This document shows positions 1 to 64,000 of a DNA stretch of 64,000 nt, one piece after another (within the stretch, counting starts at the first letter, position 1; each line of letters opens with the position of its first letter). A program made the position numbers and the translations under genes. The stretch spans positions 736,001 to 800,000 of the forward strand of contig CAVWWD010000003.1 of assembly GCA_963758635.1 (NCBI GenBank). The letters run 5' to 3'. Source of the DNA: an uncultured Candidatus Rokubacteria bacterium. Its GTDB lineage: Bacteria; Methylomirabilota; Methylomirabilia; Rokubacteriales; CSP1-6. The notes under the pieces were generated by a model. The model saw nothing but the letters and a program-made list of their open reading frames with translations. It was not told where the DNA came from and made no database searches.

Positions 1-9
1 CGCTCCGTC

Positions 10-663
10 TCAGCGCCAGGCCCAGACGGGTTGCTCGTAGTGGTCGACGCGCGTGGCGCGACCGTGGACCACGACCTCGCGCATCTGGTAGATCACCGCG
101 GCGGTCGGCGCGTGGATCAGCGTGGACATCAGCGGGAGCTGGATGACCGGCCGGTCGCTCTCCGGGATCGTGATCGTCCTCGGCACGTCGGGGTGGTCCA
201 GCTCCGTGAACGGCACGCGATAGACGTGGGCGACCTCCGTGGGGTTCGGCGTGAGCGTGCCGACCGCCATCACGCTCACGACCACGGGGGTGATGATGAA
301 TCCCGAGCGCGTGCCGTAGTCGTCGAGGCATCCGAGCACCGCGGAAGGATCCACGGTGAGCCCGACCTCCTCCTCGAGCTCGCGGAGGGCCGCCTGCACC
401 GCGGTCTCCGCGCCGTCGATCCGGCCCCCGGGCAGGGCCCACTGGCCCTTGTGGTCGCGCAGCGTGGCGGCGCGCCGGGTGAGGAGGAAGCACGCGTTGC
501 CGCGCTCGTCGGGCAGGAGCACGGCGGCGACGGCGGCGGGACGGCGTCCGTCGCGGTCGATGGCCCGCCGCGCGAAGCGCGCCACGTTGGCGCGCGCCCG
601 CGAGCGGAAGGCGTCGTCGAAGGCGTAGCCCGCGGGGATCTCCCGGGGCGCCACGGAGGTCAT
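10..663 (-). CDS. Nudix hydrolase, CoA pyrophosphatase-like
   Basis: Nudix box GGRIDGAETAVQAALRELEEEVGL, preceded by LLTRRA..LR.H.GQWALPGG as in CoA pyrophosphatases. Confidence 0.9.
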   Translation of the reverse strand: MTSVAPREIPAGYAFDDAFRSRARANVARFARRAIDRDGRRPAAVAAVLLPDERGNACFLLTRRAATLRDHKGQWALPGGRIDGAETAVQAALRELEEEVGLTVDPSAVLGCLDDYGTRSGFIITPVVVSVMAVGTLTPNPTEVAHVYRVPFTELDHPDVPRTITIPESDRPVIQLPLMSTLIHAPTAAVIYQMREVVVHGRATRVDHYEQPVWAWR

Positions 664-676
664 CGGCGGGCGCGTC

Positions 677-1468
677 TCAGTAGGCCGGGAGCTTGCCCGC
701 CTTGATCCCGGTCTTGCGCACCGCGGCCACTTCCTCGGCGGCCTTGGCCGCCATGTGGCGGCTGTCGCTGGCGAGCGTCACGAACTGGTAGCCGGCCTCG
801 ATCATCTTGAGCGCGTAGGCGGCGGTGGCGTTGTGGATGCCCGCGGCCACGCCATGGCGCTTGCAGGCGGCCACGATCTTGAGCTGCGCCTCCACCACCG
901 GCGGGTCGGTCTGGTCCAGGCGGGGCTTGCAGCCCATGGTGAGCGAGAGGTCGGAGGGGCCGACGTACACCGCGTCCACGCCGGGCACGCTCAGGATGTC
1001 GTCGATGTTGCCGACCGCCTGCGCCGTCTCGATCATCGGCATGACCACGATGTCCTCGTTGGCGTGGTCGCCGTAGTCCGCGCCCGCGTAGATCGACGCG
1101 CGCACCGGCCCCCAGCTCCGATAGCCCCGGGGCGCGTACTTGCAGGCCCGCACGAGCGCCTCGGCCTCCTCCCGCGTGTTGATCATGGGGCAGATCACGC
1201 CGTACACGCCGGCGTCGAGGATCTTCATGAGGCGCGCGGGGTCGTTCCAGGGGACGCGGGCGAGGGGAATCGCCTTCGTCGTGGAGATGGCCTGGAGCAT
1301 GGTCACCGCCACCTGGTAGTCCACCACGCCGTGCTGCATGTCGACGGTGAGCGAGTCGAAGCCCTGATGCGCCATCACCTCCGCGGAGAACGAGCTCGGG
1401 ATCGACAGCCACCCGTTCACCACCGCCTCGCCGCGCGCCCAGATCGTCTTCAGCGTGTTCTCTCTCAC
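677..1468 (-). CDS. HpcH/HpaI aldolase family protein
   Basis: Motifs VDMQHG, MIET, VYVGPSDLS; AAGGAG RBS upstream of the GTG start. Confidence 0.9.
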   Translation of the reverse strand: MRENTLKTIWARGEAVVNGWLSIPSSFSAEVMAHQGFDSLTVDMQHGVVDYQVAVTMLQAISTTKAIPLARVPWNDPARLMKILDAGVYGVICPMINTREEAEALVRACKYAPRGYRSWGPVRASIYAGADYGDHANEDIVVMPMIETAQAVGNIDDILSVPGVDAVYVGPSDLSLTMGCKPRLDQTDPPVVEAQLKIVAACKRHGVAAGIHNATAAYALKMIEAGYQFVTLASDSRHMAAKAAEEVAAVRKTGIKAGKLPAY

Positions 1469-1538
1469 GGAGGTCTCCTTTGGGTCGGCGCCGATGGGGG
1501 CGCCGCGGCGGCCATTATAGCCGGCCGGGGATCGTCGG

Positions 1539-2259
1539 TCAGCGGGCGCGCACGGCCTCGACGAATGCCGCGAACAGACGCCGCGCCGAGTCCTGGTGGC
1601 GTACGAGCTCCTCCGGATGCCACTGCACGCCGACGACGAACCGCGACGGATCCTCGAGCTCGACGGCCTCGACGATCTGGTCGGGCGCCCAGGCGACGGC
1701 GCGGAGGCCCCGGCCCAGCGCCTTCACCGCCTGGTGGTGCATGCTGTTCACGTCCGCGGCGTCCGTGCCCATCACCGACGCGAGCCGGCTGTCCGTGGCG
1801 ATCTTCACCGCGTGGGTGGGCTGGTCGCGCGGCTCCTTCTGGCCGTGGACGAGCGGGGTGCCCGGCTCGCTGACCAGGTCCTGGTGCAGGCTGCCGCCGA
1901 GCGCCACGTTCAGCACCTGGATGCCCCGGCAGACGGCGAGGATGGGCAGGTCGCGCTCGATCGCGATGCCGATGGCGCTGGTCTCGAGCGTGTCGCGGGC
2001 GGGGGCCACGTCGTAGAGCGTCGGGTGCGGCGCCTCGCCGAAGAGCGCGGGGTCCATGTCCCCGCCGCCCGTGAGCAGGAGCCCGTCCAGGCGCAGCGCG
2101 ATGGTGTCGAGCGCGCGGCGCGAGAGCTGGGGGGAGCGCCACCGGCACGCCGCCCGCCTGTTGCACGGCGTGAAGGTACGCCGAGTTGACGTATGCGCGC
2201 TCCGGATGGGTGCCGATGGTGATCGATGTGGTGACGCCGATCAGGGGTGCCGGAGTCAT
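1539..2259 (-). CDS. Gamma-glutamyl-gamma-aminobutyrate hydrolase family (peptidase C26, PuuD-like); frameshift at the G-run ~2129-2134
   Basis: N-terminus MTPAPLIGVTT...AGGVPVALPP is in one frame; LDGLLLTGGGD, AVCRGIQ, NSMHHQ and GVQWHPE are in the next. Confidence 0.85.
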
Positions 2260-2346
2260 GGCGTCGTATGCTAGCACGCCCGCCGGCGCCGCTGTCCGGC
2301 AAATGCCTGACAAGATTGACCCAGACGCCATGCTAGCATCCACGCC

Positions 2347-4117
2347 ATGACCATCGACTCCGTCTCGTCCCAGCAGGGGACGTCCGGCACGCCCGCCTCC
2401 CCCTCCATGGCGCAGGTGATGGGCAGCCGATGGATGGTCGCGGCCGGTCATCCGCTCGCCGCGCAGGCTGCGGCTCGGATCCTGTCCGAGGGCGGCAACG
2501 CCATCGACGCCGGAGTGGCCGCCGGGCTCACGCTGGGCGTCGTGCATCCGGACATGGTCAGCTTCGCCGGCGTCGCTCCGATCCTGGTGCACCAGGCGAG
2601 CTCCGGCGAGACCTTCGAGGTGTCCGGAGTCGGTCCGTACCCGCGTCGCGCCACCTCCGAGTTCTTCCGCACGAAGTGCGACGGCGAGATCCCGGTCGGA
2701 CTCCTCCGCACCGTGGTGCCGGCCTCGCCGGACGCCTGGTGCACGGCCCTCGCCCGCGCCGGCACGATGACCTTCGCGCAGGTGGTGGCGCCCGCCCTCG
2801 AGTGCGCCGAGCGCGGCTTCCCGCTCTCGACGTTCTCGGCGTACGTCACCGGGAAGAGCGCGGACAAGCTCGCGGGCTGGCCGACCTCGGCGGCCGTGCA
2901 TCTGCCCGGCGGCGCGGCGCCTGCGCCGGGGCGCCGGCTGGTCCAGGCCGAGCTCGCGGAGACGATCAGGCTGATGGTGGCGGGCGAGGCCAAGGCGCGG
3001 GCCCGCGGCCGGGCCGGCGCGATCCGCGCCGCGCGCGACGTGTTCTACCGCGGCGAGATCGCGCGCCGCATCGCCGACTACCACGCCCGCGAGGGCGGGC
3101 TGATGGCGTACGACGACCTGGCGGAGTTCGAGGTCGAGGTGGCCCCCGCGCTTCGCACGTCGTTCCGCGACCTCGAGGTCGCGTCCTGCGGGTTCTGGTG
3201 CCAGGGGCCGGTGCTGCTGCAGATGCTGAACCTCCTCGAGCCGTGGGACTTCCACGCGCTCGGCCACAACTCGCCCCGGGCCCTCCACGTCCTGGTCGAA
3301 GCGGTCAAGCTCGCGTTCGCCGATCGCGAGGGCTACTACGGGGACCCGCGGCACGTGAAGGTGCCGGCGGACGGGCTCCTGTCCAAGGTCTACGCGGACG
3401 CGCGCCGAAAGCTCCTCGCGGAAGACCGCGCGTGGCCCGAGATGCCGCCGCCCGGCGATCCCGTCGGGCTCGCCGCGGTGCGAAACGGCGCCGCCACGAG
3501 CCCGGCGCGCGCGCGTGGGGACGCCGTCGACCGACCTCGGCACCTCGTACGTCTGCGTGGTCGACGCCGAGGGCAACGGGTTCTCCGCGACCCCGAGCGA
3601 TCCCTTCGCGGACTCGCCAGTGGTCCCCGGCGTGGGCTGCGTGGTGTCGCCGCGCGGCTCCCAGGGCTGGCTCACGCCGGGGCATCCGAGCGAGGTCGCG
3701 CCGGGCAAGCGCCCGCGCCTCACGCCGGCGCCCGCCATGGCGTTCCGCGACGGTCGCCTCTACATGCCGTTCGGCACGCCCGGGGGCGACGTGCAGCAGC
3801 AGGCCATGCTCCAGGTGCTGATCAACGTCACGCAACACGGCATGCCGCCCCAGCAGGCCGTGGAGGCGCCGCGCGTGGCCTCGCGCAGCTTCCCCGACTC
3901 CTTCTGGCCCCACACGTACTCGCCGGGCGTCCTCGACGTCGAGGGACGCATCCCGCAGGAGACGCGGGCCGCCCTCGGCGACCTGGGCCACACGGTGCGG
4001 GAGTGGCCGGAGTGGGACTGGCGGGCCGGCGCCGTCTGCGCGATCGTCGTCGGGCCGGACGGCACCCTCATGGGCGGGGCCGATCCGCGGCGCGGCGCGC
4101 ACGCCATCGGCTGGTAG
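2347..4117 (+). CDS. ggt: Gamma-glutamyltransferase family protein; frameshift ~3505-3520
   Basis: GGNAIDA and KLAFADRE in ORF 2347; nucleophile segment GTSYVCVVDAEGN, PGKRP, GTPGGD and GADPRR in ORF 3515-4117. Confidence 0.9.
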
Positions 4118-4121
4118 CCGC

Positions 4122-4631
4122 CTGACCCGTACCGCCGCCGACTGGATCCGCCGGCTCGGTCTCTCCCCGCATCCCGAAGGTGGGCACTACCGCGAGACCT
4201 ACCGGTCGGCCGAGCATCTCGCCGCGCATCACCTGCCGGCGCGCTTCGGCGGCGCCCGCTGCCTGTCCACCGCGATCTACTTCCTGCTCGAGGGCGCCGC
4301 GTGCTCGCGCCTGCACCGCATCAAGTCGGACGAGGTCTGGCACTTCTACGACGGCGCTCCGCTCACGCTCCACGTGATCACGCCCGCCGGGACGCTCGAC
4401 GAGGTGGTCATGGGGCGCGACCCCGGGCGGGGTGAGGTGTTCCAGGCCGTGGTCCCGGCCGGCTCCTGGTACGGCGCCGCCCTGGCCGAGTCCGCGTCCT
4501 ACGCGCTGGTGGGCGGCACGGTGGCGCCGGGCTTCGACTTCGCCGATTTCGAGCTCGGTGAGCGCGGGCGGCTCCTCGCCCAGTTCCCCCGGCACCGCGC
4601 CGTCATCGAGCGGCTGACGCCGCCGGACTGA
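4122..4631 (+). CDS. Cupin_5 (DUF985) family protein; start uncertain, possibly CTG
   Basis: My translation of the frame upstream of ORF 4374 gives LGLSPHPEGGHYRETY...STAIYFLL...HRIKSDEVWHFY; the C-terminus has VAPGFDFADF. Confidence 0.85.
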   Translation: MTRTAADWIRRLGLSPHPEGGHYRETYRSAEHLAAHHLPARFGGARCLSTAIYFLLEGAACSRLHRIKSDEVWHFYDGAPLTLHVITPAGTLDEVVMGRDPGRGEVFQAVVPAGSWYGAALAESASYALVGGTVAPGFDFADFELGERGRLLAQFPRHRAVIERLTPPD

Positions 4632-4670
4632 TGCGGTCGTCCGGATGCCGGGCACGGCGGACGCGAGCCC

Positions 4671-5951
4671 TCAGCCTGCGGGCGCGACCAGGCCCGGCGC
4701 GGCGGGCGCGGCCGTGGGCTTGCGGCTCACCGGCCGCTCGTCGATGGCGAGGGACATCGCGGCGGCCAGCGTGGCCAGCGCCGCGCCCGAGATGAAGGCC
4801 CAGGTGTACGAGTGAGTGGCGTCGAAGAGCCATCCCGCCAGCGCCGCCCCCATCGCCGCGCCCACCTGGTGGGCGAAGAGGATCCAGCCGGAGAGCGCCC
4901 CCACCGACAGCCGCCCGAAGATCCTCGCGGTCAGCGCGGTCGTCGCCGGCACGGTGGAGATGAAGTTGAGCCCGAAGACGGCGGCGAAGAGATACAGCCC
5001 GGGCATGTTCGACACGTAGGGCAGGAACAGCAGCGAGACCCCGCGCACGAAGTAGTACACGGCGAGCGGCCGCTTGGGGCCGAAACGGTCGCAGAGCCAG
5101 CCCGACGAGATCGTGCCGACGATGTTCATCGCTCCCATGACGCCGAGCGCCCGCGCCGCGTCCATCTCGGAGAAGCCGTGCTCGGAGGTGTGCGGCACCA
5201 GGTGCGTGATGACGAGCCCGCCCGTGGTGTAGCCGCACACGAAGAACGTGCTCATGAGCAGCCAGAACGCGGGCACGCGGAGCGCCTCGTCGACGCCGAC
5301 GCGGCGCTCGGCCGGCGCCGCGCCGGCGAGCCGCGGCCCGCCGCCCGCGCCGTACGGCGTGGCGCCGCGCTCGGCGGGATCGTCGCGGACGAAGGCCAGG
5401 CCCGCAGGAATCGTGATCGCGAGCATGATCAGCCCCATGGCCAGGAACGACCAGCGCCAGCCGTGGTTGAGCATGAGCCAGACGGCGAGCGGGAACAGGA
5501 TGAGCTGGCCGGCGGAGGATCCGGCGCCCAGGAGGCCGAGGACCAGTCCGCGCCGCGCCTCGAACCAGCGGGCGGCGATCACCGCGGCCGCGGGCATGCT
5601 CGCGCCTCCTCCGCCCGCGGCCATCAGGATCCCCGCCGTGACGTACAGGTGCCAGAGGGATCCGACCCAGGACGAGAGGACGGCGCCGACGCCGAGCACG
5701 GCACAGGAGAGGACGAGCACCCAGCGGGCGCTCCAGCGGTCGGCGAGCGTTCCGGCGATGGGACTGACCGCGCCGAGCAGCAGCCACGACACCGCGGCCA
5801 CTCCGGACACGGTGGCGCGATCCCAGTGGAACTCCGCCTCCATGGGGCGGATGAACACGCCGAAGACCTGGCGCAACCCAGAGGTGGCGACCATGATGGC
5901 GACGACCGCCCCGAGGACGATCCAGGCCTGATGCGGCTTCGCGTGAGGCAT
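4671..5951 (-). CDS. MFS transporter
   Basis: About 12 hydrophobic segments; motif-A-like GTLADRWSAR and GWLCDRFGPKR; GGAGG RBS. Confidence 0.9.
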   Translation of the reverse strand: MPHAKPHQAWIVLGAVVAIMVATSGLRQVFGVFIRPMEAEFHWDRATVSGVAAVSWLLLGAVSPIAGTLADRWSARWVLVLSCAVLGVGAVLSSWVGSLWHLYVTAGILMAAGGGGASMPAAAVIAARWFEARRGLVLGLLGAGSSAGQLILFPLAVWLMLNHGWRWSFLAMGLIMLAITIPAGLAFVRDDPAERGATPYGAGGGPRLAGAAPAERRVGVDEALRVPAFWLLMSTFFVCGYTTGGLVITHLVPHTSEHGFSEMDAARALGVMGAMNIVGTISSGWLCDRFGPKRPLAVYYFVRGVSLLFLPYVSNMPGLYLFAAVFGLNFISTVPATTALTARIFGRLSVGALSGWILFAHQVGAAMGAALAGWLFDATHSYTWAFISGAALATLAAAMSLAIDERPVSRKPTAAPAAPGLVAPAG

Positions 5952-6091
5952 CCCGCCTCCAGTTCGGATCTGAGGGTGCGCTGCGGCGACGAGAGAACTG
6001 GCGTTGAGACGCCCGCGGCGGCGCGGGCGATTCCGGCGGGGGCCGCCGTCGCTGCTCCGCGGCGGCCCCGTTGTCGAGAGGAGCGTCTAGC

Positions 6092-8682
<2,591 letters not shown>

Positions 8683-8686
<4 letters not shown>

Positions 8687-9714
8687 CCGCTCTTCTCCGA
8701 TCGGAGCCGCGCGAGCTCCCTGAACAGTTCCTTCTCCCGCTCGGTCAGACCCGTGGGCACGACGACCTGGACGCGCACGTACTGGTCGCCCGCGCCGCTG
8801 CCCTTGAGCCGCGGCATGCCGTAGCCCGGGAGCCTGAACATCTTCCCCGTCGACGTCTCCGGCGGGATCTTCATGCTGACCGGCCCCTTGAGGGCCGGCA
8901 CCTGCACCTCCCCGCCCAGCGCGGCGTCGGCCACGGGCACGGGCAGGTCGAGGTACACGTCGTCGCCCTTCCGCTCGAAGCGCGGATCGGGCCTCACGGC
9001 CACGCGCAGGTAGAGGTCGCCGCGCGCGCCCTTGCCGATGCCGGCCGGCCCTTCCCCCGCCACGCGCACCCGCGAGCCGGTGTCCACGCCGGCGGGAATC
9101 TTCACGTCGAGGCGACGGCGTCCGGTGCCCCAGCCCGTCCCCCGGCACTGCGTGCACGGCGTCCGCCCCACGTTCCCGGAGCCGCCGCAGGTCTGGCACG
9201 GCTCCGGCAAGTCGAGCGAGATCGTCTTGCGAACGCCCTGGAATGCTTCCTCGAGCGTGACCTCGATCTCCGACTCGACGTCCTCGCCCTTCTCTGGCGC
9301 CACCGGCGCGCCGCCGACCCACTCGCTGCCGAAGACGTCGCCGCGCCCGCCCCGGCGCACGTCCCGAACGCGGCCGGACCCGCCGACGAGGTCGCCGAAG
9401 ATCGTGCGGAAGAACTCCGAGAAGTCGCCCGAGCCGCCGAACCTGACCTCGGCGCCCTCGAACGGCGCGCCCGCCGCACCCGCGCCCGTCCGCGCGTAGC
9501 GCTCCCAGTCGGGACCGAGCGTGTCGTAGCGCTTGCGCTTGTCGGGGTCCGAGAGGACCTCGTAGGCCTCGCTGATCTCCTTGAAGCGATCGGCCTGCCC
9601 CTTGTTCACGTCGGGGTGGTGCTTGCGGGCCAGCCGGCGATAGGCGGTCTTGATCGCCTTCTCGTCGGCGGTGCGCCCGACCCCCAGGGTCTTGTAGTAG
9701 TCCTTGTATTCCAT
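8683..9714 (-). CDS. DnaJ/CbpA-type J-domain co-chaperone with a half zinc finger
   Basis: J domain with HPD; G/F-rich linker; two CxxCxGxG repeats; DnaJ C-terminal domain. Confidence 0.92.
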
Positions 9715-9776
9715 GGGCTTAAACGACGAGACGGCGCCCGCGGGGCCTGTCGCCCTGAGAGCGCCGCCTCGAAGTC

Positions 9777-9785
9777 ATTCTAGCA
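9777..9785 (-). promoter_or_regulatory. Putative extended -10 element (TGcTAGAAT) for dnaJ-clpB
   Basis: Minus strand reads tgctagaat about 60 nt upstream of the dnaJ ATG. Confidence 0.45.
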
Positions 9786-9874
9786 GGCGTTCGTCGCCCT
9801 CGCAGGGCGGAGGAACGAAAATTGCGGAGGGACGCGTCCAGGATTGCGAGCGGACGAGGGATGGGCAGGGAAGC

Positions 9875-9911
9875 GCGGGCCACCCGCGCGCTCGAGCGGG
9901 CCACCCGCGCG
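9875..9911. repeat. Direct repeat gcgggccacccgcgcg x2; each unit is a small hairpin just downstream of degP
   Basis: Identical 16-mers at 9875-9890 and 9896-9911. Confidence 0.6.
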
Positions 9912-9915
9912 ACGC

Positions 9916-11386
9916 CTAGCCGCGGGCGACCGTGAAGGCGACGTAGAGGGCTTGAGGCCCCCGCTGGAGGAGCACCGTGACCCGCTCGCCTTCCTTGAGA
10001 TCGCGCGTGACGCGGTCGAACTCCTGGATGGTCCGGATGCGCTGGCGGTTGACCTCCCGGATGACGTCGCCGCGCTGGAGCCCGGCCTCGGCGGCCGAGC
10101 TCTCCTCGTCCACCCGGAACACCACGACGCCCTCCCGTTCCGGAGGTTGAGCTGGCGGGCCAGCTCCGGCGTCACCGGACGCACCTCGAGCCCGAGCGAG
10201 CTCCGGCCGGGGCGGGCGCCGGGCTTGAGCGCCACGTTGTCCTCCGGCGTCTCGCCGAGCCGGATCTCCATGGTCCTGGCGCCCTTGTCGCGCCATACCG
10301 CGATGGGCACGGCCTTGCCGGGTCCGGTGGCGGCGACGACCTTCTGGAGCTCCTGCGGCGAGTCCACCTTCTTGCCCCCGAACTCCGTGATGATGTCGCC
10401 GGCGGCGAGGCCCGCCTTCTCGGCCGGGCTGTCCTGCACCACGTCGGCGATGAGGACGCCCTTCGGCTCCTTCAGGCCGAAGCTCTTGGCCAGCTCCGGC
10501 GTCAGCGGCTGGATCGACACGCCGAGCCACCCGCGCGTCACCTTGCCCTTGGCCACCAGCTCGGTGTAGATGCGCTTGGCCATGTTGACGGGGATCGAGA
10601 AGCCGATGCCGACGTTGCCGCCCGAGCGGGAGAGGATGGCGCTGTTGATGCCGACGACCTCGCCTCCCATGTTGACCAGGGGGCCACCCGAGTTGCCGGG
10701 ATTGATGGCGGCGTCGGTCTGCAGGAAGTCGTCGAACGCGTTGCCGGTCAGCGAGCGGCTCTTGGCGCTGATGATGCCCGCGGTCACCGTCTGCTGCAGG
10801 CCGAACGGCGAGCCGATCGCGAGCACCCAGTCTCCGACCTTGACGCGGTCCGAGTCACCGAGCGGCGCGGCCGGGAACGGCCCGCCGCCGGTCAGGCGGA
10901 GCACGGCGAGGTCGGTCCGCCGGTCGGACCCCATGACCTTGGCCTTGTGCTTCTTCCCGTCCGCCGTCACGACCTCGATGTCCGTCGCGCGCTCCACCAC
11001 GTGGGCGTTCGTGAGGGCGATGCCCGTGGGGTCGACGATCACGCCCGAGCCCAGGCTCCGCTGCTGCTGCTCGCGCTCCGGGGCATCGCCGAAGAACCGC
11101 CGCAGGAACTCGTCGCCGAAGAACTCCTCGATGGGGGTGCGGCCGCCGCTGACGCGGGTCACCGCGGTGATGTTGATCACGGCGGGGGCCACGGTCTCCG
11201 CCACGTGCGAGAAGCTGCCCGACGGCACGGGAAGCGCGGTGGGGATGATCGGGGCGGAGACGCCGGTGCGTATGCGCGGCGTCGGCCGGCTGGAGTCCAC
11301 CGCGCTGGCGCTCCAGCTTCCGAGCCCGACCCCGAAGGCGGCCGACAGCAGGACGAGAAAGACCACGGTGGTGCGTCGCATCGAGA

Positions 11387-11390
<4 letters not shown>
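9916..11390 (-). CDS. DegP/HtrA (Do family) serine protease with two PDZ domains; frameshift ~10140
   Basis: Signal/anchor MISMRRTTVVFLVLL; LGSGVIV, TNAHVV, DLAVL and QTDAAINPGNSGGPL; the second PDZ ends in ORF 9916-10530. Confidence 0.92.
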
Positions 11391-13288
<1,898 letters not shown>

Positions 13289-13306
13289 TTTTGCCGCTAC
13301 CAGCCC

Positions 13307-13335
13307 ATGCTAGTCAATGGCCCAGGGGGTGTCAA
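13307..13335 (-). promoter_or_regulatory. Sigma70-type promoter TTGACA-N17-TAGCAT for ftsH-degP
   Basis: Minus strand reads ttgaca ccccctgggccattgac tagcat, 18 nt before the ATG. Confidence 0.7.
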
Positions 13336-13463
13336 ATGTGCGCGATCCTTCGACGCGCGGCGGGCCGGAGGTATTCCTGGCACGGCGTGGGTGTGCCTGC
13401 CGGCTGACCTGGCGCCTGGGCGTCGCGGCGGCGCTAACCGGCGCGAGGCGGGGGCGGCCGGCG

Positions 13464-14159
13464 TCAGCAGGTCTTGTTCTTCGGGGGCTGGTAATCCTTC
13501 AGCTTGAACGTGCGGAGGAAGCCGTCTTCCCAGATCTCGAGGGGGAGCCGGCCGAGCTCGGTCTGACCGTCGAAGACGGAGAACCTGGTGCGGTCGACGA
13601 AGTCGGGCGCCGGGAGCTTCCGGGCGAGGAAGTCGAGCGTGTCCTGGCGCGGCGAGAAGAGCGCCAGGGTCTCGTTGATGAGCGGGGCGCCGAGCCGTCC
13701 GCTGCCCGGCTTGATCCAGCTCAGGATGACCGAGAAGCCGTCGACGTTGCTGTCACGGGCGACGGTGCCCATTGCGGTCATGCGCCGGAGCAGCTCGACC
13801 CCGTAGCGGGACAGCATCGCGGAGGCGCGGCGCTCCACCGGCAAGGTGGAAAACTGGCCGTCGTCGGCCTGGTCGATCCAGATCCACACCGACAGGTACC
13901 GGGCGTCGTCCGACGCCCACCGCGGCGTCCGGAACCCGATGCCGTTCTTCTGCAGGTCGACCCAGGGGATGCAGTAGTAGATGTGGTCGTAGAACTGGAC
14001 GAGCTGCGGGCGGTACGTCGTCGCCAGGGTCTTGGCCTTGGCGGTGTTGTACCGCTCCATGGGCATCAGGACCTCCTCCAGAGGCGCGCCGAAGCTCGGC
14101 GCGACGGTGGTCCCGGCCAGGATGGCGGCGAGGAGGAAGGCTCGGGTCGACCGCGACAT
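13464..14159 (-). CDS. Hypothetical exported protein
   Basis: 231-aa ORF with a signal peptide and high-GC3 coding bias; no motif recognised. Confidence 0.75.
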   Translation of the reverse strand: MSRSTRAFLLAAILAGTTVAPSFGAPLEEVLMPMERYNTAKAKTLATTYRPQLVQFYDHIYYCIPWVDLQKNGIGFRTPRWASDDARYLSVWIWIDQADDGQFSTLPVERRASAMLSRYGVELLRRMTAMGTVARDSNVDGFSVILSWIKPGSGRLGAPLINETLALFSPRQDTLDFLARKLPAPDFVDRTRFSVFDGQTELGRLPLEIWEDGFLRTFKLKDYQPPKNKTC

Positions 14160-14182
14160 GCTGCCCGGCGAACCCTACCGGG

Positions 14183-14446
14183 CTAGTCCTTGAAGATCTG
14201 GTCGGGGTTGACGGTCACCGCCTTGCCCCACCAGTTCTCCGCGCGCGACGCCTCGACGTCGGAGCGCCGCACGTTGGGCGCCGACGTGTCGGTCGGGTTG
14301 CGGAACGTCGAGAACGAGAGGTGCTGGCCAGATGCGAAGTGGCTCGAATGGGCCTTCCACTCCGCCCACTCCTGGGACGATGCGCAGCCGCCGATCCCGA
14401 GCAGCACGCCGACCATCAGGGCTGCCCTCGAAACGCGTCCAGACAT
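14183..14446 (-). CDS. Small hypothetical lipoprotein
   Basis: MSGRVSRAALMVGVLLGIGGC lipobox-like N-terminus; AGGAGG RBS upstream. Confidence 0.7.
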   Translation of the reverse strand: MSGRVSRAALMVGVLLGIGGCASSQEWAEWKAHSSHFASGQHLSFSTFRNPTDTSAPNVRRSDVEASRAENWWGKAVTVNPDQIFKD

Positions 14447-14515
14447 GACGTGTGGCCTCCTCAAGGGGTGCGCTGCCATGTGAGCCGTTGACCGGGCGCC
14501 ATGATACCGGGCGGT

Positions 14516-14690
14516 TCGGAGCGGGGTCAACCGGATTCGGGGGCGCCGCCGTCGCCCGCGACGATGGCGACGCGTCACGTTTTGCGCTTGCGGCACGTCG
14601 GACGCTGAGGCATCCTCGAAAACAGGTCGCCGTCTCGATGCCGATAGCCCTGCCAGGTTTGCCCCAGGTCGCCGGGTCCGGACGCTCCGA
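14516..14690 (+). ncRNA. Structured ~175-nt RNA, 6S RNA-like
   Basis: Nested end-to-end pairing: tcggagcg/cgctccga, ccggattcgg/ccgggtccgg, gatggcgac/gtcgccgtc; G-U wobbles favour the + strand; CATGAT -10-like element upstream. Confidence 0.5.
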
Positions 14691-14737
14691 GAGAGGAGAA
14701 CGCGTGGCGGATCCTCTCTCCGGCAGGAGGACAACGC

Positions 14738-15628
14738 GTGGCTGATCCCCTCACGATCCTCGACCGCACCGAGGGGCTGCGCCGCCCGCTCGTCGTGATG
14801 GCGTTCGCGGGCTGGAACGACGCGGCCGAGTCGGCGACCAGCGCGGCCCGCTACATCGGTCAGCTCTGGACGTCGCGGCCGCTGGCCTCGATCGACCCCG
14901 AGGAGTTCTACCACTTCGGCCTCTCGCGCCCCTACGCGCGCTTCAAGCCGGGCTCCCGCACCGACCGGGAGATCGTGTGGCCGGCCACCGAGTTCTCGCT
15001 CGCCGAGCCGTCCACCCTCGAGCGTGACGTGATCGTCGGCGTGGCCATCGAGCCCCACCTGAAGTGGCGCACGTACTGCAACGCCGTCCTCCGGCTGGCC
15101 CGGTCGACCTCCGCGTCGCTCGTGCTCACGCTCGGCGCGCTCCTCGCCGAGGTGCCGCACACGCGGCCGGTGCGCCTGGTCGGCAGCGCGCACGATCCGG
15201 AGCTCGCCGCGCGCCTGGGCCTCCGGCCGAGCCGCTACGAGGGGCCCACCGGCATCGTCGGCGTGCTGAACACCGTGCTCCGCGACGAGGGCGTGCCGGT
15301 GGCGAGCCTCTGGGCCAACGTCCCCCACTACATCTCCGGCATCGAGAATCCCAAGGCGTCGATGGCGCTGGTGCGCCGCGTGCTGAGCCTGCTCAACACC
15401 GAGGCGGACCTGTCCGACCTCGAGGACTCCACGCGGCAGTTCGAGCAGAATCTCGAGGAGATCGTGTCGCAGAACACGAAGATCGCGGACTACGTGAAGA
15501 AGCTCGAGCGGAAGAAGCCGGAGGAGGACGAGGGAGAGCCCGAGACGCGCGACGAGCTGCCGCCGTCGGGTGACCTCGTGGCCGAGATCGAGCAGTTCCT
15601 GCGCCAGCAGCGCCCCGAAGGATCCTAG
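14738..15628 (+). CDS. PAC2 family (proteasome assembly chaperone-like) protein
   Basis: AFAGWNDAAESA, IDPEEFYHF...RP, EPHLKW, YEGPTGIVGVL, WANVPHY and C-terminal EIEQFLR. Confidence 0.9.
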   Translation: MADPLTILDRTEGLRRPLVVMAFAGWNDAAESATSAARYIGQLWTSRPLASIDPEEFYHFGLSRPYARFKPGSRTDREIVWPATEFSLAEPSTLERDVIVGVAIEPHLKWRTYCNAVLRLARSTSASLVLTLGALLAEVPHTRPVRLVGSAHDPELAARLGLRPSRYEGPTGIVGVLNTVLRDEGVPVASLWANVPHYISGIENPKASMALVRRVLSLLNTEADLSDLEDSTRQFEQNLEEIVSQNTKIADYVKKLERKKPEEDEGEPETRDELPPSGDLVAEIEQFLRQQRPEGS

Positions 15629-15638
15629 CCGGCCGCCC

Positions 15639-16535
15639 TCACGCCGGCAGCCTGAGCCGGCCTTCCATCACGGTCACGGCGCGGCCGCCCACGCGGACAC
15701 GCGTCGCCCGGCCGGCCGTCACGTCGACGCGGACCCTGAGCCGGCCCGGCCGGCCCAGCCCGTCGCCCTGCTCGCCCACGAACGACGCGTGCCCGTTCGC
15801 GACACGCAGGAGACCGCGCTCGAGCAACCACACCGCGATCGAGGAGTGGACGGAGCCGGTGACGGGATCCTCGGGGATCCCGAAGTGCGGCGCGAAGAAG
15901 CGGCAGTGGGTCGTCGAGCCGGTGTCCACCGTCTCGCGCGACACCACGCACACGCCGCGGAGGCCGGCGGCGGCGGCGCGTTGGCCCAGCGTGCCCATCT
16001 CGGGAGCGAGGGCGCCCGTCGCGGCGAGCCCGGCCGCGGGCAGCAGCAGGTCTCCGTCGGGCGTGACGGCGGCGGCCGCCCACGTGCCGCGGGACGCGGG
16101 GTGCAGGCCGAGGTCGGCGGCGATCGCGTCGGCTTCCGGAGGGGCCCGGCGGAGCTCCGGCACGGCGGGGTCGAGCCAGATGACGACGCCAGCGCCGTCG
16201 CGCTCCACCTCCACCGCGAGCTCGCCGCCCAGCGTGTCGAACACGACCCGAGGACCGGCCAGGCGCCCGGCCTCGATCAGCGCGTGGACGGTGGCCACGG
16301 TCGCGTGGCCGCAGTAGCGGACCTCGCGGCTCGGCGTGAACCAGCGGAGCCGCGGGCGCGCGCCGGGGCGTGCCGGTCCCGACAGGAACGCGGTATCGGC
16401 CAGGTTCATCTCGGCGGCGATCGCCTGCATCGTCGGCTCGGCGAGGCCGTCGGCGTCCAGCACGACGCCCGCGGGGTTGCCGGCGAAGGGACGGTCGGTG
16501 AACGCGTCGACCCGGAGGATCGGGACCGCGGTCAT
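15639..16535 (-). CDS. PhzF family isomerase
   Basis: VDAFTDRPFAGNPAGVV, EV.YCGHAT and EDPVTGS; ATGA overlap with the upstream gene. Confidence 0.92.
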   Translation of the reverse strand: MTAVPILRVDAFTDRPFAGNPAGVVLDADGLAEPTMQAIAAEMNLADTAFLSGPARPGARPRLRWFTPSREVRYCGHATVATVHALIEAGRLAGPRVVFDTLGGELAVEVERDGAGVVIWLDPAVPELRRAPPEADAIAADLGLHPASRGTWAAAAVTPDGDLLLPAAGLAATGALAPEMGTLGQRAAAAGLRGVCVVSRETVDTGSTTHCRFFAPHFGIPEDPVTGSVHSSIAVWLLERGLLRVANGHASFVGEQGDGLGRPGRLRVRVDVTAGRATRVRVGGRAVTVMEGRLRLPA

Positions 16536-17524
16536 CCCCGCGGGGACATGCCGAGGAGGCGCATCTCGTGGTGCAGCGTCTCGCGCAGGCCCTCCTCGAG
16601 GGGGCGCGTCGTGAAGCCGAAGGCCCGCGACGCCTTCTTGCTGTTGCCGAGGTAGGTGACGCCGGCCGTGGCCCGGAGCGTCTCCGGAGCGTACGTCTCG
16701 GGGACCGCCCGGAATCTCTCGACGACGCCCATCACGGTGGCGAGCCCGCCGACCAGCCAGGGCGGCGCGTCGACGCGGGGCGCAGGGATGCCGGTGATGG
16801 CCTCGGCCAGGACGAAGACCTGCCGCAGGCTCTGCGACGGCCCCGCGATGATGTAGGCCTCGCCCAGCGTCCCCTTCTCCATGGCGGCGACATGCGCGCG
16901 CGCCGTGTCCTCGACGTGCCCCCAGCAGTACACGGCGCCCCGCGGGATCATCGGGAGCTGCCGCCTGAGGTATCGCACGAACATCCGGCGGACGAGGCTC
17001 GTGTCGCCCGGCCCGTACACGACGCCGGGCTGCACGATGACCAGGGGGAGCCCGGCCCGCGCCATCGGCTCCGCGACCTTGTAGTGCGCGGCCCACTTCG
17101 TGCGGTCGTAGTCGGTGAGCCACGGGCCCTCGTGCCGGTAGCGCTCGTCCACCGCGCGGCCCCGTGTGTCGCCGAAGACGGCGAGGCTCGACGTGTACAC
17201 GCCCCTGGGGATCTCCAGCTCCTTCATCAGCTCGAGGACGTTGTACGTGCCGTTCACGTTGATGCTGTCGGCGCTGGCGCGGTCGCGCACGCCCACGCGG
17301 TACCACGCGGCGAGGTGGAAGACGCCGTCGGCGCCCCGCATGCCCCCGCGCATGCTCTCCTTGAGGGTGAGGTCGCCCTCATGGGCGCGCGCCCCGAGCC
17401 GGGTCAGGTCCTGCGCGGCCGCCGCGCTCCGCACGAGCGCGACGACCTCGTGCCCCTGCTCGAGGAGCAGGCGCGCGACGTGGCGGCCGATGAAGCCGCT
17501 CGCCCCCGTGACGAAGTACTTCAT
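16532..17524 (-). CDS. NAD-dependent epimerase/dehydratase (HpnA/dihydroflavonol reductase-like)
   Basis: MKYFVTGASGFIG, VFHLAA, YDRTK (YxxxK), VYGPGD. Confidence 0.88.
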   Translation of the reverse strand: MKYFVTGASGFIGRHVARLLLEQGHEVVALVRSAAAAQDLTRLGARAHEGDLTLKESMRGGMRGADGVFHLAAWYRVGVRDRASADSINVNGTYNVLELMKELEIPRGVYTSSLAVFGDTRGRAVDERYRHEGPWLTDYDRTKWAAHYKVAEPMARAGLPLVIVQPGVVYGPGDTSLVRRMFVRYLRRQLPMIPRGAVYCWGHVEDTARAHVAAMEKGTLGEAYIIAGPSQSLRQVFVLAEAITGIPAPRVDAPPWLVGGLATVMGVVERFRAVPETYAPETLRATAGVTYLGNSKKASRAFGFTTRPLEEGLRETLHHEMRLLGMSPRG

Positions 17525-18609
17525 GCCACGCCCGCCGCGCGCGGGGCCGCGTGTCCGGGCTCCTCGACGCGCACGCGCGCCCGCACGCGCCGCGCGTGGC
17601 CGGCGAGCGCCCGGTTCGACCACACCGTGACGAGCGACGCGGCGAGCACGGCCTGGACCTCGGCGCGCGGCACCTTGATCCGCGCCGTCGGGTCGAGCCA
17701 GGCGTCCGAGGCGGCGAGCCGCGCGAGGGTGCCGAGCCCGATCAGGAGCGGCCAGGCGCAGGCCAGGCGCATGCGCGCCTCCGCCCGCGGGATGGCGAGC
17801 GTGTACCGCCAGCCGGCGTCGTAGCGGGCGAGGGCGAGCCGCAGCAGGTCCGCGCGCAGCGGCCGGGCCGCCGCGGCCGCCGCCGGGTCGAGGAGGTCAC
17901 GGGGCGACAGGCCGAGCCGCGCCAGGTCCTGCGCGGGCAGGTAGCAGCGGCCCTGTCGGAGGTCCCTCGGCACGTCGCGGAGGATGTTGGTGAGCTGCAG
18001 CGCCTGCCCGAACTGGACGCCGAGCGATCGCATCGCGGCCAGGTCCAGGCGGGCCAGGCGCGGCCGGTGCGCAGCGTGGATGTCGGTCCAGAACTCGCCC
18101 ACGCATCCCGCCACGAGATAGGTGTACCGCTCGAGGTCCGCCCGCGTGTCGAGGGCGGCGAGGCCGGGGGCGTCGTCGCCGGGGAAGCGGCGGAGGTCGT
18201 CCATCTGCCCCTCGACGATGGTCTCGAGCAGCGCCGCCACGCGATCCCGATCCGGGGTGGGCAGCCCGCGGTAGATGGCCAGGACCTCGGGCACGCGCTC
18301 CACGAGCCGTCGCTCGCCGGCGCTGGCCTGGCCGGGCCCGACGGCGGCGGCGACGCGCTCGGCCCGGCCCGTCACGCCGCCCCGCAGCTCTTGACGGAGC
18401 GCGTCCAGGTGGCCGAGGCGCTCCTCGCGCGCCACGACGCGCGTGTCGGCGATCGTGTCGGTGGCCCGGGCCAGCAGGTAGGCGATGCCCACGGCCGGAC
18501 GCACCGCTGCGGGCAGGATGGCGAGGGAGAGGTAGAACGAGCGGCTGACGCTCTTGAGGACGGGGCCGATCAGCTCGGACGTTTCCGCGGTTCCGGATCG
18601 GGCGGCCAA
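17521..18609 (-). CDS. Squalene/phytoene synthase family protein
   Basis: VSRSFYLS, DTIAD, YTYLVAGCVGEFW and ALQLTNILRD...D...GRCYLP. Confidence 0.92.
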   Translation of the reverse strand: MAARSGTAETSELIGPVLKSVSRSFYLSLAILPAAVRPAVGIAYLLARATDTIADTRVVAREERLGHLDALRQELRGGVTGRAERVAAAVGPGQASAGERRLVERVPEVLAIYRGLPTPDRDRVAALLETIVEGQMDDLRRFPGDDAPGLAALDTRADLERYTYLVAGCVGEFWTDIHAAHRPRLARLDLAAMRSLGVQFGQALQLTNILRDVPRDLRQGRCYLPAQDLARLGLSPRDLLDPAAAAAARPLRADLLRLALARYDAGWRYTLAIPRAEARMRLACAWPLLIGLGTLARLAASDAWLDPTARIKVPRAEVQAVLAASLVTVWSNRALAGHARRVRARVRVEEPGHAAPRAAGVA

Positions 18610-18640
18610 CGGATGCTCGATCCAGCCGGACCGACGAGAC

Positions 18641-18931
18641 CTAGTCCCGCTCCATCGGATTGAGGGGCGGGTCGGGGTCGTCCTTGGCCTTCTTGAGGCC
18701 TTCCTGGAACATCCGGTCGAGCACGCGGGATCGGGACGATTCGGCCTTCATCTGCTCCTTGAAGCGCTCCTCGCGGCGCGAGGCCTCGCCCTTGAGGGAG
18801 GCGAGTGCGTCGCCGAGGTCGAGCCCGGAGCGTTGCCGCGGCGGCGCCTCGTGGGCGATCACCGCCTGGAGGTCGGGATCGATGGTGAGGCGCCCCGCGC
18901 AGCACGGACACATCACGACGAAGCTCGCCAT
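18641..18931 (-). CDS. Hypothetical protein with an N-terminal CPCC motif and a coiled coil
   Basis: MASFVVMCPCC..; charged helical C-terminus; coding bias. Confidence 0.7.
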   Translation of the reverse strand: MASFVVMCPCCAGRLTIDPDLQAVIAHEAPPRQRSGLDLGDALASLKGEASRREERFKEQMKAESSRSRVLDRMFQEGLKKAKDDPDPPLNPMERD

Positions 18932-18958
18932 GGCCACCCACGATAGCAGACTATGGGC

Positions 18959-19627
18959 CTACGGGAGCCGCGTGCGCTCGTCGATCGAGCGCCGGCGGGG
19001 CTCGCCCCACTGGGCGGGCGGCTGCGGCACCTGGTCGGCGCGGACGGTGGTGCCCTGGCCCGGGCGGAGGAGGACGGCGCCGCGCACGTCAGGGCGCCAG
19101 TTCGACACCGCGACGGTTCCGGCGACCGTGAGGACGGCGGTGCCGTCGGGGGTGACCTCGACGATGTACTCGGTGCCACGCACGGCGGCGATGGCCGTGG
19201 GCGTCCACGTCTCGACGAGGGCGCGGCCCGGCGCCGGCTTGACGACGAAGCGCGCGGCGCCCGCGAGGACGGTGAGTCGCGTGGACCCGCGGCCGGGCTC
19301 GGCGATCTGGGTCACGCGCAGCGAGGCCAGCTCCCCGAGCGTGACGACGGTCTCGTTCTCGAAGGCGATGCGCACCTTGGACGCGGCGCGCGTGTGGACG
19401 GTGTCGGCGCGGAGCAGCGGGCTCTTCACCGTGAGCGGAAGTTGCTCGGAGGCGCCGAAGCGTACGACCGCGGCCTCGCCCTCGAGAGAGACGACCTGCG
19501 CGACGGGCGCCGCGGTCGGGGCCGCCGACTGCGCCCCCGCCGGCCGCGTCAGCAGTAGCGACACCGCGCCGAGGGCGACGAGGCTCAGCACGAACACGGC
19601 GGGGCGCAGGCAGGCGCGCGCGGTCAT
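18959..19627 (-). CDS. FecR domain-containing exported protein
   Basis: Signal peptide; FecR motif ETWTPTAIAAVRGTEY...VAGTVAV. Confidence 0.85.
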   Translation of the reverse strand: MTARACLRPAVFVLSLVALGAVSLLLTRPAGAQSAAPTAAPVAQVVSLEGEAAVVRFGASEQLPLTVKSPLLRADTVHTRAASKVRIAFENETVVTLGELASLRVTQIAEPGRGSTRLTVLAGAARFVVKPAPGRALVETWTPTAIAAVRGTEYIVEVTPDGTAVLTVAGTVAVSNWRPDVRGAVLLRPGQGTTVRADQVPQPPAQWGEPRRRSIDERTRLP

Positions 19628-19675
19628 GGGCCCTTTCTTGGGCGGCCGGGCGGCGTCGACGCGCCGAGGCCAGCC

Positions 19676-19738
19676 TCAGAACGTGAGCTTGTCTCCGGGG
19701 CTGATCGGGAAGACGCCGGCGGAAGTGGTCTCAGCCAT
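19676..19738 (-). CDS. Possible 20-aa small ORF (MAETTSAGVFPISPGDKLTF)
   Basis: GAGGGAGG RBS about 8 nt upstream of the ATG; mostly GC3 codons. Confidence 0.3.
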   Translation of the reverse strand: MAETTSAGVFPISPGDKLTF

Positions 19739-19911
19739 GAGCGGCCCTCCCTCTCAGGAATAGAGGAAATGACGACGGCGGAGCCTACCACGCGCCTTCG
19801 GACCCGGCAAGGCGCAGAGCGCCGAGGGAATGAGGAAGAACGGGGAGGGAGATCGCCGGGGACCGTGCCGGGCAGGAGGGGCGGCCGGGCCGCCCCTCCC
19901 CCGGACGCCGG

Positions 19912-21531
19912 CTACTTCGACTGGCCGATGAACGTCCGGGCTTGCCGCAGCTCCGGGCGCTCCGCGTCGCCCGTCCGGGCCAGCGCGACGAGCTGCGTGT
20001 AGTAGGTCCGCGCCTTGACGGCATTGCCGGCCTGGTCCGCCGCGCGTGCCGCTCCGTAGAGCCCGAGGAAGCGGTTCGGGTCCACGCGCTGCGAGGCCTC
20101 GAACTCGGTGAGGGCGTCCGCGGGCCGTCCCACCTCGAGGAGCATGTCGCCCAGCATCTCTCGCGCCGGGAACAGCGCCCCCGGCGTCACCGGGTGCTTC
20201 TCGGTGGCATCCTCGCGGTCGGCGGCCTGCCGCATCAGGGCCAGCGCCTCGTCGTTCTTGCCCTCGGCGCGGGCGATCCACGCGCTCACGGCGATGCGCT
20301 GGATCTCGCTCTGCTCCGCCCAGTAGGCGCTCTTGGCCGCCGCCTGCCGGTCACGCAGGGCGACGATGCGCTCCAGGTCCTTGCGGGCGCTCGCGACGGC
20401 GCCGCTCCGCGCCGCCCCCAGCCCCCGGGCGAACCAGGTGATCGACTGCGCCATCGGGAACTTGTCCCACGACAGCTCCGAGGGGTGGAAGACGAGGGCC
20501 GCCGCGTCCGCCCACTGCCGCCGCTCGAGCGCGTAGCGCGCGGGGATGGCCGCGAACGCGTAGGCCGCGGCGAAGTGCTCCACGTCGAGCTTGCTGAGCC
20601 CCGAGATCTCGGTGAGGACGGCCTGCGCCTCCTTGTCCTTCACCAGCTGCATGTAGCCGTAGACCATGTAGTCCATGGCGTGGAGCGCGTTGTACGAGCC
20701 GAGCGCCTGCTGCCCCTGGCGGCTCAGCTCCTCCTTGGCGGCGCCGGCCGACGCGCGATTGGTGTCGATCGACTCCTGCCAGGCGCCCACGCGGGTGAAG
20801 ATGTGCGAGGGCATGTGCAGCGCGTGGGGCGCCGAGGGCGCGATGGCCGCGTAGCGCCGCGCCGCGGGCAGCCCCTTCTGGGCGATCGGCGGGAAGTCGT
20901 AGCTGTGGATCAGGTAGTGGGCCACGCCGGGATGGTCGGGCTGCTGCGCGAACGCCCGCTCCAGCACCGCGGCCGCCTTGAGCTGGTTCGCGTACGTCTT
21001 GTCGTTCGGGTTGAGCGTGATGTTGAGCGCGAGGGCGTAGAAGATGGCCGCCTCGGGATCGGAGGGATAGCGGGCGGTGAGATCGGCCATGGCGCGCTCG
21101 TAGGCGACGGCGCGCGTCCGGTGCTCGACCTTGTCCGCGTCGCGGTAGAAGGTCTCGATGGCCGCCACGTAGTCGCGCTCGCGCTGGGTCTTCGCGTTCG
21201 CGGCCTTCGCGCGGTCCACCGCCGCGGCGCCCTCGGCGAGGGCCTTGGGACTGGGCGGCCCGGCGAGCGGGTTGCCGAGCAAGGTCATCGCCGTGCCCCA
21301 GTGGGCCATGGCGCAGCCCGGGTCGGTCTTCGCCGTGTCGGCGAAGCCGTCGAGCGCGGTCTGGAACCAGAACGAGTGGAGCAGCGCGACCGCGCGATCG
21401 AACTTCGGCTGGGCGGCCGCCGTGCACGAGGTCGGGAAGCTGACGATGCCGAGCTTCTCGTGAGCGGGGGCAGGGGCCGCGGCCAGGACGACGGACAGGA
21501 CGGTCAGGATGACAGCCGGGGTTCGCATCAT
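19912..21531 (-). CDS. Exported TPR-like repeat protein
   Basis: Signal peptide MMRTPAVILTVL; GIVSFPTSC...LLHSFW, HPGVAHYLIH and APHALHMPSHIF; helical repeats. Confidence 0.85.
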   Translation of the reverse strand: MMRTPAVILTVLSVVLAAAPAPAHEKLGIVSFPTSCTAAAQPKFDRAVALLHSFWFQTALDGFADTAKTDPGCAMAHWGTAMTLLGNPLAGPPSPKALAEGAAAVDRAKAANAKTQRERDYVAAIETFYRDADKVEHRTRAVAYERAMADLTARYPSDPEAAIFYALALNITLNPNDKTYANQLKAAAVLERAFAQQPDHPGVAHYLIHSYDFPPIAQKGLPAARRYAAIAPSAPHALHMPSHIFTRVGAWQESIDTNRASAGAAKEELSRQGQQALGSYNALHAMDYMVYGYMQLVKDKEAQAVLTEISGLSKLDVEHFAAAYAFAAIPARYALERRQWADAAALVFHPSELSWDKFPMAQSITWFARGLGAARSGAVASARKDLERIVALRDRQAAAKSAYWAEQSEIQRIAVSAWIARAEGKNDEALALMRQAADREDATEKHPVTPGALFPAREMLGDMLLEVGRPADALTEFEASQRVDPNRFLGLYGAARAADQAGNAVKARTYYTQLVALARTGDAERPELRQARTFIGQSK

Positions 21532-21726
21532 ACCGGTACCTCCCTCATGTGGGTGCAAGGCGGACGTAGCCATCGGTGGAGACGCAAAGCAAGCACCATG
21601 CCCCTCCCTCGAGAGCCCTAACGTCGTGAGAACACGACCGCGCCAGGACCATCGCCGCTCGTCGCGGGCACCTTGCCCGGGCGGGCCGGCGCGGCGCCCG
21701 GCCGGCGACCTGCTATGCTGTGGCGC

Positions 21727-22680
21727 GTGCCCGATCGCCTGAACGAGTTCTCCTGGTCCCGGAGCCGCAACGGCGTGTTCCAGGAGTGCCGCCGTCGCTA
21801 CTACTACCACTATTACGGGGCCTGGGGAGGCTGGGATCCCGGCGCGGACGCCACCGTCCGCGCCCTGTACGTCCTCAAGCAGCTCGGAACCCGGCAGATG
21901 TGGGCGGGGCGTCTCGTGCACGAGGCCATCGAGCGCGTGTTGCTCGCCGTGCGCGACGGCTACGCCCTGTCCGAGGCGTCGCTGATCGAGGCGACGGTGC
22001 GCCAGATGCGCGAGGAGTGGAAGGGCTCGCGCGCCGGCGTCTACCGCGAGGCGCCCCGGCGCACCGGGCTCTTCGAGCACGAGTACGGCGTGCCCGTGAA
22101 GGACGGCGAGTGGCAGGCCCTCCGCGACCACATGGTGCGCTGCCTGCGGAACTTCCATCGCCTCTCCCTCCTCGCCGACATCAAGGCCACCCCGACCGAG
22201 CGCTGGATCATGATCGAGGACATCGGCTCGTTCGCGTTCGAGGGGACGACCGTGTTCGCCGCCCCCGACTTCGCCTACTGGAACGCCGCCGACCGCCTGC
22301 AGCTCGTGGACTGGAAGACGGGGGGCGGCGGGGGCGGCGCGGCGCTCCAGCTCGGCGGATACGCGTTGTACGCCCACACGCTCCTGCGCGTGGACCCCGC
22401 CCGCGTGGACCTCCTCGAGGTGAACCTGCGCGAGGGGAGCGTCGCCGCCCACCCGTGCGATCCCGACAGCCTCGACCGGGTCCGCGACAACATCCGCCTC
22501 TCGGTGCGCTCCATGAAGGCCTACCTGCGCGACGCGGAGACGAACCTCGCCGCGGAGGCGGATTTCGAGAAGGCGGAGGACACGCGCCTGTGCCGCTGGT
22601 GCAACTTCCGCGGCGTGTGCCGGCCCGAGCTGCCGCCCTTCGACGCGCCGCGGACGGCCGCGCGGGCCGCCGTCTCGTGA
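21727..22680 (+). CDS. PD-(D/E)XK nuclease, Cas4/AddB-like with a four-Cys cluster
   Basis: SWSRS...ECRRRYYY; PD...VDWKTG; QL..Y; C-terminal CRWCNFRGVC; GTG start 7 nt after TATGCT (alternative ATG at 21715). Confidence 0.85.
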   Translation: MPDRLNEFSWSRSRNGVFQECRRRYYYHYYGAWGGWDPGADATVRALYVLKQLGTRQMWAGRLVHEAIERVLLAVRDGYALSEASLIEATVRQMREEWKGSRAGVYREAPRRTGLFEHEYGVPVKDGEWQALRDHMVRCLRNFHRLSLLADIKATPTERWIMIEDIGSFAFEGTTVFAAPDFAYWNAADRLQLVDWKTGGGGGGAALQLGGYALYAHTLLRVDPARVDLLEVNLREGSVAAHPCDPDSLDRVRDNIRLSVRSMKAYLRDAETNLAAEADFEKAEDTRLCRWCNFRGVCRPELPPFDAPRTAARAAVS

Positions 22681-23384
22681 AGACCCTCCTCGTCGACCTC
22701 GACGATACGCTGCTCGACTACACGAGCGGCATCGAGGGCTCGTGGCGCGAGGCCTGCGAGCTGATCGCCGGACCGTGCGGCCTGGACACCGGCGCCCTCG
22801 GGACCGCGGTCATCGAGGCGCGCCGCTGGTTCTGGGACGACGCCACACGGCAGGTCGAGGGCCGGCGCGACATGGTGGCGGCGTGGGCCGCGATCGCCGC
22901 CCGCGGGCTCGAGCAGGTCGGCGCCGTCGACGCGCGCATGGCCCGGGCCATCGCCGAGGACTACGCCGAGCGGCGTCGGGCGTGCTACGGCCTCCTGCCT
23001 GGCGCGGCCGACGCCCTCGCCGAGCTCCGCCGGCGCGGCGTGCCGATGGCGCTCGTCACCAACGGCGACCGGCGGGAGCAGCGCTACAAGATCGAGCGCT
23101 TCGACCTGGCGAAGTTCTTCGACGTGCTGGTCATCGAGGGAGAGTTCGGCGTGGGCAAGCCCCACGAGTCGGTGTACCGCCATGCCCTCGCCGCCCTCGG
23201 CGCCCACCCCGCGACGACCACGATGGTGGGCGACAACCTGGAGTGGGACGTGGCCGCTCCCCAGCGGCTCGGCATCGCCGGTGTCTGGGTCGACGCGCCG
23301 GGCCACGGCCTTCCCGCGGGGAGCCCCGTGAAGCCGGACCGCATCGTGCGCGCCTTCCGCGATCTCGTCCTCCTCACACCCTGA
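22677..23384 (+). CDS. HAD-superfamily hydrolase (YjjG-like)
   Basis: VDLDDTL, VTNG, GKP and MVGDNLEWDV; GTGA overlap with the nuclease. Confidence 0.9.
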   Translation: MKTLLVDLDDTLLDYTSGIEGSWREACELIAGPCGLDTGALGTAVIEARRWFWDDATRQVEGRRDMVAAWAAIAARGLEQVGAVDARMARAIAEDYAERRRACYGLLPGAADALAELRRRGVPMALVTNGDRREQRYKIERFDLAKFFDVLVIEGEFGVGKPHESVYRHALAALGAHPATTTMVGDNLEWDVAAPQRLGIAGVWVDAPGHGLPAGSPVKPDRIVRAFRDLVLLTP

Positions 23385-23401
23385 TCCCGGCGACGGCGGT
23401 C

Positions 23402-24718
23402 TCAGCGCGCGGGCGGCCTCACGACGACGGTGCGGAGGATGGGCAGGTAGCGGCGGGCCACGCGCTGGAGGTCGGCGACGGTGACCGCCTTCACGTTGGC
23501 CTCGTAGAGATCGAGGAACTCGTGGCCGACCCCGGCGATCTCGTAGCTCGCCAGGTACCAGGCCTGCCGGGCGTTCGTCCGGCGGTCCATGGCGAGGTTG
23601 CCAAGGAGGTAGGCCTTGGCCACCCGCAGCTCCTCGGCGGAGACCGGCTCGCGCTGGACCCGCTCCAGCTCGCCGCGCAGCGCCTGCTCGGACTTCTCGG
23701 CGTTCTCCGGCCCGGTCCCGATCAGGGCGATGAACGCGCTCCGATCGATGCGGGCGCGGTACGTGGCGCCGGTGGTGTACGCCAGGCCCTGCTTGTCCCG
23801 GAGCTCCGAGAAGAAGCGGCCGGACAGGCCGCCGCCGAGCACGGTCGCCAGCACCTTCACGGCGGCGAAGTCCGGATGCGTCGCGGGCGGGGCGAAGGCG
23901 CCCATCAGGATCTGTGCCTGGGCCCCGGGCACCTCGATGACCTCGCGCGAGGCCTCGAGGGCGGGCGGGGAGGGCGCCGGCACCGCGGGCGCGTAGCCCT
24001 CGGGCATGGAGCCGAACAGCCGCGTGACCTCGGCGAGCACCTCGGGGCCCTTCACCCGGCCGCTGACCGCGATCACCATCCCCCCGGGCACGTAGAACCG
24101 CCGGTACTGTGCCACCAGGGTCTCCCGCGTCATCTTCTCGACGCTGTCCCGGTAGCCCAGCGGGTTCCAGCCATAGGGGTGCGTGCCGAAGAGGAGGCGC
24201 CCGAACGTGTCGGAGCCGGCGTCGGCCGGCTTCTCGCCGCGGTTCCGGATCTGCTTGAGGAGGAAGTCCTTGACCGCCTCCGCGGTGGCCTCGGGGACGG
24301 TCGCGTTGCGCGCGACGTCCGCGATGAGACCGAGCATCTCCGCCCAGTGGCGCGAGAGCGCGGTGCCGGCGATCTCGGCGTAGTCCACGTCGGCGTAGGC
24401 GTCCAGCGAGCCGCCCATGCGCTCCGCCGCCTCGATGATCTCGACCCCGTTCTTCGTGGTCGTGCCGCGGACGAGCATGAGCTGCACGAAGTTGCCGATC
24501 CCCGCGCCGGCTCGCGTCTCCCCGCGCGTGCCCATCCGCGTCATCAGCGAGATGGCCACCACGGGGGCGGTCGGGTTCTCGCGCACGAGCACGGTGAGGC
24601 CGTTCGGGAGCTGCGTGCGCGTGACCGACGGCGCCTTCGCCTGCGCCCCGGCGGACGGCGCCGCGGCGAGCGCGACGACGAGCGCGACCACCAGTCCGAG
24701 CGCGCGTCTCGCGGTCAT
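23402..24718 (-). CDS. M16 family peptidase, non-catalytic partner
   Basis: Signal peptide; M16 fold motifs LPNGLTVLVREN and LRDKQGLAY; HxxEH replaced by NFVQL. Confidence 0.85.
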   Translation of the reverse strand: MTARRALGLVVALVVALAAAPSAGAQAKAPSVTRTQLPNGLTVLVRENPTAPVVAISLMTRMGTRGETRAGAGIGNFVQLMLVRGTTTKNGVEIIEAAERMGGSLDAYADVDYAEIAGTALSRHWAEMLGLIADVARNATVPEATAEAVKDFLLKQIRNRGEKPADAGSDTFGRLLFGTHPYGWNPLGYRDSVEKMTRETLVAQYRRFYVPGGMVIAVSGRVKGPEVLAEVTRLFGSMPEGYAPAVPAPSPPALEASREVIEVPGAQAQILMGAFAPPATHPDFAAVKVLATVLGGGLSGRFFSELRDKQGLAYTTGATYRARIDRSAFIALIGTGPENAEKSEQALRGELERVQREPVSAEELRVAKAYLLGNLAMDRRTNARQAWYLASYEIAGVGHEFLDLYEANVKAVTVADLQRVARRYLPILRTVVVRPPAR

Positions 24719-26088
24719 TTCTTCGGCAGGAACGCGATGCGCGCGTAGGTGGTGGTGGAGAAGTACTTGCGGGCCGCGTCGCGGATCTGCTCGCGGGTCA
24801 CCGCCCGCACCGAGTTCAGGTACCGGAGCTCCTCCTCGACCTTCCACGTGGTCTCGGCGAGCCCCAGCGCGTAGGCGAGCCCTTCGGAGGTCTCGTTCTG
24901 GAAGGCGTGGTCGGACTCCGCGCGGGTGATGGCCAGCGTGCGCTCCTGCTCGGTGATGCCCTCCTCTTGCAGTCGGCGGATCTCCTCGAGGATCCGTGCC
25001 TCGACCTTGGCGAGGTCCCCCGCTTCGAGGTCGCACCGGAGGCTCACGAGGCCTCCCCCGGCGAGGGCCGCGTAGGTCATGTTGATCCCGGAGACGATGC
25101 GCTCCTCGTCGCGGAGCTTCCGGGCCAGGCGCGACGAGTCCGTCGCGGCGAGGACGTTGGTGAGCAGATCCACCGCGAAGCTCTCGGGGTCGTCGGCGCG
25201 GGGCGTCTGCCAGCCGAGCGCGAGGTAGGCCTGCTGCTCGGGCCGCTCCACGTCGCGGCTCACCTTCTGCGCGAGCGGCTTCGGCGCGGCGGGGGGCGCG
25301 GGCGCCAGGCCCTGCGGCTTCACGTTCCCGAACGCGCGCATCACGGTGGCGCGCACCGCCGCCCGATCGACGGGCCCGACCACCACGAGCGACATGTTCT
25401 CCGGCGTGTAGTACTTGCGGTTGAACGCGAGGAGCTTCTCGCGCGTGGCCGCGTTCATGGTGGCGGGCGTGCCGAGCACCGGCCGGCCGTACGGGTTGTC
25501 GCCGAACACCAGCCCGTAGAGCTGTCGCACGATGGCCGTGCGCGGGTTGTCGGCCTCGATCCGCGCCTCCTCGAAGATCACCTCGCGCTCGCGCTTGATC
25601 TCCTCGGGGTCGAACTTGGAGCGGAACGCCATCTCGGCGAGCAGCTCGATCGCGGTGGTCGTCTGATCGGAGGGCACGATGATGTAGTAGTTCGTGTAGT
25701 CGAACGAGGTGACGGCGTTGTTGCGCCCGCCCACGCCCTCGGTGGCCCGGTCGATGTGGCCGGGCCCGAAGCGGTCCGTGCCCTTGAAGAGCATGTGCTC
25801 CTGGAAGTGGGCGTAGCCGAGGCCGTCGGGCTCCTCGAGCCGCACGCCCGTGCCCACCCACATGTACACGGCCACGATGTCCGACGCGCGGTGGTCCTGG
25901 ATGATCAGCCGGAAGCCGTTGGGGAGGACCTCGCGGGAGGCGGCGGGGAGGTCCCCATCCGGCCACGTGAGCGTGGCCGCCCCAGGGCGTCGTGGTGGTG
26001 GTGGCCGGGGGTGGTGGCTGTCGTGGCGCATCCGGCGCCCAGCAGCGGCGAGGACGAGCGCCGCTGCGCGGGCGAATCGGCGAGCCAT
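24715..26088 (-). CDS. M16 family zinc peptidase, catalytic subunit, probably a lipoprotein
   Basis: HFQEHMLFKGT, NAVTSFDYTNY and EREVIFEE; TATAAT 7 nt before the ATG. Confidence 0.9.
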   Translation of the reverse strand: MARRFARAAALVLAAAGRRMRHDSHHPRPPPPRRPGAATLTWPDGDLPAASREVLPNGFRLIIQDHRASDIVAVYMWVGTGVRLEEPDGLGYAHFQEHMLFKGTDRFGPGHIDRATEGVGGRNNAVTSFDYTNYYIIVPSDQTTTAIELLAEMAFRSKFDPEEIKREREVIFEEARIEADNPRTAIVRQLYGLVFGDNPYGRPVLGTPATMNAATREKLLAFNRKYYTPENMSLVVVGPVDRAAVRATVMRAFGNVKPQGLAPAPPAAPKPLAQKVSRDVERPEQQAYLALGWQTPRADDPESFAVDLLTNVLAATDSSRLARKLRDEERIVSGINMTYAALAGGGLVSLRCDLEAGDLAKVEARILEEIRRLQEEGITEQERTLAITRAESDHAFQNETSEGLAYALGLAETTWKVEEELRYLNSVRAVTREQIRDAARKYFSTTTYARIAFLPKK

Positions 26089-26167
26089 GCGCCGGATTAT
26101 ACCCGATGCGGTGTCCGGCCACGCGCCCGATTCCGCGGGCCGCGGCGCGCGCGGCGAAGGTGCCGCG

Positions 26168-26863
26168 TCAGACGGGGACGACGGCGCCGGTGACGGCGCC
26201 CGCCTCGTCCGAGGCGAGGAACCCGATGGCCGCGGCCACCGCATCGGTGGACACCCAGCCCGACCGATCGGCGTCGGGCATGGCCGCGCGGTTGCCGGGC
26301 GTGTCCATGGTGCTCGGGGCCACCGCGTTCACCGTGATGCCGTGGGCGCGGACCTCCTGGGCGAGGGCCTGCGTGAGCGTGATCACCGCGGCCTTGCTCA
26401 CGGTGTAGGCGATGAAGCCGCCGGACGGGGCGAGCACCGCGCGCGAGGCGATGTTCACGATCCGCCCGTAGCGCGCGCCGGTCATCGCGGGGAGCACGCC
26501 ACGGCACGCGACGACGACCGAGGTGAGGTTCAGGTCCATCATCCGCCGCCACTCCGCGACGGAGGTCGAGGCGAGGTCGCCGCCGGCGAAGCCGCCCACG
26601 ATGTTCACCAGGATGTCGAGCCGCCCGTGGCGGTCGAGGACGCCGCGGACGAAGCCGCCGAGGGCCGCCTCGTCGGTCACGTCCACGTGCTCGGCGTGAA
26701 GGCGCGGCAGGTGCTCGGGCGGGACGGCGGCGCGCAGGCGCTCCACCTCGGCGGGGACCACGTAGGGGATGCACACGATGGCGCCGGCGGCGAGGAGCCG
26801 GCGCGACACGGCCTGGCCGAGCGCGCCCGCCCCGCCGGTGAGGACGGCGACGCGGCCCGTCAC
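26168..26863 (-). CDS. SDR family oxidoreductase
   Basis: TGGAGALG, RIVNIAS, YTVSK (YxxxK) and NAVAP. Confidence 0.9.
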   Translation of the reverse strand: MTGRVAVLTGGAGALGQAVSRRLLAAGAIVCIPYVVPAEVERLRAAVPPEHLPRLHAEHVDVTDEAALGGFVRGVLDRHGRLDILVNIVGGFAGGDLASTSVAEWRRMMDLNLTSVVVACRGVLPAMTGARYGRIVNIASRAVLAPSGGFIAYTVSKAAVITLTQALAQEVRAHGITVNAVAPSTMDTPGNRAAMPDADRSGWVSTDAVAAAIGFLASDEAGAVTGAVVPV

Positions 26864-27160
26864 GAGGCGTTCCCGGCCGCCGCGGTGATGGCGGCGGCCA
26901 GCTGGAAGTCCAGCGCGGTGATGCCGCCGGCGTCGTGGGTGTTGAGGCTCACGATCACCCGGTTCCAGCTGTTGCACCAGTCCGGGTGATGCTCGAGGCG
27001 CTCGGCGGCCAGCGCCACGCGGCTCATGAAGCCCCAGGCCTCGCTGAACCCGGGGAAGGTGAACTCGCGATGCAGGGAGCCGTCCTGGAGGCTCCAGCCG
27101 GGCAGCGCGGGTGAGGCGATCGGCGATCTCGGCGTCGGAGAGCTTGGCGGGACGGGCCAC
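26860..27160 (-). CDS. Pterin-4a-carbinolamine dehydratase; frameshift ~27110
   Basis: Joined translation LPGWSL...HREFTFPGFSEAWGFMSRVAL.AERLEHHPDW.N.WNRV...THDAGGITALDF. Confidence 0.88.
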
Positions 27161-27166
27161 GACCGT

Positions 27167-28078
27167 TCAGTCCGCGGCGCGGCGCGGCCATGAGGCCGGC
27201 GCGCTGGATGTCCTCGTAGCGCACGCCGCCCACGTCGAACGCCTCGACGTTGGCCCGGAGCTTCTTGAAGGTCTGCTCGAAGCCCGGCAGCGTCTTGCGC
27301 TGGCGGGTGAGCGGGGTCGTGCGCGCGAGCACGTAGTTCTTCACGTAGGGATGCCGGATGCCGCGCTTCTTCAGCTTGTCCACCGCCCTGGCGAGGGCCT
27401 CGTCGGCCTCCGACACCATCTGGGCTCGCTCCTCGCGCTCCCCCAGCGTGTCGCGGAAGCGTCCCTTCAGGAACTTGTCGACGCGGCGCAGGATCGGCGC
27501 GAAGGCGCCGCCCGAGAAGCGCTTGTTCCCCTCGTAGAGGACGCCCAGCGTGATGAAGTGCGGCGCCTCGAACTGGAAGGCGTAGTCCTCCTCGCCGCTC
27601 GTCGGCTCGTCGACGGCGAGGCCGCGGTACATGCGGATCACCTCGAGCGACTTCTCCTTGAGGTTGTGGGCCTTCTCGGTGTTCAGCGCGAGGATCTGGA
27701 ACGCCACCTCGGGCTCGGGCACCAGGATCGCGGGCACGTACTTGGCCTTGAGCTTCTCGAGCGCCACGCGGCGGTGGTTGCCGTTCGGCGTCCAGTACAC
27801 GCCGGGGCGGGGGACATGGCGACGATCGGATCGACGAACCGATCGATCTTCTTCACCATTTCCTGGAGGCGCTTGGCGTGGGTGGGCGAGAGGTCGCGCT
27901 GGTACGGCGTCGGCTCGACCTTGGCCATGGGCAGGAGGCAGAACACGTGCCAGTGACGGCCCACGGGATCGCGGTAGATCGCGAGCGCCTGTCCGCCGTC
28001 CTCGACCACGCGCTCGGCCAGCGCCGTCACCGCCCGCGGCGGCTCTTCGTCCGGATACATTGTCCAGCGTGCTGACAT
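27167..28078 (-). CDS. ParB/sulfiredoxin N-terminal domain protein; frameshifts ~27810 and ~27180
   Basis: PTPYQRDLS..H.KRL, FVDPIVA, YWTPNGNHRR and LALNTEKAHNLKEK. Confidence 0.75.
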
Positions 28079-28093
28079 CGAGCCTCCCCCAGA

Positions 28094-29109
28094 TTATGCC
28101 CGACCCGCGCCGCCCGCCACGGCCGCCGCGCTCGCCCCCCGCGTCGCCCACCGCCGCACCGCATCCCGCAGGCTCCCGTAGATCCCGGCGGGCAGGAAGA
28201 TGATGCAGAGGATCAGCACGAGCCCGTAGATCGTCTCCGCCATGCCGACCAGCTTGATGCCGAAGGCGATGCGCAGGGACTCGGCCAGCGCCACCGTGAG
28301 CGCGGTGCCCACCGTGGGGCCGAGCAGGGTGTACATGCCGCCGAGCACGACGGCGAACACGATGCGCAGCGAGACGCCGATCCCGGCCAGCGTCTCGGGG
28401 TTCACGTAGGTGAAGTACTGGGCGTAGAGGACGCCGCCCACCGCGGTCAGAGCGGCCGAGAGCACGGTGATGCCGAGCTTCACCCGCGTCACGCGGATGC
28501 CCACCGAGGCGGCCGCCGCCTCGTCCTCGCCGATGGCCTCCAGCGCCGAGCGCGCCATGCTCCGGTCCACCCGATGCCAGACGTAGAGCCCGACGAGCCA
28601 CACCGCCACCGACACGTAGTAGAAGACGCGCTTGTCGGTGAACTGGATGCGCCCACACGCTCGCCTCCGCGCCCGACGGCTTCACGGTGAGCCCGAGCGA
28701 CCCGCCCGTCCAGTCCCGCTCCGCGATGATGAGCAGCCGGATGACCTCGCCCACCGCCAGCGTGACGAGCCCGAAGTAGTGGCCCACCACCTGGAAGCGG
28801 AAGCACGGGTAGCCGAGGACGAGGGCGAGGAGCACCGCGCCGGCCACCGCCCCCACCACGCCGAGCCACGGCGTCACGCCGAAGAAGTTCCAGAGGAGCG
28901 TGGTCGTGTACGCGCCGATGCCGAGGAAGGCGCCGTGTCCGAGCGAGACCAGCGAGAAGCGGCCCATGAGCGAGAAGGCGCCGCCGATGAACGACCAGAT
29001 GAAGATCTGCACGAGCACGTGGAGGACGTACTGCTGGCCGGCGCCGAGGGGCACGAAGGGGGCGAGGGCGATCGAGCGCGAGCAGGGCGCCGCCGAGGAT
29101 GCGTCGCAT
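28094..29109 (-). CDS. Branched-chain amino-acid ABC permease (LivM-like); frameshifts ~29072 and ~28652
   Basis: SLGHGAFLGIGAY, GHYFGLVTLA, AIGEDE.AA.SVGI and VLGG..T..GP. Confidence 0.85.
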
Positions 29110-29115
29110 CGCGGA

Positions 29116-29982
29116 TCAGTCCCGGCGCGCCAGGATGCCGCCGGGGCGGGCGAACATCATGACGATGAAGAGCAGGAAGGCGATGACGTAGCCCATCTCC
29201 GTCGACGTGACGACCCCGCCGATCGAGATGATCTCGCTCATGATGAACGAGGCCACGAACGCCCCCACCATGTTCCCCAGGCCGCCGAGCACGCAGATCA
29301 TGAACGTGAGCGGCCCGAAGGCGGCGCCGAAGAAGGGATGCACCGAGTACTGGATGATGAGCAGCGCGCCGGCGAGCCCGGCCATGGCCCCGCCGACCGC
29401 GGAGGTGACCACGTACACGCGCTGGGGGTTGGCGCCCATGAGCCGCATGGCGTCGCGGTCCTGGGCCACGGCGCGGATGGCGGTGCCGATGAAGGTGCGG
29501 GTCAGGAACAGGTAGAGGCCGACCATGGCCAGGATGGCCACGCCGAAGGCGATGAGCCGGGCGAAGGAGAGGAAGATCCCCGCGATCTCGATGGTGGGCA
29601 GGTCGAGCCGCACCGTGCGGTGGTCGGTGGTCCAGAGGAACGTGGCGAACGACTGCAGGAAGAAGAGGAGGCCGCCGGTGGCGAGGAGCTGGTTCACGGG
29701 CGCGCTCGTGAGGATGGGCGAGATGATCAGGAGGTGCACGGCGACGCCGAGGAGGGCGCCGAGCCCGATCGACGCGATGCCGGCCAGCCAGATCGGCCAC
29801 CCGTAGCCGGTCACCAGGAAGTAGACCCCGTACATGCACAGCATGACGAGGTCCACGTAGACGATCCAGACGATGTCGAGCACGCCGAAGATGAGGTTCA
29901 GCCCGAGCGCGAGGAGCGCGAGGACGCCGCCGAGCAGGATGCCGTTGAGCGCGGCCTCGAGGAGGAAGATGGGGTCGATCAC
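29116..29982 (-). CDS. Branched-chain amino-acid ABC permease (LivH-like)
   Basis: ALLALGLNLIFGV, GTAIRAVAQD and VLGGLGN. Confidence 0.92.
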   Translation of the reverse strand: MIDPIFLLEAALNGILLGGVLALLALGLNLIFGVLDIVWIVYVDLVMLCMYGVYFLVTGYGWPIWLAGIASIGLGALLGVAVHLLIISPILTSAPVNQLLATGGLLFFLQSFATFLWTTDHRTVRLDLPTIEIAGIFLSFARLIAFGVAILAMVGLYLFLTRTFIGTAIRAVAQDRDAMRLMGANPQRVYVVTSAVGGAMAGLAGALLIIQYSVHPFFGAAFGPLTFMICVLGGLGNMVGAFVASFIMSEIISIGGVVTSTEMGYVIAFLLFIVMMFARPGGILARRD

Positions 29983-30068
29983 GGCGGGTCGTCGAGGAGG
30001 CGCTCAGGCGAGGGGACGCTCATGGGGCTCTCATGCGTTTGGACATATCGTCGCTCGCCACGGCTCAC

Positions 30069-30791
30069 TCACAGACCCACATAGGCTTTGCGGACGAAGT
30101 CCTGCTCGGCGAGGTCGGCGGCGCGGCCTTCCATCTTGATGCGGCCCACCTCGAGGAGGTAGGCGCGGTCCACGAGCTTGAGGACCTGGCGCACGTTCTG
30201 CTCGACCACGAGGATCGTGTAGCCCTCCTCCCGCACGCGCCGGATGAGGTCGAAGAGCCGCAGGACCATGACCGGCGCCAGGCCCATCGACGGCTCGTCG
30301 AGCAGGATGAGCTTGGGCCGCGACATGAGGGCCCGCCCGATGGCGAGCATCTGCTGCTCGCCGCCGGACAGGCTGCCCGCGCGCTGCTTCTGCCGCTCGG
30401 CGAGCACGGGGAAGAGCGTGTAGACCCGCTCCAGGCTCTCCCGGTACGCGCGCCGCGCCGAGGGCAGGAAGGCGCCCATGCGGAGGTTGTCGGCCACGGA
30501 GAGCAGCGGGAAGATGCGCCGGCCCTCGGGCACGTGCGCCACGCCGTGGGCCACGATGTCGTGGGCGGGCGTGCCGGCGAGCGACGCGCCCTCGAACCGG
30601 AGCTCGCCCGACCGCGGCGTGACGAGCCCGGAGATGACCCGCATCAGCGTGGTCTTCCCCGCGCCGTTGGGCCCGACCACGGCCACCGCCTCGCCCGCCG
30701 TCACCTGGAGGTCCACGTCCCAGAGCGCGGTGAACTGGTCGTAGCCGGCGGTGACCCGGGAGAGCGCGAGCATCGGGGCGGGCGCGCTCAC
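30069..30791 (-). CDS. Branched-chain amino-acid ABC ATPase (LivF-like)
   Basis: GPNGAGKTT, VPEGRRIF, LSGGEQQM and LLDEPSMGLAP. Confidence 0.93.
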   Translation of the reverse strand: MSAPAPMLALSRVTAGYDQFTALWDVDLQVTAGEAVAVVGPNGAGKTTLMRVISGLVTPRSGELRFEGASLAGTPAHDIVAHGVAHVPEGRRIFPLLSVADNLRMGAFLPSARRAYRESLERVYTLFPVLAERQKQRAGSLSGGEQQMLAIGRALMSRPKLILLDEPSMGLAPVMVLRLFDLIRRVREEGYTILVVEQNVRQVLKLVDRAYLLEVGRIKMEGRAADLAEQDFVRKAYVGL

Positions 30792-31519
30792 GCGAGAACG
30801 ATCTTCTCGCCGAGGTACGCCTCGACGACGCGCGGGTCCTCGGCCACCTCGAGCGGCCGCCCCTCGGCGATCTTCTCGCCGTGGTCGAGCACCACCACGC
30901 GGTCCACCACGCGCATGAGGGTGGCCATGATGTGCTCGACCCACACGATCGTGATGCCGAGCTCGGCCCGGATCCGCTTGAGCATCTCGGCCGCGCCCGC
31001 CATCTCGCCCGGGTCGAGCCCGCCGAGGCTCTCGTCGGCGAGGAGCAGCGTGGGGCCGGTGGCGAGCGCGCGCGCCAGCTCGAGCTTCTTGAGCCCGCCC
31101 GCGCCGAGGAGCGCCGTCGACGCCTCGGGATCCGCCGGGAGCCCCACGAGCTCGAGCACCTCGCGCGCGCGGGCGCGGGCCGCCGCTTCCGTGGTGCCCG
31201 TGTTGGAGCCGTAGTGGGCGGCCACGGCGACGTTCTCGAGGATGGTCAGCTTCCGGAACGGGCGGGGGATCTGGAACGTGCGGGCGATGCCGCGGTGGCA
31301 GACCTTGTCGGGCGTGAGGCCCGCGATCTCCTCGCCGCGGAAGCGGATGCTCCCCGCGCTGGGCGCGAGCGCGCCGGAGGCGCAGTTGAACAGCGTGGTC
31401 TTCCCCGACCCGTTCGGGCCGATGAGGCCGAGGATCTCGCCCTCCTGCACCTCGAAGGACACCTGCTGCAGCGCGGTGAACCCGCCGAACCGCTTGGTGA
31501 GCCCGGACACGTTGAGCAC
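30788..31519 (-). CDS. Branched-chain amino-acid ABC ATPase (LivG-like); start approximate
   Basis: KRFGG, GPNGSGKTT, RTFQ and C-terminal VVEAYLG. Confidence 0.9.
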   Translation of the reverse strand: MLNVSGLTKRFGGFTALQQVSFEVQEGEILGLIGPNGSGKTTLFNCASGALAPSAGSIRFRGEEIAGLTPDKVCHRGIARTFQIPRPFRKLTILENVAVAAHYGSNTGTTEAAARARAREVLELVGLPADPEASTALLGAGGLKKLELARALATGPTLLLADESLGGLDPGEMAGAAEMLKRIRAELGITIVWVEHIMATLMRVVDRVVVLDHGEKIAEGRPLEVAEDPRVVEAYLGEKIVLA

Positions 31520-31592
31520 GGGGGAGGACGTGGCGCCGGGGCGGCGTGCAACCGCCCCGGCGCCGGATCGTTTCAGGCAATCGCGCGAATGC

Positions 31593-32924
31593 CTAGCCGC
31601 GCGCCGCCCACGGCGAGGACGCGGGCAGAGGCAGGATGGGCCCGGACGTCGAGACGGCCTTGGGGAACACCACCTCGAAGCGTCCCTCGTGGATCTGGAA
31701 CACCACGGGGAAGGCGCGCTCGTTCTGGCCCCGCATCGGGTTGCCCTCACCGAGGAACTTCACGCCGTAGCCCATCATGGTGCCGCCGTCGGGGATGTCG
31801 GTCTCCCGGGCGGCGCGCGCGAGGGCGTCGGGCCCGATCCCGCCGTGCTTGAGGATGGCCCGCGGCACCACGTCGTTCAGGAGGATCCACAGGTTGTTGA
31901 AGCCCATCGACACGTGGGGCGCGATGGCGCGCGCCTGCATGTTGGGCTCGAACTCCTTCTGGTAGCGCCGCACCATCTCCGCGGTGAGGTCGCCGATGCC
32001 CGGCTTGAGCTTCTTCGCGTCGAGGAGCTGGGAGGCGACGGGGTCGACGCTGTGGAACGCCTCCATGTCGTTGCCGAAGCTCTCCTTGAGCTTGTCGATC
32101 TGGCTGTGGCCGGCGCCGTGTCCGAGGTAGGCGCGCACGCGCAGCCCCTGCTCCTTGGCCTGGCGCAGGAAGAGCGCGATGTCCGGGTTGTAGCCGGTGT
32201 GGAACAGCACGTCCGGCCGCCCCGCGCGGAGCTTGGTCACCAGCGAGGACAGGTCGGGCGCCTGGATCGAGTAGCCTTCCTTCAGCACGACCTGCATGCC
32301 CTGCTTCTTGGCCTCGGCCTCGTTGGCCGCGGCGACGCCGGCGCCGTAGGGGCCGTCCTCGTAGATGATGGCCACGCGCAGGTCCTTGGGCGCGCGCCCG
32401 AGCTTGTCCTGCGCGAAGGCGCCGATGTACTGCACGGAGATGGCGCCGAAGAGCCCGCCGTTGGGCTGCGGGCGGAACGTGTACTGGAGGTTCCGATCCT
32501 TGAACACCGCGTCGGAGATCGCGGTGGTGATCCAGAGGAACCGCTTCTGCTTGTCCACCTTCTCGGCGAGGGGGACGGCGTGCGCGCTCGAGTAGACGCC
32601 GGCGAGCACGTCGACCTTCTCCACGCTCAGGAGGCGCTCCGCCTCGTTGATCGCGACCTCGGCCTTCGACTGGCTGTCGCCGTCGAGCCGGACGAGCTTG
32701 TGCTTGCCGAGCACGCCGCCCTTCTCGTTGACGTAGTCGATGATCATCTTGGCGCCGCGCCAGCAGTTGAGGGACCCCGCGGCGGAGAACGGCCCGCTCT
32801 GGTCGAACAGCAGCCCGATCTTGATCGTCTGCGCGCCCTGCGCAGACGCCCGCAGGACCCACGGTCCGACCGCGGCGCCCGCGGCCGCCCCGCCCAGGAA
32901 CGCTCGACGCGTGAGATGGCTCAT
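31593..32924 (-). CDS. Branched-chain amino-acid-type ABC substrate-binding protein with a Tat signal
   Basis: MSHLTRRAFLGG twin-arginine motif; IKIGLL; Peripla_BP_6-like; GAGGAGG RBS. Confidence 0.9.
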   Translation of the reverse strand: MSHLTRRAFLGGAAAGAAVGPWVLRASAQGAQTIKIGLLFDQSGPFSAAGSLNCWRGAKMIIDYVNEKGGVLGKHKLVRLDGDSQSKAEVAINEAERLLSVEKVDVLAGVYSSAHAVPLAEKVDKQKRFLWITTAISDAVFKDRNLQYTFRPQPNGGLFGAISVQYIGAFAQDKLGRAPKDLRVAIIYEDGPYGAGVAAANEAEAKKQGMQVVLKEGYSIQAPDLSSLVTKLRAGRPDVLFHTGYNPDIALFLRQAKEQGLRVRAYLGHGAGHSQIDKLKESFGNDMEAFHSVDPVASQLLDAKKLKPGIGDLTAEMVRRYQKEFEPNMQARAIAPHVSMGFNNLWILLNDVVPRAILKHGGIGPDALARAARETDIPDGGTMMGYGVKFLGEGNPMRGQNERAFPVVFQIHEGRFEVVFPKAVSTSGPILPLPASSPWAARG

Positions 32925-33063
32925 TCGTGTGTCCTCCTCGACACTCTCCCGGTTGCCCGATGAGGGATGGCGCGCTCCGCCCGCGGGAGCGCGCGTGATC
33001 GGGCAGGAGAGTAACACCAAGCGCGGATGCCGGCAAACGGCCGCCATCCGCTTACACTGTGGC

Positions 33064-33918
33064 GTGCCCGGCTCCGCCCTCGCCCTCGTCCTCGGCGCCG
33101 CCCTCATCCACGCCGCGTGGAACGCGCTCGCCAAGCGCGCCCAGGACCAGCTCGTGTTCCTGTGGTCGTCGGTCTCGCTCGCCACCGTGGCGCTGGCGCC
33201 GGTCGGCTTCGCCCTGCTCCCGGCCGAGGGCGTCTCCGCCGCCGCGCTCCCCTATCTCGCGGCCACCATCGCCATCCACGCTGTCTACTTCTACGCGCTG
33301 AGCCGCGCCTACGGCGCCGGCGACTTCTCGCTCGTCTACCCCATCGCGCGCGGGCTCGGCGTGGCCCTCGTTCCCGTCGTGGCGTGGGCGCTCCTGGACG
33401 AGCGGCTCTCGACGCTCGGCTCGGTGGGCGTCGCGCTCGTCGTGGCCGGCATCGCGGCGATCGGCGCCGGCCCCGTGGCGCCGGCGGCCCGCGGCCGCCT
33501 CGTCGGCGCGGGCACGGGGTGGGCCCTCGTGACCGGGCTCAGCATCGCCGGCTACTCGGTGGTCGACAAGGTCGGGGTCGGGCGCCTGCACCCGGTGCCC
33601 TACATCGCCATCATGGGCGTGGGGATGAGCCTGCTCCTCGCGCCGGCGGTGTGGAGCCGCCGCGCCGCGCTCGCCGCGGAGTGGCGCGCGAACTGGCGCG
33701 GCGTCGTCGCCGCGTCCACGCTGAACCTCACCAGCTACCTGCTCGTGCTCTTCGCGTTCCGGCTCTCGAAGGCGGGCTACGTCGTGGCGGCGCGGGAGAT
33801 GTCGATCGTCCTCTCGGTGCTGATCGGCCGTCTGTGGCTCGGCGAGGCCCAGACGCGCTCGCGCCTCGCCGCCGCCGCCGTCATCCTGGCCGGCGTCGCC
33901 TGCGTCGCCCTCGCCTGA
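33064..33918 (+). CDS. EamA/DMT family transporter
   Basis: HAAWN, GDFSLVYPIARG, VVAARE and ten TM segments. Confidence 0.9.
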   Translation: MPGSALALVLGAALIHAAWNALAKRAQDQLVFLWSSVSLATVALAPVGFALLPAEGVSAAALPYLAATIAIHAVYFYALSRAYGAGDFSLVYPIARGLGVALVPVVAWALLDERLSTLGSVGVALVVAGIAAIGAGPVAPAARGRLVGAGTGWALVTGLSIAGYSVVDKVGVGRLHPVPYIAIMGVGMSLLLAPAVWSRRAALAAEWRANWRGVVAASTLNLTSYLLVLFAFRLSKAGYVVAAREMSIVLSVLIGRLWLGEAQTRSRLAAAAVILAGVACVALA

Positions 33919-33919
33919 T

Positions 33920-33982
33920 TTGATCGTGATCGGGGGGAGCGATTGATCGTCATCGGGGGGAGCGACCGCCGCTCCCCCCGAT
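33920..33982. repeat. 23-bp tandem duplication plus a 13-bp-stem hairpin between convergent genes (terminator/REP-like)
   Basis: ttgatcgt(g/c)atcggggggagcga x2; atcggggggagcg-accgc-cgctccccccgat. Confidence 0.7.
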
Positions 33983-34033
33983 ACCCCCCAACGATCTCCC
34001 GCTGCGGGCGGGCCGGGGCTTCCGACAGGCCGG

Positions 34034-34549
34034 TCAGCGGCGCCGGCCGCCGTCAATCCGCGCCTGGATGTACGCCGCGAAGTATCCGCGATAGCGCGCC
34101 TGGAGCTCGGGGCGTCGCCAGTCGCGGCCGGTGAGGAGCCCGCGGCACCGGCGCGCGCCGCACGTGCACCGCGTGGACGGCCCGGCATCGGCCATCTCCT
34201 CCATGGCCCAGTCGTAGGTCAGCTCCTCGCCCGCTCGGATGGGCCGCATGGCCACGAAGACGATCTGCCCGCGGATGCCCACGTTCGGCTCGCAGGAGTG
34301 GTTGAGGAAGAGCTTGTTGCGCGCCACCTCCGCGCGCGTGCGGGCTCCGATGTAGAAGCCGCGGTCGATCTGGATGTACGAGACGGCGATGCGGTCGCGC
34401 ACGGCGGCGAGGCCGGCCTCGTCGAGGACGTGACCGCCCTTGATCGCCACGATCTCGCCCCGGGCCACGGCGCGGCGGGCGAAGAGGCCCCGCCCGTGGA
34501 TCGGGCTCTTCCGGATCGCGGTCTTCGGCGAGAGGTACGACGCGGGCAT
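34034..34549 (-). CDS. SET domain protein-lysine methyltransferase-like protein
   Basis: IHGRGLFA, FLNHSCEPN, GEELTYDW and post-SET CTCGARRCRG. Confidence 0.92.
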   Translation of the reverse strand: MPASYLSPKTAIRKSPIHGRGLFARRAVARGEIVAIKGGHVLDEAGLAAVRDRIAVSYIQIDRGFYIGARTRAEVARNKLFLNHSCEPNVGIRGQIVFVAMRPIRAGEELTYDWAMEEMADAGPSTRCTCGARRCRGLLTGRDWRRPELQARYRGYFAAYIQARIDGGRRR

Positions 34550-34556
34550 CGGCGGC

Positions 34557-35183
34557 TCAGCGGCGCCGCGCGCGCACCAGCCACTCGCGGCCGCGGCGCT
34601 CGGTCACGGACTCCCCGGGGGGCGCGGTGTCGAGGATCGTGAAGCCGGGCGTCAGCATCCGCTCGGCCTCGCCCGGCGCCACCGCGAAGGGCGGGCCCGA
34701 GGCCGGCGCGGGCTCCGATCCCGAGGAGAGCGGGAAGAAGCACCCGAGGAGCACACCGCCGGGACGGAGGATGGCGCGGACGACCTCCACGTACTCCGCG
34801 CGTCGCGCGGGGTCGATCGCGCAGAAGCACGTGTACTCCCAGACGGCGTCGAAGGCGCCCGCGTGTGCTGCGGCCAGGGTGAAGACGTCGCGCTCCTCGA
34901 AGACCACGTCGACGCCCTCCTCGCGAGCCAGGTCACGCGCGGCGGCGAGGGCGGGCGCGGCGAAGTCGAACGCCGCCACGCGGTACCCTTGACGGGCGAG
35001 CAGGCGGGCGTCGTGGCCCCGGCCGCAGCCCGGCACGGCCACGCGCGCGGCGCCGCCGCCGGCCGCCGCCTCGAAGCGGCCGCCGGCCGCGAGCCACGAG
35101 GCCAACGCCGGCGCGGGGCGGCCAAGCTCCCAGCCGTCCTCGCCGGCGGCGTAGCGGCTTTCCCAGAACGCCGGGCCGCTTAC
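34557..35183 (-). CDS. TPMT-like class I SAM methyltransferase; start codon unclear
   Basis: FWESRY...WELG.P, VAVPGCGRGHDA and WEYTCFCAIDP; the expected start reads GTA. Confidence 0.88.
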   Translation of the reverse strand, partial: VSGPAFWESRYAAGEDGWELGRPAPALASWLAAGGRFEAAAGGGAARVAVPGCGRGHDARLLARQGYRVAAFDFAAPALAAARDLAREEGVDVVFEERDVFTLAAAHAGAFDAVWEYTCFCAIDPARRAEYVEVVRAILRPGGVLLGCFFPLSSGSEPAPASGPPFAVAPGEAERMLTPGFTILDTAPPGESVTERRGREWLVRARRR

Positions 35184-35834
35184 CTCGTGGCGAGGTCCGG
35201 CCACTCGAGCCCCTCGAAGTCCGGGATGACCCGCTCGGCGCCGGCGGCGAGCAGCTCGTCGCCCTCGTAGCCGGTCGTCACTCCCACCGCGCGCATGCCC
35301 GCGCGGCGAGCCGCCTGGATGCCCACCACCGAGTCCTCGAACACGACGCATCCCGCCGCCGGCACGCCGAGCCGCGCGGCGGCGAGGCGGTAGACCTCGG
35401 GATCGGGCTTGCCGAGGGTCACGTCGTCGGCGGTCACGACCACGCGGAACCGGCGGCGGAGGCCGATCTCCGCCAGGAGCCGGGCCACGTCCTGGCTGGA
35501 CGCGGAGGTGCCCACCGCCCGCGGCACATCGAGCGCGGCCAGGTGCTCCACGAACGCCGTGACCCCGCGCACGGGGCGCGCGCCTCGCCGGGCGATCTGC
35601 ACGTACAACTCGCGCTTCCGGCTCGCGAGGCGCCACGCCTCGTGGCGGGAGACGCGCCGCCCGAGGAGCAGCGGCACCGCCTCCTCGGCGGGCCGGCCGA
35701 TGGTGAGCCGCCACGCCTCGGGCGGCTCCGGGACCTCCTCCTCGCGGAGCAGCGAGGTCCACGCCTCCCGGTGCCACGCCCCGTTGTCGACCAGGACGCC
35801 ATCCAGGTCGAAGATGCACGGCGGCAGCGATCAC
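35180..35834 (-). CDS. HAD family phosphatase (beta-phosphoglucomutase-like); frameshift ~35818
   Basis: IFDLDGVLVD, GKPDPEVY and VFEDS..GI.AARRAGM. Confidence 0.88.
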
Positions 35835-35895
35835 GTCGCGATGGACCCGGCCGCCGGATCCATGCCCGTCGCGGGCCGAGGAGCCGACATTCGCG

Positions 35896-35938
35896 CCCCC
35901 CTCTCCCGCCGGGGGAGAGGGGGCAGGGGGTGAGGGGG
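35896..35938 (+). repeat. REP-like palindromic element
   Basis: ccctctccc-N-gggagaggg..ggggtgaggg; related copies at 45296, 48311 and 48391. Confidence 0.75.
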
Positions 35939-35998
35939 ATACGATCAATCGCCGAGTCGCCAACGACGTGGCTGGAGCCCGGCCACGGAGACGCGCCG

Positions 35999-36628
35999 TC
36001 ATCGCAGCCGGTACAGCGGCGCGAGCAGGCTAAACGTCTCGCGCGCGGCGCGCGCGTAGTCGGCGGCCTTCCAGCGCGCCGCCTCGGTGGGCGACACCGC
36101 GCGGCCCAGGACGACCTGGCCGTCGCGCGTGCGCAGCAGCTCGTCGCCGAGCCTGGCCACCGCGTCCGGCGCCAGGTCCGACAGCACGGCGGTCGGCGTC
36201 TCGTCGTGCTCGTTCTTGAACCACGCCAGCCCCTTCGCGCGGCGCAGGACCGGGACCAGCTTCGGCGCGTCGCGCTTCCACGCTGCGATCCATCGCTTCT
36301 TGTCCGCGAGCTCGGGCCCCGCCTCGAAGAGGAAACGCACCGCGCCGCGCGACACCGCGACCTTGAAGTGGCAGTGCTTCTTGTAGCCGCGCTTGTCGCC
36401 GGCGAAGGCGACCCACGTGTCGCTGGGCGGGTTCACGGTGCGGCGCGCGTGCCTGGCGACGTGGGCGAACGCGTCGCCGCCGCCGATCCGGCCCACGTCG
36501 GGCAGGAGCTCCTTGCCCACCGCCTCGAGCTTGGGACGGATGCGGCTCCGGATGGCCTCCATGCGGGGGGCGAAGCCCTCGATCTCGAACACCTTGAAGT
36601 CACTGGCGGTGAAGCCGGGGAACGGCAT
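35999..36628 (-). CDS. DUF1054 (YktB-like) family protein
   Basis: F.IEG...RM.AIR..IRPKL, HVARHARRTVNPPSDTWVAF and RGYKK. Confidence 0.85.
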   Translation of the reverse strand: MPFPGFTASDFKVFEIEGFAPRMEAIRSRIRPKLEAVGKELLPDVGRIGGGDAFAHVARHARRTVNPPSDTWVAFAGDKRGYKKHCHFKVAVSRGAVRFLFEAGPELADKKRWIAAWKRDAPKLVPVLRRAKGLAWFKNEHDETPTAVLSDLAPDAVARLGDELLRTRDGQVVLGRAVSPTEAARWKAADYARAARETFSLLAPLYRLR

Positions 36629-36683
36629 GCTCGGCCCTCCTTACGCCGTCCGGCCGCTGATCGACGGCCGGGCGGCCGCCGGG

Positions 36684-38163
36684 TCACGGGTACGTGGTCT
36701 CCGGATCGAGAGGGAAGATCGGCCGGCGGACGCGCTCGAAGCGGAAGCGGTCGAGGTTCGACGAGGACAGCCCGGGCGCGTCCACCTCGACGATCTCGGC
36801 GGCGAGGGGCTCGAACGCGGCGCGGTAGTGGATCGTGGACTTCACCACCACGATCTTGTGATCGAGCGGCTCGAGGCCCACGAAGCGCAGCATCTCCGGA
36901 TCGAGGGTCTGCCAGCGGTAGGAGATGAGGATCACCTTGATGTCGTCCACGTCGAGCACCGCGGTGACGCCGAGGCGGCCGGGCAGGCCCCGGCCCATCG
37001 GGCCCTTGTGGACGAACCGGCCGTCCGACAGCGTGCGGACGACGCCGGTCACGGTGAGCGGCGCGCCGTGGCGGTCGTCGACCTTGCCGCCCACCGGGAG
37101 GGTGATGCGCTGGCCGACGCCGGCGCGCACGCAGGCCTCGACGGCGGCGGGATCCCAGAGGCAGGCCACCACCGCGGAGCGCGCGCCCACCCGGACGAGC
37201 TCGCGCAGGATCTCGGTGCCGTCGCCCGCGGCGCCGCCGCCCGTGTTGTCGGCCATGTCGGCGAGCACGACGGGACGGCCGGCGAGCGGCGAGCGCGCGG
37301 CGCACCGCCTCGGGCACGGGCAGCCCGGCGTGGACGAACTCGTGACGGCGCTCCCACGCCGCGCGCGCGAGCCGCTCGGCCAGGGCCTCGGCGAGGGCGG
37401 GATCGTCGTCGGTCACGACGTAGACGCCGAGCCCCGCCTCCGGGATGTCGGCGTAGGGGAACCCGGCGAGGATCGAGATCGACACGACCTTCGGGTCCCG
37501 CTCCATCTCGTCGGCCATGTCGTAGAGGTGGCGCATCGGGCCCACCGCCGTGCGCTGGCTGCCGATGGGCGGCAAGAGCGGCGGCCGCCGGAACGCCGCC
37601 GTCGGCCGGATGCGGCGGGCGATGGTGTCGGCGAGCCGCTCCGCCGCTTCCACGCCGCGCTCGGCCATGTCGACGTGCGGGTAGGTCTTGTAGCCGTGCA
37701 GGAGGTCGGCGCCCCGCACCATCGCCTCGCTCAGGTTGCCGTGCAGGTCGAGCGTGACCGCGATGGGGACGCTCGCGCCGACCATCGCGCGGACCGCGGC
37801 GATGATGTCGCCTTCTCCGTCGTCCATGCCCTCGGGGACCATGGCGCCGTGCAGGTCGAGGAGGACACCGTCCACCCGGCCCGCCGCGCGCAGGTCGGCG
37901 AGCAGGCGCTCCTTGACGTGCTCGTAGATGTCCTTGGTCACGCGGCCCGCCGGCGAGGCCGCCGCCGCCACCGAGGGGACCAGGGTCGCCCCGAGGCGTT
38001 CCGCGGCCGCGATCATCCCGCCCAGGCAGGTGCCGGTGCCGCGGAACGTCTCCACGATCTCGCCGCCGTAGTGCAGGTTGCGCTTCTCGAACTGCCCGCG
38101 GTCGGTGGGGATGTTGCTGAACGTGTTGGTCTCGTGGGACATCATCGCGAGGAACAGTCTCAC
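36684..38163 (-). CDS. M81 family metallopeptidase (MlrC-like); frameshift ~37290
   Basis: HETNTFS, LDLHGAM, DGEGD, LDLHGN, YPHVD, DNTGGG..GD and VVKS..H.RA. Confidence 0.9.
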
Positions 38164-38185
38164 CGCGCGCTCCCGTCCGCTGCGA

Positions 38186-39118
38186 TCACAGCTTCATGTG
38201 GGGATCGAGCCAGTCCCGCAGCGCGTTGCCCATCAGGTTGATCACGAGCGTGGTGACGAAGATGGCGAGCCCCGGGAAGGTGGCGATCCACCACGAGTTC
38301 AGCATGTAGACGCGGCCCTCGCCGAGCATGTTCCCCCACGCCGGCGTCGGCGGCTGGATCCCGAGGCCGAGGAAGGACAGGAACGACTCGAGGATGATGA
38401 CCTGGGCGACCTGCAGGGTGGCGATCACCACGATGGCCGAGACCAGGTTGGGCAGGATCTGGCGGAAGACGATGCGGAGGTGGCTCATCCCCAGGGCGCG
38501 CCCGGCCACCACGAACTCGCGCTCGCGGATGGCGAGGGTCTCGGCCCGGATGACCCGCGCGTAGATCGGCCATCCCGCCACGCCGAGCACGAGCGATCAT
38601 GTTGCGCAGGCTCGGCCCGAGCACGGCGATGACGGCGAGGGCGAGGAGCACGAACGGGAACGTGAGCATCACGTTCACCGCGGTCATGATCGCCCAGTCG
38701 ATGCGGCCGCCGAAGTAGCCCGCGCGCCAGCCCGAGCAGCACCCCGATGGTGGCGGACGAGCGAGGACGGCGCAGACCGCCACCACGAGCGAGACGCGCC
38801 CCCCGTAGATCATCCGCGACAGCAGGTCGCGCCCGACCTGGTCCGTGCCGAGCAGGTGCTCGACCGCGCCGCCGCTCCATCCACGCGGGCGGGGCGAGGC
38901 GGTGGCGGATGTTCACGCGCGAGGGGATCGTGCGGCGCGATCCACGGCGCGCAGACCGTGACGCCGACGATGAGCGCAGGAGCGCCGCGCGGCGGCCAGG
39001 CCCCACCGCAGCCGGAGCAGCCGGCGGAGCGCGGCGCGGCGCCGGCCGTGGGCGACCGCCCGTCCGGCCGCGGAGGGCGCCGAGCTCGACCTCGGGCCGG
39101 CGCGCTGACCGCCTTCAT
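38186..39118 (-). CDS. Peptide ABC permease (DppC-like); several frameshifts
   Basis: LGTDQVGRDLLSR and ESFLSFLGLG..PP.P.WG; fragments lie in several frames. Confidence 0.8.
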
Positions 39119-40038
39119 GCGCCGGTGCGGATGCGCGGATCGACGAAGCCGACGACGACGTCCACGATGAGGTTCACGGTGACGATGACGAGGGCGAGCA
39201 TGATCACCGCGCACTGCACCACCGGGAAGTCCTGGTTGCGGATCGACTCCACGGTGAGGGTGGCCACGCCGGGCCACGCGAAGACCGTCTCGGTGATGAC
39301 GGCGCCGCCCAGGAGCTGCCCGAACTGCAGCCCGAGCACGGTGATGACGGGGATGCACGCGTTGCGGAACGCGTGCTTGACCACGACCATCGGCTCGGCC
39401 ACGCCCTTGGCGCGCGCCGTCTTGATGAACTCCATGTTCATGACCTCGATCACGCCGGAGCGCACCAGCCGCATGGTGATGGGGGCCAGCGCGGTGCCCA
39501 GGCAGAACGAGGGCAGGAGGAAGTGCTGCCAGGTGCCGTAGCCGGAGGCGGGCAGCACCTTGAGGCGCACCGCGAAGATGATGATGAGCATGATGCCGAG
39601 CCAGAACAGCGGCGCGGCCTGGCCGGCCACGGCGAGGCCGGTGCACAGGGTGTCCACCCACGAGTGGCGCCTGAGGGCGGCGAGGATGCCCGAGCGGCAG
39701 CGAGATGAGGAGCGCGACGAGGAGGCCGCGAGAGCGTCAGGTAGATCGTGGGCGGCATCCGCTCGAGCGACGAGCTTGAAGGCCGGGGTGTCCGCGTACC
39801 AGGACTTGCCGAAGTCCCCGGTCACCGCGCGCGAGGCGAACTTCCAGTACTGCACGTAGAGGGGCTTGTCGAGCCCGAGGAGGTGGCGGTAGCGCTCGAA
39901 CTCCTCCTTGCCCGCGTTCTGGGGGAGGAGGAGGAGCACGGGGTCGCCGAGCACGTGCAGGATGCAGAAGGCGAGGATGGAGATGCCGATGATGACGACG
40001 ACGAGCTGGACGAGCTGGCGGGCGATGTAGCCTCGCAT
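39115..40038 (-). CDS. Peptide ABC permease (DppB-like); local compensating frameshifts
   Basis: MRGYIARQ, GLDKPLYVQY, TARAKG, HAFRNA and ETVFAWPG. Confidence 0.88.
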   Translation of the reverse strand: MRGYIARQLVQLVVVIIGISILAFCILHVLGDPVLLLLPQNAGKEEFERYRHLLGLDKPLYVQYWKFASRAVTGDFGKSWYADTPAFKLVARADAAHDLPDALAASSSRSSSRCRSGILAALRRHSWVDTLCTGLAVAGQAAPLFWLGIMLIIIFAVRLKVLPASGYGTWQHFLLPSFCLGTALAPITMRLVRSGVIEVMNMEFIKTARAKGVAEPMVVVKHAFRNACIPVITVLGLQFGQLLGGAVITETVFAWPGVATLTVESIRNQDFPVVQCAVIMLALVIVTVNLIVDVVVGFVDPRIRTGA

Positions 40039-40120
40039 CGGCGGACGGGCGCCCGGGCTCGCCGCCGCCGCGCTCCCGCGGGAGGGGCGCGGCGCGGCGC
40101 GAGCCCGGGCCGGGAGGAGC

Positions 40121-41672
40121 CTACTTCTTCCGCGGGCGTGGCGACGAACATGCGGTCGATCTCGTCCCGCGGCGCCTCGTACTCGATCCGGTTGGAGATG
40201 CCCCACACGCCGCGGAGCCCCCACTTGTAGAGGTAGGCGGCGTCGTCGTGGATGCATCTTCTGGGTCTTGCGTGTAGATCTCGGCGCGCTTCTTCGGCGT
40301 CGAGCGTGGAGCGGCCCTGGATGACGAGGTCGTCCACCTCCTTGTTGCAGTAGTAGCTGTACGGCTGGTTGCAGGTCATCACGTCGAAGAGGATGGCGTC
40401 GGCGTCGAAGACCGAGTAGTAGCCCCACGACCACTCGAACATCGGGTCGGCCTTGCTGTCCCGGACCAGGTTCGTGAACGGACCGACCTCGCCGATCGAA
40501 CCGCTGCTTGGTCCGGATGCCCGCCTTGGCGAGGTCGGCGACGATCGCCTCGGTGGTCTGGATGAGCCCGGGCTCGACGGTCGGGCCCGTGGTCAGCATG
40601 AACCCGACGTCGAGCCCGTTCGGGAAGCCGGCCTCGGCCAGGAGCTTCTTGGCCTGCGGCGAGGTCCTGCTTGTAGGGCTTGACGCTCGCGTCGAAGCCG
40701 AAGGCCATCGGGTTGACCGTGGTCGCGGTGCGGTCGCCGAGGCCGTTGATCACGTGCTTGATGATCGTGTCCATGTCGACGGCGAGGTTGGCGGCTGAGC
40801 CGCACCTTGCTGGTCCTGGAACGGGTTCTTGCCCGCGCGGCCCGCCTGGTCGAGCTGGATGAACGCGGTGCGGAGGATCGGCGAGGTCGAGGTGCGGGCC
40901 TGGCCGGACTTGTTGATGACGTCCATCTGGTCGGGCGGCACCGCCTTGATGACGTCGACGCCGCCGGAGATCAGCTCGGCGATCTGGGTGGCCTGCTCGG
41001 GGATGATCCGGATGCGGACGTGCTTGAAGGCGGGCTTCGGTCCCCCAGTAGTCGTCGTTGCGGACGAGGAGGTGCTCCTGCTTCTTGCTCCACTTCAGGA
41101 GCTTGTACGGACCGGTGCCGACGGGGTTCTCCTGCATCCACTCGTGGCCCTTCTCCTTGATCGCCTTCTCGGACTGCATGACCTGGGCGGTCATCCGCTC
41201 GACGAAGAGCGGGTAGGGGCCGTCGGTCTTGAAGCGCACGGTGGCGTCGTCCACCACCTCGACGCTCTTGATCTTGAGAGTGGTTGCCGCGGGCGGTGAG
41301 CTTGAGCTCGGGGTTGAGCACGCGGTCGAACGTGGCCTTGACGTCCTTGGCCCCGAACGGCGTGCCGTCGTGGAACTTCACGCCGCGGCGGAGCTTGACC
41401 TCCCACGTGGTGTCGTCGAGGTTCTTCCACGACACCGCGAGGCTCGGGCCCACCTTGCCCGTCTTGAGGTCGCGCGCGGCGAGGTGGTCGAAGACGTGGT
41501 AGCCGAGGATGATGCTCTCGCGCAGCACCGAGTTCGGCGGATCCCAGTTCTGCACGTCGCTCTGGATCGCGTAGACGAGGGTGTCGTCCTTGGTCTGGGC
41601 CAGGACGTCGCCCGCCAGGCCGAGGCCGAGCGTCAGGGCGAGAGCGAGGACAGCGGTGAGGGCACGACCCAT
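40121..41672 (-). CDS. Peptide ABC substrate-binding protein (family 5); many frameshifts
   Basis: Signal peptide; LRRGVKFHDG, PVGTGPYK and WGYYSVFDAD spread over several frames. Confidence 0.8.
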
Positions 41673-41727
41673 GGGCGACCTCCTTCAGTCGATCGAAAAC
41701 GGAGGGATGACTGCCAACGAGGGCCAC

Positions 41728-41757
41728 ATACTAGCGACGCGCGGGCGCGCTTGTCAA
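41728..41757 (-). promoter_or_regulatory. Sigma70-type promoter TTGACA-N18-TAGTAT
   Basis: Minus strand reads ttgaca agcgcgcccgcgcgtcgc tagtat upstream of the SBP gene. Confidence 0.65.
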
Positions 41758-41795
41758 CGCGCGTTCCGCTCGCCGCCGTGCCGCCCCGCGGAAAT

Positions 41796-41824
41796 TTGAC
41801 ACCCCGCGCGGCGGCCCCGATAAT
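41796..41824 (+). promoter_or_regulatory. Sigma70-type promoter TTGACA-N17-GATAAT
   Basis: ttgaca ccccgcgcggcggcccc gataat upstream of the epimerase ATG at 41853. Confidence 0.7.
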
Positions 41825-41852
41825 TGGCCGGCGTCGCGCGCGGCGCTCACCC

Positions 41853-42807
41853 ATGCCCACACCCCTCGTGCTCGTCACCGGCGGCGCCGGCTTCATCGGC
41901 TCCCACCTCGTGGAGCGGCTGCTCGCCGACGGCTGCCGCGTGCGGGTGTTCGACAACTTCTCCACCGGGCGCCGCGCCAACCTCGGCTTCGCCCGCGGCC
42001 ACCGCCGCCTCGAGATCGTGCGCGGCGACCTGCGCAACCCCGGCGCGGTGGAGCGCGCGGTGCGGGGGACCAGCACCGTCTTCCACCAGGCGGCCATGCG
42101 CTCGGTGCCGCGATCGGTGGCCGATCCCCTCGGGGCCCACGCCGCCAACGCGACGGGGACGCTCCACGTGCTCCACGCCGCCGCCGCCCAGAAGAAGAAG
42201 CCCCGCGTGGTCTACGCGTCGTCGTCGTCCGTGTACGGCGACAACCCCGCGCTCCCGAAGCGGGAGGAGCAGCCGACCGCCCCGATCTCGCCCTACGCGG
42301 CGAGCAAGGTGGCGGGGGAGATCTACGCCTCGGTGTGGCACCGCCTCTTCGGGCTGGAGACGGTGGGGCTCCGCTACTTCAACGTGTTCGGCCCCCGGCA
42401 GGACCCGAAGAGCGAGTACGCGGCGGTGATCCCGCGCTTCATCCTGTGGGGCATGCGCGGCGAGCCCCTCCAGGTCCACGGCGACGGCACGCAGTCGCGG
42501 GACTTCACCTACATCGACAACGTCGTGTCGGCCAACCTGCTCGCCGCCGCCGCCCCCGCCGCCGCCGTCTCGGGCAAGAGCTACAACGTGGGCTGCGGGA
42601 GCCGGACGACCCTGCTCGCGATCATCGACATGATCGAGCGGCGCGTTGGCCGCCCCGTGCGCCGCCGCCATTCCCCGGGCCGCGCCGGCGACGTGCCGCA
42701 CACGCTCGCCGACATCGCCGCGGCCAGGCGCGACTTCGGCTACCAGCCCCTCGTGGACTTCGACGAGGGGCTCCGGCGCACGGTCGACTTCTTCATGGGG
42801 GTTGTGA
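41853..42807 (+). CDS. NAD-dependent sugar epimerase/dehydratase (UDP-hexose 4-epimerase-like); runs in frame into the next gene as assembled
   Basis: VTGGAGFIGSH, YASSSSVYG, YAASK and RYFNVFGPRQDP; out-of-frame TGA at 42805 follows a G5 run. Confidence 0.88.
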
Positions 42808-42809
42808 AC

Positions 42810-44321
42810 ATGACCATCCGTCGGCTCTGGATCGCCGCGCTCGCGCTCCTGCTCGTGGGCGCGACCGGGCCCGCGCAGGGGGCGCCGCAGCAGGGGGGGA
42901 ACCTGGTGGTGCAGGTCGCCACCGAGCCGCCCGGCCTCGACCTCACGACCAACCCGTCATCGGCCATCGCCGGCGTCGTGTTCGACAACGTGCAGGAAGG
43001 GCTCGTCAAGATCGACAAGAACGGCAAGATGGTCCCCTGGCTGGCCGAGCGCTGGTACACGACGGACAGCAAGAACTACACGTTCTTCATCCGGAAGGGC
43101 GTCCGGTTCCACAACGGGCGGGAGCTGCGCGCCGCCGACGTGAAGTTCGCCATCGACCGCGCCGTCAACCCGGAGACGAAGCACCCCTACCGCACCCAGT
43201 ACGACGTGATCCAGGACGTCATCGTCAAGGACGAGTACACGGTGACGGTGGCCCTCAAGAAGGTGGACGCCACCTTCCTCTACACGATGGCCCGGCAGGG
43301 CTCGGTGATCTACCCGCGCGAGGCGGTGGACGCGCTCAAGTCGCAGCCCCTCGGCACGGGGCCGTTCACGGTGGCGGAGTGGGTGCGCGGCGACCGCATC
43401 GTGCTCACGAGGAACAAGGACTACTGGGTGAAGGGCCTGCCGTACCTCGACAAGGTGACGTACCGGTTCATCCCCGACCCGAACTCCGCCCTCGCCGCGC
43501 TGAAGGCCGGTGACGTGGACGCCTCCATGTTCGGGCTGGGCCCGGAGAGCGTGGACGACCTGAAGAAGGACGGCCGCTTCCAGGTCATCATCGGCGACAG
43601 CACCAACGACGTCACGCTGTCGATGAACAACAGCAAGAAGCCGTACTCGGACAAGCGCGTCCGCCTCGCCATCACCCACGCCATCAACAAGGACGAGGTG
43701 CTCAAGGGCGCGATGTTCGGCCACGGCAAGATCCTCGGCTCGAACGTCGATCCCACCAACCCGTTCTTCGTGGACCTGTCCAAGCGCGTGCCCTACGACC
43801 CCGAGAAGGCGAAGAAGCTCCTCGCCGAGGCGGGCTACGCGAACGGCTTCGAGGCCACGTTCAAGGTGGCGCCGCAGTACTACTACACGGTGCGGAGCGC
43901 CGAGGTCATCGTCAACCAGCTCGCCAAGGTGGGCATCAAGGCGAAGATCCAGCAGGTGGAGTGGGGGCAGTGGCTGTCCCAGGTGTTCTGCCTCGCCCCG
44001 TGCCAGAACCCCGACTACGACATGTCGATCATCGGCCACGCCGAGGCGTGGGACATCGGCAACTTCGCCAACCCGAAGTACTACTTCCGCTGGGACAGCC
44101 CGGAGTTCCAGAAGGTCTTCACGGAATCGCAGGTGACGGTGGACGACAAGAAGCGCCGCGAGCTCTACGTGAAGATGCAGCAGATGCTCGCCGACGAGGC
44201 CCCCGCGGTGTGGCTCTACATGCACCCGCGCCTCGTCGCCGCCAAGAAGGGCCTCACCGGCATCTGGAAGGACCTGCCGCTCCCCGTGTTCGATCTCTCC
44301 GAGGTCGCCTGGCAGAAGTAG
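42810..44321 (+). CDS. Peptide ABC substrate-binding protein (family 5)
   Basis: Signal peptide MTIRRLWIAALALLL; RKGVRFHNG, GTGPF and AKKLLAEAGY. Confidence 0.9.
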   Translation: MTIRRLWIAALALLLVGATGPAQGAPQQGGNLVVQVATEPPGLDLTTNPSSAIAGVVFDNVQEGLVKIDKNGKMVPWLAERWYTTDSKNYTFFIRKGVRFHNGRELRAADVKFAIDRAVNPETKHPYRTQYDVIQDVIVKDEYTVTVALKKVDATFLYTMARQGSVIYPREAVDALKSQPLGTGPFTVAEWVRGDRIVLTRNKDYWVKGLPYLDKVTYRFIPDPNSALAALKAGDVDASMFGLGPESVDDLKKDGRFQVIIGDSTNDVTLSMNNSKKPYSDKRVRLAITHAINKDEVLKGAMFGHGKILGSNVDPTNPFFVDLSKRVPYDPEKAKKLLAEAGYANGFEATFKVAPQYYYTVRSAEVIVNQLAKVGIKAKIQQVEWGQWLSQVFCLAPCQNPDYDMSIIGHAEAWDIGNFANPKYYFRWDSPEFQKVFTESQVTVDDKKRRELYVKMQQMLADEAPAVWLYMHPRLVAAKKGLTGIWKDLPLPVFDLSEVAWQK

Positions 44322-44339
44322 CGCCGGGCGAAGCCCGGA

Positions 44340-45284
44340 GTGCGGCGGTACGTCGCGAGGAGGGTGGCCGCGCTGGTGGCCACCCTCTTCTTCGTCTCGC
44401 TCCTCGTCTTCGTCGTCGTGCGCGTGCTCCCCGGCGACCCCGCCGTCATCATCATGGGCACCGAGGGCAGCGCCGAGGCCGCCGCCCGCATCCGCACCGC
44501 GCTGGGCCTGGACCGCCCGCTGCCCGTGCAGTACCTCGACTGGATCACCCGCGCGCTCTCCGGCGACCTCGGCCGCTCGATCCAGTACGACGTGCCCGTC
44601 GCGTCGCTCATCCTGTCCCGCCTCGCCGTCACCTTGCCGCTCACGCTCATGGCCGGCGTCTTCATGATGGCGGCGGCCATCCCGCTGGGCGTGCTCGCCG
44701 CCGTCCACCAGCGGCGCTGGGGCGACTACGTCACGATGACGCTCTCCCAGGTCGGGGTGGCGGTGCCCGGCTTCTGGGCCGGCCTGCTCCTCGTCCTTCT
44801 CTTCTCGGTCAAGCTGGGCTGGTTCAAGTCGGGCGGCTTCGACGGCTGGTCCCAGGGCGTCGGGCCGGCGCTCACCTCGCTGCTCCTCCCCGCGGTGGCC
44901 CTCGGCCTCTTCCAGTTCGCGGTGCTGGCGCGCACCACGCGCTCGGCCGTGCTCGAGGTGCTGCGCGAGGAGTACGTGAAGACGGCGCGGGCCAAGGGCG
45001 TGGCCGAGCGCGCCGTGCTCTTCCGTCACACACTGCGGAACGCGATGATCCCCATCCTCACCGTGGCGGGCATCCAGCTCGGCCAGCTCATGGCCGGCAG
45101 CATCATCCTGGAGTCGGTGTTCTACCTCCCCGGCCTCGGACGGCTCGCGCTGGGCGCGATCAACGCGCGCGACCTGCCCGTGGTCCAGGGCGTGGTGCTG
45201 TTCGTGGCCGCGGTGATCGTGACCATCAATGTGGCCGTCGACCTCCTGTATGGCCTCCTCGACCCGCGCATCCGCTACGAGTAG
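44340..45284 (+). CDS. Peptide ABC permease (DppB-like)
   Basis: LPGDPA, GLDRPLPVQY, TARAKG and DPRIRY. Confidence 0.93.
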   Translation: MRRYVARRVAALVATLFFVSLLVFVVVRVLPGDPAVIIMGTEGSAEAAARIRTALGLDRPLPVQYLDWITRALSGDLGRSIQYDVPVASLILSRLAVTLPLTLMAGVFMMAAAIPLGVLAAVHQRRWGDYVTMTLSQVGVAVPGFWAGLLLVLLFSVKLGWFKSGGFDGWSQGVGPALTSLLLPAVALGLFQFAVLARTTRSAVLEVLREEYVKTARAKGVAERAVLFRHTLRNAMIPILTVAGIQLGQLMAGSIILESVFYLPGLGRLALGAINARDLPVVQGVVLFVAAVIVTINVAVDLLYGLLDPRIRYE

Positions 45285-45295
45285 CGCCGCCCGAT

Positions 45296-45332
45296 CCCCT
45301 CTCCCCTCGGGGGAGAGGGCCAGGGTGAGGGG
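45296..45332 (+). repeat. REP-like palindromic element overlapping the probable dppC start
   Basis: cccctctcccctcgggggagagggccagggtgagggg. Confidence 0.75.
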
Positions 45333-46161
45333 CGGTCGCCGGCGCGCCCGCCCGTTCCGGCACGTCACGTTCACGATCGGCCTCGCCGTCACCGTCGCCC
45401 TCGTCGCCACCGCCGCGCTGAGCCTCGTCTACACGCCCCACGATCCCCTCGAGATGTCGATCGCCGGCCGGCTCCAGGGCCCGTCGGGCGGGCACCTCTT
45501 CGGCACCGATCAGTTCGGGCGCGACCTCCTCTCCCGCGTGATGACCGGCGCCGTCACGTCGATCCTGGTCGGCGTGATCGCGGTGGGGATCGGCATGGGC
45601 GTGGGCGTGGCGCTCGGCATGCTCTCCGGCTACTTCGGCGGCTGGACCGACGAGGGCTTCATGCGGCTCATGGACGCGGTGCAGGGCTTCCCCGCCATCC
45701 TGTCCGCGCTCCTGATCTCCTCGGTGTTCAAGCCGTCCACCGCCATCAGCATGATCGCGATCGGCGTGGCGTTCCTGCCCGTGTTCGCGCGGCTCACCCG
45801 CGGCGCCTTCCTCGAGCTGCGCGACCGTGACTTCGTGGTCGCCGCGCGCGCGCTGGGCGCGGGCGACGCCGCCCTCATCGGCCGCCACATCCTGCCGAAC
45901 ACGCTGTCGCCCCTCATCGTGCAGGCGACCATCAGCTTCCCGGTGGCCATCCTCGCCGAGGCCGGCCTCGCCTACCTGGGGATCGGCACCCAGCCGCCGC
46001 ACCCCTCGTGGGGGCTGATGCTGCGCGAGGCGCAGGGCTTCCTCGCGATGAACCCGTGGTTCGCGGTCTTCCCCGGCGGCGCCATCGCCCTCACCGTGCT
46101 CGGACTCAACCTGCTCGGCGACGGCCTCCGCGACCTCCTCGACCCCAAGCAGGCGCGCTAG
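45325..46161 (+). CDS. Peptide ABC permease (DppC-like); start approximate
   Basis: GTDQFGRDLLSR, AEAGLAYLG and NLLGDGLRDLLDP. Confidence 0.9.
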   Translation: MRGGRRRARPFRHVTFTIGLAVTVALVATAALSLVYTPHDPLEMSIAGRLQGPSGGHLFGTDQFGRDLLSRVMTGAVTSILVGVIAVGIGMGVGVALGMLSGYFGGWTDEGFMRLMDAVQGFPAILSALLISSVFKPSTAISMIAIGVAFLPVFARLTRGAFLELRDRDFVVAARALGAGDAALIGRHILPNTLSPLIVQATISFPVAILAEAGLAYLGIGTQPPHPSWGLMLREAQGFLAMNPWFAVFPGGAIALTVLGLNLLGDGLRDLLDPKQAR

Positions 46162-46196
46162 CGCGCCGGTCGATGATCTGGTAGTATGGCAGCGGT

Positions 46197-46475
46197 ATGG
46201 TAAAGGTCACGTTCACCCTCGACGAGGCCACCGTGGCCCGTCTCCGGCAAGCCGCGGCGCGACTGGCCCGCCCCCAGAGCCAGGTGGTCCGCGAGGCCAT
46301 CCGCGACTATGCGGAGCGGGCCGGCAAGCTGAGCGAGGACGAGCGACTCCGCCTCCTCCGTGCCTTCGACGAGCTCGTGCCGCGGATTCGCCGGCGTCCG
46401 GCGGGGGCCGTGGCCGCGGAGATCAGGGCCGTGCGCGACGCCCGCCGTCGCGGCGGCCGCCGCCGCGCCGGGTGA
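46197..46475 (+). CDS. Ribbon-helix-helix (CopG-like) antitoxin
   Basis: KVTFTLDE...SQVVREAI; GTGA overlap with the PIN gene. Confidence 0.85.
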   Translation: MVKVTFTLDEATVARLRQAAARLARPQSQVVREAIRDYAERAGKLSEDERLRLLRAFDELVPRIRRRPAGAVAAEIRAVRDARRRGGRRRAG

Positions 46476-46867
46476 TCCACCTCGACACGTCGGTGCTCAT
46501 CGAGGCGCTGAGCGGGGCCCAGCGCTCGGCGCGAGACCTTCGCGTGATGCTCGAGACGGGCGAACGGGTGGCTCTCTCGACGCTCGTGCTCTACGAATGG
46601 CTCCGGGGGCCTCGGGTGGCCGCGGAGCTCGCCGCGCAAGAAGCCCTGTTTCCTCGTGAATCGGCGGTGCCGTTCGGGACGGCGGAGGCGGCCCTCGCCG
46701 CCGATCTGTACCGCCGGCTCCCGCGCGCGCGGGGCCGCGAGGTCGACCTCGCCGTCGCGGCGTGCGCGATCACGCACGATGCAGTGCTCTGGACCCTGAA
46801 CCCCGAGGACTTCGCGGACATCGCCGACCTGCGGCTCCGCCAGCTTCGGGCGGACGGTAGGGGATGA
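46472..46867 (+). CDS. vapC: VapC family PIN-domain toxin
   Basis: IHLDTSVLI, VLYE, DLAVAACA and TLNPEDF. Confidence 0.9.
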   Translation: MIHLDTSVLIEALSGAQRSARDLRVMLETGERVALSTLVLYEWLRGPRVAAELAAQEALFPRESAVPFGTAEAALAADLYRRLPRARGREVDLAVAACAITHDAVLWTLNPEDFADIADLRLRQLRADGRG

Positions 46868-48300
46868 CCATGGCCGGATTCGCCGACTACGAGGAGTTCG
46901 ACGCGCTGGGGCTGGCCGGGCTCGTGCGCCGGGGCAAGGTGACGCCGGCCGATCTCCTCGACGCGGCGATCGAGCGGGTCGAGGCGCGGAACCCGCGGGT
47001 GAACGCGGTGGTCACGAAGCTCTACGACTACGCGCGCCGGGCCATCGCCGAGGGGCTGCCCGACGGGCCGTTCCGCGGGGTGCCCTATCTGATGAAGGAC
47101 CTCACGGCGTCGATCGCCGGCGTGCCCATGACGCGCGGCTCGCGCTTCTTCGCGGACACGCCGCCCCCCACCGCGGACAGCGAGCACGTGCGGCGCCTCA
47201 AGCGCGCCGGGCTCGTCATCTTCGGGCGCACCAACACGTGCGAGCTCGGGCTGTCGCTCACGTGCGAGCCCGTGCTGCACGGGCCCACGCGGAACCCGTG
47301 GGATCCCGCGCGCATCTCCGGCGGCTCGAGCGGCGGCGCGGCGGCCGCCGTCGGCGCGCGCATGCTGCCGATGGCGCACGCCACCGACGGCTTCGGCTCC
47401 ATCCGCGCCCCCGCCGCGTGCTGCGGCGTCGTGGGGCTCAAGCCCACGCGCGCGCGCAACACCATGGCGCCGTTCCTCGGCGAGGGGCTCGGGGGGCTGT
47501 CCTGCGAGCACGCCGTCACGCTGACCGTGCGCGACTCCGCCGCGCTCCTGGACGCCACGTTCGGCCCGGGGCCGGGCGATCCGTACTTCGCGCCGCCGCC
47601 CGCCCGCCCGTACCTCGACGAGGTGAGCGCGGATCCGGGGACGCTCCGCATCGCGTGGACGGCGGCCGCGCCCAACCGCGCGCCCGTGGAGGCGGAGAGC
47701 CTCGCCGCCCTCGACGAGACGGTGCGCGTCTGCCGCGAGCTCGGCCACCACGTGGAGGAGGCGAACCCGGAGATCGAGGGCGAGGCGGTGGTTCCGACGT
47801 TTCTGACCCTGGCCTCGGCCAACACCGTGGTGAACCTGGCGAGCCATCCCTCGGGCCGGCCGCCCGGGCCGGACGAGGTGGAGCGCGTGACGCGCGGCAC
47901 CGCGCTCCTCGGCGAGCGGGTGAGCGGCGCCGACTACGTCCGCGCCACCCAGACCGCGCACCGTCTCGGCCGTCAGATGGCGGCCTTCCACGCGCGCTAC
48001 GACCTGCTGCTCACGCCCGGGCTCGCCACGCTGCCCCCGCCGCTCGGGTACATCGACATGATGCTGGACGACGTCCACGAGTACTGGCGGCGGGTGTTCA
48101 CGTTCTCGCCGTTCACCGTGTGGTTCAACCTGACCGGCCAGCCCGCGATGATGCTGCCGCTCGGACGGTCGGCGGCGGGGCTCCCCGTGGCCGTGCAGCT
48201 GGTGGGACGCTTCGGCGACGAGCCCGCCATCTTCCAGCTCGCCGCCCAGCTCGAGCGCGCGCGGCCGTGGATCGCGCGGAGGCCGCCCGCGGCGGGGTGA
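46864..48300 (+). CDS. Amidase signature family protein
   Basis: GVPYLMKDL, GGSSGG and ATDGFGSIRAPA. Confidence 0.93.
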   Translation: MTMAGFADYEEFDALGLAGLVRRGKVTPADLLDAAIERVEARNPRVNAVVTKLYDYARRAIAEGLPDGPFRGVPYLMKDLTASIAGVPMTRGSRFFADTPPPTADSEHVRRLKRAGLVIFGRTNTCELGLSLTCEPVLHGPTRNPWDPARISGGSSGGAAAAVGARMLPMAHATDGFGSIRAPAACCGVVGLKPTRARNTMAPFLGEGLGGLSCEHAVTLTVRDSAALLDATFGPGPGDPYFAPPPARPYLDEVSADPGTLRIAWTAAAPNRAPVEAESLAALDETVRVCRELGHHVEEANPEIEGEAVVPTFLTLASANTVVNLASHPSGRPPGPDEVERVTRGTALLGERVSGADYVRATQTAHRLGRQMAAFHARYDLLLTPGLATLPPPLGYIDMMLDDVHEYWRRVFTFSPFTVWFNLTGQPAMMLPLGRSAAGLPVAVQLVGRFGDEPAIFQLAAQLERARPWIARRPPAAG

Positions 48301-48310
48301 TCGTCGTGCT

Positions 48311-48425
48311 CCCTCTCCCTTCCAGGGAGAGGGCCGGGGTGAGGGTCGGTGGAACTATCTCGCCGGTCTGCCCGCGTGCTCGTGCGACCGCCCCTCACCC
48401 TGCCCTCTCCCCGAAGGGGAGAGGG
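48311..48425. repeat. Inverted pair of REP-like elements (BIME-like) between convergent genes
   Basis: The copy at 48311-48345 and a reverse-complement copy at 48391-48425. Confidence 0.8.
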
Positions 48426-48451
48426 TTGTGAGGAGCCGCCCTGCGGGCGGA

Positions 48452-49498
48452 TCACCTCATGTGGGGGATCACCTCGTGGGTCAGCAGGTGGAGGCTCCGC
48501 GTCTCGAGCTCCTGCGGGATCAGCCCGCCGGGGTTCACCTCCACCACGAAGCCGTCCAGGCCCAGCTCGTCCCGGATCTGACCGAGCCGCTCGATCACCT
48601 GCGCCGGCGTGCCGAACGCCACCTTGCGGGCCAGCATGTCGTCGTAGGTGAGGCCGGCCATGCGCTCGGCCTGGGCGCTCCGCCGGTCGGCGGGGCCCGC
48701 GCCGGCGCGCCCCACCGCGGAGCGGGCCAGGTTCGTCTGGCGGCCGAAGAACGCGTGGAGGCTCTCGCGCGGCTCCTCGCGCGCGCCGTCCTCGGTGGGC
48801 GACACGTACACGGGAATGCGCAGGTACACGCTCGGGGCGCCCGTGTGACCGGCCTCGCGCCAGGCGTCGCGGAACGGTCCGAGCGCCCGCTTCACGTCGG
48901 AGATCTCGGTGGCGCGCAGGCCGACGAAGATCGGCAGCCCGAGCCGCCCGGCGATCGGGTACGTCTCGTCGCTCGTCGCCGCCATGCGGACGGGCGGATG
49001 CGGCACCTGGAAGGGGCGCGGCGCCACCGTGGTCTCCGCGACGCGGTAGAACTCGCCCTCGTAGCTGAACGGCTCGCCCGTCCACGCGCGGCGGATGATC
49101 TCCAGCGCCTCGCGGAAGCGCGCCTGGCTCTCCGCGTACGGCACGCCGTAGATGTCGTACGAGCGCACCACGCCGCTCCGTCCGATGCCGAACTCGAAGC
49201 GCCCCTCGCTGATCTGGTCGACGGTGGCCACCTCCTCGGCGATGCGGAGGGGATGGTTGAGCGGCAGCACCTGCACGGCCGTCCCCACGTGGACGCGCCG
49301 GGTGCGCGTGGCGATGGCGGTGGCGACCTGGAGCGACGCCGAGATCACGGATCGGCCCGGCGTGAAGTGGATCTCGCCCAGCCAGACGCAGTCCATCCCC
49401 CAGGCCTCGGCCTTCTCCGCGAGCCCGAAGACGTCGCGGAAGGCGGCGGGCTGGGTGACCCCCTGACGAAGCTCCTCGACGAAGAGCCCGAAGTGCAT
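48452..49498 (-). CDS. LLM class flavin-dependent oxidoreductase
   Basis: MHFGLF, WLGEIHF, HPLRIAEE.AT.D..S.GR...G.GR and FGTP. Confidence 0.9.
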   Translation of the reverse strand: MHFGLFVEELRQGVTQPAAFRDVFGLAEKAEAWGMDCVWLGEIHFTPGRSVISASLQVATAIATRTRRVHVGTAVQVLPLNHPLRIAEEVATVDQISEGRFEFGIGRSGVVRSYDIYGVPYAESQARFREALEIIRRAWTGEPFSYEGEFYRVAETTVAPRPFQVPHPPVRMAATSDETYPIAGRLGLPIFVGLRATEISDVKRALGPFRDAWREAGHTGAPSVYLRIPVYVSPTEDGAREEPRESLHAFFGRQTNLARSAVGRAGAGPADRRSAQAERMAGLTYDDMLARKVAFGTPAQVIERLGQIRDELGLDGFVVEVNPGGLIPQELETRSLHLLTHEVIPHMR

Positions 49499-49591
49499 GA
49501 GCGAGACCTTTCTGTCGGTCCGCATCATTCGCGAATGAAAGCGGACCCTTGGCACTGCGTCAGCCCGGTGCCCTGGGCATGCATGGGCACC

Positions 49592-50104
49592 TCAGGGGGC
49601 GTCCGCGATGTCGCGCGCGTGCGCGAGCACGTGCATCACCGCCACCTGGAGGAACACGGCGGCGAGGGGGCCGGTGACGCCGCCGGCCGAGCGGATGGGG
49701 CGGGCGAAGAGCGTCTCGTCGGCCGCCTCCACCGCGGCGATGGTCGCGGCGCGATTCCGCTCGAACTCGGCGATCAGCTCGGCTACGGGGAGGCCGGCGC
49801 GCTTGGCGACCTGGCGATCGTTGTAGGAGTCGTTGCCGCCACGCATGGCGCGCGTGGGCGGATCCCCCGGCGGCGCCGGCGCGGCGCTCGGCGCCCCCGC
49901 GTCGCGCGCGATGTCGATGAGCCGCGGATACGTCCACTCGATCGACGCGATGTGCGCGAGGATCTGGCGCCCGTTCCAGCCGTTCTCGTAGCGGCCTTCC
50001 TCGAGGCGCTCGGGCGCGAGGGCCCGGAGCGCGGACAGCACCTCGTCGCGGCTGGCACGGAGCGCCGTGAGCAGCTCGCCCTTGGACGGCGCGGGATCGG
50101 TCAC
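49592..50104 (-). CDS. DinB/YfiT-like family protein
   Basis: GWNGRQILAHIA and C-terminal H...H...I. Confidence 0.75.
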   Translation of the reverse strand: MTDPAPSKGELLTALRASRDEVLSALRALAPERLEEGRYENGWNGRQILAHIASIEWTYPRLIDIARDAGAPSAAPAPPGDPPTRAMRGGNDSYNDRQVAKRAGLPVAELIAEFERNRAATIAAVEAADETLFARPIRSAGGVTGPLAAVFLQVAVMHVLAHARDIADAP

Positions 50105-50580
50105 AGCGGGATGGCCAGGAGCGTGTCGATGCGGCTACTGTCGCAGACCACGATGCGCTCGCGCAGGCGCAGGACGCCGTCCTCCTCCACCACCGCGTCC
50201 AGGTAGCGGCCGGTGGCGAAGATGTCCATGCGCCCGTCGCGCATGATGCGCACGACGAGGAAGGGCGTCTCCACCCGGGCGATCCCGTCCGCCTCGGACA
50301 GCACGGCGGGCATGCCGACCACGTGGCGGTACGCCTGGCGCTCGTAGATGTTGGCGCGGCGCAGCGCGGCCACGCGGTCCTCGAGCATGCCCTTGCCGTC
50401 CGCGTACATGAGGCCGGCGGGCATGCCGCGCCGGTGGTTGTCGGCCGAGGTCACCTTGTAGAGGCACTCGTCGGCGAAGAAGCCCGGCCAGTCCTCGAGG
50501 CGGTCGTCGTCCAGCGCGCGGGCGTAGTCGGCGTTGAGCTGCCACACCAGGGGAAGGAGGTGCGCCGGGGCCAGGGCCAT
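50101..50580 (-). CDS. Aromatic-ring-hydroxylating dioxygenase beta subunit (TphA3/AndAd-like)
   Basis: YARALDDD.LEDWP.FF, ML.DR...LR.ANIYE and DS..IDTLLAIPL. Confidence 0.9.
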   Translation of the reverse strand: MALAPAHLLPLVWQLNADYARALDDDRLEDWPGFFADECLYKVTSADNHRRGMPAGLMYADGKGMLEDRVAALRRANIYERQAYRHVVGMPAVLSEADGIARVETPFLVVRIMRDGRMDIFATGRYLDAVVEEDGVLRLRERIVVCDSSRIDTLLAIPL

Positions 50581-50590
50581 CGGCCGCGCC

Positions 50591-51832
50591 TCAGTGCCCC
50601 ATGTAGCGGCGATAGGCCTTCCAGAAGCCGCGCACCGACGCCTCGGTGGCGCGGGTCTCCTGGGACTCGGCGCCCTCGCCGCCCATGTTGACCACCGACA
50701 CCTCGTCGCCCGCGGTGGCCGCGCCGCGCTGGACGAAGCCGCCCACGCAGCCGTCCTCCATGGAGACGTAGCCGGCGGGCCCGACCAGGTTCGCCTGCTT
50801 GAGGCGCAGCCGCCGCAGCTCGGGGGTGTCGTCGGCGAAGCCCAGGTAGGTCCAGTTGAGATCCATCGCTCCCGGTCCGCGCGGCACCACCTGCCGGACG
50901 GCGAGGGAGTTGTGGATCTGCTGGAGCACGAAGCCCGGGAACACGGTGAGGATCTGGAGCTGGATGTCGTCGCCCATCTCGTTCACGGAGTCGAGCAGGC
51001 TCGGATCGGCGAGGCGGTAGCCCTGGTGCTCGGAGCGGATGCCCTGCTCGCGGTACGCGGAGCTGGTGCGGTCGTCGGCGCGGTCGATCGTGTAGCTCGC
51101 GTGGTGGCCGCCGTCCGGGCTCACGAGCACGCCGCCGCCCTGGGTGAGGCGGGTGATCCGGAACGTGCCGAAGAACGCGTGGAGCAGGCTCGCGTGGTAC
51201 GTGTCCTTCACGTTCTCGATGTAGAGCTTCCAGTTGTTGGGCAGGGCCTGGGTGAAGCGGCCGAGCACCTCCACGGGGCGGCGCAGCACGCGCCGGATGC
51301 GGCCGAGCACCTCCTCGCCCAGGTACTCCTCGATGGGCGGCGTGGCGTCGCACAGGGTGACGAAGACGAGCCCGCAGAGGGTGGTGGTGCGCAGCCGCCG
51401 CGGGCCGTGCGCCGCCTTGTCGAAGGAGGCAGGCATGCCGCCCTTGCCGTTGGCGCCCTTCTCGAACGCGATGCCGACGAGGGCGCCCTCCAGGTCGTAG
51501 CTCCACGCGTGGTACACGCACTGGAACCGTCGGTCGACGTGGCCGGCGTCGTCGAGCGCGATGAGGGCGCCGCGGTGCGCGCAGCGGTTCTCGAAGGCGT
51601 GGATCGCCCCGCCGGCGCCGCGCGCCACGATGATCGGCATCTCGCCGACGAACGTGGTGCGATAGTCCCCGGGCTCCGGGACGTCCGACTCGAGGCACGC
51701 GTAGTTCCACACCGGGCCCTCGAAGATGCGCCGCAGCTCGTCCCGGTAGTTGGCCTCGTCTTGATAGACCCAGTACGGCACGCGGGCCAGGCCCTCTCCG
51801 GGCCAGGCGCGCTGCGGGGCGGAGATGCTCAT
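50591..51832 (-). CDS. Rieske ring-hydroxylating dioxygenase alpha subunit, terephthalate 1,2-dioxygenase (TphA2)-like
   Basis: Rieske motif CAHRG...CVYH; NWKLY.ENVKD.YHASLLH; C-terminal [14 protein letters not shown] resembles TphA2 as I recall it. Confidence 0.88.
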
Positions 51833-51928
51833 GCGGAGCTCCTTTGGCGGCGGCGACGCGGGTGAAGAGGAGGATAGCACTAGCAAATGACTCCCGCAGA
51901 ATTGCGTCACAGCGCCTGCCTCGTGGAA

Positions 51929-52058
51929 TCAGCCTCTCGTGCGTTCGTCAGTTCCGCGGGGCTCTTGACGCGAGGCCCTGACGAAGTCGAGGATGGCGCG
52001 GGGAAGGAGCGTGTCCGGCGTGTTGAACGCGTACACCTCGGACATGTGACTGTGGCCG
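51929..52058 (-). pseudogene. Possible C-terminal remnant of an alpha/beta hydrolase
   Basis: GHSHMSEVYAFNTPDTLLPRAILDFV resembles the catalytic-His-containing end of small esterases; the rest of the gene is absent. Confidence 0.45.
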
Positions 52059-52244
52059 CTCGTGTCTGGCCCACCCTCGCGTGGATTTGACTCGCTGCGC
52101 CGCCGAGGCGAAGATCTCGTCGCGGTCACCCTGTCCTCCGAGAGGGTTCGAAGATCCCGACGATCAGCCGCGGCTGTCGCGTGAGACGCTCCCGACTGGT
52201 CCTCGCGGCGCGCGCATCGGGCGCGCCAGGGACACGCGGGCGGG

Positions 52245-52931
52245 ATGACGGACGCCTCCGCTCGTAGCGCCCGCGGCCCCCGGCGGCTCCTGGGGCTTGC
52301 CTTCCGTGGGCTTCCCGTCCTGCTCGCCCCGTGCGCGCGGGCGCGCCGGCTGTTCTTCTACGAGAGCGACCTGGACGGTCCGCTGCCGCCGCTCCCCCCG
52401 CCCTCGGTGCCCCTCGACCTCCACGTGGCGACGCGTGACGAGCTCCTGGCCCGGGCCGAAGAACTGCCCGGCTTCGGCGTGGACGTGGAGGAGGCGGTCC
52501 GGCGGCTGGACGAGGGGGACGTCGCCATCGTCGGGATCGTCGAGGGCGCCCTGGCCCACCTGCAGTGGATCTCGTTCCGCTCGCCGTGGGTGAACGAGAT
52601 CGGCGTCACCCTCCGTCTCGCCCCCGGCGAGTCGACGGCCTACGGCGCCTTCACCGCGCCCGCCTGGCGCGGCCACGGCATCCACGCCCTCGCCAGCCGG
52701 TTCCTCAACGAGGAGCAGCGACGGCGAGGCGCCACCCGGATGGTGGCCTGGGTCTGGGCGAGCAACCGGGCGAGCCGGCGCGTGTTGTTCGCCAAGCTCG
52801 GCCGGCGCCGGACCAAGACCGTCTGGTCCCTCTGGGTCCTCGGCATGCGCCGGCCCCTCCTCATCGGGGCCACTGCCACCGGCTCGCCCAGCCTCGCGCG
52901 CGGCGGCCCCGACGTGGCGCCGCCGCCTTGA
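52245..52931 (+). CDS. GNAT family N-acetyltransferase
   Basis: FTAPAWRGHGI (acetyl-CoA motif A) and NRASRR. Confidence 0.75.
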   Translation: MTDASARSARGPRRLLGLAFRGLPVLLAPCARARRLFFYESDLDGPLPPLPPPSVPLDLHVATRDELLARAEELPGFGVDVEEAVRRLDEGDVAIVGIVEGALAHLQWISFRSPWVNEIGVTLRLAPGESTAYGAFTAPAWRGHGIHALASRFLNEEQRRRGATRMVAWVWASNRASRRVLFAKLGRRRTKTVWSLWVLGMRRPLLIGATATGSPSLARGGPDVAPPP

Positions 52932-53114
52932 CAGGCCGCCGCGGCGGGGCGCGAATCCCTTACCGGCATCCGGCTGGATCAGCTCATCGAGCGCGTCCGC
53001 GCGCCGCGCCAGGTGGACGGAGGCGGCGCCAAGGACGGCGAGCGCTCGAGCTGACGGTCCCGCGCCGGCGCCGATCTCACGCCCTCGTGCCGGGGCGAGG
53101 CGGGCGCGGCGGAT

Positions 53115-55046
53115 TCAGGGCTGACGGATGGTGAGGAGAGGCTCGGCGGTCACCCGGCCCGTGTCGGCGCCGGCGCTCACGCAGGCCAGGTGCGTGGCAA
53201 CGAAGTCCTTGAACTCGGGCAGCATGACGTAGCCCGGCGGCACGTACGTGACGCGGAGCGGCCTGGGCTCGGGCACGCCGGGCGCGCCGGCCGCGGCGTA
53301 GGCCGGCCAGTCGCGCTCGACCTCGATCGTGACCGGCTCCGTCTGGCCGAAGCGCGGCGTGACGAGCCGCTGGAACCGGAACAGCTCCACGACGTCGGAG
53401 GGGTCGAGCCCGCGTTCCTCGAGGAAGCATCGAGTGTGCGCCTCGGCTTCACGGAGGAACGCGTCGGGGGCGGCGAGCACGGTCACCGCCAGGGCCTCCG
53501 CGACCTCGAGCGACCCCGAGCCCATCAGCGGGTGGGGCAGCGTGAACGGCCCGCACGCCAGGATCGAGTCGAGATAGCCGTCCACGAGCCGGCCCACGGC
53601 GGCGAAGCGCGTCTCGCCGGGCTCCTGCGTCCGCTCGCCGAGAAACGCCAGGTAGTCGACGATGTCCACGCCCGCCGCCTCGCCCAGCCAGTGCAGGACC
53701 ACGCGGAGCAGGCGCAGGTTGTAGGCGGCGCCGGCGAGGGCCACGAACCGGTACGTGCGCCGCCACTCGGGGATCGGCATGTCGCGGGTGCCCACGACGA
53801 GGTCCTGGTACTCCTCGATCACCGCGTCCCAGGCCGGGTTCGCCGAGGGCCAGCGCACGCGCCGCGTCTCGATCCCGAACTCCTCGATCGATGCGGGCGA
53901 CGCCAGCTCGGTGTTGTCGAGGAGCCGGCACTGGAACACGACGAAGCTGTGGCGGGGATGGGGCGGCATCGCCTGCGCGACGGTGCGGGCGAAGGACGCG
54001 AACGTCTGCCGCGGCAGGCCGAAGATCAGCTCGTTCCGTGTCGCGATGCCCCGCTCGGCGCAGATGTCCCGCAGGCGGATCGACTCGCCGCTCTGGATGT
54101 TGTCGCGCTTCACCGCGGCCAGCACGTCGTCGTCGAAGTCCTGCACGGCGAGCCCGACGCAGCAGCCGATGCCCGCCTCGTGCAGGATCTCGATCGTCCC
54201 GAGGTTCCGGCGGTGGTTGTTCTTGGTCAGGTAGAAGTAGCAGAAGCTCGGGTGTCCGGTGCGGGCCCGGAGCTCGGCCATGTGGCGCGCGATGTCGTGG
54301 TCGCGGGGACGGATGCCGAAGTTCGCGTCGGCGATGCACACGTGCCCGAAGTCGTGCGCGGCGATCCACTCGAGCTCGGCGATGACGCGCTCGAGCGGAA
54401 GCTCGACGACCTCGCGGGTCAGCGACCAGTCGCAGAACGTGCAGGTGAACGGGCACCCGCGGTTCGTCTCGAGGAGCGCCATCGTGAACCGCGCGCGGTC
54501 CCGGGCGACGAGCGCGTCGAACGTGCCGTCGAGGTAGGGGGAGGCCGTCTCCGACAGGTCGCGCACGCGCGCGGGCGGGCGGGTGAGGCGTACCTCTCCG
54601 CGGCGCCGCCACGCGATGCCGCCCACGCCGTCCAGGTCCGCCCCCCGGACGTGCGCGACCAGGAGGTCGCGGAACGCGAGCTCGCCCTCGGAGAGGACCA
54701 GCACGTCCACCTGCGGGTGCGCGTCGAGGAACCGCCGGGCCGAGGCCGGACGCCGCGGGACCGACGGGCCTCCGGCCACGACGAGGCAGTCTGGATGCGC
54801 GGCGCGCGCGGCGCGGGCGACGTCGAGCGAGTAGGCGGTGTTCCACGGGTACAGCGAGAAGCCGAGGACGTCCGGCGCGCCGTAGGCGGCGACGGCACGG
54901 TCGATGGCCTGGCGCTGCACGTGGATCGAGAAGCGCGCGGCGGACAGCGCCGGCGCCTGCTTCGCGGCGGCGACGATGCAGCCGGCGGCGAGGGGAAGAC
55001 CGGGCGTGTTGTCGATGCCCTCGAACTGGCTGACCACGACCTTCAT
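53115..55046 (-). CDS. Cobalamin-binding radical SAM protein with a long C-terminal extension
   Basis: B12-type N-terminus (GFSLYPWN, VAGGP, EGE); ETNRGCPFTCTFCDW; IADANFG; ELIFGLP. Confidence 0.9.
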   Translation of the reverse strand: MKVVVSQFEGIDNTPGLPLAAGCIVAAAKQAPALSAARFSIHVQRQAIDRAVAAYGAPDVLGFSLYPWNTAYSLDVARAARAAHPDCLVVAGGPSVPRRPASARRFLDAHPQVDVLVLSEGELAFRDLLVAHVRGADLDGVGGIAWRRRGEVRLTRPPARVRDLSETASPYLDGTFDALVARDRARFTMALLETNRGCPFTCTFCDWSLTREVVELPLERVIAELEWIAAHDFGHVCIADANFGIRPRDHDIARHMAELRARTGHPSFCYFYLTKNNHRRNLGTIEILHEAGIGCCVGLAVQDFDDDVLAAVKRDNIQSGESIRLRDICAERGIATRNELIFGLPRQTFASFARTVAQAMPPHPRHSFVVFQCRLLDNTELASPASIEEFGIETRRVRWPSANPAWDAVIEEYQDLVVGTRDMPIPEWRRTYRFVALAGAAYNLRLLRVVLHWLGEAAGVDIVDYLAFLGERTQEPGETRFAAVGRLVDGYLDSILACGPFTLPHPLMGSGSLEVAEALAVTVLAAPDAFLREAEAHTRCFLEERGLDPSDVVELFRFQRLVTPRFGQTEPVTIEVERDWPAYAAAGAPGVPEPRPLRVTYVPPGYVMLPEFKDFVATHLACVSAGADTGRVTAEPLLTIRQP

Positions 55047-55153
55047 CGGTGGCCCATCTTGCCACAGAGGATGACGCCGCGTCCGGGCGCCGGCGGACGC
55101 GGAGCGGCCGTGGCCGCGGGGTCGGCCGCGGGGGTGGGTGCTATGCTCGCCGC

Positions 55154-55960
55154 GTGTCCCGGATCTTCGAGGGATCGCCGCGTCGCCCCGCGGGCCGCGG
55201 TCGGATGAGCGTCAGCGGGGCGGCGTTGGCCGATGATCGACGCCGGCGCGCGGATGCGCTCCGCGTCGACGGCTTCTGCGCGACCGACCGAGTCTTCACG
55301 CCCGTGCAGCTCGACGCGGCGCGCGCCGCCGCCGACCGCATCCTCCACGCCCATGGCGTGTCGAGCGAGTTCGCCCTGATCGCGCTCGACGCCTGGCGCC
55401 GTGAACCGGCGCTGCGCGAGCTGCTGCTGCCGCTCGCCCGGATCGCCCGTGAGCTCATGGGCCTCACCGAGGTCCTCGTCTTCCAGGACCTCGTGATCGA
55501 CAAGCGTGCGGTCTCGGCGGCACCGATGCCCTACCACCAGGACCAGTCCTACCTGCCGCTCGATCGCGATGACGGCCTCGTCGCCTGGGTGGCGCTCGAC
55601 GACGCCGACACGGCGCGCGGCTGCCTGCGCTACGCCCCTGGCACGCACCGGCTCGGCGCGCGCCGGCCGGCCCGATTCTCCGACGCGCCATCGCGCGACA
55701 CGCACCTGCCGGCGATCGAGGTCGACGAGCGTACGGTGGTCAGTGTCCCCGCGGTGGCCGGGCAGGCGCTGTTCCACAGCACGCGGGTCTGGCACGGGTC
55801 GCCGCCCAACACCACCGACCTGCCACGGCGGGCGTGGTCGATCTACTTCTTGCCTCCGAGCGTCCGGTGGGCGCCGGAACGCGCGGCGCATCCGTACCTC
55901 CTCGAGCTGGCGCCGGCGGCGGGCGATCCGGTGTCCGGGGACCGGTTTCCCCGGTTCTGA
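55154..55960 (+). CDS. Phytanoyl-CoA dioxygenase (PhyH) family 2OG-Fe(II) oxygenase; start GTG 55154 or ATG 55205
   Basis: PYHQD (HxD), WVALDD...GCL...PGTH, WHGS.PN and RRA. Confidence 0.9.
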   Translation: MSRIFEGSPRRPAGRGRMSVSGAALADDRRRRADALRVDGFCATDRVFTPVQLDAARAAADRILHAHGVSSEFALIALDAWRREPALRELLLPLARIARELMGLTEVLVFQDLVIDKRAVSAAPMPYHQDQSYLPLDRDDGLVAWVALDDADTARGCLRYAPGTHRLGARRPARFSDAPSRDTHLPAIEVDERTVVSVPAVAGQALFHSTRVWHGSPPNTTDLPRRAWSIYFLPPSVRWAPERAAHPYLLELAPAAGDPVSGDRFPRF

Positions 55961-56018
55961 CCGAACGCGCGAGACCCGAGCAGCGACACGATCCTGACGC
56001 AGCGCACGAGACCTGTCC

Positions 56019-57635
56019 ATGGATCGCGCCCTCGAAGGGCATCACCGCTACCTGATCGTGAGCCGCGAGGTATGCGCGCGGCGCCCGCTCGTGCACGCGC
56101 ATCAGCTCGCCGCCCTCGAGCGCGAGATCGCGTTGACCGAGAGCGCCGACGGGGTCATGCGCTATCGGGTGGCCAGCGGCGACTCGTTCGAGCTGACGCG
56201 CGCGGCCTGGCTGGACCGACTCGTGAACCACGCCCGCGTCGGCGCTCTGGTCGGCGACCGCTGGAGGGTCCGGGCCTCCGCGCTGGAGTACGCGCACGCC
56301 CTCGAGGCCTCGGGCCACGACGACTGGCCGGGCATGCTCCACGCCGGCGCCGCGCAAGCCGCGCCCCTGATCGTGAGCGGCGGCGAGACCGCGGCGATGT
56401 TCACGCGGCTGCTCCTGAACGTGCTCCGTCACCGCGAGGAGCAGCGCGCCGCCCTGCAGGACCAGTTCCGCGCCGGGGCGCTCGACGCCTATCGCGGTCT
56501 CCGGTCCGCCGATCCCGCGTTCGCGTGGTCGCGGGTGCTTGACCGGCCGCACTACGCGCTGCGCACGCCGTGGACCGGTCCCGGATTGCAGGCGATCGGG
56601 GCGTGGATGGAGGAGCTCGGCGGCGATGCGGCCGTGCGACACGCGGATACGCCCGAGGACGCTGTGGGCGACAGTGATGTGCTTGCGGCCATGGCGGCCT
56701 CCGAGGCGCGATGGCGGTCGCAGCTCCCGCAGCGTCCCCCCGGCCCCCTCCTGCCCGACGTCGCACACGACGACGTCGCCGCGCCGTACCGTACCCTGGC
56801 CGAGACCACGCCGGGCGACGGACGCGCGGCGGAGGCGACACGCCGAGCCGCCCGGGCCCTTCTCGCCGCGAGCGCCGATGCGCCCTCGCCGCAACACGCC
56901 CTGGCCCGCCTCGTCGGTGACGGCTTGCTGGCGGAGCTGGCGGCCGCGCCCCTGCGCGCGCACGCCGAGGAGAGCCTCGAGCGCCAGGTCGTCTGGCCCG
57001 ATCCGCTCGTGGAGCGACATCACCGGAACGTGTTGGACACGCTCCGTGACGTCCGGACGGCCACCGAGGTCGATCTCGTCGCCACCCACGCCAGCGCGTG
57101 CTTCGCCGTCGAGGCGGACTGGAACGTCCTGTACCTGTCGAGCCTGTTCGGCCCGCTTCGCGCCGCGTGCGCGCTCGGGGCGGACGACAGCATCGCCGTG
57201 CGCACGAATCTCCACCGGGCGGCGGACGTGACCTACCGCCTGCTGGGACTCACGCCGTGGAGTCTCCTCACGGCTCCGCGCGTGGCCGAGTTCATCGCCC
57301 GCGTCCTTGCTCCCCTGGCGGGTCGCGAGAACCTGAGCATCGGCGGCTTCCGGGGTGAGGGCGGGTTCGACTTCTTCGGCGAGGCGCGGGTGTGGGTGGC
57401 CGTGGCGCGGGCGGCAGGTCGCTTGAAGGAGTTCGATGCTCGGATCGCGGCCGAGGGGATGTCGGCGCTGTGCGAGCGCGCGGGCCTCGTGAAGCGGACC
57501 CCATCGCCGCGGTCCATGACCCTGTGGGGCGTCCCCGTCGCACCGGAGGATCCTCGACGCGAGCCCGCGTGGCCGCGGCGTCCGCCGATTCCCGGAATCG
57601 ACACGCCGCCCGGGGGCGAAGGTCGCGGCCTTTAG
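56019..57635 (+). CDS. Hypothetical protein, 538 aa
   Basis: Long ORF in line with the flanking + strand genes; no family recognised. Confidence 0.7.
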   Translation: MDRALEGHHRYLIVSREVCARRPLVHAHQLAALEREIALTESADGVMRYRVASGDSFELTRAAWLDRLVNHARVGALVGDRWRVRASALEYAHALEASGHDDWPGMLHAGAAQAAPLIVSGGETAAMFTRLLLNVLRHREEQRAALQDQFRAGALDAYRGLRSADPAFAWSRVLDRPHYALRTPWTGPGLQAIGAWMEELGGDAAVRHADTPEDAVGDSDVLAAMAASEARWRSQLPQRPPGPLLPDVAHDDVAAPYRTLAETTPGDGRAAEATRRAARALLAASADAPSPQHALARLVGDGLLAELAAAPLRAHAEESLERQVVWPDPLVERHHRNVLDTLRDVRTATEVDLVATHASACFAVEADWNVLYLSSLFGPLRAACALGADDSIAVRTNLHRAADVTYRLLGLTPWSLLTAPRVAEFIARVLAPLAGRENLSIGGFRGEGGFDFFGEARVWVAVARAAGRLKEFDARIAAEGMSALCERAGLVKRTPSPRSMTLWGVPVAPEDPRREPAWPRRPPIPGIDTPPGGEGRGL

Positions 57636-57665
57636 GGCCCCCGGAGGCTGTGCTATCCTCCCCCC

Positions 57666-58040
57666 ATGTCGGTCTCGAAGTCCGCGGTCGGATCAGAGCC
57701 CTCCACACCCTCCGATGCCGTCGGCCTGGCCCACGGGCGCCGGCTCACCGTCGACTCCGCGGGTGGCGAGCAGGTCGTCGAGATCCGCGGAGCCTCGGGC
57801 GCGGTGGAGCTCCGCGTGAAGATCACCGAGGAGGGCCCGGTGCTGCTCGTCGAGGCCGTCCGGATCGCGCTGAAGGCCGCCGACGCGGTGGACATCGACT
57901 GCACGCGCTTCCGGGTGAGCGCCTCGCAGTCGATCGAGCTGGCATCGCAAGGGCCGGTCCAGGTGACCGGTGGCGCGGACGTCGGCGTCAACGCGAGCGG
58001 CGAGGTGCACGTCAAGGGCGAGATGATCTACCTGAACTGA
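57666..58040 (+). CDS. Small protein resembling a gp5/VgrG C-terminal beta-helix (spike tip)
   Basis: Repeated ~8-residue beta units (IALKAADA-VDIDCTR-FRVSASQS-IELASQGP-VQVTGGAD-VGVNASGE-VHVKGEM-IYLN); lies immediately 5' of PAAR. Confidence 0.65.
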   Translation: MSVSKSAVGSEPSTPSDAVGLAHGRRLTVDSAGGEQVVEIRGASGAVELRVKITEEGPVLLVEAVRIALKAADAVDIDCTRFRVSASQSIELASQGPVQVTGGADVGVNASGEVHVKGEMIYLN

Positions 58041-58049
58041 GGCCCCGTC

Positions 58050-58436
58050 ATGCCCCCCGCGGCCCGAATGACCGACCTCGTGATGCACGATAGCCCGCAC
58101 TGCCATGCGCCGATCCATCCGCCCGCCCCGGTTCCCACGCCGATCCCGCATCCCTGCGTGACGCACCCGATCATGATGGCCTGCGTCCCGACCGTCATGG
58201 TCAACCATCTGATGTCCGCCGTCGTCAGCAGCATGACCATCCCCTGCCTGGAGGTTCCCTGCGTGCCCGGCGGGCCCGGCCTGGTCGCGAAGGGCTCGGC
58301 GACGGTGCTGATCGGGGCGATGCCCGCCGCTCGCATGGGTGACATGGTCGCCTTCGCCTCCTGCGTCGCCCCGATCCCGAGCCCCACCGGCAAGATCCTT
58401 CCGCCCTGCTCCCCTACCGTGATGATCGGCGGCTGA
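58050..58436 (+). CDS. PAAR domain protein
   Basis: PAARMTD, GSATVLIGAMPAARMGD and C-terminal SPTVMIGG. Confidence 0.93.
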   Translation: MPPAARMTDLVMHDSPHCHAPIHPPAPVPTPIPHPCVTHPIMMACVPTVMVNHLMSAVVSSMTIPCLEVPCVPGGPGLVAKGSATVLIGAMPAARMGDMVAFASCVAPIPSPTGKILPPCSPTVMIGG

Positions 58437-58441
58437 GCCGG

Positions 58442-59512
58442 GTGCGCCGCGAGCATCTCGAACGACTCCAGCCGCTCTGCCCCGTCTGCCGCGCCCGCGG
58501 GCGCGGGCCGCAGCCCCTCGTGACGGGCACGGTCGTCCGCGCCGACGGCGACGACATCCTGGAAGGCGTGCTGCTGTGTCCCGAGCGCGCCTGCCAGCGC
58601 GAGCACCCGATCATCGACGGGATCGCCGTGGTGGTCGCCGACATCGCGACCTGGGCGGCGCATCAGCTCGACGCGGTGATGCGCCGCGAGGACCTCTCGC
58701 CGTTCATGGAGAGCCTGCTCGGAGACGCCGCCGGTCCCGGGTCCAGCTTCAACAACGAGCGGGCCAACCTCGGTAGCTACGCGCGGAGCCACTGGGAGGA
58801 CGCGGAGGGGCCGGCCGCGCGCGACGGCAGCCTCGCCGGGCTCTTGAACGCGGGGCTCGAGCTGCTCGGAGAGCCGCCGCGCGGCGTGTGGGCCGACATC
58901 GGCTGCGCGGTGGGGCGCGGCGCCTTCGAGCTCGCGCGGCGGACGGGCGACCTCGCGGTCGGCGTCGACCTCAACTTCGCCATGCTCCGCGTGGCCGAGC
59001 GGCTGCGCCGGCAGGGACGGGCCGCCGTCCCGGTGCGGCGGGTGGGCGTCGTGTTCGATCGCCGGGAGGTGACGATGCCCGACCTGCCGGGCGAGCGCGT
59101 GAGCTTCTGGTGCTGCGACGCCGCCGCGCTGCCCTTCGCGGATGCCGCGTTCGACGGCGCGCTCAGCCTGAACGTGCTCGACTGCGTCCAGTCCCCCGTC
59201 GGTCACCTGGTCGAGCTGGGCCGCGTCCTCGCCCCGCGGGCGCGCGCGCTGCTCGCCTCGCCGTACGACTGGACGCCCACGGCGACGCCGCTCGCCGAGT
59301 GGCTCGGCGGGCACTCACAGCGCGCGTCCTCGCACGGATCGAGCGCGGCCGAGCTGCGCCGGGTCCTGTCGCGCGACGCGGCGGCCGGGATCGATACCGG
59401 GCTGGTGGTCGTGGCCGAGCGCGATCGCGTGCCGTGGCGCGTCTACACGAACGAGCGCGCCACCATGGACTACGCCGTCGACCTGCTGTGCCTGGAGCGG
59501 AAGCAGGCCTGA
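58442..59512 (+). CDS. Class I SAM methyltransferase with an N-terminal Trm112-like Cys knuckle
   Basis: LCPVC...EGVLLCPERAC..EHPIIDGI; DIGCAVGR; DAAALPFADAAFD; NVLDC. Confidence 0.85.
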   Translation: MRREHLERLQPLCPVCRARGRGPQPLVTGTVVRADGDDILEGVLLCPERACQREHPIIDGIAVVVADIATWAAHQLDAVMRREDLSPFMESLLGDAAGPGSSFNNERANLGSYARSHWEDAEGPAARDGSLAGLLNAGLELLGEPPRGVWADIGCAVGRGAFELARRTGDLAVGVDLNFAMLRVAERLRRQGRAAVPVRRVGVVFDRREVTMPDLPGERVSFWCCDAAALPFADAAFDGALSLNVLDCVQSPVGHLVELGRVLAPRARALLASPYDWTPTATPLAEWLGGHSQRASSHGSSAAELRRVLSRDAAAGIDTGLVVVAERDRVPWRVYTNERATMDYAVDLLCLERKQA

Positions 59513-59523
59513 CCGGGTCCGGC

Positions 59524-60864
59524 TCAGCCCTTCCGCGCAAGCTCGTGGACGTGGTCCACGGCGCCGGATACCTGGTCCGGGGGCACCGTGCCGAGTCGAC
59601 GCTCGTGGAGCCGGCGTCGGAGCGCGGTGAAGCGGTCGTAGTACTCGCCGATGTCGTCGCGGGTCAGGTCGGGCAGGTCGAGGATCGACTCCCGATGGTT
59701 CGCCGGCCGCTCCAGGTAGTCCGCGGGCAGATAGCCCCGCTCCATGCACACGCGGAAGAGCTGCGTGCCCGGGTACGGGTAGAACACGAAGTACCCGAAG
59801 TCCAGCACGTCCAGCTCCTCGGCCAGGTCCAGGGTCTGCGCGCAGGTCGTCCCGCGTCTCGCCGGGCAGGCCGAGCATGAAGTTGGCCGTGAGCAGGATG
59901 CCCGCCTCGCGCGTCCACCGGAACACGTCGCGGAAGCGCTGGTTGGTCACCGGCCGGTGCATGACCTCCCGTCGCACGCGCTCGCTGCCGCTCTCCACGC
60001 CGTAGGTGATCTGCTTGCACCCCGCCGCCGCGAGCACGCGCAGCAGCTCCGCGCTCACCGTCTCCACGCGCGCGTGCAGGCAGAACGGCGCGCCGACCTC
60101 GGCGCCGTAGACGCGGCAGAACTCCTTCACCCACGGGTGATGGATCGTGAACGTGTCGTCCAGGAAGATCACGTACCCGAGCCGGTCCTGCTGCGCGGAG
60201 CTCCGCCAGCTCGGCGAGCACGTTCGCGTGCGAGCGCCGGCGCCCGTACTCCTCGCCGGTCGCGTCGTACAGCTCGTTGTACATGCGTGCGGCGCAGTAG
60301 GTGCAGGGGAACGGGCAGCCGCGCTGCGTGGTCATGTGCACGGTGCCCCGGGGCTCGTCGAGGAGGTCGCGCGCCATGAAGGGCAGGCGGTCGATCGGCG
60401 CGAGCGGCGGGCGCAGCGCGGGACGGACGCCGCCGCGCGGCCACACGTTGCGGATCCCGTGGGCCGACGCCCCGCGCGAGAGCGCCTGCGACCAGGTCGA
60501 GCATCGGCTCCTCGCCCTCGCCCAGGCACACGTAGTCGAAGCCCGGCGCCGCGAGCACCGCCTCGGGCGCGAACGTCGGGTGGAGCCCGCCGGCGATGAC
60601 GGGCACGTCGATCCGCGCGCGGATCTGCGCCGATCAGGTGCCGCGCGCGCTGCCACTGGCGGGTCGTCAGCGAGACGCCGACGATGTCGGGCCGCTCGGC
60701 GGCCACCGCGGCCACCACCGCGTCGTCGCTCAGGTCGATCGCCGGCGCGGAGGAGCCGCGACCTCGTGCCCGTGCGCGCGGAGCCAGGCGCCGATGAACG
60801 CGGGTCCGATCGAGGCGACCGCCCAGGACCGCTCCGTGTCGACTTCCAGGAACAGCACGCGCAC
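59524..60864 (-). CDS. Cobalamin-binding radical SAM protein; several frameshifts
   Basis: PDIVGVS, IAGGLHPT, GEGE, TQRGCPFPCTYC, FLDDTF, GVESGS and FMLGLPGET across frames; AGGAGG RBS. Confidence 0.87.
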
Positions 60865-60875
60865 GACGGGGCCTC

Positions 60876-62507
60876 CTACCTCAGCATCAGCTCGCGGTAG
60901 CCGCCGGCGGCCACGCGGTCACACCACTCGCGGTACTCGGGCGCCGTGCCGCTGTAGCGGGCGATGATGCGCGTCTGCTTGCCCTCGACGTTCATGTTGA
61001 CGCCCGTCATCCAGGAGTCGACCTCGTTGGCGAGCAGGCCCTCGCCCTTCTTCTTGACGAACTCCGTCCATTCCTCCACGGCGTCCGGCCGCGCGTCGGC
61101 GACGCCGAGACCGCGCCGCTCCAGGTAGCCGAGGAGGTCGCGGATCCACTCCACGTTGTACTCGACGCTCCGCGGGATGTTGCCGAGCGCGGTGTGCGGC
61201 CCCATCACCATGAAGAGGTTGGGGAAGCCGTCGACCATCACGCCCATGAACGTGGCGGGGCCGCCCTTCCATCGGTCCTTGAGCCGTTGCCCGCCCCGGC
61301 CCCGGATGTCGATCCGGTCGAGGCTGCCGGTGATGGCGTCGAAGCCGGTGGCGTAGACGATCAGGTCGAGCTCGAACTCCCGGTCCGTGGTGCGCACGCC
61401 GGTCCGGGTGATGCGCTCGATGGGCGTCTCGAGGATGCTGACGAGCTCGACGTTCGGCTGGTTATACACCTCGTAGTAGTGCGTCTCCTGCGGCACCCGG
61501 CGTGTGCCGAACCCGTGGTCCTTCGGGATCAGGAGCTCCGCGACGCGCGGATCCTTGACCCGCTGGCGGATCTTGTCGGCGACGAAGGCGGAGAAGAGCG
61601 CGTTCGCCTCCCGGTCGATGAGCACGTCGCGGAAGTTGCCCATCCAGATGGCGAAGCCGGGCGCGGCGTAGAGCGTCTCCCAGAACGCCTGGCGCTCCTC
61701 CGGGCTCACCTCGAAGGTCCCGCGGGGGTCGGTGTTGTGCAGGAAGCAGGCGGCCGTCTCCCGGCAGCGCTCCCACAGCGCCGGGTAGCCCGTGCGGATC
61801 TCGTCCATCTCCGCGCGGCTGATCCGCCGGTTGTGCAAGGGCGTGCACCAGTTCGGGCGCCGCTGGAAGACGGTGAGGTGGGCCGCGGTCTTGGCGATCT
61901 CCGAGATCGCCTGCACGCCCGTCGCCCCGGTGCCGATGACGCCCACGCGCTTGCCCTCGAAGCTGACGGGGTGCTTGGGCCAGAGCCCGGTGTGATGCGC
62001 CTCGCCCTGGAAGTCGTCGACGCCCGGGATCCGCGGCAGGGTCGGCGCGGACAGCGGGCCCACCGCGGTGACGAGGTAACGCGATCGGGAGCGGCGGCCG
62101 TCCTCGAGCGTGATGTCCCACGCGAGCGCCGCATCGTCCCAGACCGCGGCCGTCACGCGGCTCCGGAACCGGATGTCCCGTCGCAGGTCGAACCGGTCGG
62201 CGACGTGGTTGAGGTAGCGCTCGGTCTCCGGCTGGGGCGCGAAGTGCTCGGTCCAGTCCCACTCGTCGAGAAGGTCCTGGCTGAAGGAATAGCCGTAGGA
62301 GTAGCTCTCGGAATCGAATCGGCACCCTGGATAGCGGTTCCAGTACCAGGTGCCGCCGACCCCGGTCCCGGCCTCGAACACGCGGACCTCCTGGCCCAGC
62401 TCGCGCAGGCGGTAGAGCTGGTAGAGCCCCGAGATGCCCGCCCCGATCACGGTGGTGTCGTGATCCAGGCCGTGGCCCGTGGAGGTCGGTCGAGGGTCGG
62501 GCGCCAC
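60876..62507 (-). CDS. Baeyer-Villiger monooxygenase (cyclohexanone monooxygenase-like); start approximate
   Basis: GAGISG, GGTWYWNRYPG, BVMO fingerprint FQGEAHHTGLWP, GTGATG and ATGFD. Confidence 0.93.
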   Translation of the reverse strand: MAPDPRPTSTGHGLDHDTTVIGAGISGLYQLYRLRELGQEVRVFEAGTGVGGTWYWNRYPGCRFDSESYSYGYSFSQDLLDEWDWTEHFAPQPETERYLNHVADRFDLRRDIRFRSRVTAAVWDDAALAWDITLEDGRRSRSRYLVTAVGPLSAPTLPRIPGVDDFQGEAHHTGLWPKHPVSFEGKRVGVIGTGATGVQAISEIAKTAAHLTVFQRRPNWCTPLHNRRISRAEMDEIRTGYPALWERCRETAACFLHNTDPRGTFEVSPEERQAFWETLYAAPGFAIWMGNFRDVLIDREANALFSAFVADKIRQRVKDPRVAELLIPKDHGFGTRRVPQETHYYEVYNQPNVELVSILETPIERITRTGVRTTDREFELDLIVYATGFDAITGSLDRIDIRGRGGQRLKDRWKGGPATFMGVMVDGFPNLFMVMGPHTALGNIPRSVEYNVEWIRDLLGYLERRGLGVADARPDAVEEWTEFVKKKGEGLLANEVDSWMTGVNMNVEGKQTRIIARYSGTAPEYREWCDRVAAGGYRELMLR

Positions 62508-62509
62508 GG

Positions 62510-63517
62510 TCAGGCGACGGGCGTGGCGAGCTCGACCGCGCGGACGGTCCGGAGCCGGCGCGCCACCGCGTCGAGGGTGCGCCGCCGGTCGCGGAAGAAG
62601 AACACCTCGACGATGTGGCCGCCGGAGCGCAGGCTCAGCCGGTCGAAGAGGAAGCCGGAGCGCGTTCGCACCTCGTCCACGTGCGCCACGTCCACCGCGT
62701 ACTCGCGCACGCCGAAGCCGCGCCGCGCCAGGAACACCAGGCGACCACCCGCGAGGCAGAGATAGCCCATCGTCCACGCCGGCGCGCCGACCGCGCGCCC
62801 TCCAAGGCAGCGCACCGCGAAGTCGCCGGGGACGCCGAAGCCCGGCGGCAGGAGCTGCGCGTGGCCCGGCGGCACCGCGTCGAAGACGTCGTCGGGCGGG
62901 GCCTCCCGGCCCGACCACACACGCGCCAGCGCGGCGAGCGCGAGGATCTGCGCGCGCAGGAGCCGGAACAGCCGGGGCGCCACCAGGGCGAAGGCGCCCG
63001 CGAAGCTCGCGGCGAGCACGCCGGCGAGCACGGGATGGGCGAGGGCCAGCCACACGCCGGTGACCGCCACGACGTCCTCGGCCAGCGAGAGGAAGATGTT
63101 GCTGAACGGCTCCGGGCTGCCGTTGGCCACCAGGCGCACGCCGGCCTTGGTCGTGTGCGTGGCCAGCGCCACGCCGCCGGCCAGCAGGAACGCCGCCACC
63201 TCGAGGGCGGGATCGACGCTGCCGAGGGCGGCCGCGCCCAGGCAGGCCGCGCCGAGCGGCCGGATGAACGTGTGGAGCGCGTCCCACGCGCTGTCCACCC
63301 AGGGGATCTTGTCGGCGAAGAACTCCACGACGTAGAGCGTGCCCGCCACGATCAGGACGAGGGGGTGGCCGAGGACGGCCAGCCCCTGGAGCTGGGGCGA
63401 GAGGTGGATCATCCCGGTGGCGACGCCGAAGCCCACCGCGAACACGGTGGCGTAGAGGTTGATCCCGGCCACCGCGCCCAGGCCCATGGCCGTGCCGAGG
63501 AGCTGGATGGTTTCCAT
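62510..63517 (-). CDS. DUF4126 family membrane protein with a C-terminal extension
   Basis: GINLYAT, EFFADKIPWVDSAWD..HTFIRP and EP.SN...S..ED. Confidence 0.88.
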   Translation of the reverse strand: METIQLLGTAMGLGAVAGINLYATVFAVGFGVATGMIHLSPQLQGLAVLGHPLVLIVAGTLYVVEFFADKIPWVDSAWDALHTFIRPLGAACLGAAALGSVDPALEVAAFLLAGGVALATHTTKAGVRLVANGSPEPFSNIFLSLAEDVVAVTGVWLALAHPVLAGVLAASFAGAFALVAPRLFRLLRAQILALAALARVWSGREAPPDDVFDAVPPGHAQLLPPGFGVPGDFAVRCLGGRAVGAPAWTMGYLCLAGGRLVFLARRGFGVREYAVDVAHVDEVRTRSGFLFDRLSLRSGGHIVEVFFFRDRRRTLDAVARRLRTVRAVELATPVA

Positions 63518-63615
63518 CGACCGCGATGGTGCGCCCGGCCGCCGTCGCGGTCAAGCGAACGCTCGGGATCGGGGCGTTCCAGCGGCGACTCCTCGAGCCG
63601 CCGGAGCGGGTCCGG

Positions 63616-64000
63616 TCAGGAGGGGCGCAGGCCGACCTCGATCCGGCCGGGCTTGACCTCGATCGGCGCGACGAGCACGGCGATCGGCAGGCGCCTCAGC
63701 TTGAGGGTCGGATCGAAGTGGCGGACCACCCAGTCCACGAGGGGGCCGGGCACCGGCACGGGCCCGATCCGCACGTCCTCCACGACCAGCGCGAACGGGC
63801 GCCCGTCGGTGGGGACCACGGCGCGGGCGCGCGCGGTCAGCGTCGTCCCGAGCCGGCGCAGGCTCACGCGGGCGTCCCCATCGCCCATGGTCACCGTGAC
63901 GCCGCGACCGGCGCGCTGGCCGCGGAGGAACGCGGCCAGGTCCTGCTCCAGGAGCGTGAGGCGCTCGAGCCGGAGCGCGCCCGCGTCGAGCAGCGCCAGC
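63616..64000 (-). CDS. Hypothetical protein, 5' end outside the window
   Basis: Open frame continues to the window edge (ALLDAGALRLERLTLLEQDLAAFL...VRIGPVPVPGPLVDW). Confidence 0.6.
   Translation of the reverse strand, partial: LALLDAGALRLERLTLLEQDLAAFLRGQRAGRGVTVTMGDGDARVSLRRLGTTLTARARAVVPTDGRPFALVVEDVRIGPVPVPGPLVDWVVRHFDPTLKLRRLPIAVLVAPIEVKPGRIEVGLRPS

Follow-up and report, generated by a model that had tools for sequence, protein, structure and literature searches.

The usual view of PAAR tips is of passive sharpeners that zinc stabilises and that serve as hooks for effectors, and a cargo effector is commonly encoded directly after a PAAR gene. The Tvp complexes of T6SS include TvpA, a DUF2169 protein, and TvpC, a DUF3540 or DUF6484 protein (Monlezun et al., EMBO J 2026, PMC13373197). 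In Serratia, TvpC is a VgrG mimic that, by the proposed mechanism, keeps PAAR in a pre-complex until VgrG takes its place (PMC13373197). Among histidine-modifying enzymes, OvoM and OvsM act on free thio/selenohistidine and not on protein, according to the PDB names and PMC10696552.

The window, the whole 64,000-nucleotide stretch of DNA analysed here, carries between 52,245 and 60,864 all the ORFs named in the preliminary description. Three genes on the plus strand follow one another closely: a 124-aa mini-spike (57666-58040), a 128-aa PAAR tip protein (58050-58436) and a 356-aa class I SAM methyltransferase (58442-59512), and the reported spacings of 9 nt between the first two and 5 nt between the last two were reproduced. 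A promoter and terminator scan found no element. Contigs of one RNA run span the cassette; contigs alone do not show transcription. The comparisons below suggest that the cassette is a conserved accessory serving the tip of a contractile injection system, either T6SS or eCIS.

The PAAR gene lies immediately upstream of the methyltransferase gene in 143/146 loci that could be assessed, spread over at least eight phyla (76/78 genome loci and 67/68 metagenome loci with enough flank), and a search seeded with PAAR found the methyltransferase next in 18/22 loci. Genes other than the methyltransferase come after PAAR at L205 and L199. This linkage is far above chance, and a chance neighbourhood was rejected. 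The idea of a conserved, undescribed module, which the preliminary description made dependent on linkage across genomes, is upheld, and literature searches found no description of it. The composition drawn there was too large, and the conserved core consists of PAAR and methyltransferase only. Mini-spike and radical SAM enzyme 2 form a frequent pair, each present in about half of the loci. That a PAAR gene is kept before a relative of histidine methyltransferases in at least eight phyla suggests that the tip is likely to be chemically modified, and the methyltransferase likely modifies its own PAAR protein.

The main rival is that the methyltransferase is a cargo effector which rides the PAAR tip and methylates a prey or host target, with mini-spike and radical SAM enzymes aiding its loading or maturation. 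Its fixed slot after PAAR, together with the T6SS context, is the usual layout of PAAR-cognate cargo, and its catalytic motif is intact. We consider this unlikely: one enzyme family is tied to PAAR in eight phyla without being swapped (L205 and L199 excepted), no conserved immunity-like gene lies downstream, the following gene being variable or convergent, and both the extra invariant His and Cys residues of PAAR and the radical SAM partner are left unexplained. Effectors aimed at eukaryotes need no immunity gene. If the methyltransferase were an effector, it would belong to a new, widespread class of effectors that lacks immunity.

By sequence profile, the nearest solved relatives of the methyltransferase are OvoA-C, OvsM and OvoM. 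The top three PDB matches (8khq, 3e-29; 9bxh, 6e-27; 9bxl, 1e-25) are all thio/selenohistidine N-methyltransferases and stand at least 12 orders of magnitude ahead of the rest (next match 1e-13). The family model TIGR04345 matches at E 8e-22 with 77.9 bits, below its cut-off of 170. The N-terminus is a four-Cys Trm112-like domain, and the Cys knuckle pointed out in the preliminary description (C13, C16, C46 and C51) is unvarying in 111/111 sequences. SAM-motif residues D152, G154, G158 and D226 are likewise invariant in the 111 methyltransferase sequences. Invariant SAM-binding and putative catalytic residues argue against a non-catalytic PAAR chaperone that substitutes for TvpA and has the other enzymes as chance neighbours, as does the co-occurrence of radical SAM 2 far above background. 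Tvp systems do show that PAAR proteins depend on partners for stability (PMC13373197), and the window's own genome yielded no DUF2169 match; a chaperone role is nevertheless highly improbable. Prediction of a complex between methyltransferase and PAAR returned a score of 0.00, which is no answer and counts neither way.

The 128-aa protein has the conical PAAR fold by profile match and structure model. PF05488 recognises its repeats above cut-off (E 3.5e-8), and the AF2 model (pLDDT 88) aligns over 93 residues to the PAAR protein 4jiw_D (VIA Z 14.6, rmsd 1.6 A). Fold and context suggest that it would cap a VgrG/gp5 trimer. It is the sole PF05488 match in its own genome, in which a search with the PF13665 (DUF4150) profile gave no match; a homologue scores 21 bits with PF13665 (cut-off 31 bits). 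N-terminal extensions on the PAARs of L038, L044 and L054 were rejected as opposite-strand shadow frames from gene calling.

The PAAR subfamily is rich in His, Cys and Pro and highly conserved. H17, C18, H19, H34, C66, C71 and C105 are invariant in 111/111 homologues and H23 is kept in 109/110; H17, H19, H23 and C105 are without counterpart in SalCis10, the nearest solved PAAR. PAAR conservation could stem from metal binding alone. At the same 23 loci the median identity is 75% for PAAR versus 52% for VgrG and 52% for the methyltransferase, and PAAR identity above that of VgrG and enzyme is the pattern expected of a recognised substrate. A PAAR subfamily that is tied to one enzyme and is more conserved than VgrG points to an unrecognised tip function.

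The eight conserved His and Cys residues could also suit an exported, metal-scavenging PAAR that is loaded with, or works alongside, a small molecule produced or tailored by the enzymes, such as a metal ligand or antioxidant of the methylated thiohistidine type. Metal-binding proteins are known to be exported by T6SS, the closest characterised relatives of the methyltransferase methylate a small molecule, and PhyH and KedN5-like radical SAM enzymes are typical small-molecule tailoring enzymes. The minimal form of the cassette, PAAR and methyltransferase alone, speaks against this reading, as does the lack of any sulfoxide synthase, C-S lyase, ligase or carrier family recurring among the neighbours, and we regard it as quite unlikely.

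The mini-spike is, on profile evidence, a stand-alone VgrG/gp5-type beta-prism segment with a weak likeness to TvpC/DUF3540. Its profile matches include several VgrG/gp5 spikes, VgrG 8gra (E 4.7e-6) among them, and it falls in an ESM Atlas DUF3540 cluster (0.91), a recognition under the tool's mark. A Pfam scan found no PF04717 OB-fold match in it. The concern that the 124-aa protein is a fragment of a broken vgrG was not borne out: its family is large and made up of short proteins that stand alone, the best 150 of 906 homologue clusters all measure 81-220 aa, and the gene has its own start and 22 close homologues of the same length. A vgrG remainder upstream was rejected as well, since the upstream gene is the all-alpha orphan. 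The mini-spike lies upstream of the PAAR-methyltransferase pair in 47/74 and 27/49 loci. A pattern scan of the contigs of its own genome gave no match, and its profile found a single weak match, in a long frame, in 150 relatives.

Radical SAM enzyme 2 (59524-60864, minus strand) is the frequent B12-binding radical SAM enzyme of these loci. Both B12 radical SAM genes named in the preliminary description are present, the second of them split in this assembly into at least four frame pieces, which tblastn with an intact homologue places at 61-88% identity; homologues are about 445 aa long. The extra base at 59840 is absent from contigs of the other runs X1, X2 and X3, and that at 60194 from contigs of X1 and X3, so these two breaks are likely assembly errors and a true pseudogene was rejected. 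A third break lies near 60480; the comparison with other runs covers 59840 and 60194. The enzyme occurs together with the mini-spike. Its orthologue is found in 39/80 carrier genomes and is missing from 41/80, and it accompanies the PAAR family in 7/9 genomes not used as seeds versus 11/288. L059, L068 and L070 share the gene order VgrG, radical SAM 2, mini-spike, PAAR, methyltransferase. The cultured Piscinibacter sakaiensis 201-F6 (L049) has radical SAM 2, orphan, mini-spike, PAAR and methyltransferase, and TssC is present in its genome.

Radical SAM enzyme 1 and the PhyH protein are rare accessories. The former (53115-55046, minus strand) is B12-binding and KedN5-like (NF033712, 217 bits, cut-off 700), with a close homologue in 5/160 loci, of which two seem to come from a single organism. 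The PhyH-family Fe/2OG dioxygenase (PF05721, E 8e-28) has a close homologue in 9/160 loci and adjoins radical SAM 2 in L182 and L185. Its gene is present on the plus strand and ends at 55960 as described, and its start is more likely the ATG at 55205, which gives 251 aa (homologues 245-255 aa). The GNAT-like gene (52245-52931, plus strand; weak Pfam match, E 0.036) had been counted as a cluster member; with a homologue at 0/160 related loci, it is probably not part of the system.

T6SS genes are absent from the window, as was noted earlier, and a full T6SS lies elsewhere in the same genome, on contig C6. Across genome loci, T6SS genes stand beside the PAAR-methyltransferase pair in 31/80, 2 of the 31 being of the ClpV/ClpB type only. 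In a phylum sample of 301 genomes, TssC or an eCIS tube is found in 22/22 carriers of the PAAR family versus 134/279 non-carriers, a comparison whose significance is overstated since related genomes are not independent and genomes are incomplete. Neither marker was found in 2/50 carriers. TssC is present in only 7/150 relatives of the window's own genome. The Bryobacter-like family has TssC in 105/151 genomes and the methyltransferase in 2/151, and this TssC background makes co-occurrence with the methyltransferase not discriminating there. The DUF4280 and eCIS-tube models run on the own genome matched no control genome, though the tube model did match other genomes. The preliminary description had called for a check of carrier genomes for T6SS or eCIS and had offered three readings of the locus; the marker in 22/22 carriers of the phylum sample and the T6SS of the own genome answer that call. 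The best supported of the three is the auxiliary tip cassette serving an injection system encoded at a distance, given the T6SS on contig C6 and a sole PAAR, joined to the putative modification of PAAR by the enzymes.

The 538-aa orphan (56019-57635, plus strand) has no Pfam match and marks the sub-clade of the window. Its AF2 model is all-alpha (pLDDT 92.7, pTM 0.93); the best fold comparison reached VIA Z 6.7, no clear match, an absence that does not show a new fold. No ESM Atlas match, no significant PDB sequence match and no internal repeats by BLAST were found, and a word search gave 13 homologues only. The orphan lies upstream of the mini-spike in 23/66 and 10/32 loci and is restricted to one methyltransferase clade (24/31 rows, support 99). 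This confinement, and T6SS neighbours at 0/19 orphan loci (at least 12 kb) versus 26/38, would fit a sub-clade that has left injection, in which mini-spike, PAAR and orphan form an independent particle or scaffold with the orphan as modified substrate or cargo. That reading is improbable: conservation of the orphan is low (27% median identity) and most loci lack it, L017 and L032 of the same methyltransferase clade directly precede tssK, and the tested genomes of the clade carry TssC or an eCIS tube. The earlier suggestion that spike parts were repurposed loses weight overall, though it may hold for the orphan-bearing sub-clade.

We tentatively favour, at somewhat short of an even chance, a mechanism in which the enzymes modify the PAAR tip while it is held on the mini-spike and before it passes to VgrG, the substrate and the binding being inferred. 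The 124-aa protein would likely trimerise into a short beta-prism, a substitute for VgrG on which the base of PAAR is held. With SAM as donor, the methyltransferase would then likely N-methylate an additional invariant histidine, H17, H19 or H23; H34 is more likely a metal ligand than a methylation site. Where present, radical SAM 2, and more rarely PhyH and radical SAM 1, could add C-methyl or hydroxyl groups. After maturation, PAAR would pass to a VgrG whose gene lies adjacent or elsewhere, here with the T6SS on contig C6, and the purpose, at a guess, would be to tune or protect a second metal site of H17, H19, H23 and C105. The wider reading, a dedicated tip-maturation pathway in many phyla that combines His N-methylation with C-methylation or hydroxylation and yields a modified, possibly second, metal site at the needle point, in effect RiPP-like chemistry on a nanomachine component, is somewhat doubtful.

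These features invite comparison with four described systems. Like Tvp, the locus has a short gene for a putative VgrG mimic beside a PAAR gene, and its mini-spike is weakly DUF3540-like. Unlike Tvp, its PAAR is of the PF05488 type and not DUF4150, its mini-spike is without an OB-fold match and its partners are enzymes. DUF2169 (PF09937) has no match in the 87% complete own genome and a scan of 49 neighbour representatives, a set without L162's longer pentapeptide protein, gave none either; the words 'methyltransferase' and 'radical' are absent from the main text of the Tvp paper (PMC13373197). Orphan or auxiliary vgrG-PAAR-effector islands of T6SS share with the locus tip genes that are remote from the main cluster and serve in trans; the window differs in having no full VgrG and no recognisable toxin-immunity pair, and its downstream gene belongs to one fixed methyltransferase family where the islands have a variable effector.

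In RiPP/proteusin maturation, too, a small, very conserved protein has as its neighbours a B12 radical SAM enzyme, an Fe/2OG oxygenase and a class I methyltransferase. Here the putative substrate is instead a folded structural protein without a leader/core split, no peptidase or exporter recurs in the cassette, and none of the RiPP radical-SAM models reaches its cut-off with the cassette enzymes. Literature searches, partly at the level of titles and abstract openings, found no report of PAAR with a methyltransferase, His methylation, radical SAM or RiPP in injection systems. If PAAR is methylated, the cassette would mature a structural part of T6SS/eCIS by means of enzymes, something these searches did not find in print.

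OvoA-C, OvoM and OvsM (PDB 8KHQ, 9BXL, 9BXH) are the closest structural-sequence relatives of the window methyltransferase. No sulfoxide or selenoxide synthase is among the recurring neighbour families of the cassette loci. The window methyltransferase and these relatives share an N-terminal Y..H/W-G helix and the motifs N-(V/L)-(L/I)-D, (S/T)PY.W and W-(L/I)-GG. Unlike the relatives, the window enzyme scores below the TIGR04345 cut-off, has no ovothiol genes nearby, and adds the N-terminal four-Cys Trm112-like domain and an invariant GGHSQR loop; methylation of PAAR, if it occurs, would make this enzyme part of an ovothiol methyltransferase branch that acts on protein.

The PAAR-methyltransferase cassette is real, widespread and tied to contractile injection systems. 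Every open reading frame named in the preliminary description was found where it had been placed, and the genes for the mini-spike (124 aa, 57666-58040, + strand), the PAAR protein (58050-58436, +) and the methyltransferase (58442-59512, +) are separated by 9 and 5 nt, as claimed. Pfam and NCBIfam agree on PAAR, the class I methyltransferase, PhyH (55205..55960, +) and two B12-binding radical SAM genes (radical SAM 1, 53115-55046, -; radical SAM 2, 60864-59524, -). In the same databases the methyltransferase N-terminus gives a weak Trm112-like match; the gene called a GNAT is present (52245-52931, +), but its family match is weak. No Pfam family matched the 538-aa orphan (56019-57635, +); its predicted structure is confident and all-alpha, with no clear fold match for the model. 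Radical SAM 2 is split into at least four frame pieces in the assembly. An extra base at 59840 is missing from contigs of three other runs and one at 60194 from contigs of two, which suggests that the gene is intact in nature; a third break near 60480 falls outside the rows listed. The flanks are ordinary: luciferase-like monooxygenase, DinB and Rieske ring-hydroxylating alpha/beta genes to the left (48452-51910, -), and a flavin monooxygenase gene plus DUF4126 to the right (60876-63517, -). The flavin monooxygenase stop and the radical SAM 2 start are 11 nt apart.

A methyltransferase-seeded search of genome_contigs yielded 418 confirmed stretches, and a partial scan of metagenomes yielded 452. 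Only the best 80 of each were analyzed, so the sample leans to close relatives. Where the DNA upstream extends for 250 nt or more, PAAR lies directly upstream of the methyltransferase at 76/78 genome and 67/68 metagenome loci. The mini-spike is upstream at 47/74 and 27/49 loci, respectively (900 nt flank), the orphan at 23/66 and 10/32 (2.5 kb flank), and radical SAM 2 is present at 24/59 and 7/23 well-flanked loci. Radical SAM 2 tracks the mini-spike (22/37 loci with the spike versus 2/22 without). Close homologs of radical SAM 1 and PhyH occur at five and nine of the 160 loci, and of the GNAT gene at none of the 160. Judged by their record titles, the carriers include Pseudomonadota, Acidobacteriota, Myxococcota, Chloroflexota, Thermodesulfobacteriota, Nitrospinota, Planctomycetota and Verrucomicrobiota. 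The label "uncultured Enterobacterales" of loci L011 and L034 looks wrong; the L011 genome (G153) was drawn within a Myxococcales genome's phylum sample.

The reverse test used 301 genomes from the phylum to which the Myxococcales record G173 belongs. Of these, 13 have radical SAM 2, 22 have the PAAR subfamily and 11 have both; without the four seed genomes, their co-occurrence is 7/9 versus 11/288. The methyltransferase follows PAAR at 18 of the 22 PAAR-subfamily loci in this sample, and a contig end explains one of the four exceptions. Radical SAM 2 orthologs (E below 1e-150) occur in 39/80 carrier genomes (32/50 plus 7/30), a partly circular count because the profile was derived from the same loci. 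They are mostly missing among Thermoanaerobaculia carriers, and the gene is thus not obligatory.

Several loci depart from this arrangement. At L019:5437-6849 and L023:1686-3098 another radical SAM family (470 aa, long branch), 3' of the methyltransferase on the same strand, replaces radical SAM 2. At L199 a subfamily PAAR and a 220-aa gp5-OB-like gene stand back to back (424-1086, -; 1501-1884, +), and no methyltransferase follows the PAAR. L079:9628-9876 encodes an 82-aa beta-prism-end protein followed by the methyltransferase with no PAAR between; its neighbors are DUF6931, VgrG and ClpV. A 176-aa protein (family F14; L043:11114-11650, L142:5108-5638 and seven other loci) lies 3' of the methyltransferase at Desulfobacterota/Nitrospinota-type loci; it matched no Pfam or NCBIfam family, and by eye we take it to resemble DcrB/DUF1795-type chaperones.

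T6SS genes occur at 31/80 genome loci, two of these by a ClpV/ClpB-type ATPase alone. At three Nitrospinota loci vgrG, radical SAM 2, mini-spike, PAAR and methyltransferase follow one another on one strand. Fifty carrier genomes, picked mainly among loci without T6SS neighbors, contain TssC in 31, an eCIS-type tube in 26 and either in 48. In the phylum sample TssC or the tube is present in 22/22 carriers versus 134/279 others, with the caveats that relatives do not count as independent and that prophages may also match the tube model. The TssC background in a Bryobacter-like family, already 105/151, counts against the association. A quick tree of 70 methyltransferases (genome loci within the length filter) has two clades (support 99), one largely T6SS-embedded and the other containing every one of the 24 orphan-bearing rows as well as the window. 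T6SS neighbors were seen at 0/19 orphan loci versus 26/38 (loci of 12 kb or more), and L017 and L032, from the window's clade, sit directly before tssK. An injection-independent module with the orphan as its substrate is, in our estimation, improbable. Near vgrG at Thermoanaerobaculia-type T6SS loci (L167:15107-16696 and 11 other loci), a PKMT-like protein lysine methyltransferase (family F11; PF10119, PF21782) recurs as a second protein-methylating candidate. Genes of the eCIS-core (PF13699), peptidoglycan-binding and SLT types often accompany it.

The window's own genome (G000; 6.17-Mb assembly, 87% complete), in which the window lies at C3:736001-800000, has a T6SS on contig C6. Pfam matched 14 of 16 submitted proteins, identifying VgrG, TssB, TssC, Hcp, ImpE/TagJ, TssE, TssF, a ClpV-type ATPase, Fha, TssM, TssL, TssK and TssJ. 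In this assembly the window's PAAR is the sole PF05488 match, and searches for DUF4150, DUF2169 and an eCIS sheath gave no match. TssC is present in 7/150 related genomes and a stand-alone mini-spike in 0/150, so their joint presence here lends modest support to a link. Between ClpV and Fha of the C6 cluster lie a 366-aa gene with no family assignment and a 500-aa DUF7059-MTS-DUF7782 methyltransferase (L215:733-2235, -; G000:C6:138733-140235). The only VgrG (G000:C6:123041-125338, -) continues C-terminally for about 130 aa past the beta-prism, as does the 772-aa VgrG of L162.

The window's PAAR is predicted to adopt a true PAAR fold (pLDDT 88; Z 14.6, rmsd 1.6 A over 93 residues versus 4jiw). 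PAAR tips bind one zinc through four ligands. The closest solved sequence, SalCis10, has counterparts of C18, H34, C66 and C71 and none of H17, H19, H23 and C105; across 111 sequences all eight residues show little or no variation, and the HCH motif is retained in remoter members. Across the same 23 loci median identity is 75% for PAAR and 52% each for VgrG and the methyltransferase. A small-molecule or metal-scavenging pathway is a doubtful reading of these genes. The mini-spike family comprises 906 clusters (50% identity), and all of the best 150 measure 81-220 aa. By profile the mini-spike matches VgrG beta-prisms, and it ends like blunt VgrGs (KGEMIYLN versus KGSLVKIN); its likeness to DUF3540 is weak. 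At L162:2-1912 the end of a 636-aa VgrG-family protein is a mini-spike-like segment; pentapeptide-repeat genes and a Tvp-like layout lie downstream, near the PAAR-methyltransferase pair.

The best PDB matches of the methyltransferase profile are the OvoA C-terminal domain, OvsM and OvoM (3e-29 to 1e-25; next 1e-13); OvoA has a methyltransferase domain, according to the accessible part of PMC10696552. SAM-motif residues are intact, and a non-catalytic chaperone seems very unlikely. That the methyltransferase is a cargo effector is unlikely; at L205:1021-3381 mini-spike and PAAR precede unrelated genes in its place, possibly an effector-bearing form, with TssC on the same contig (G668:C180). Our tentative reading, to which we give a little less than an even chance, is that the cassette matures the spike tip. 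The mini-spike would likely keep PAAR in place, standing in for VgrG, and the methyltransferase would likely N-methylate an extra invariant PAAR histidine. Further groups would come from radical SAM 2, sometimes with PhyH and radical SAM 1, and the modified PAAR would pass in trans to a VgrG. The analysis establishes the gene linkage, the folds, the kinship of the enzymes and the tie to injection systems; binding, substrate and chemistry are inferred.

No published description of such a cassette was found in a search with subscription journals mostly outside its scope, and it is apparently new to the literature. The accessible part of a 2026 review of T6SS accessory factors (PMC13584744) does not contain "methyltransferase", "methylat" or "radical SAM", and in that of a bioRxiv preprint (10.1101/2023.03.26.534264) methyltransferases appear only within an unrelated fold match. 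The cassette extends the set of accessory modules for the tip; there is a fair chance that it will turn out to mature the tip of the spike enzymatically. DUF2169, the defining feature of Tvp systems, was not found in the window's genome assembly, and the cassette is not a Tvp member. TvpC, as described in the accessible part of PMC13373197, is a short VgrG mimic that keeps PAAR in a pre-complex until VgrG takes its place; by analogy, the cassette may work like this pre-complex.
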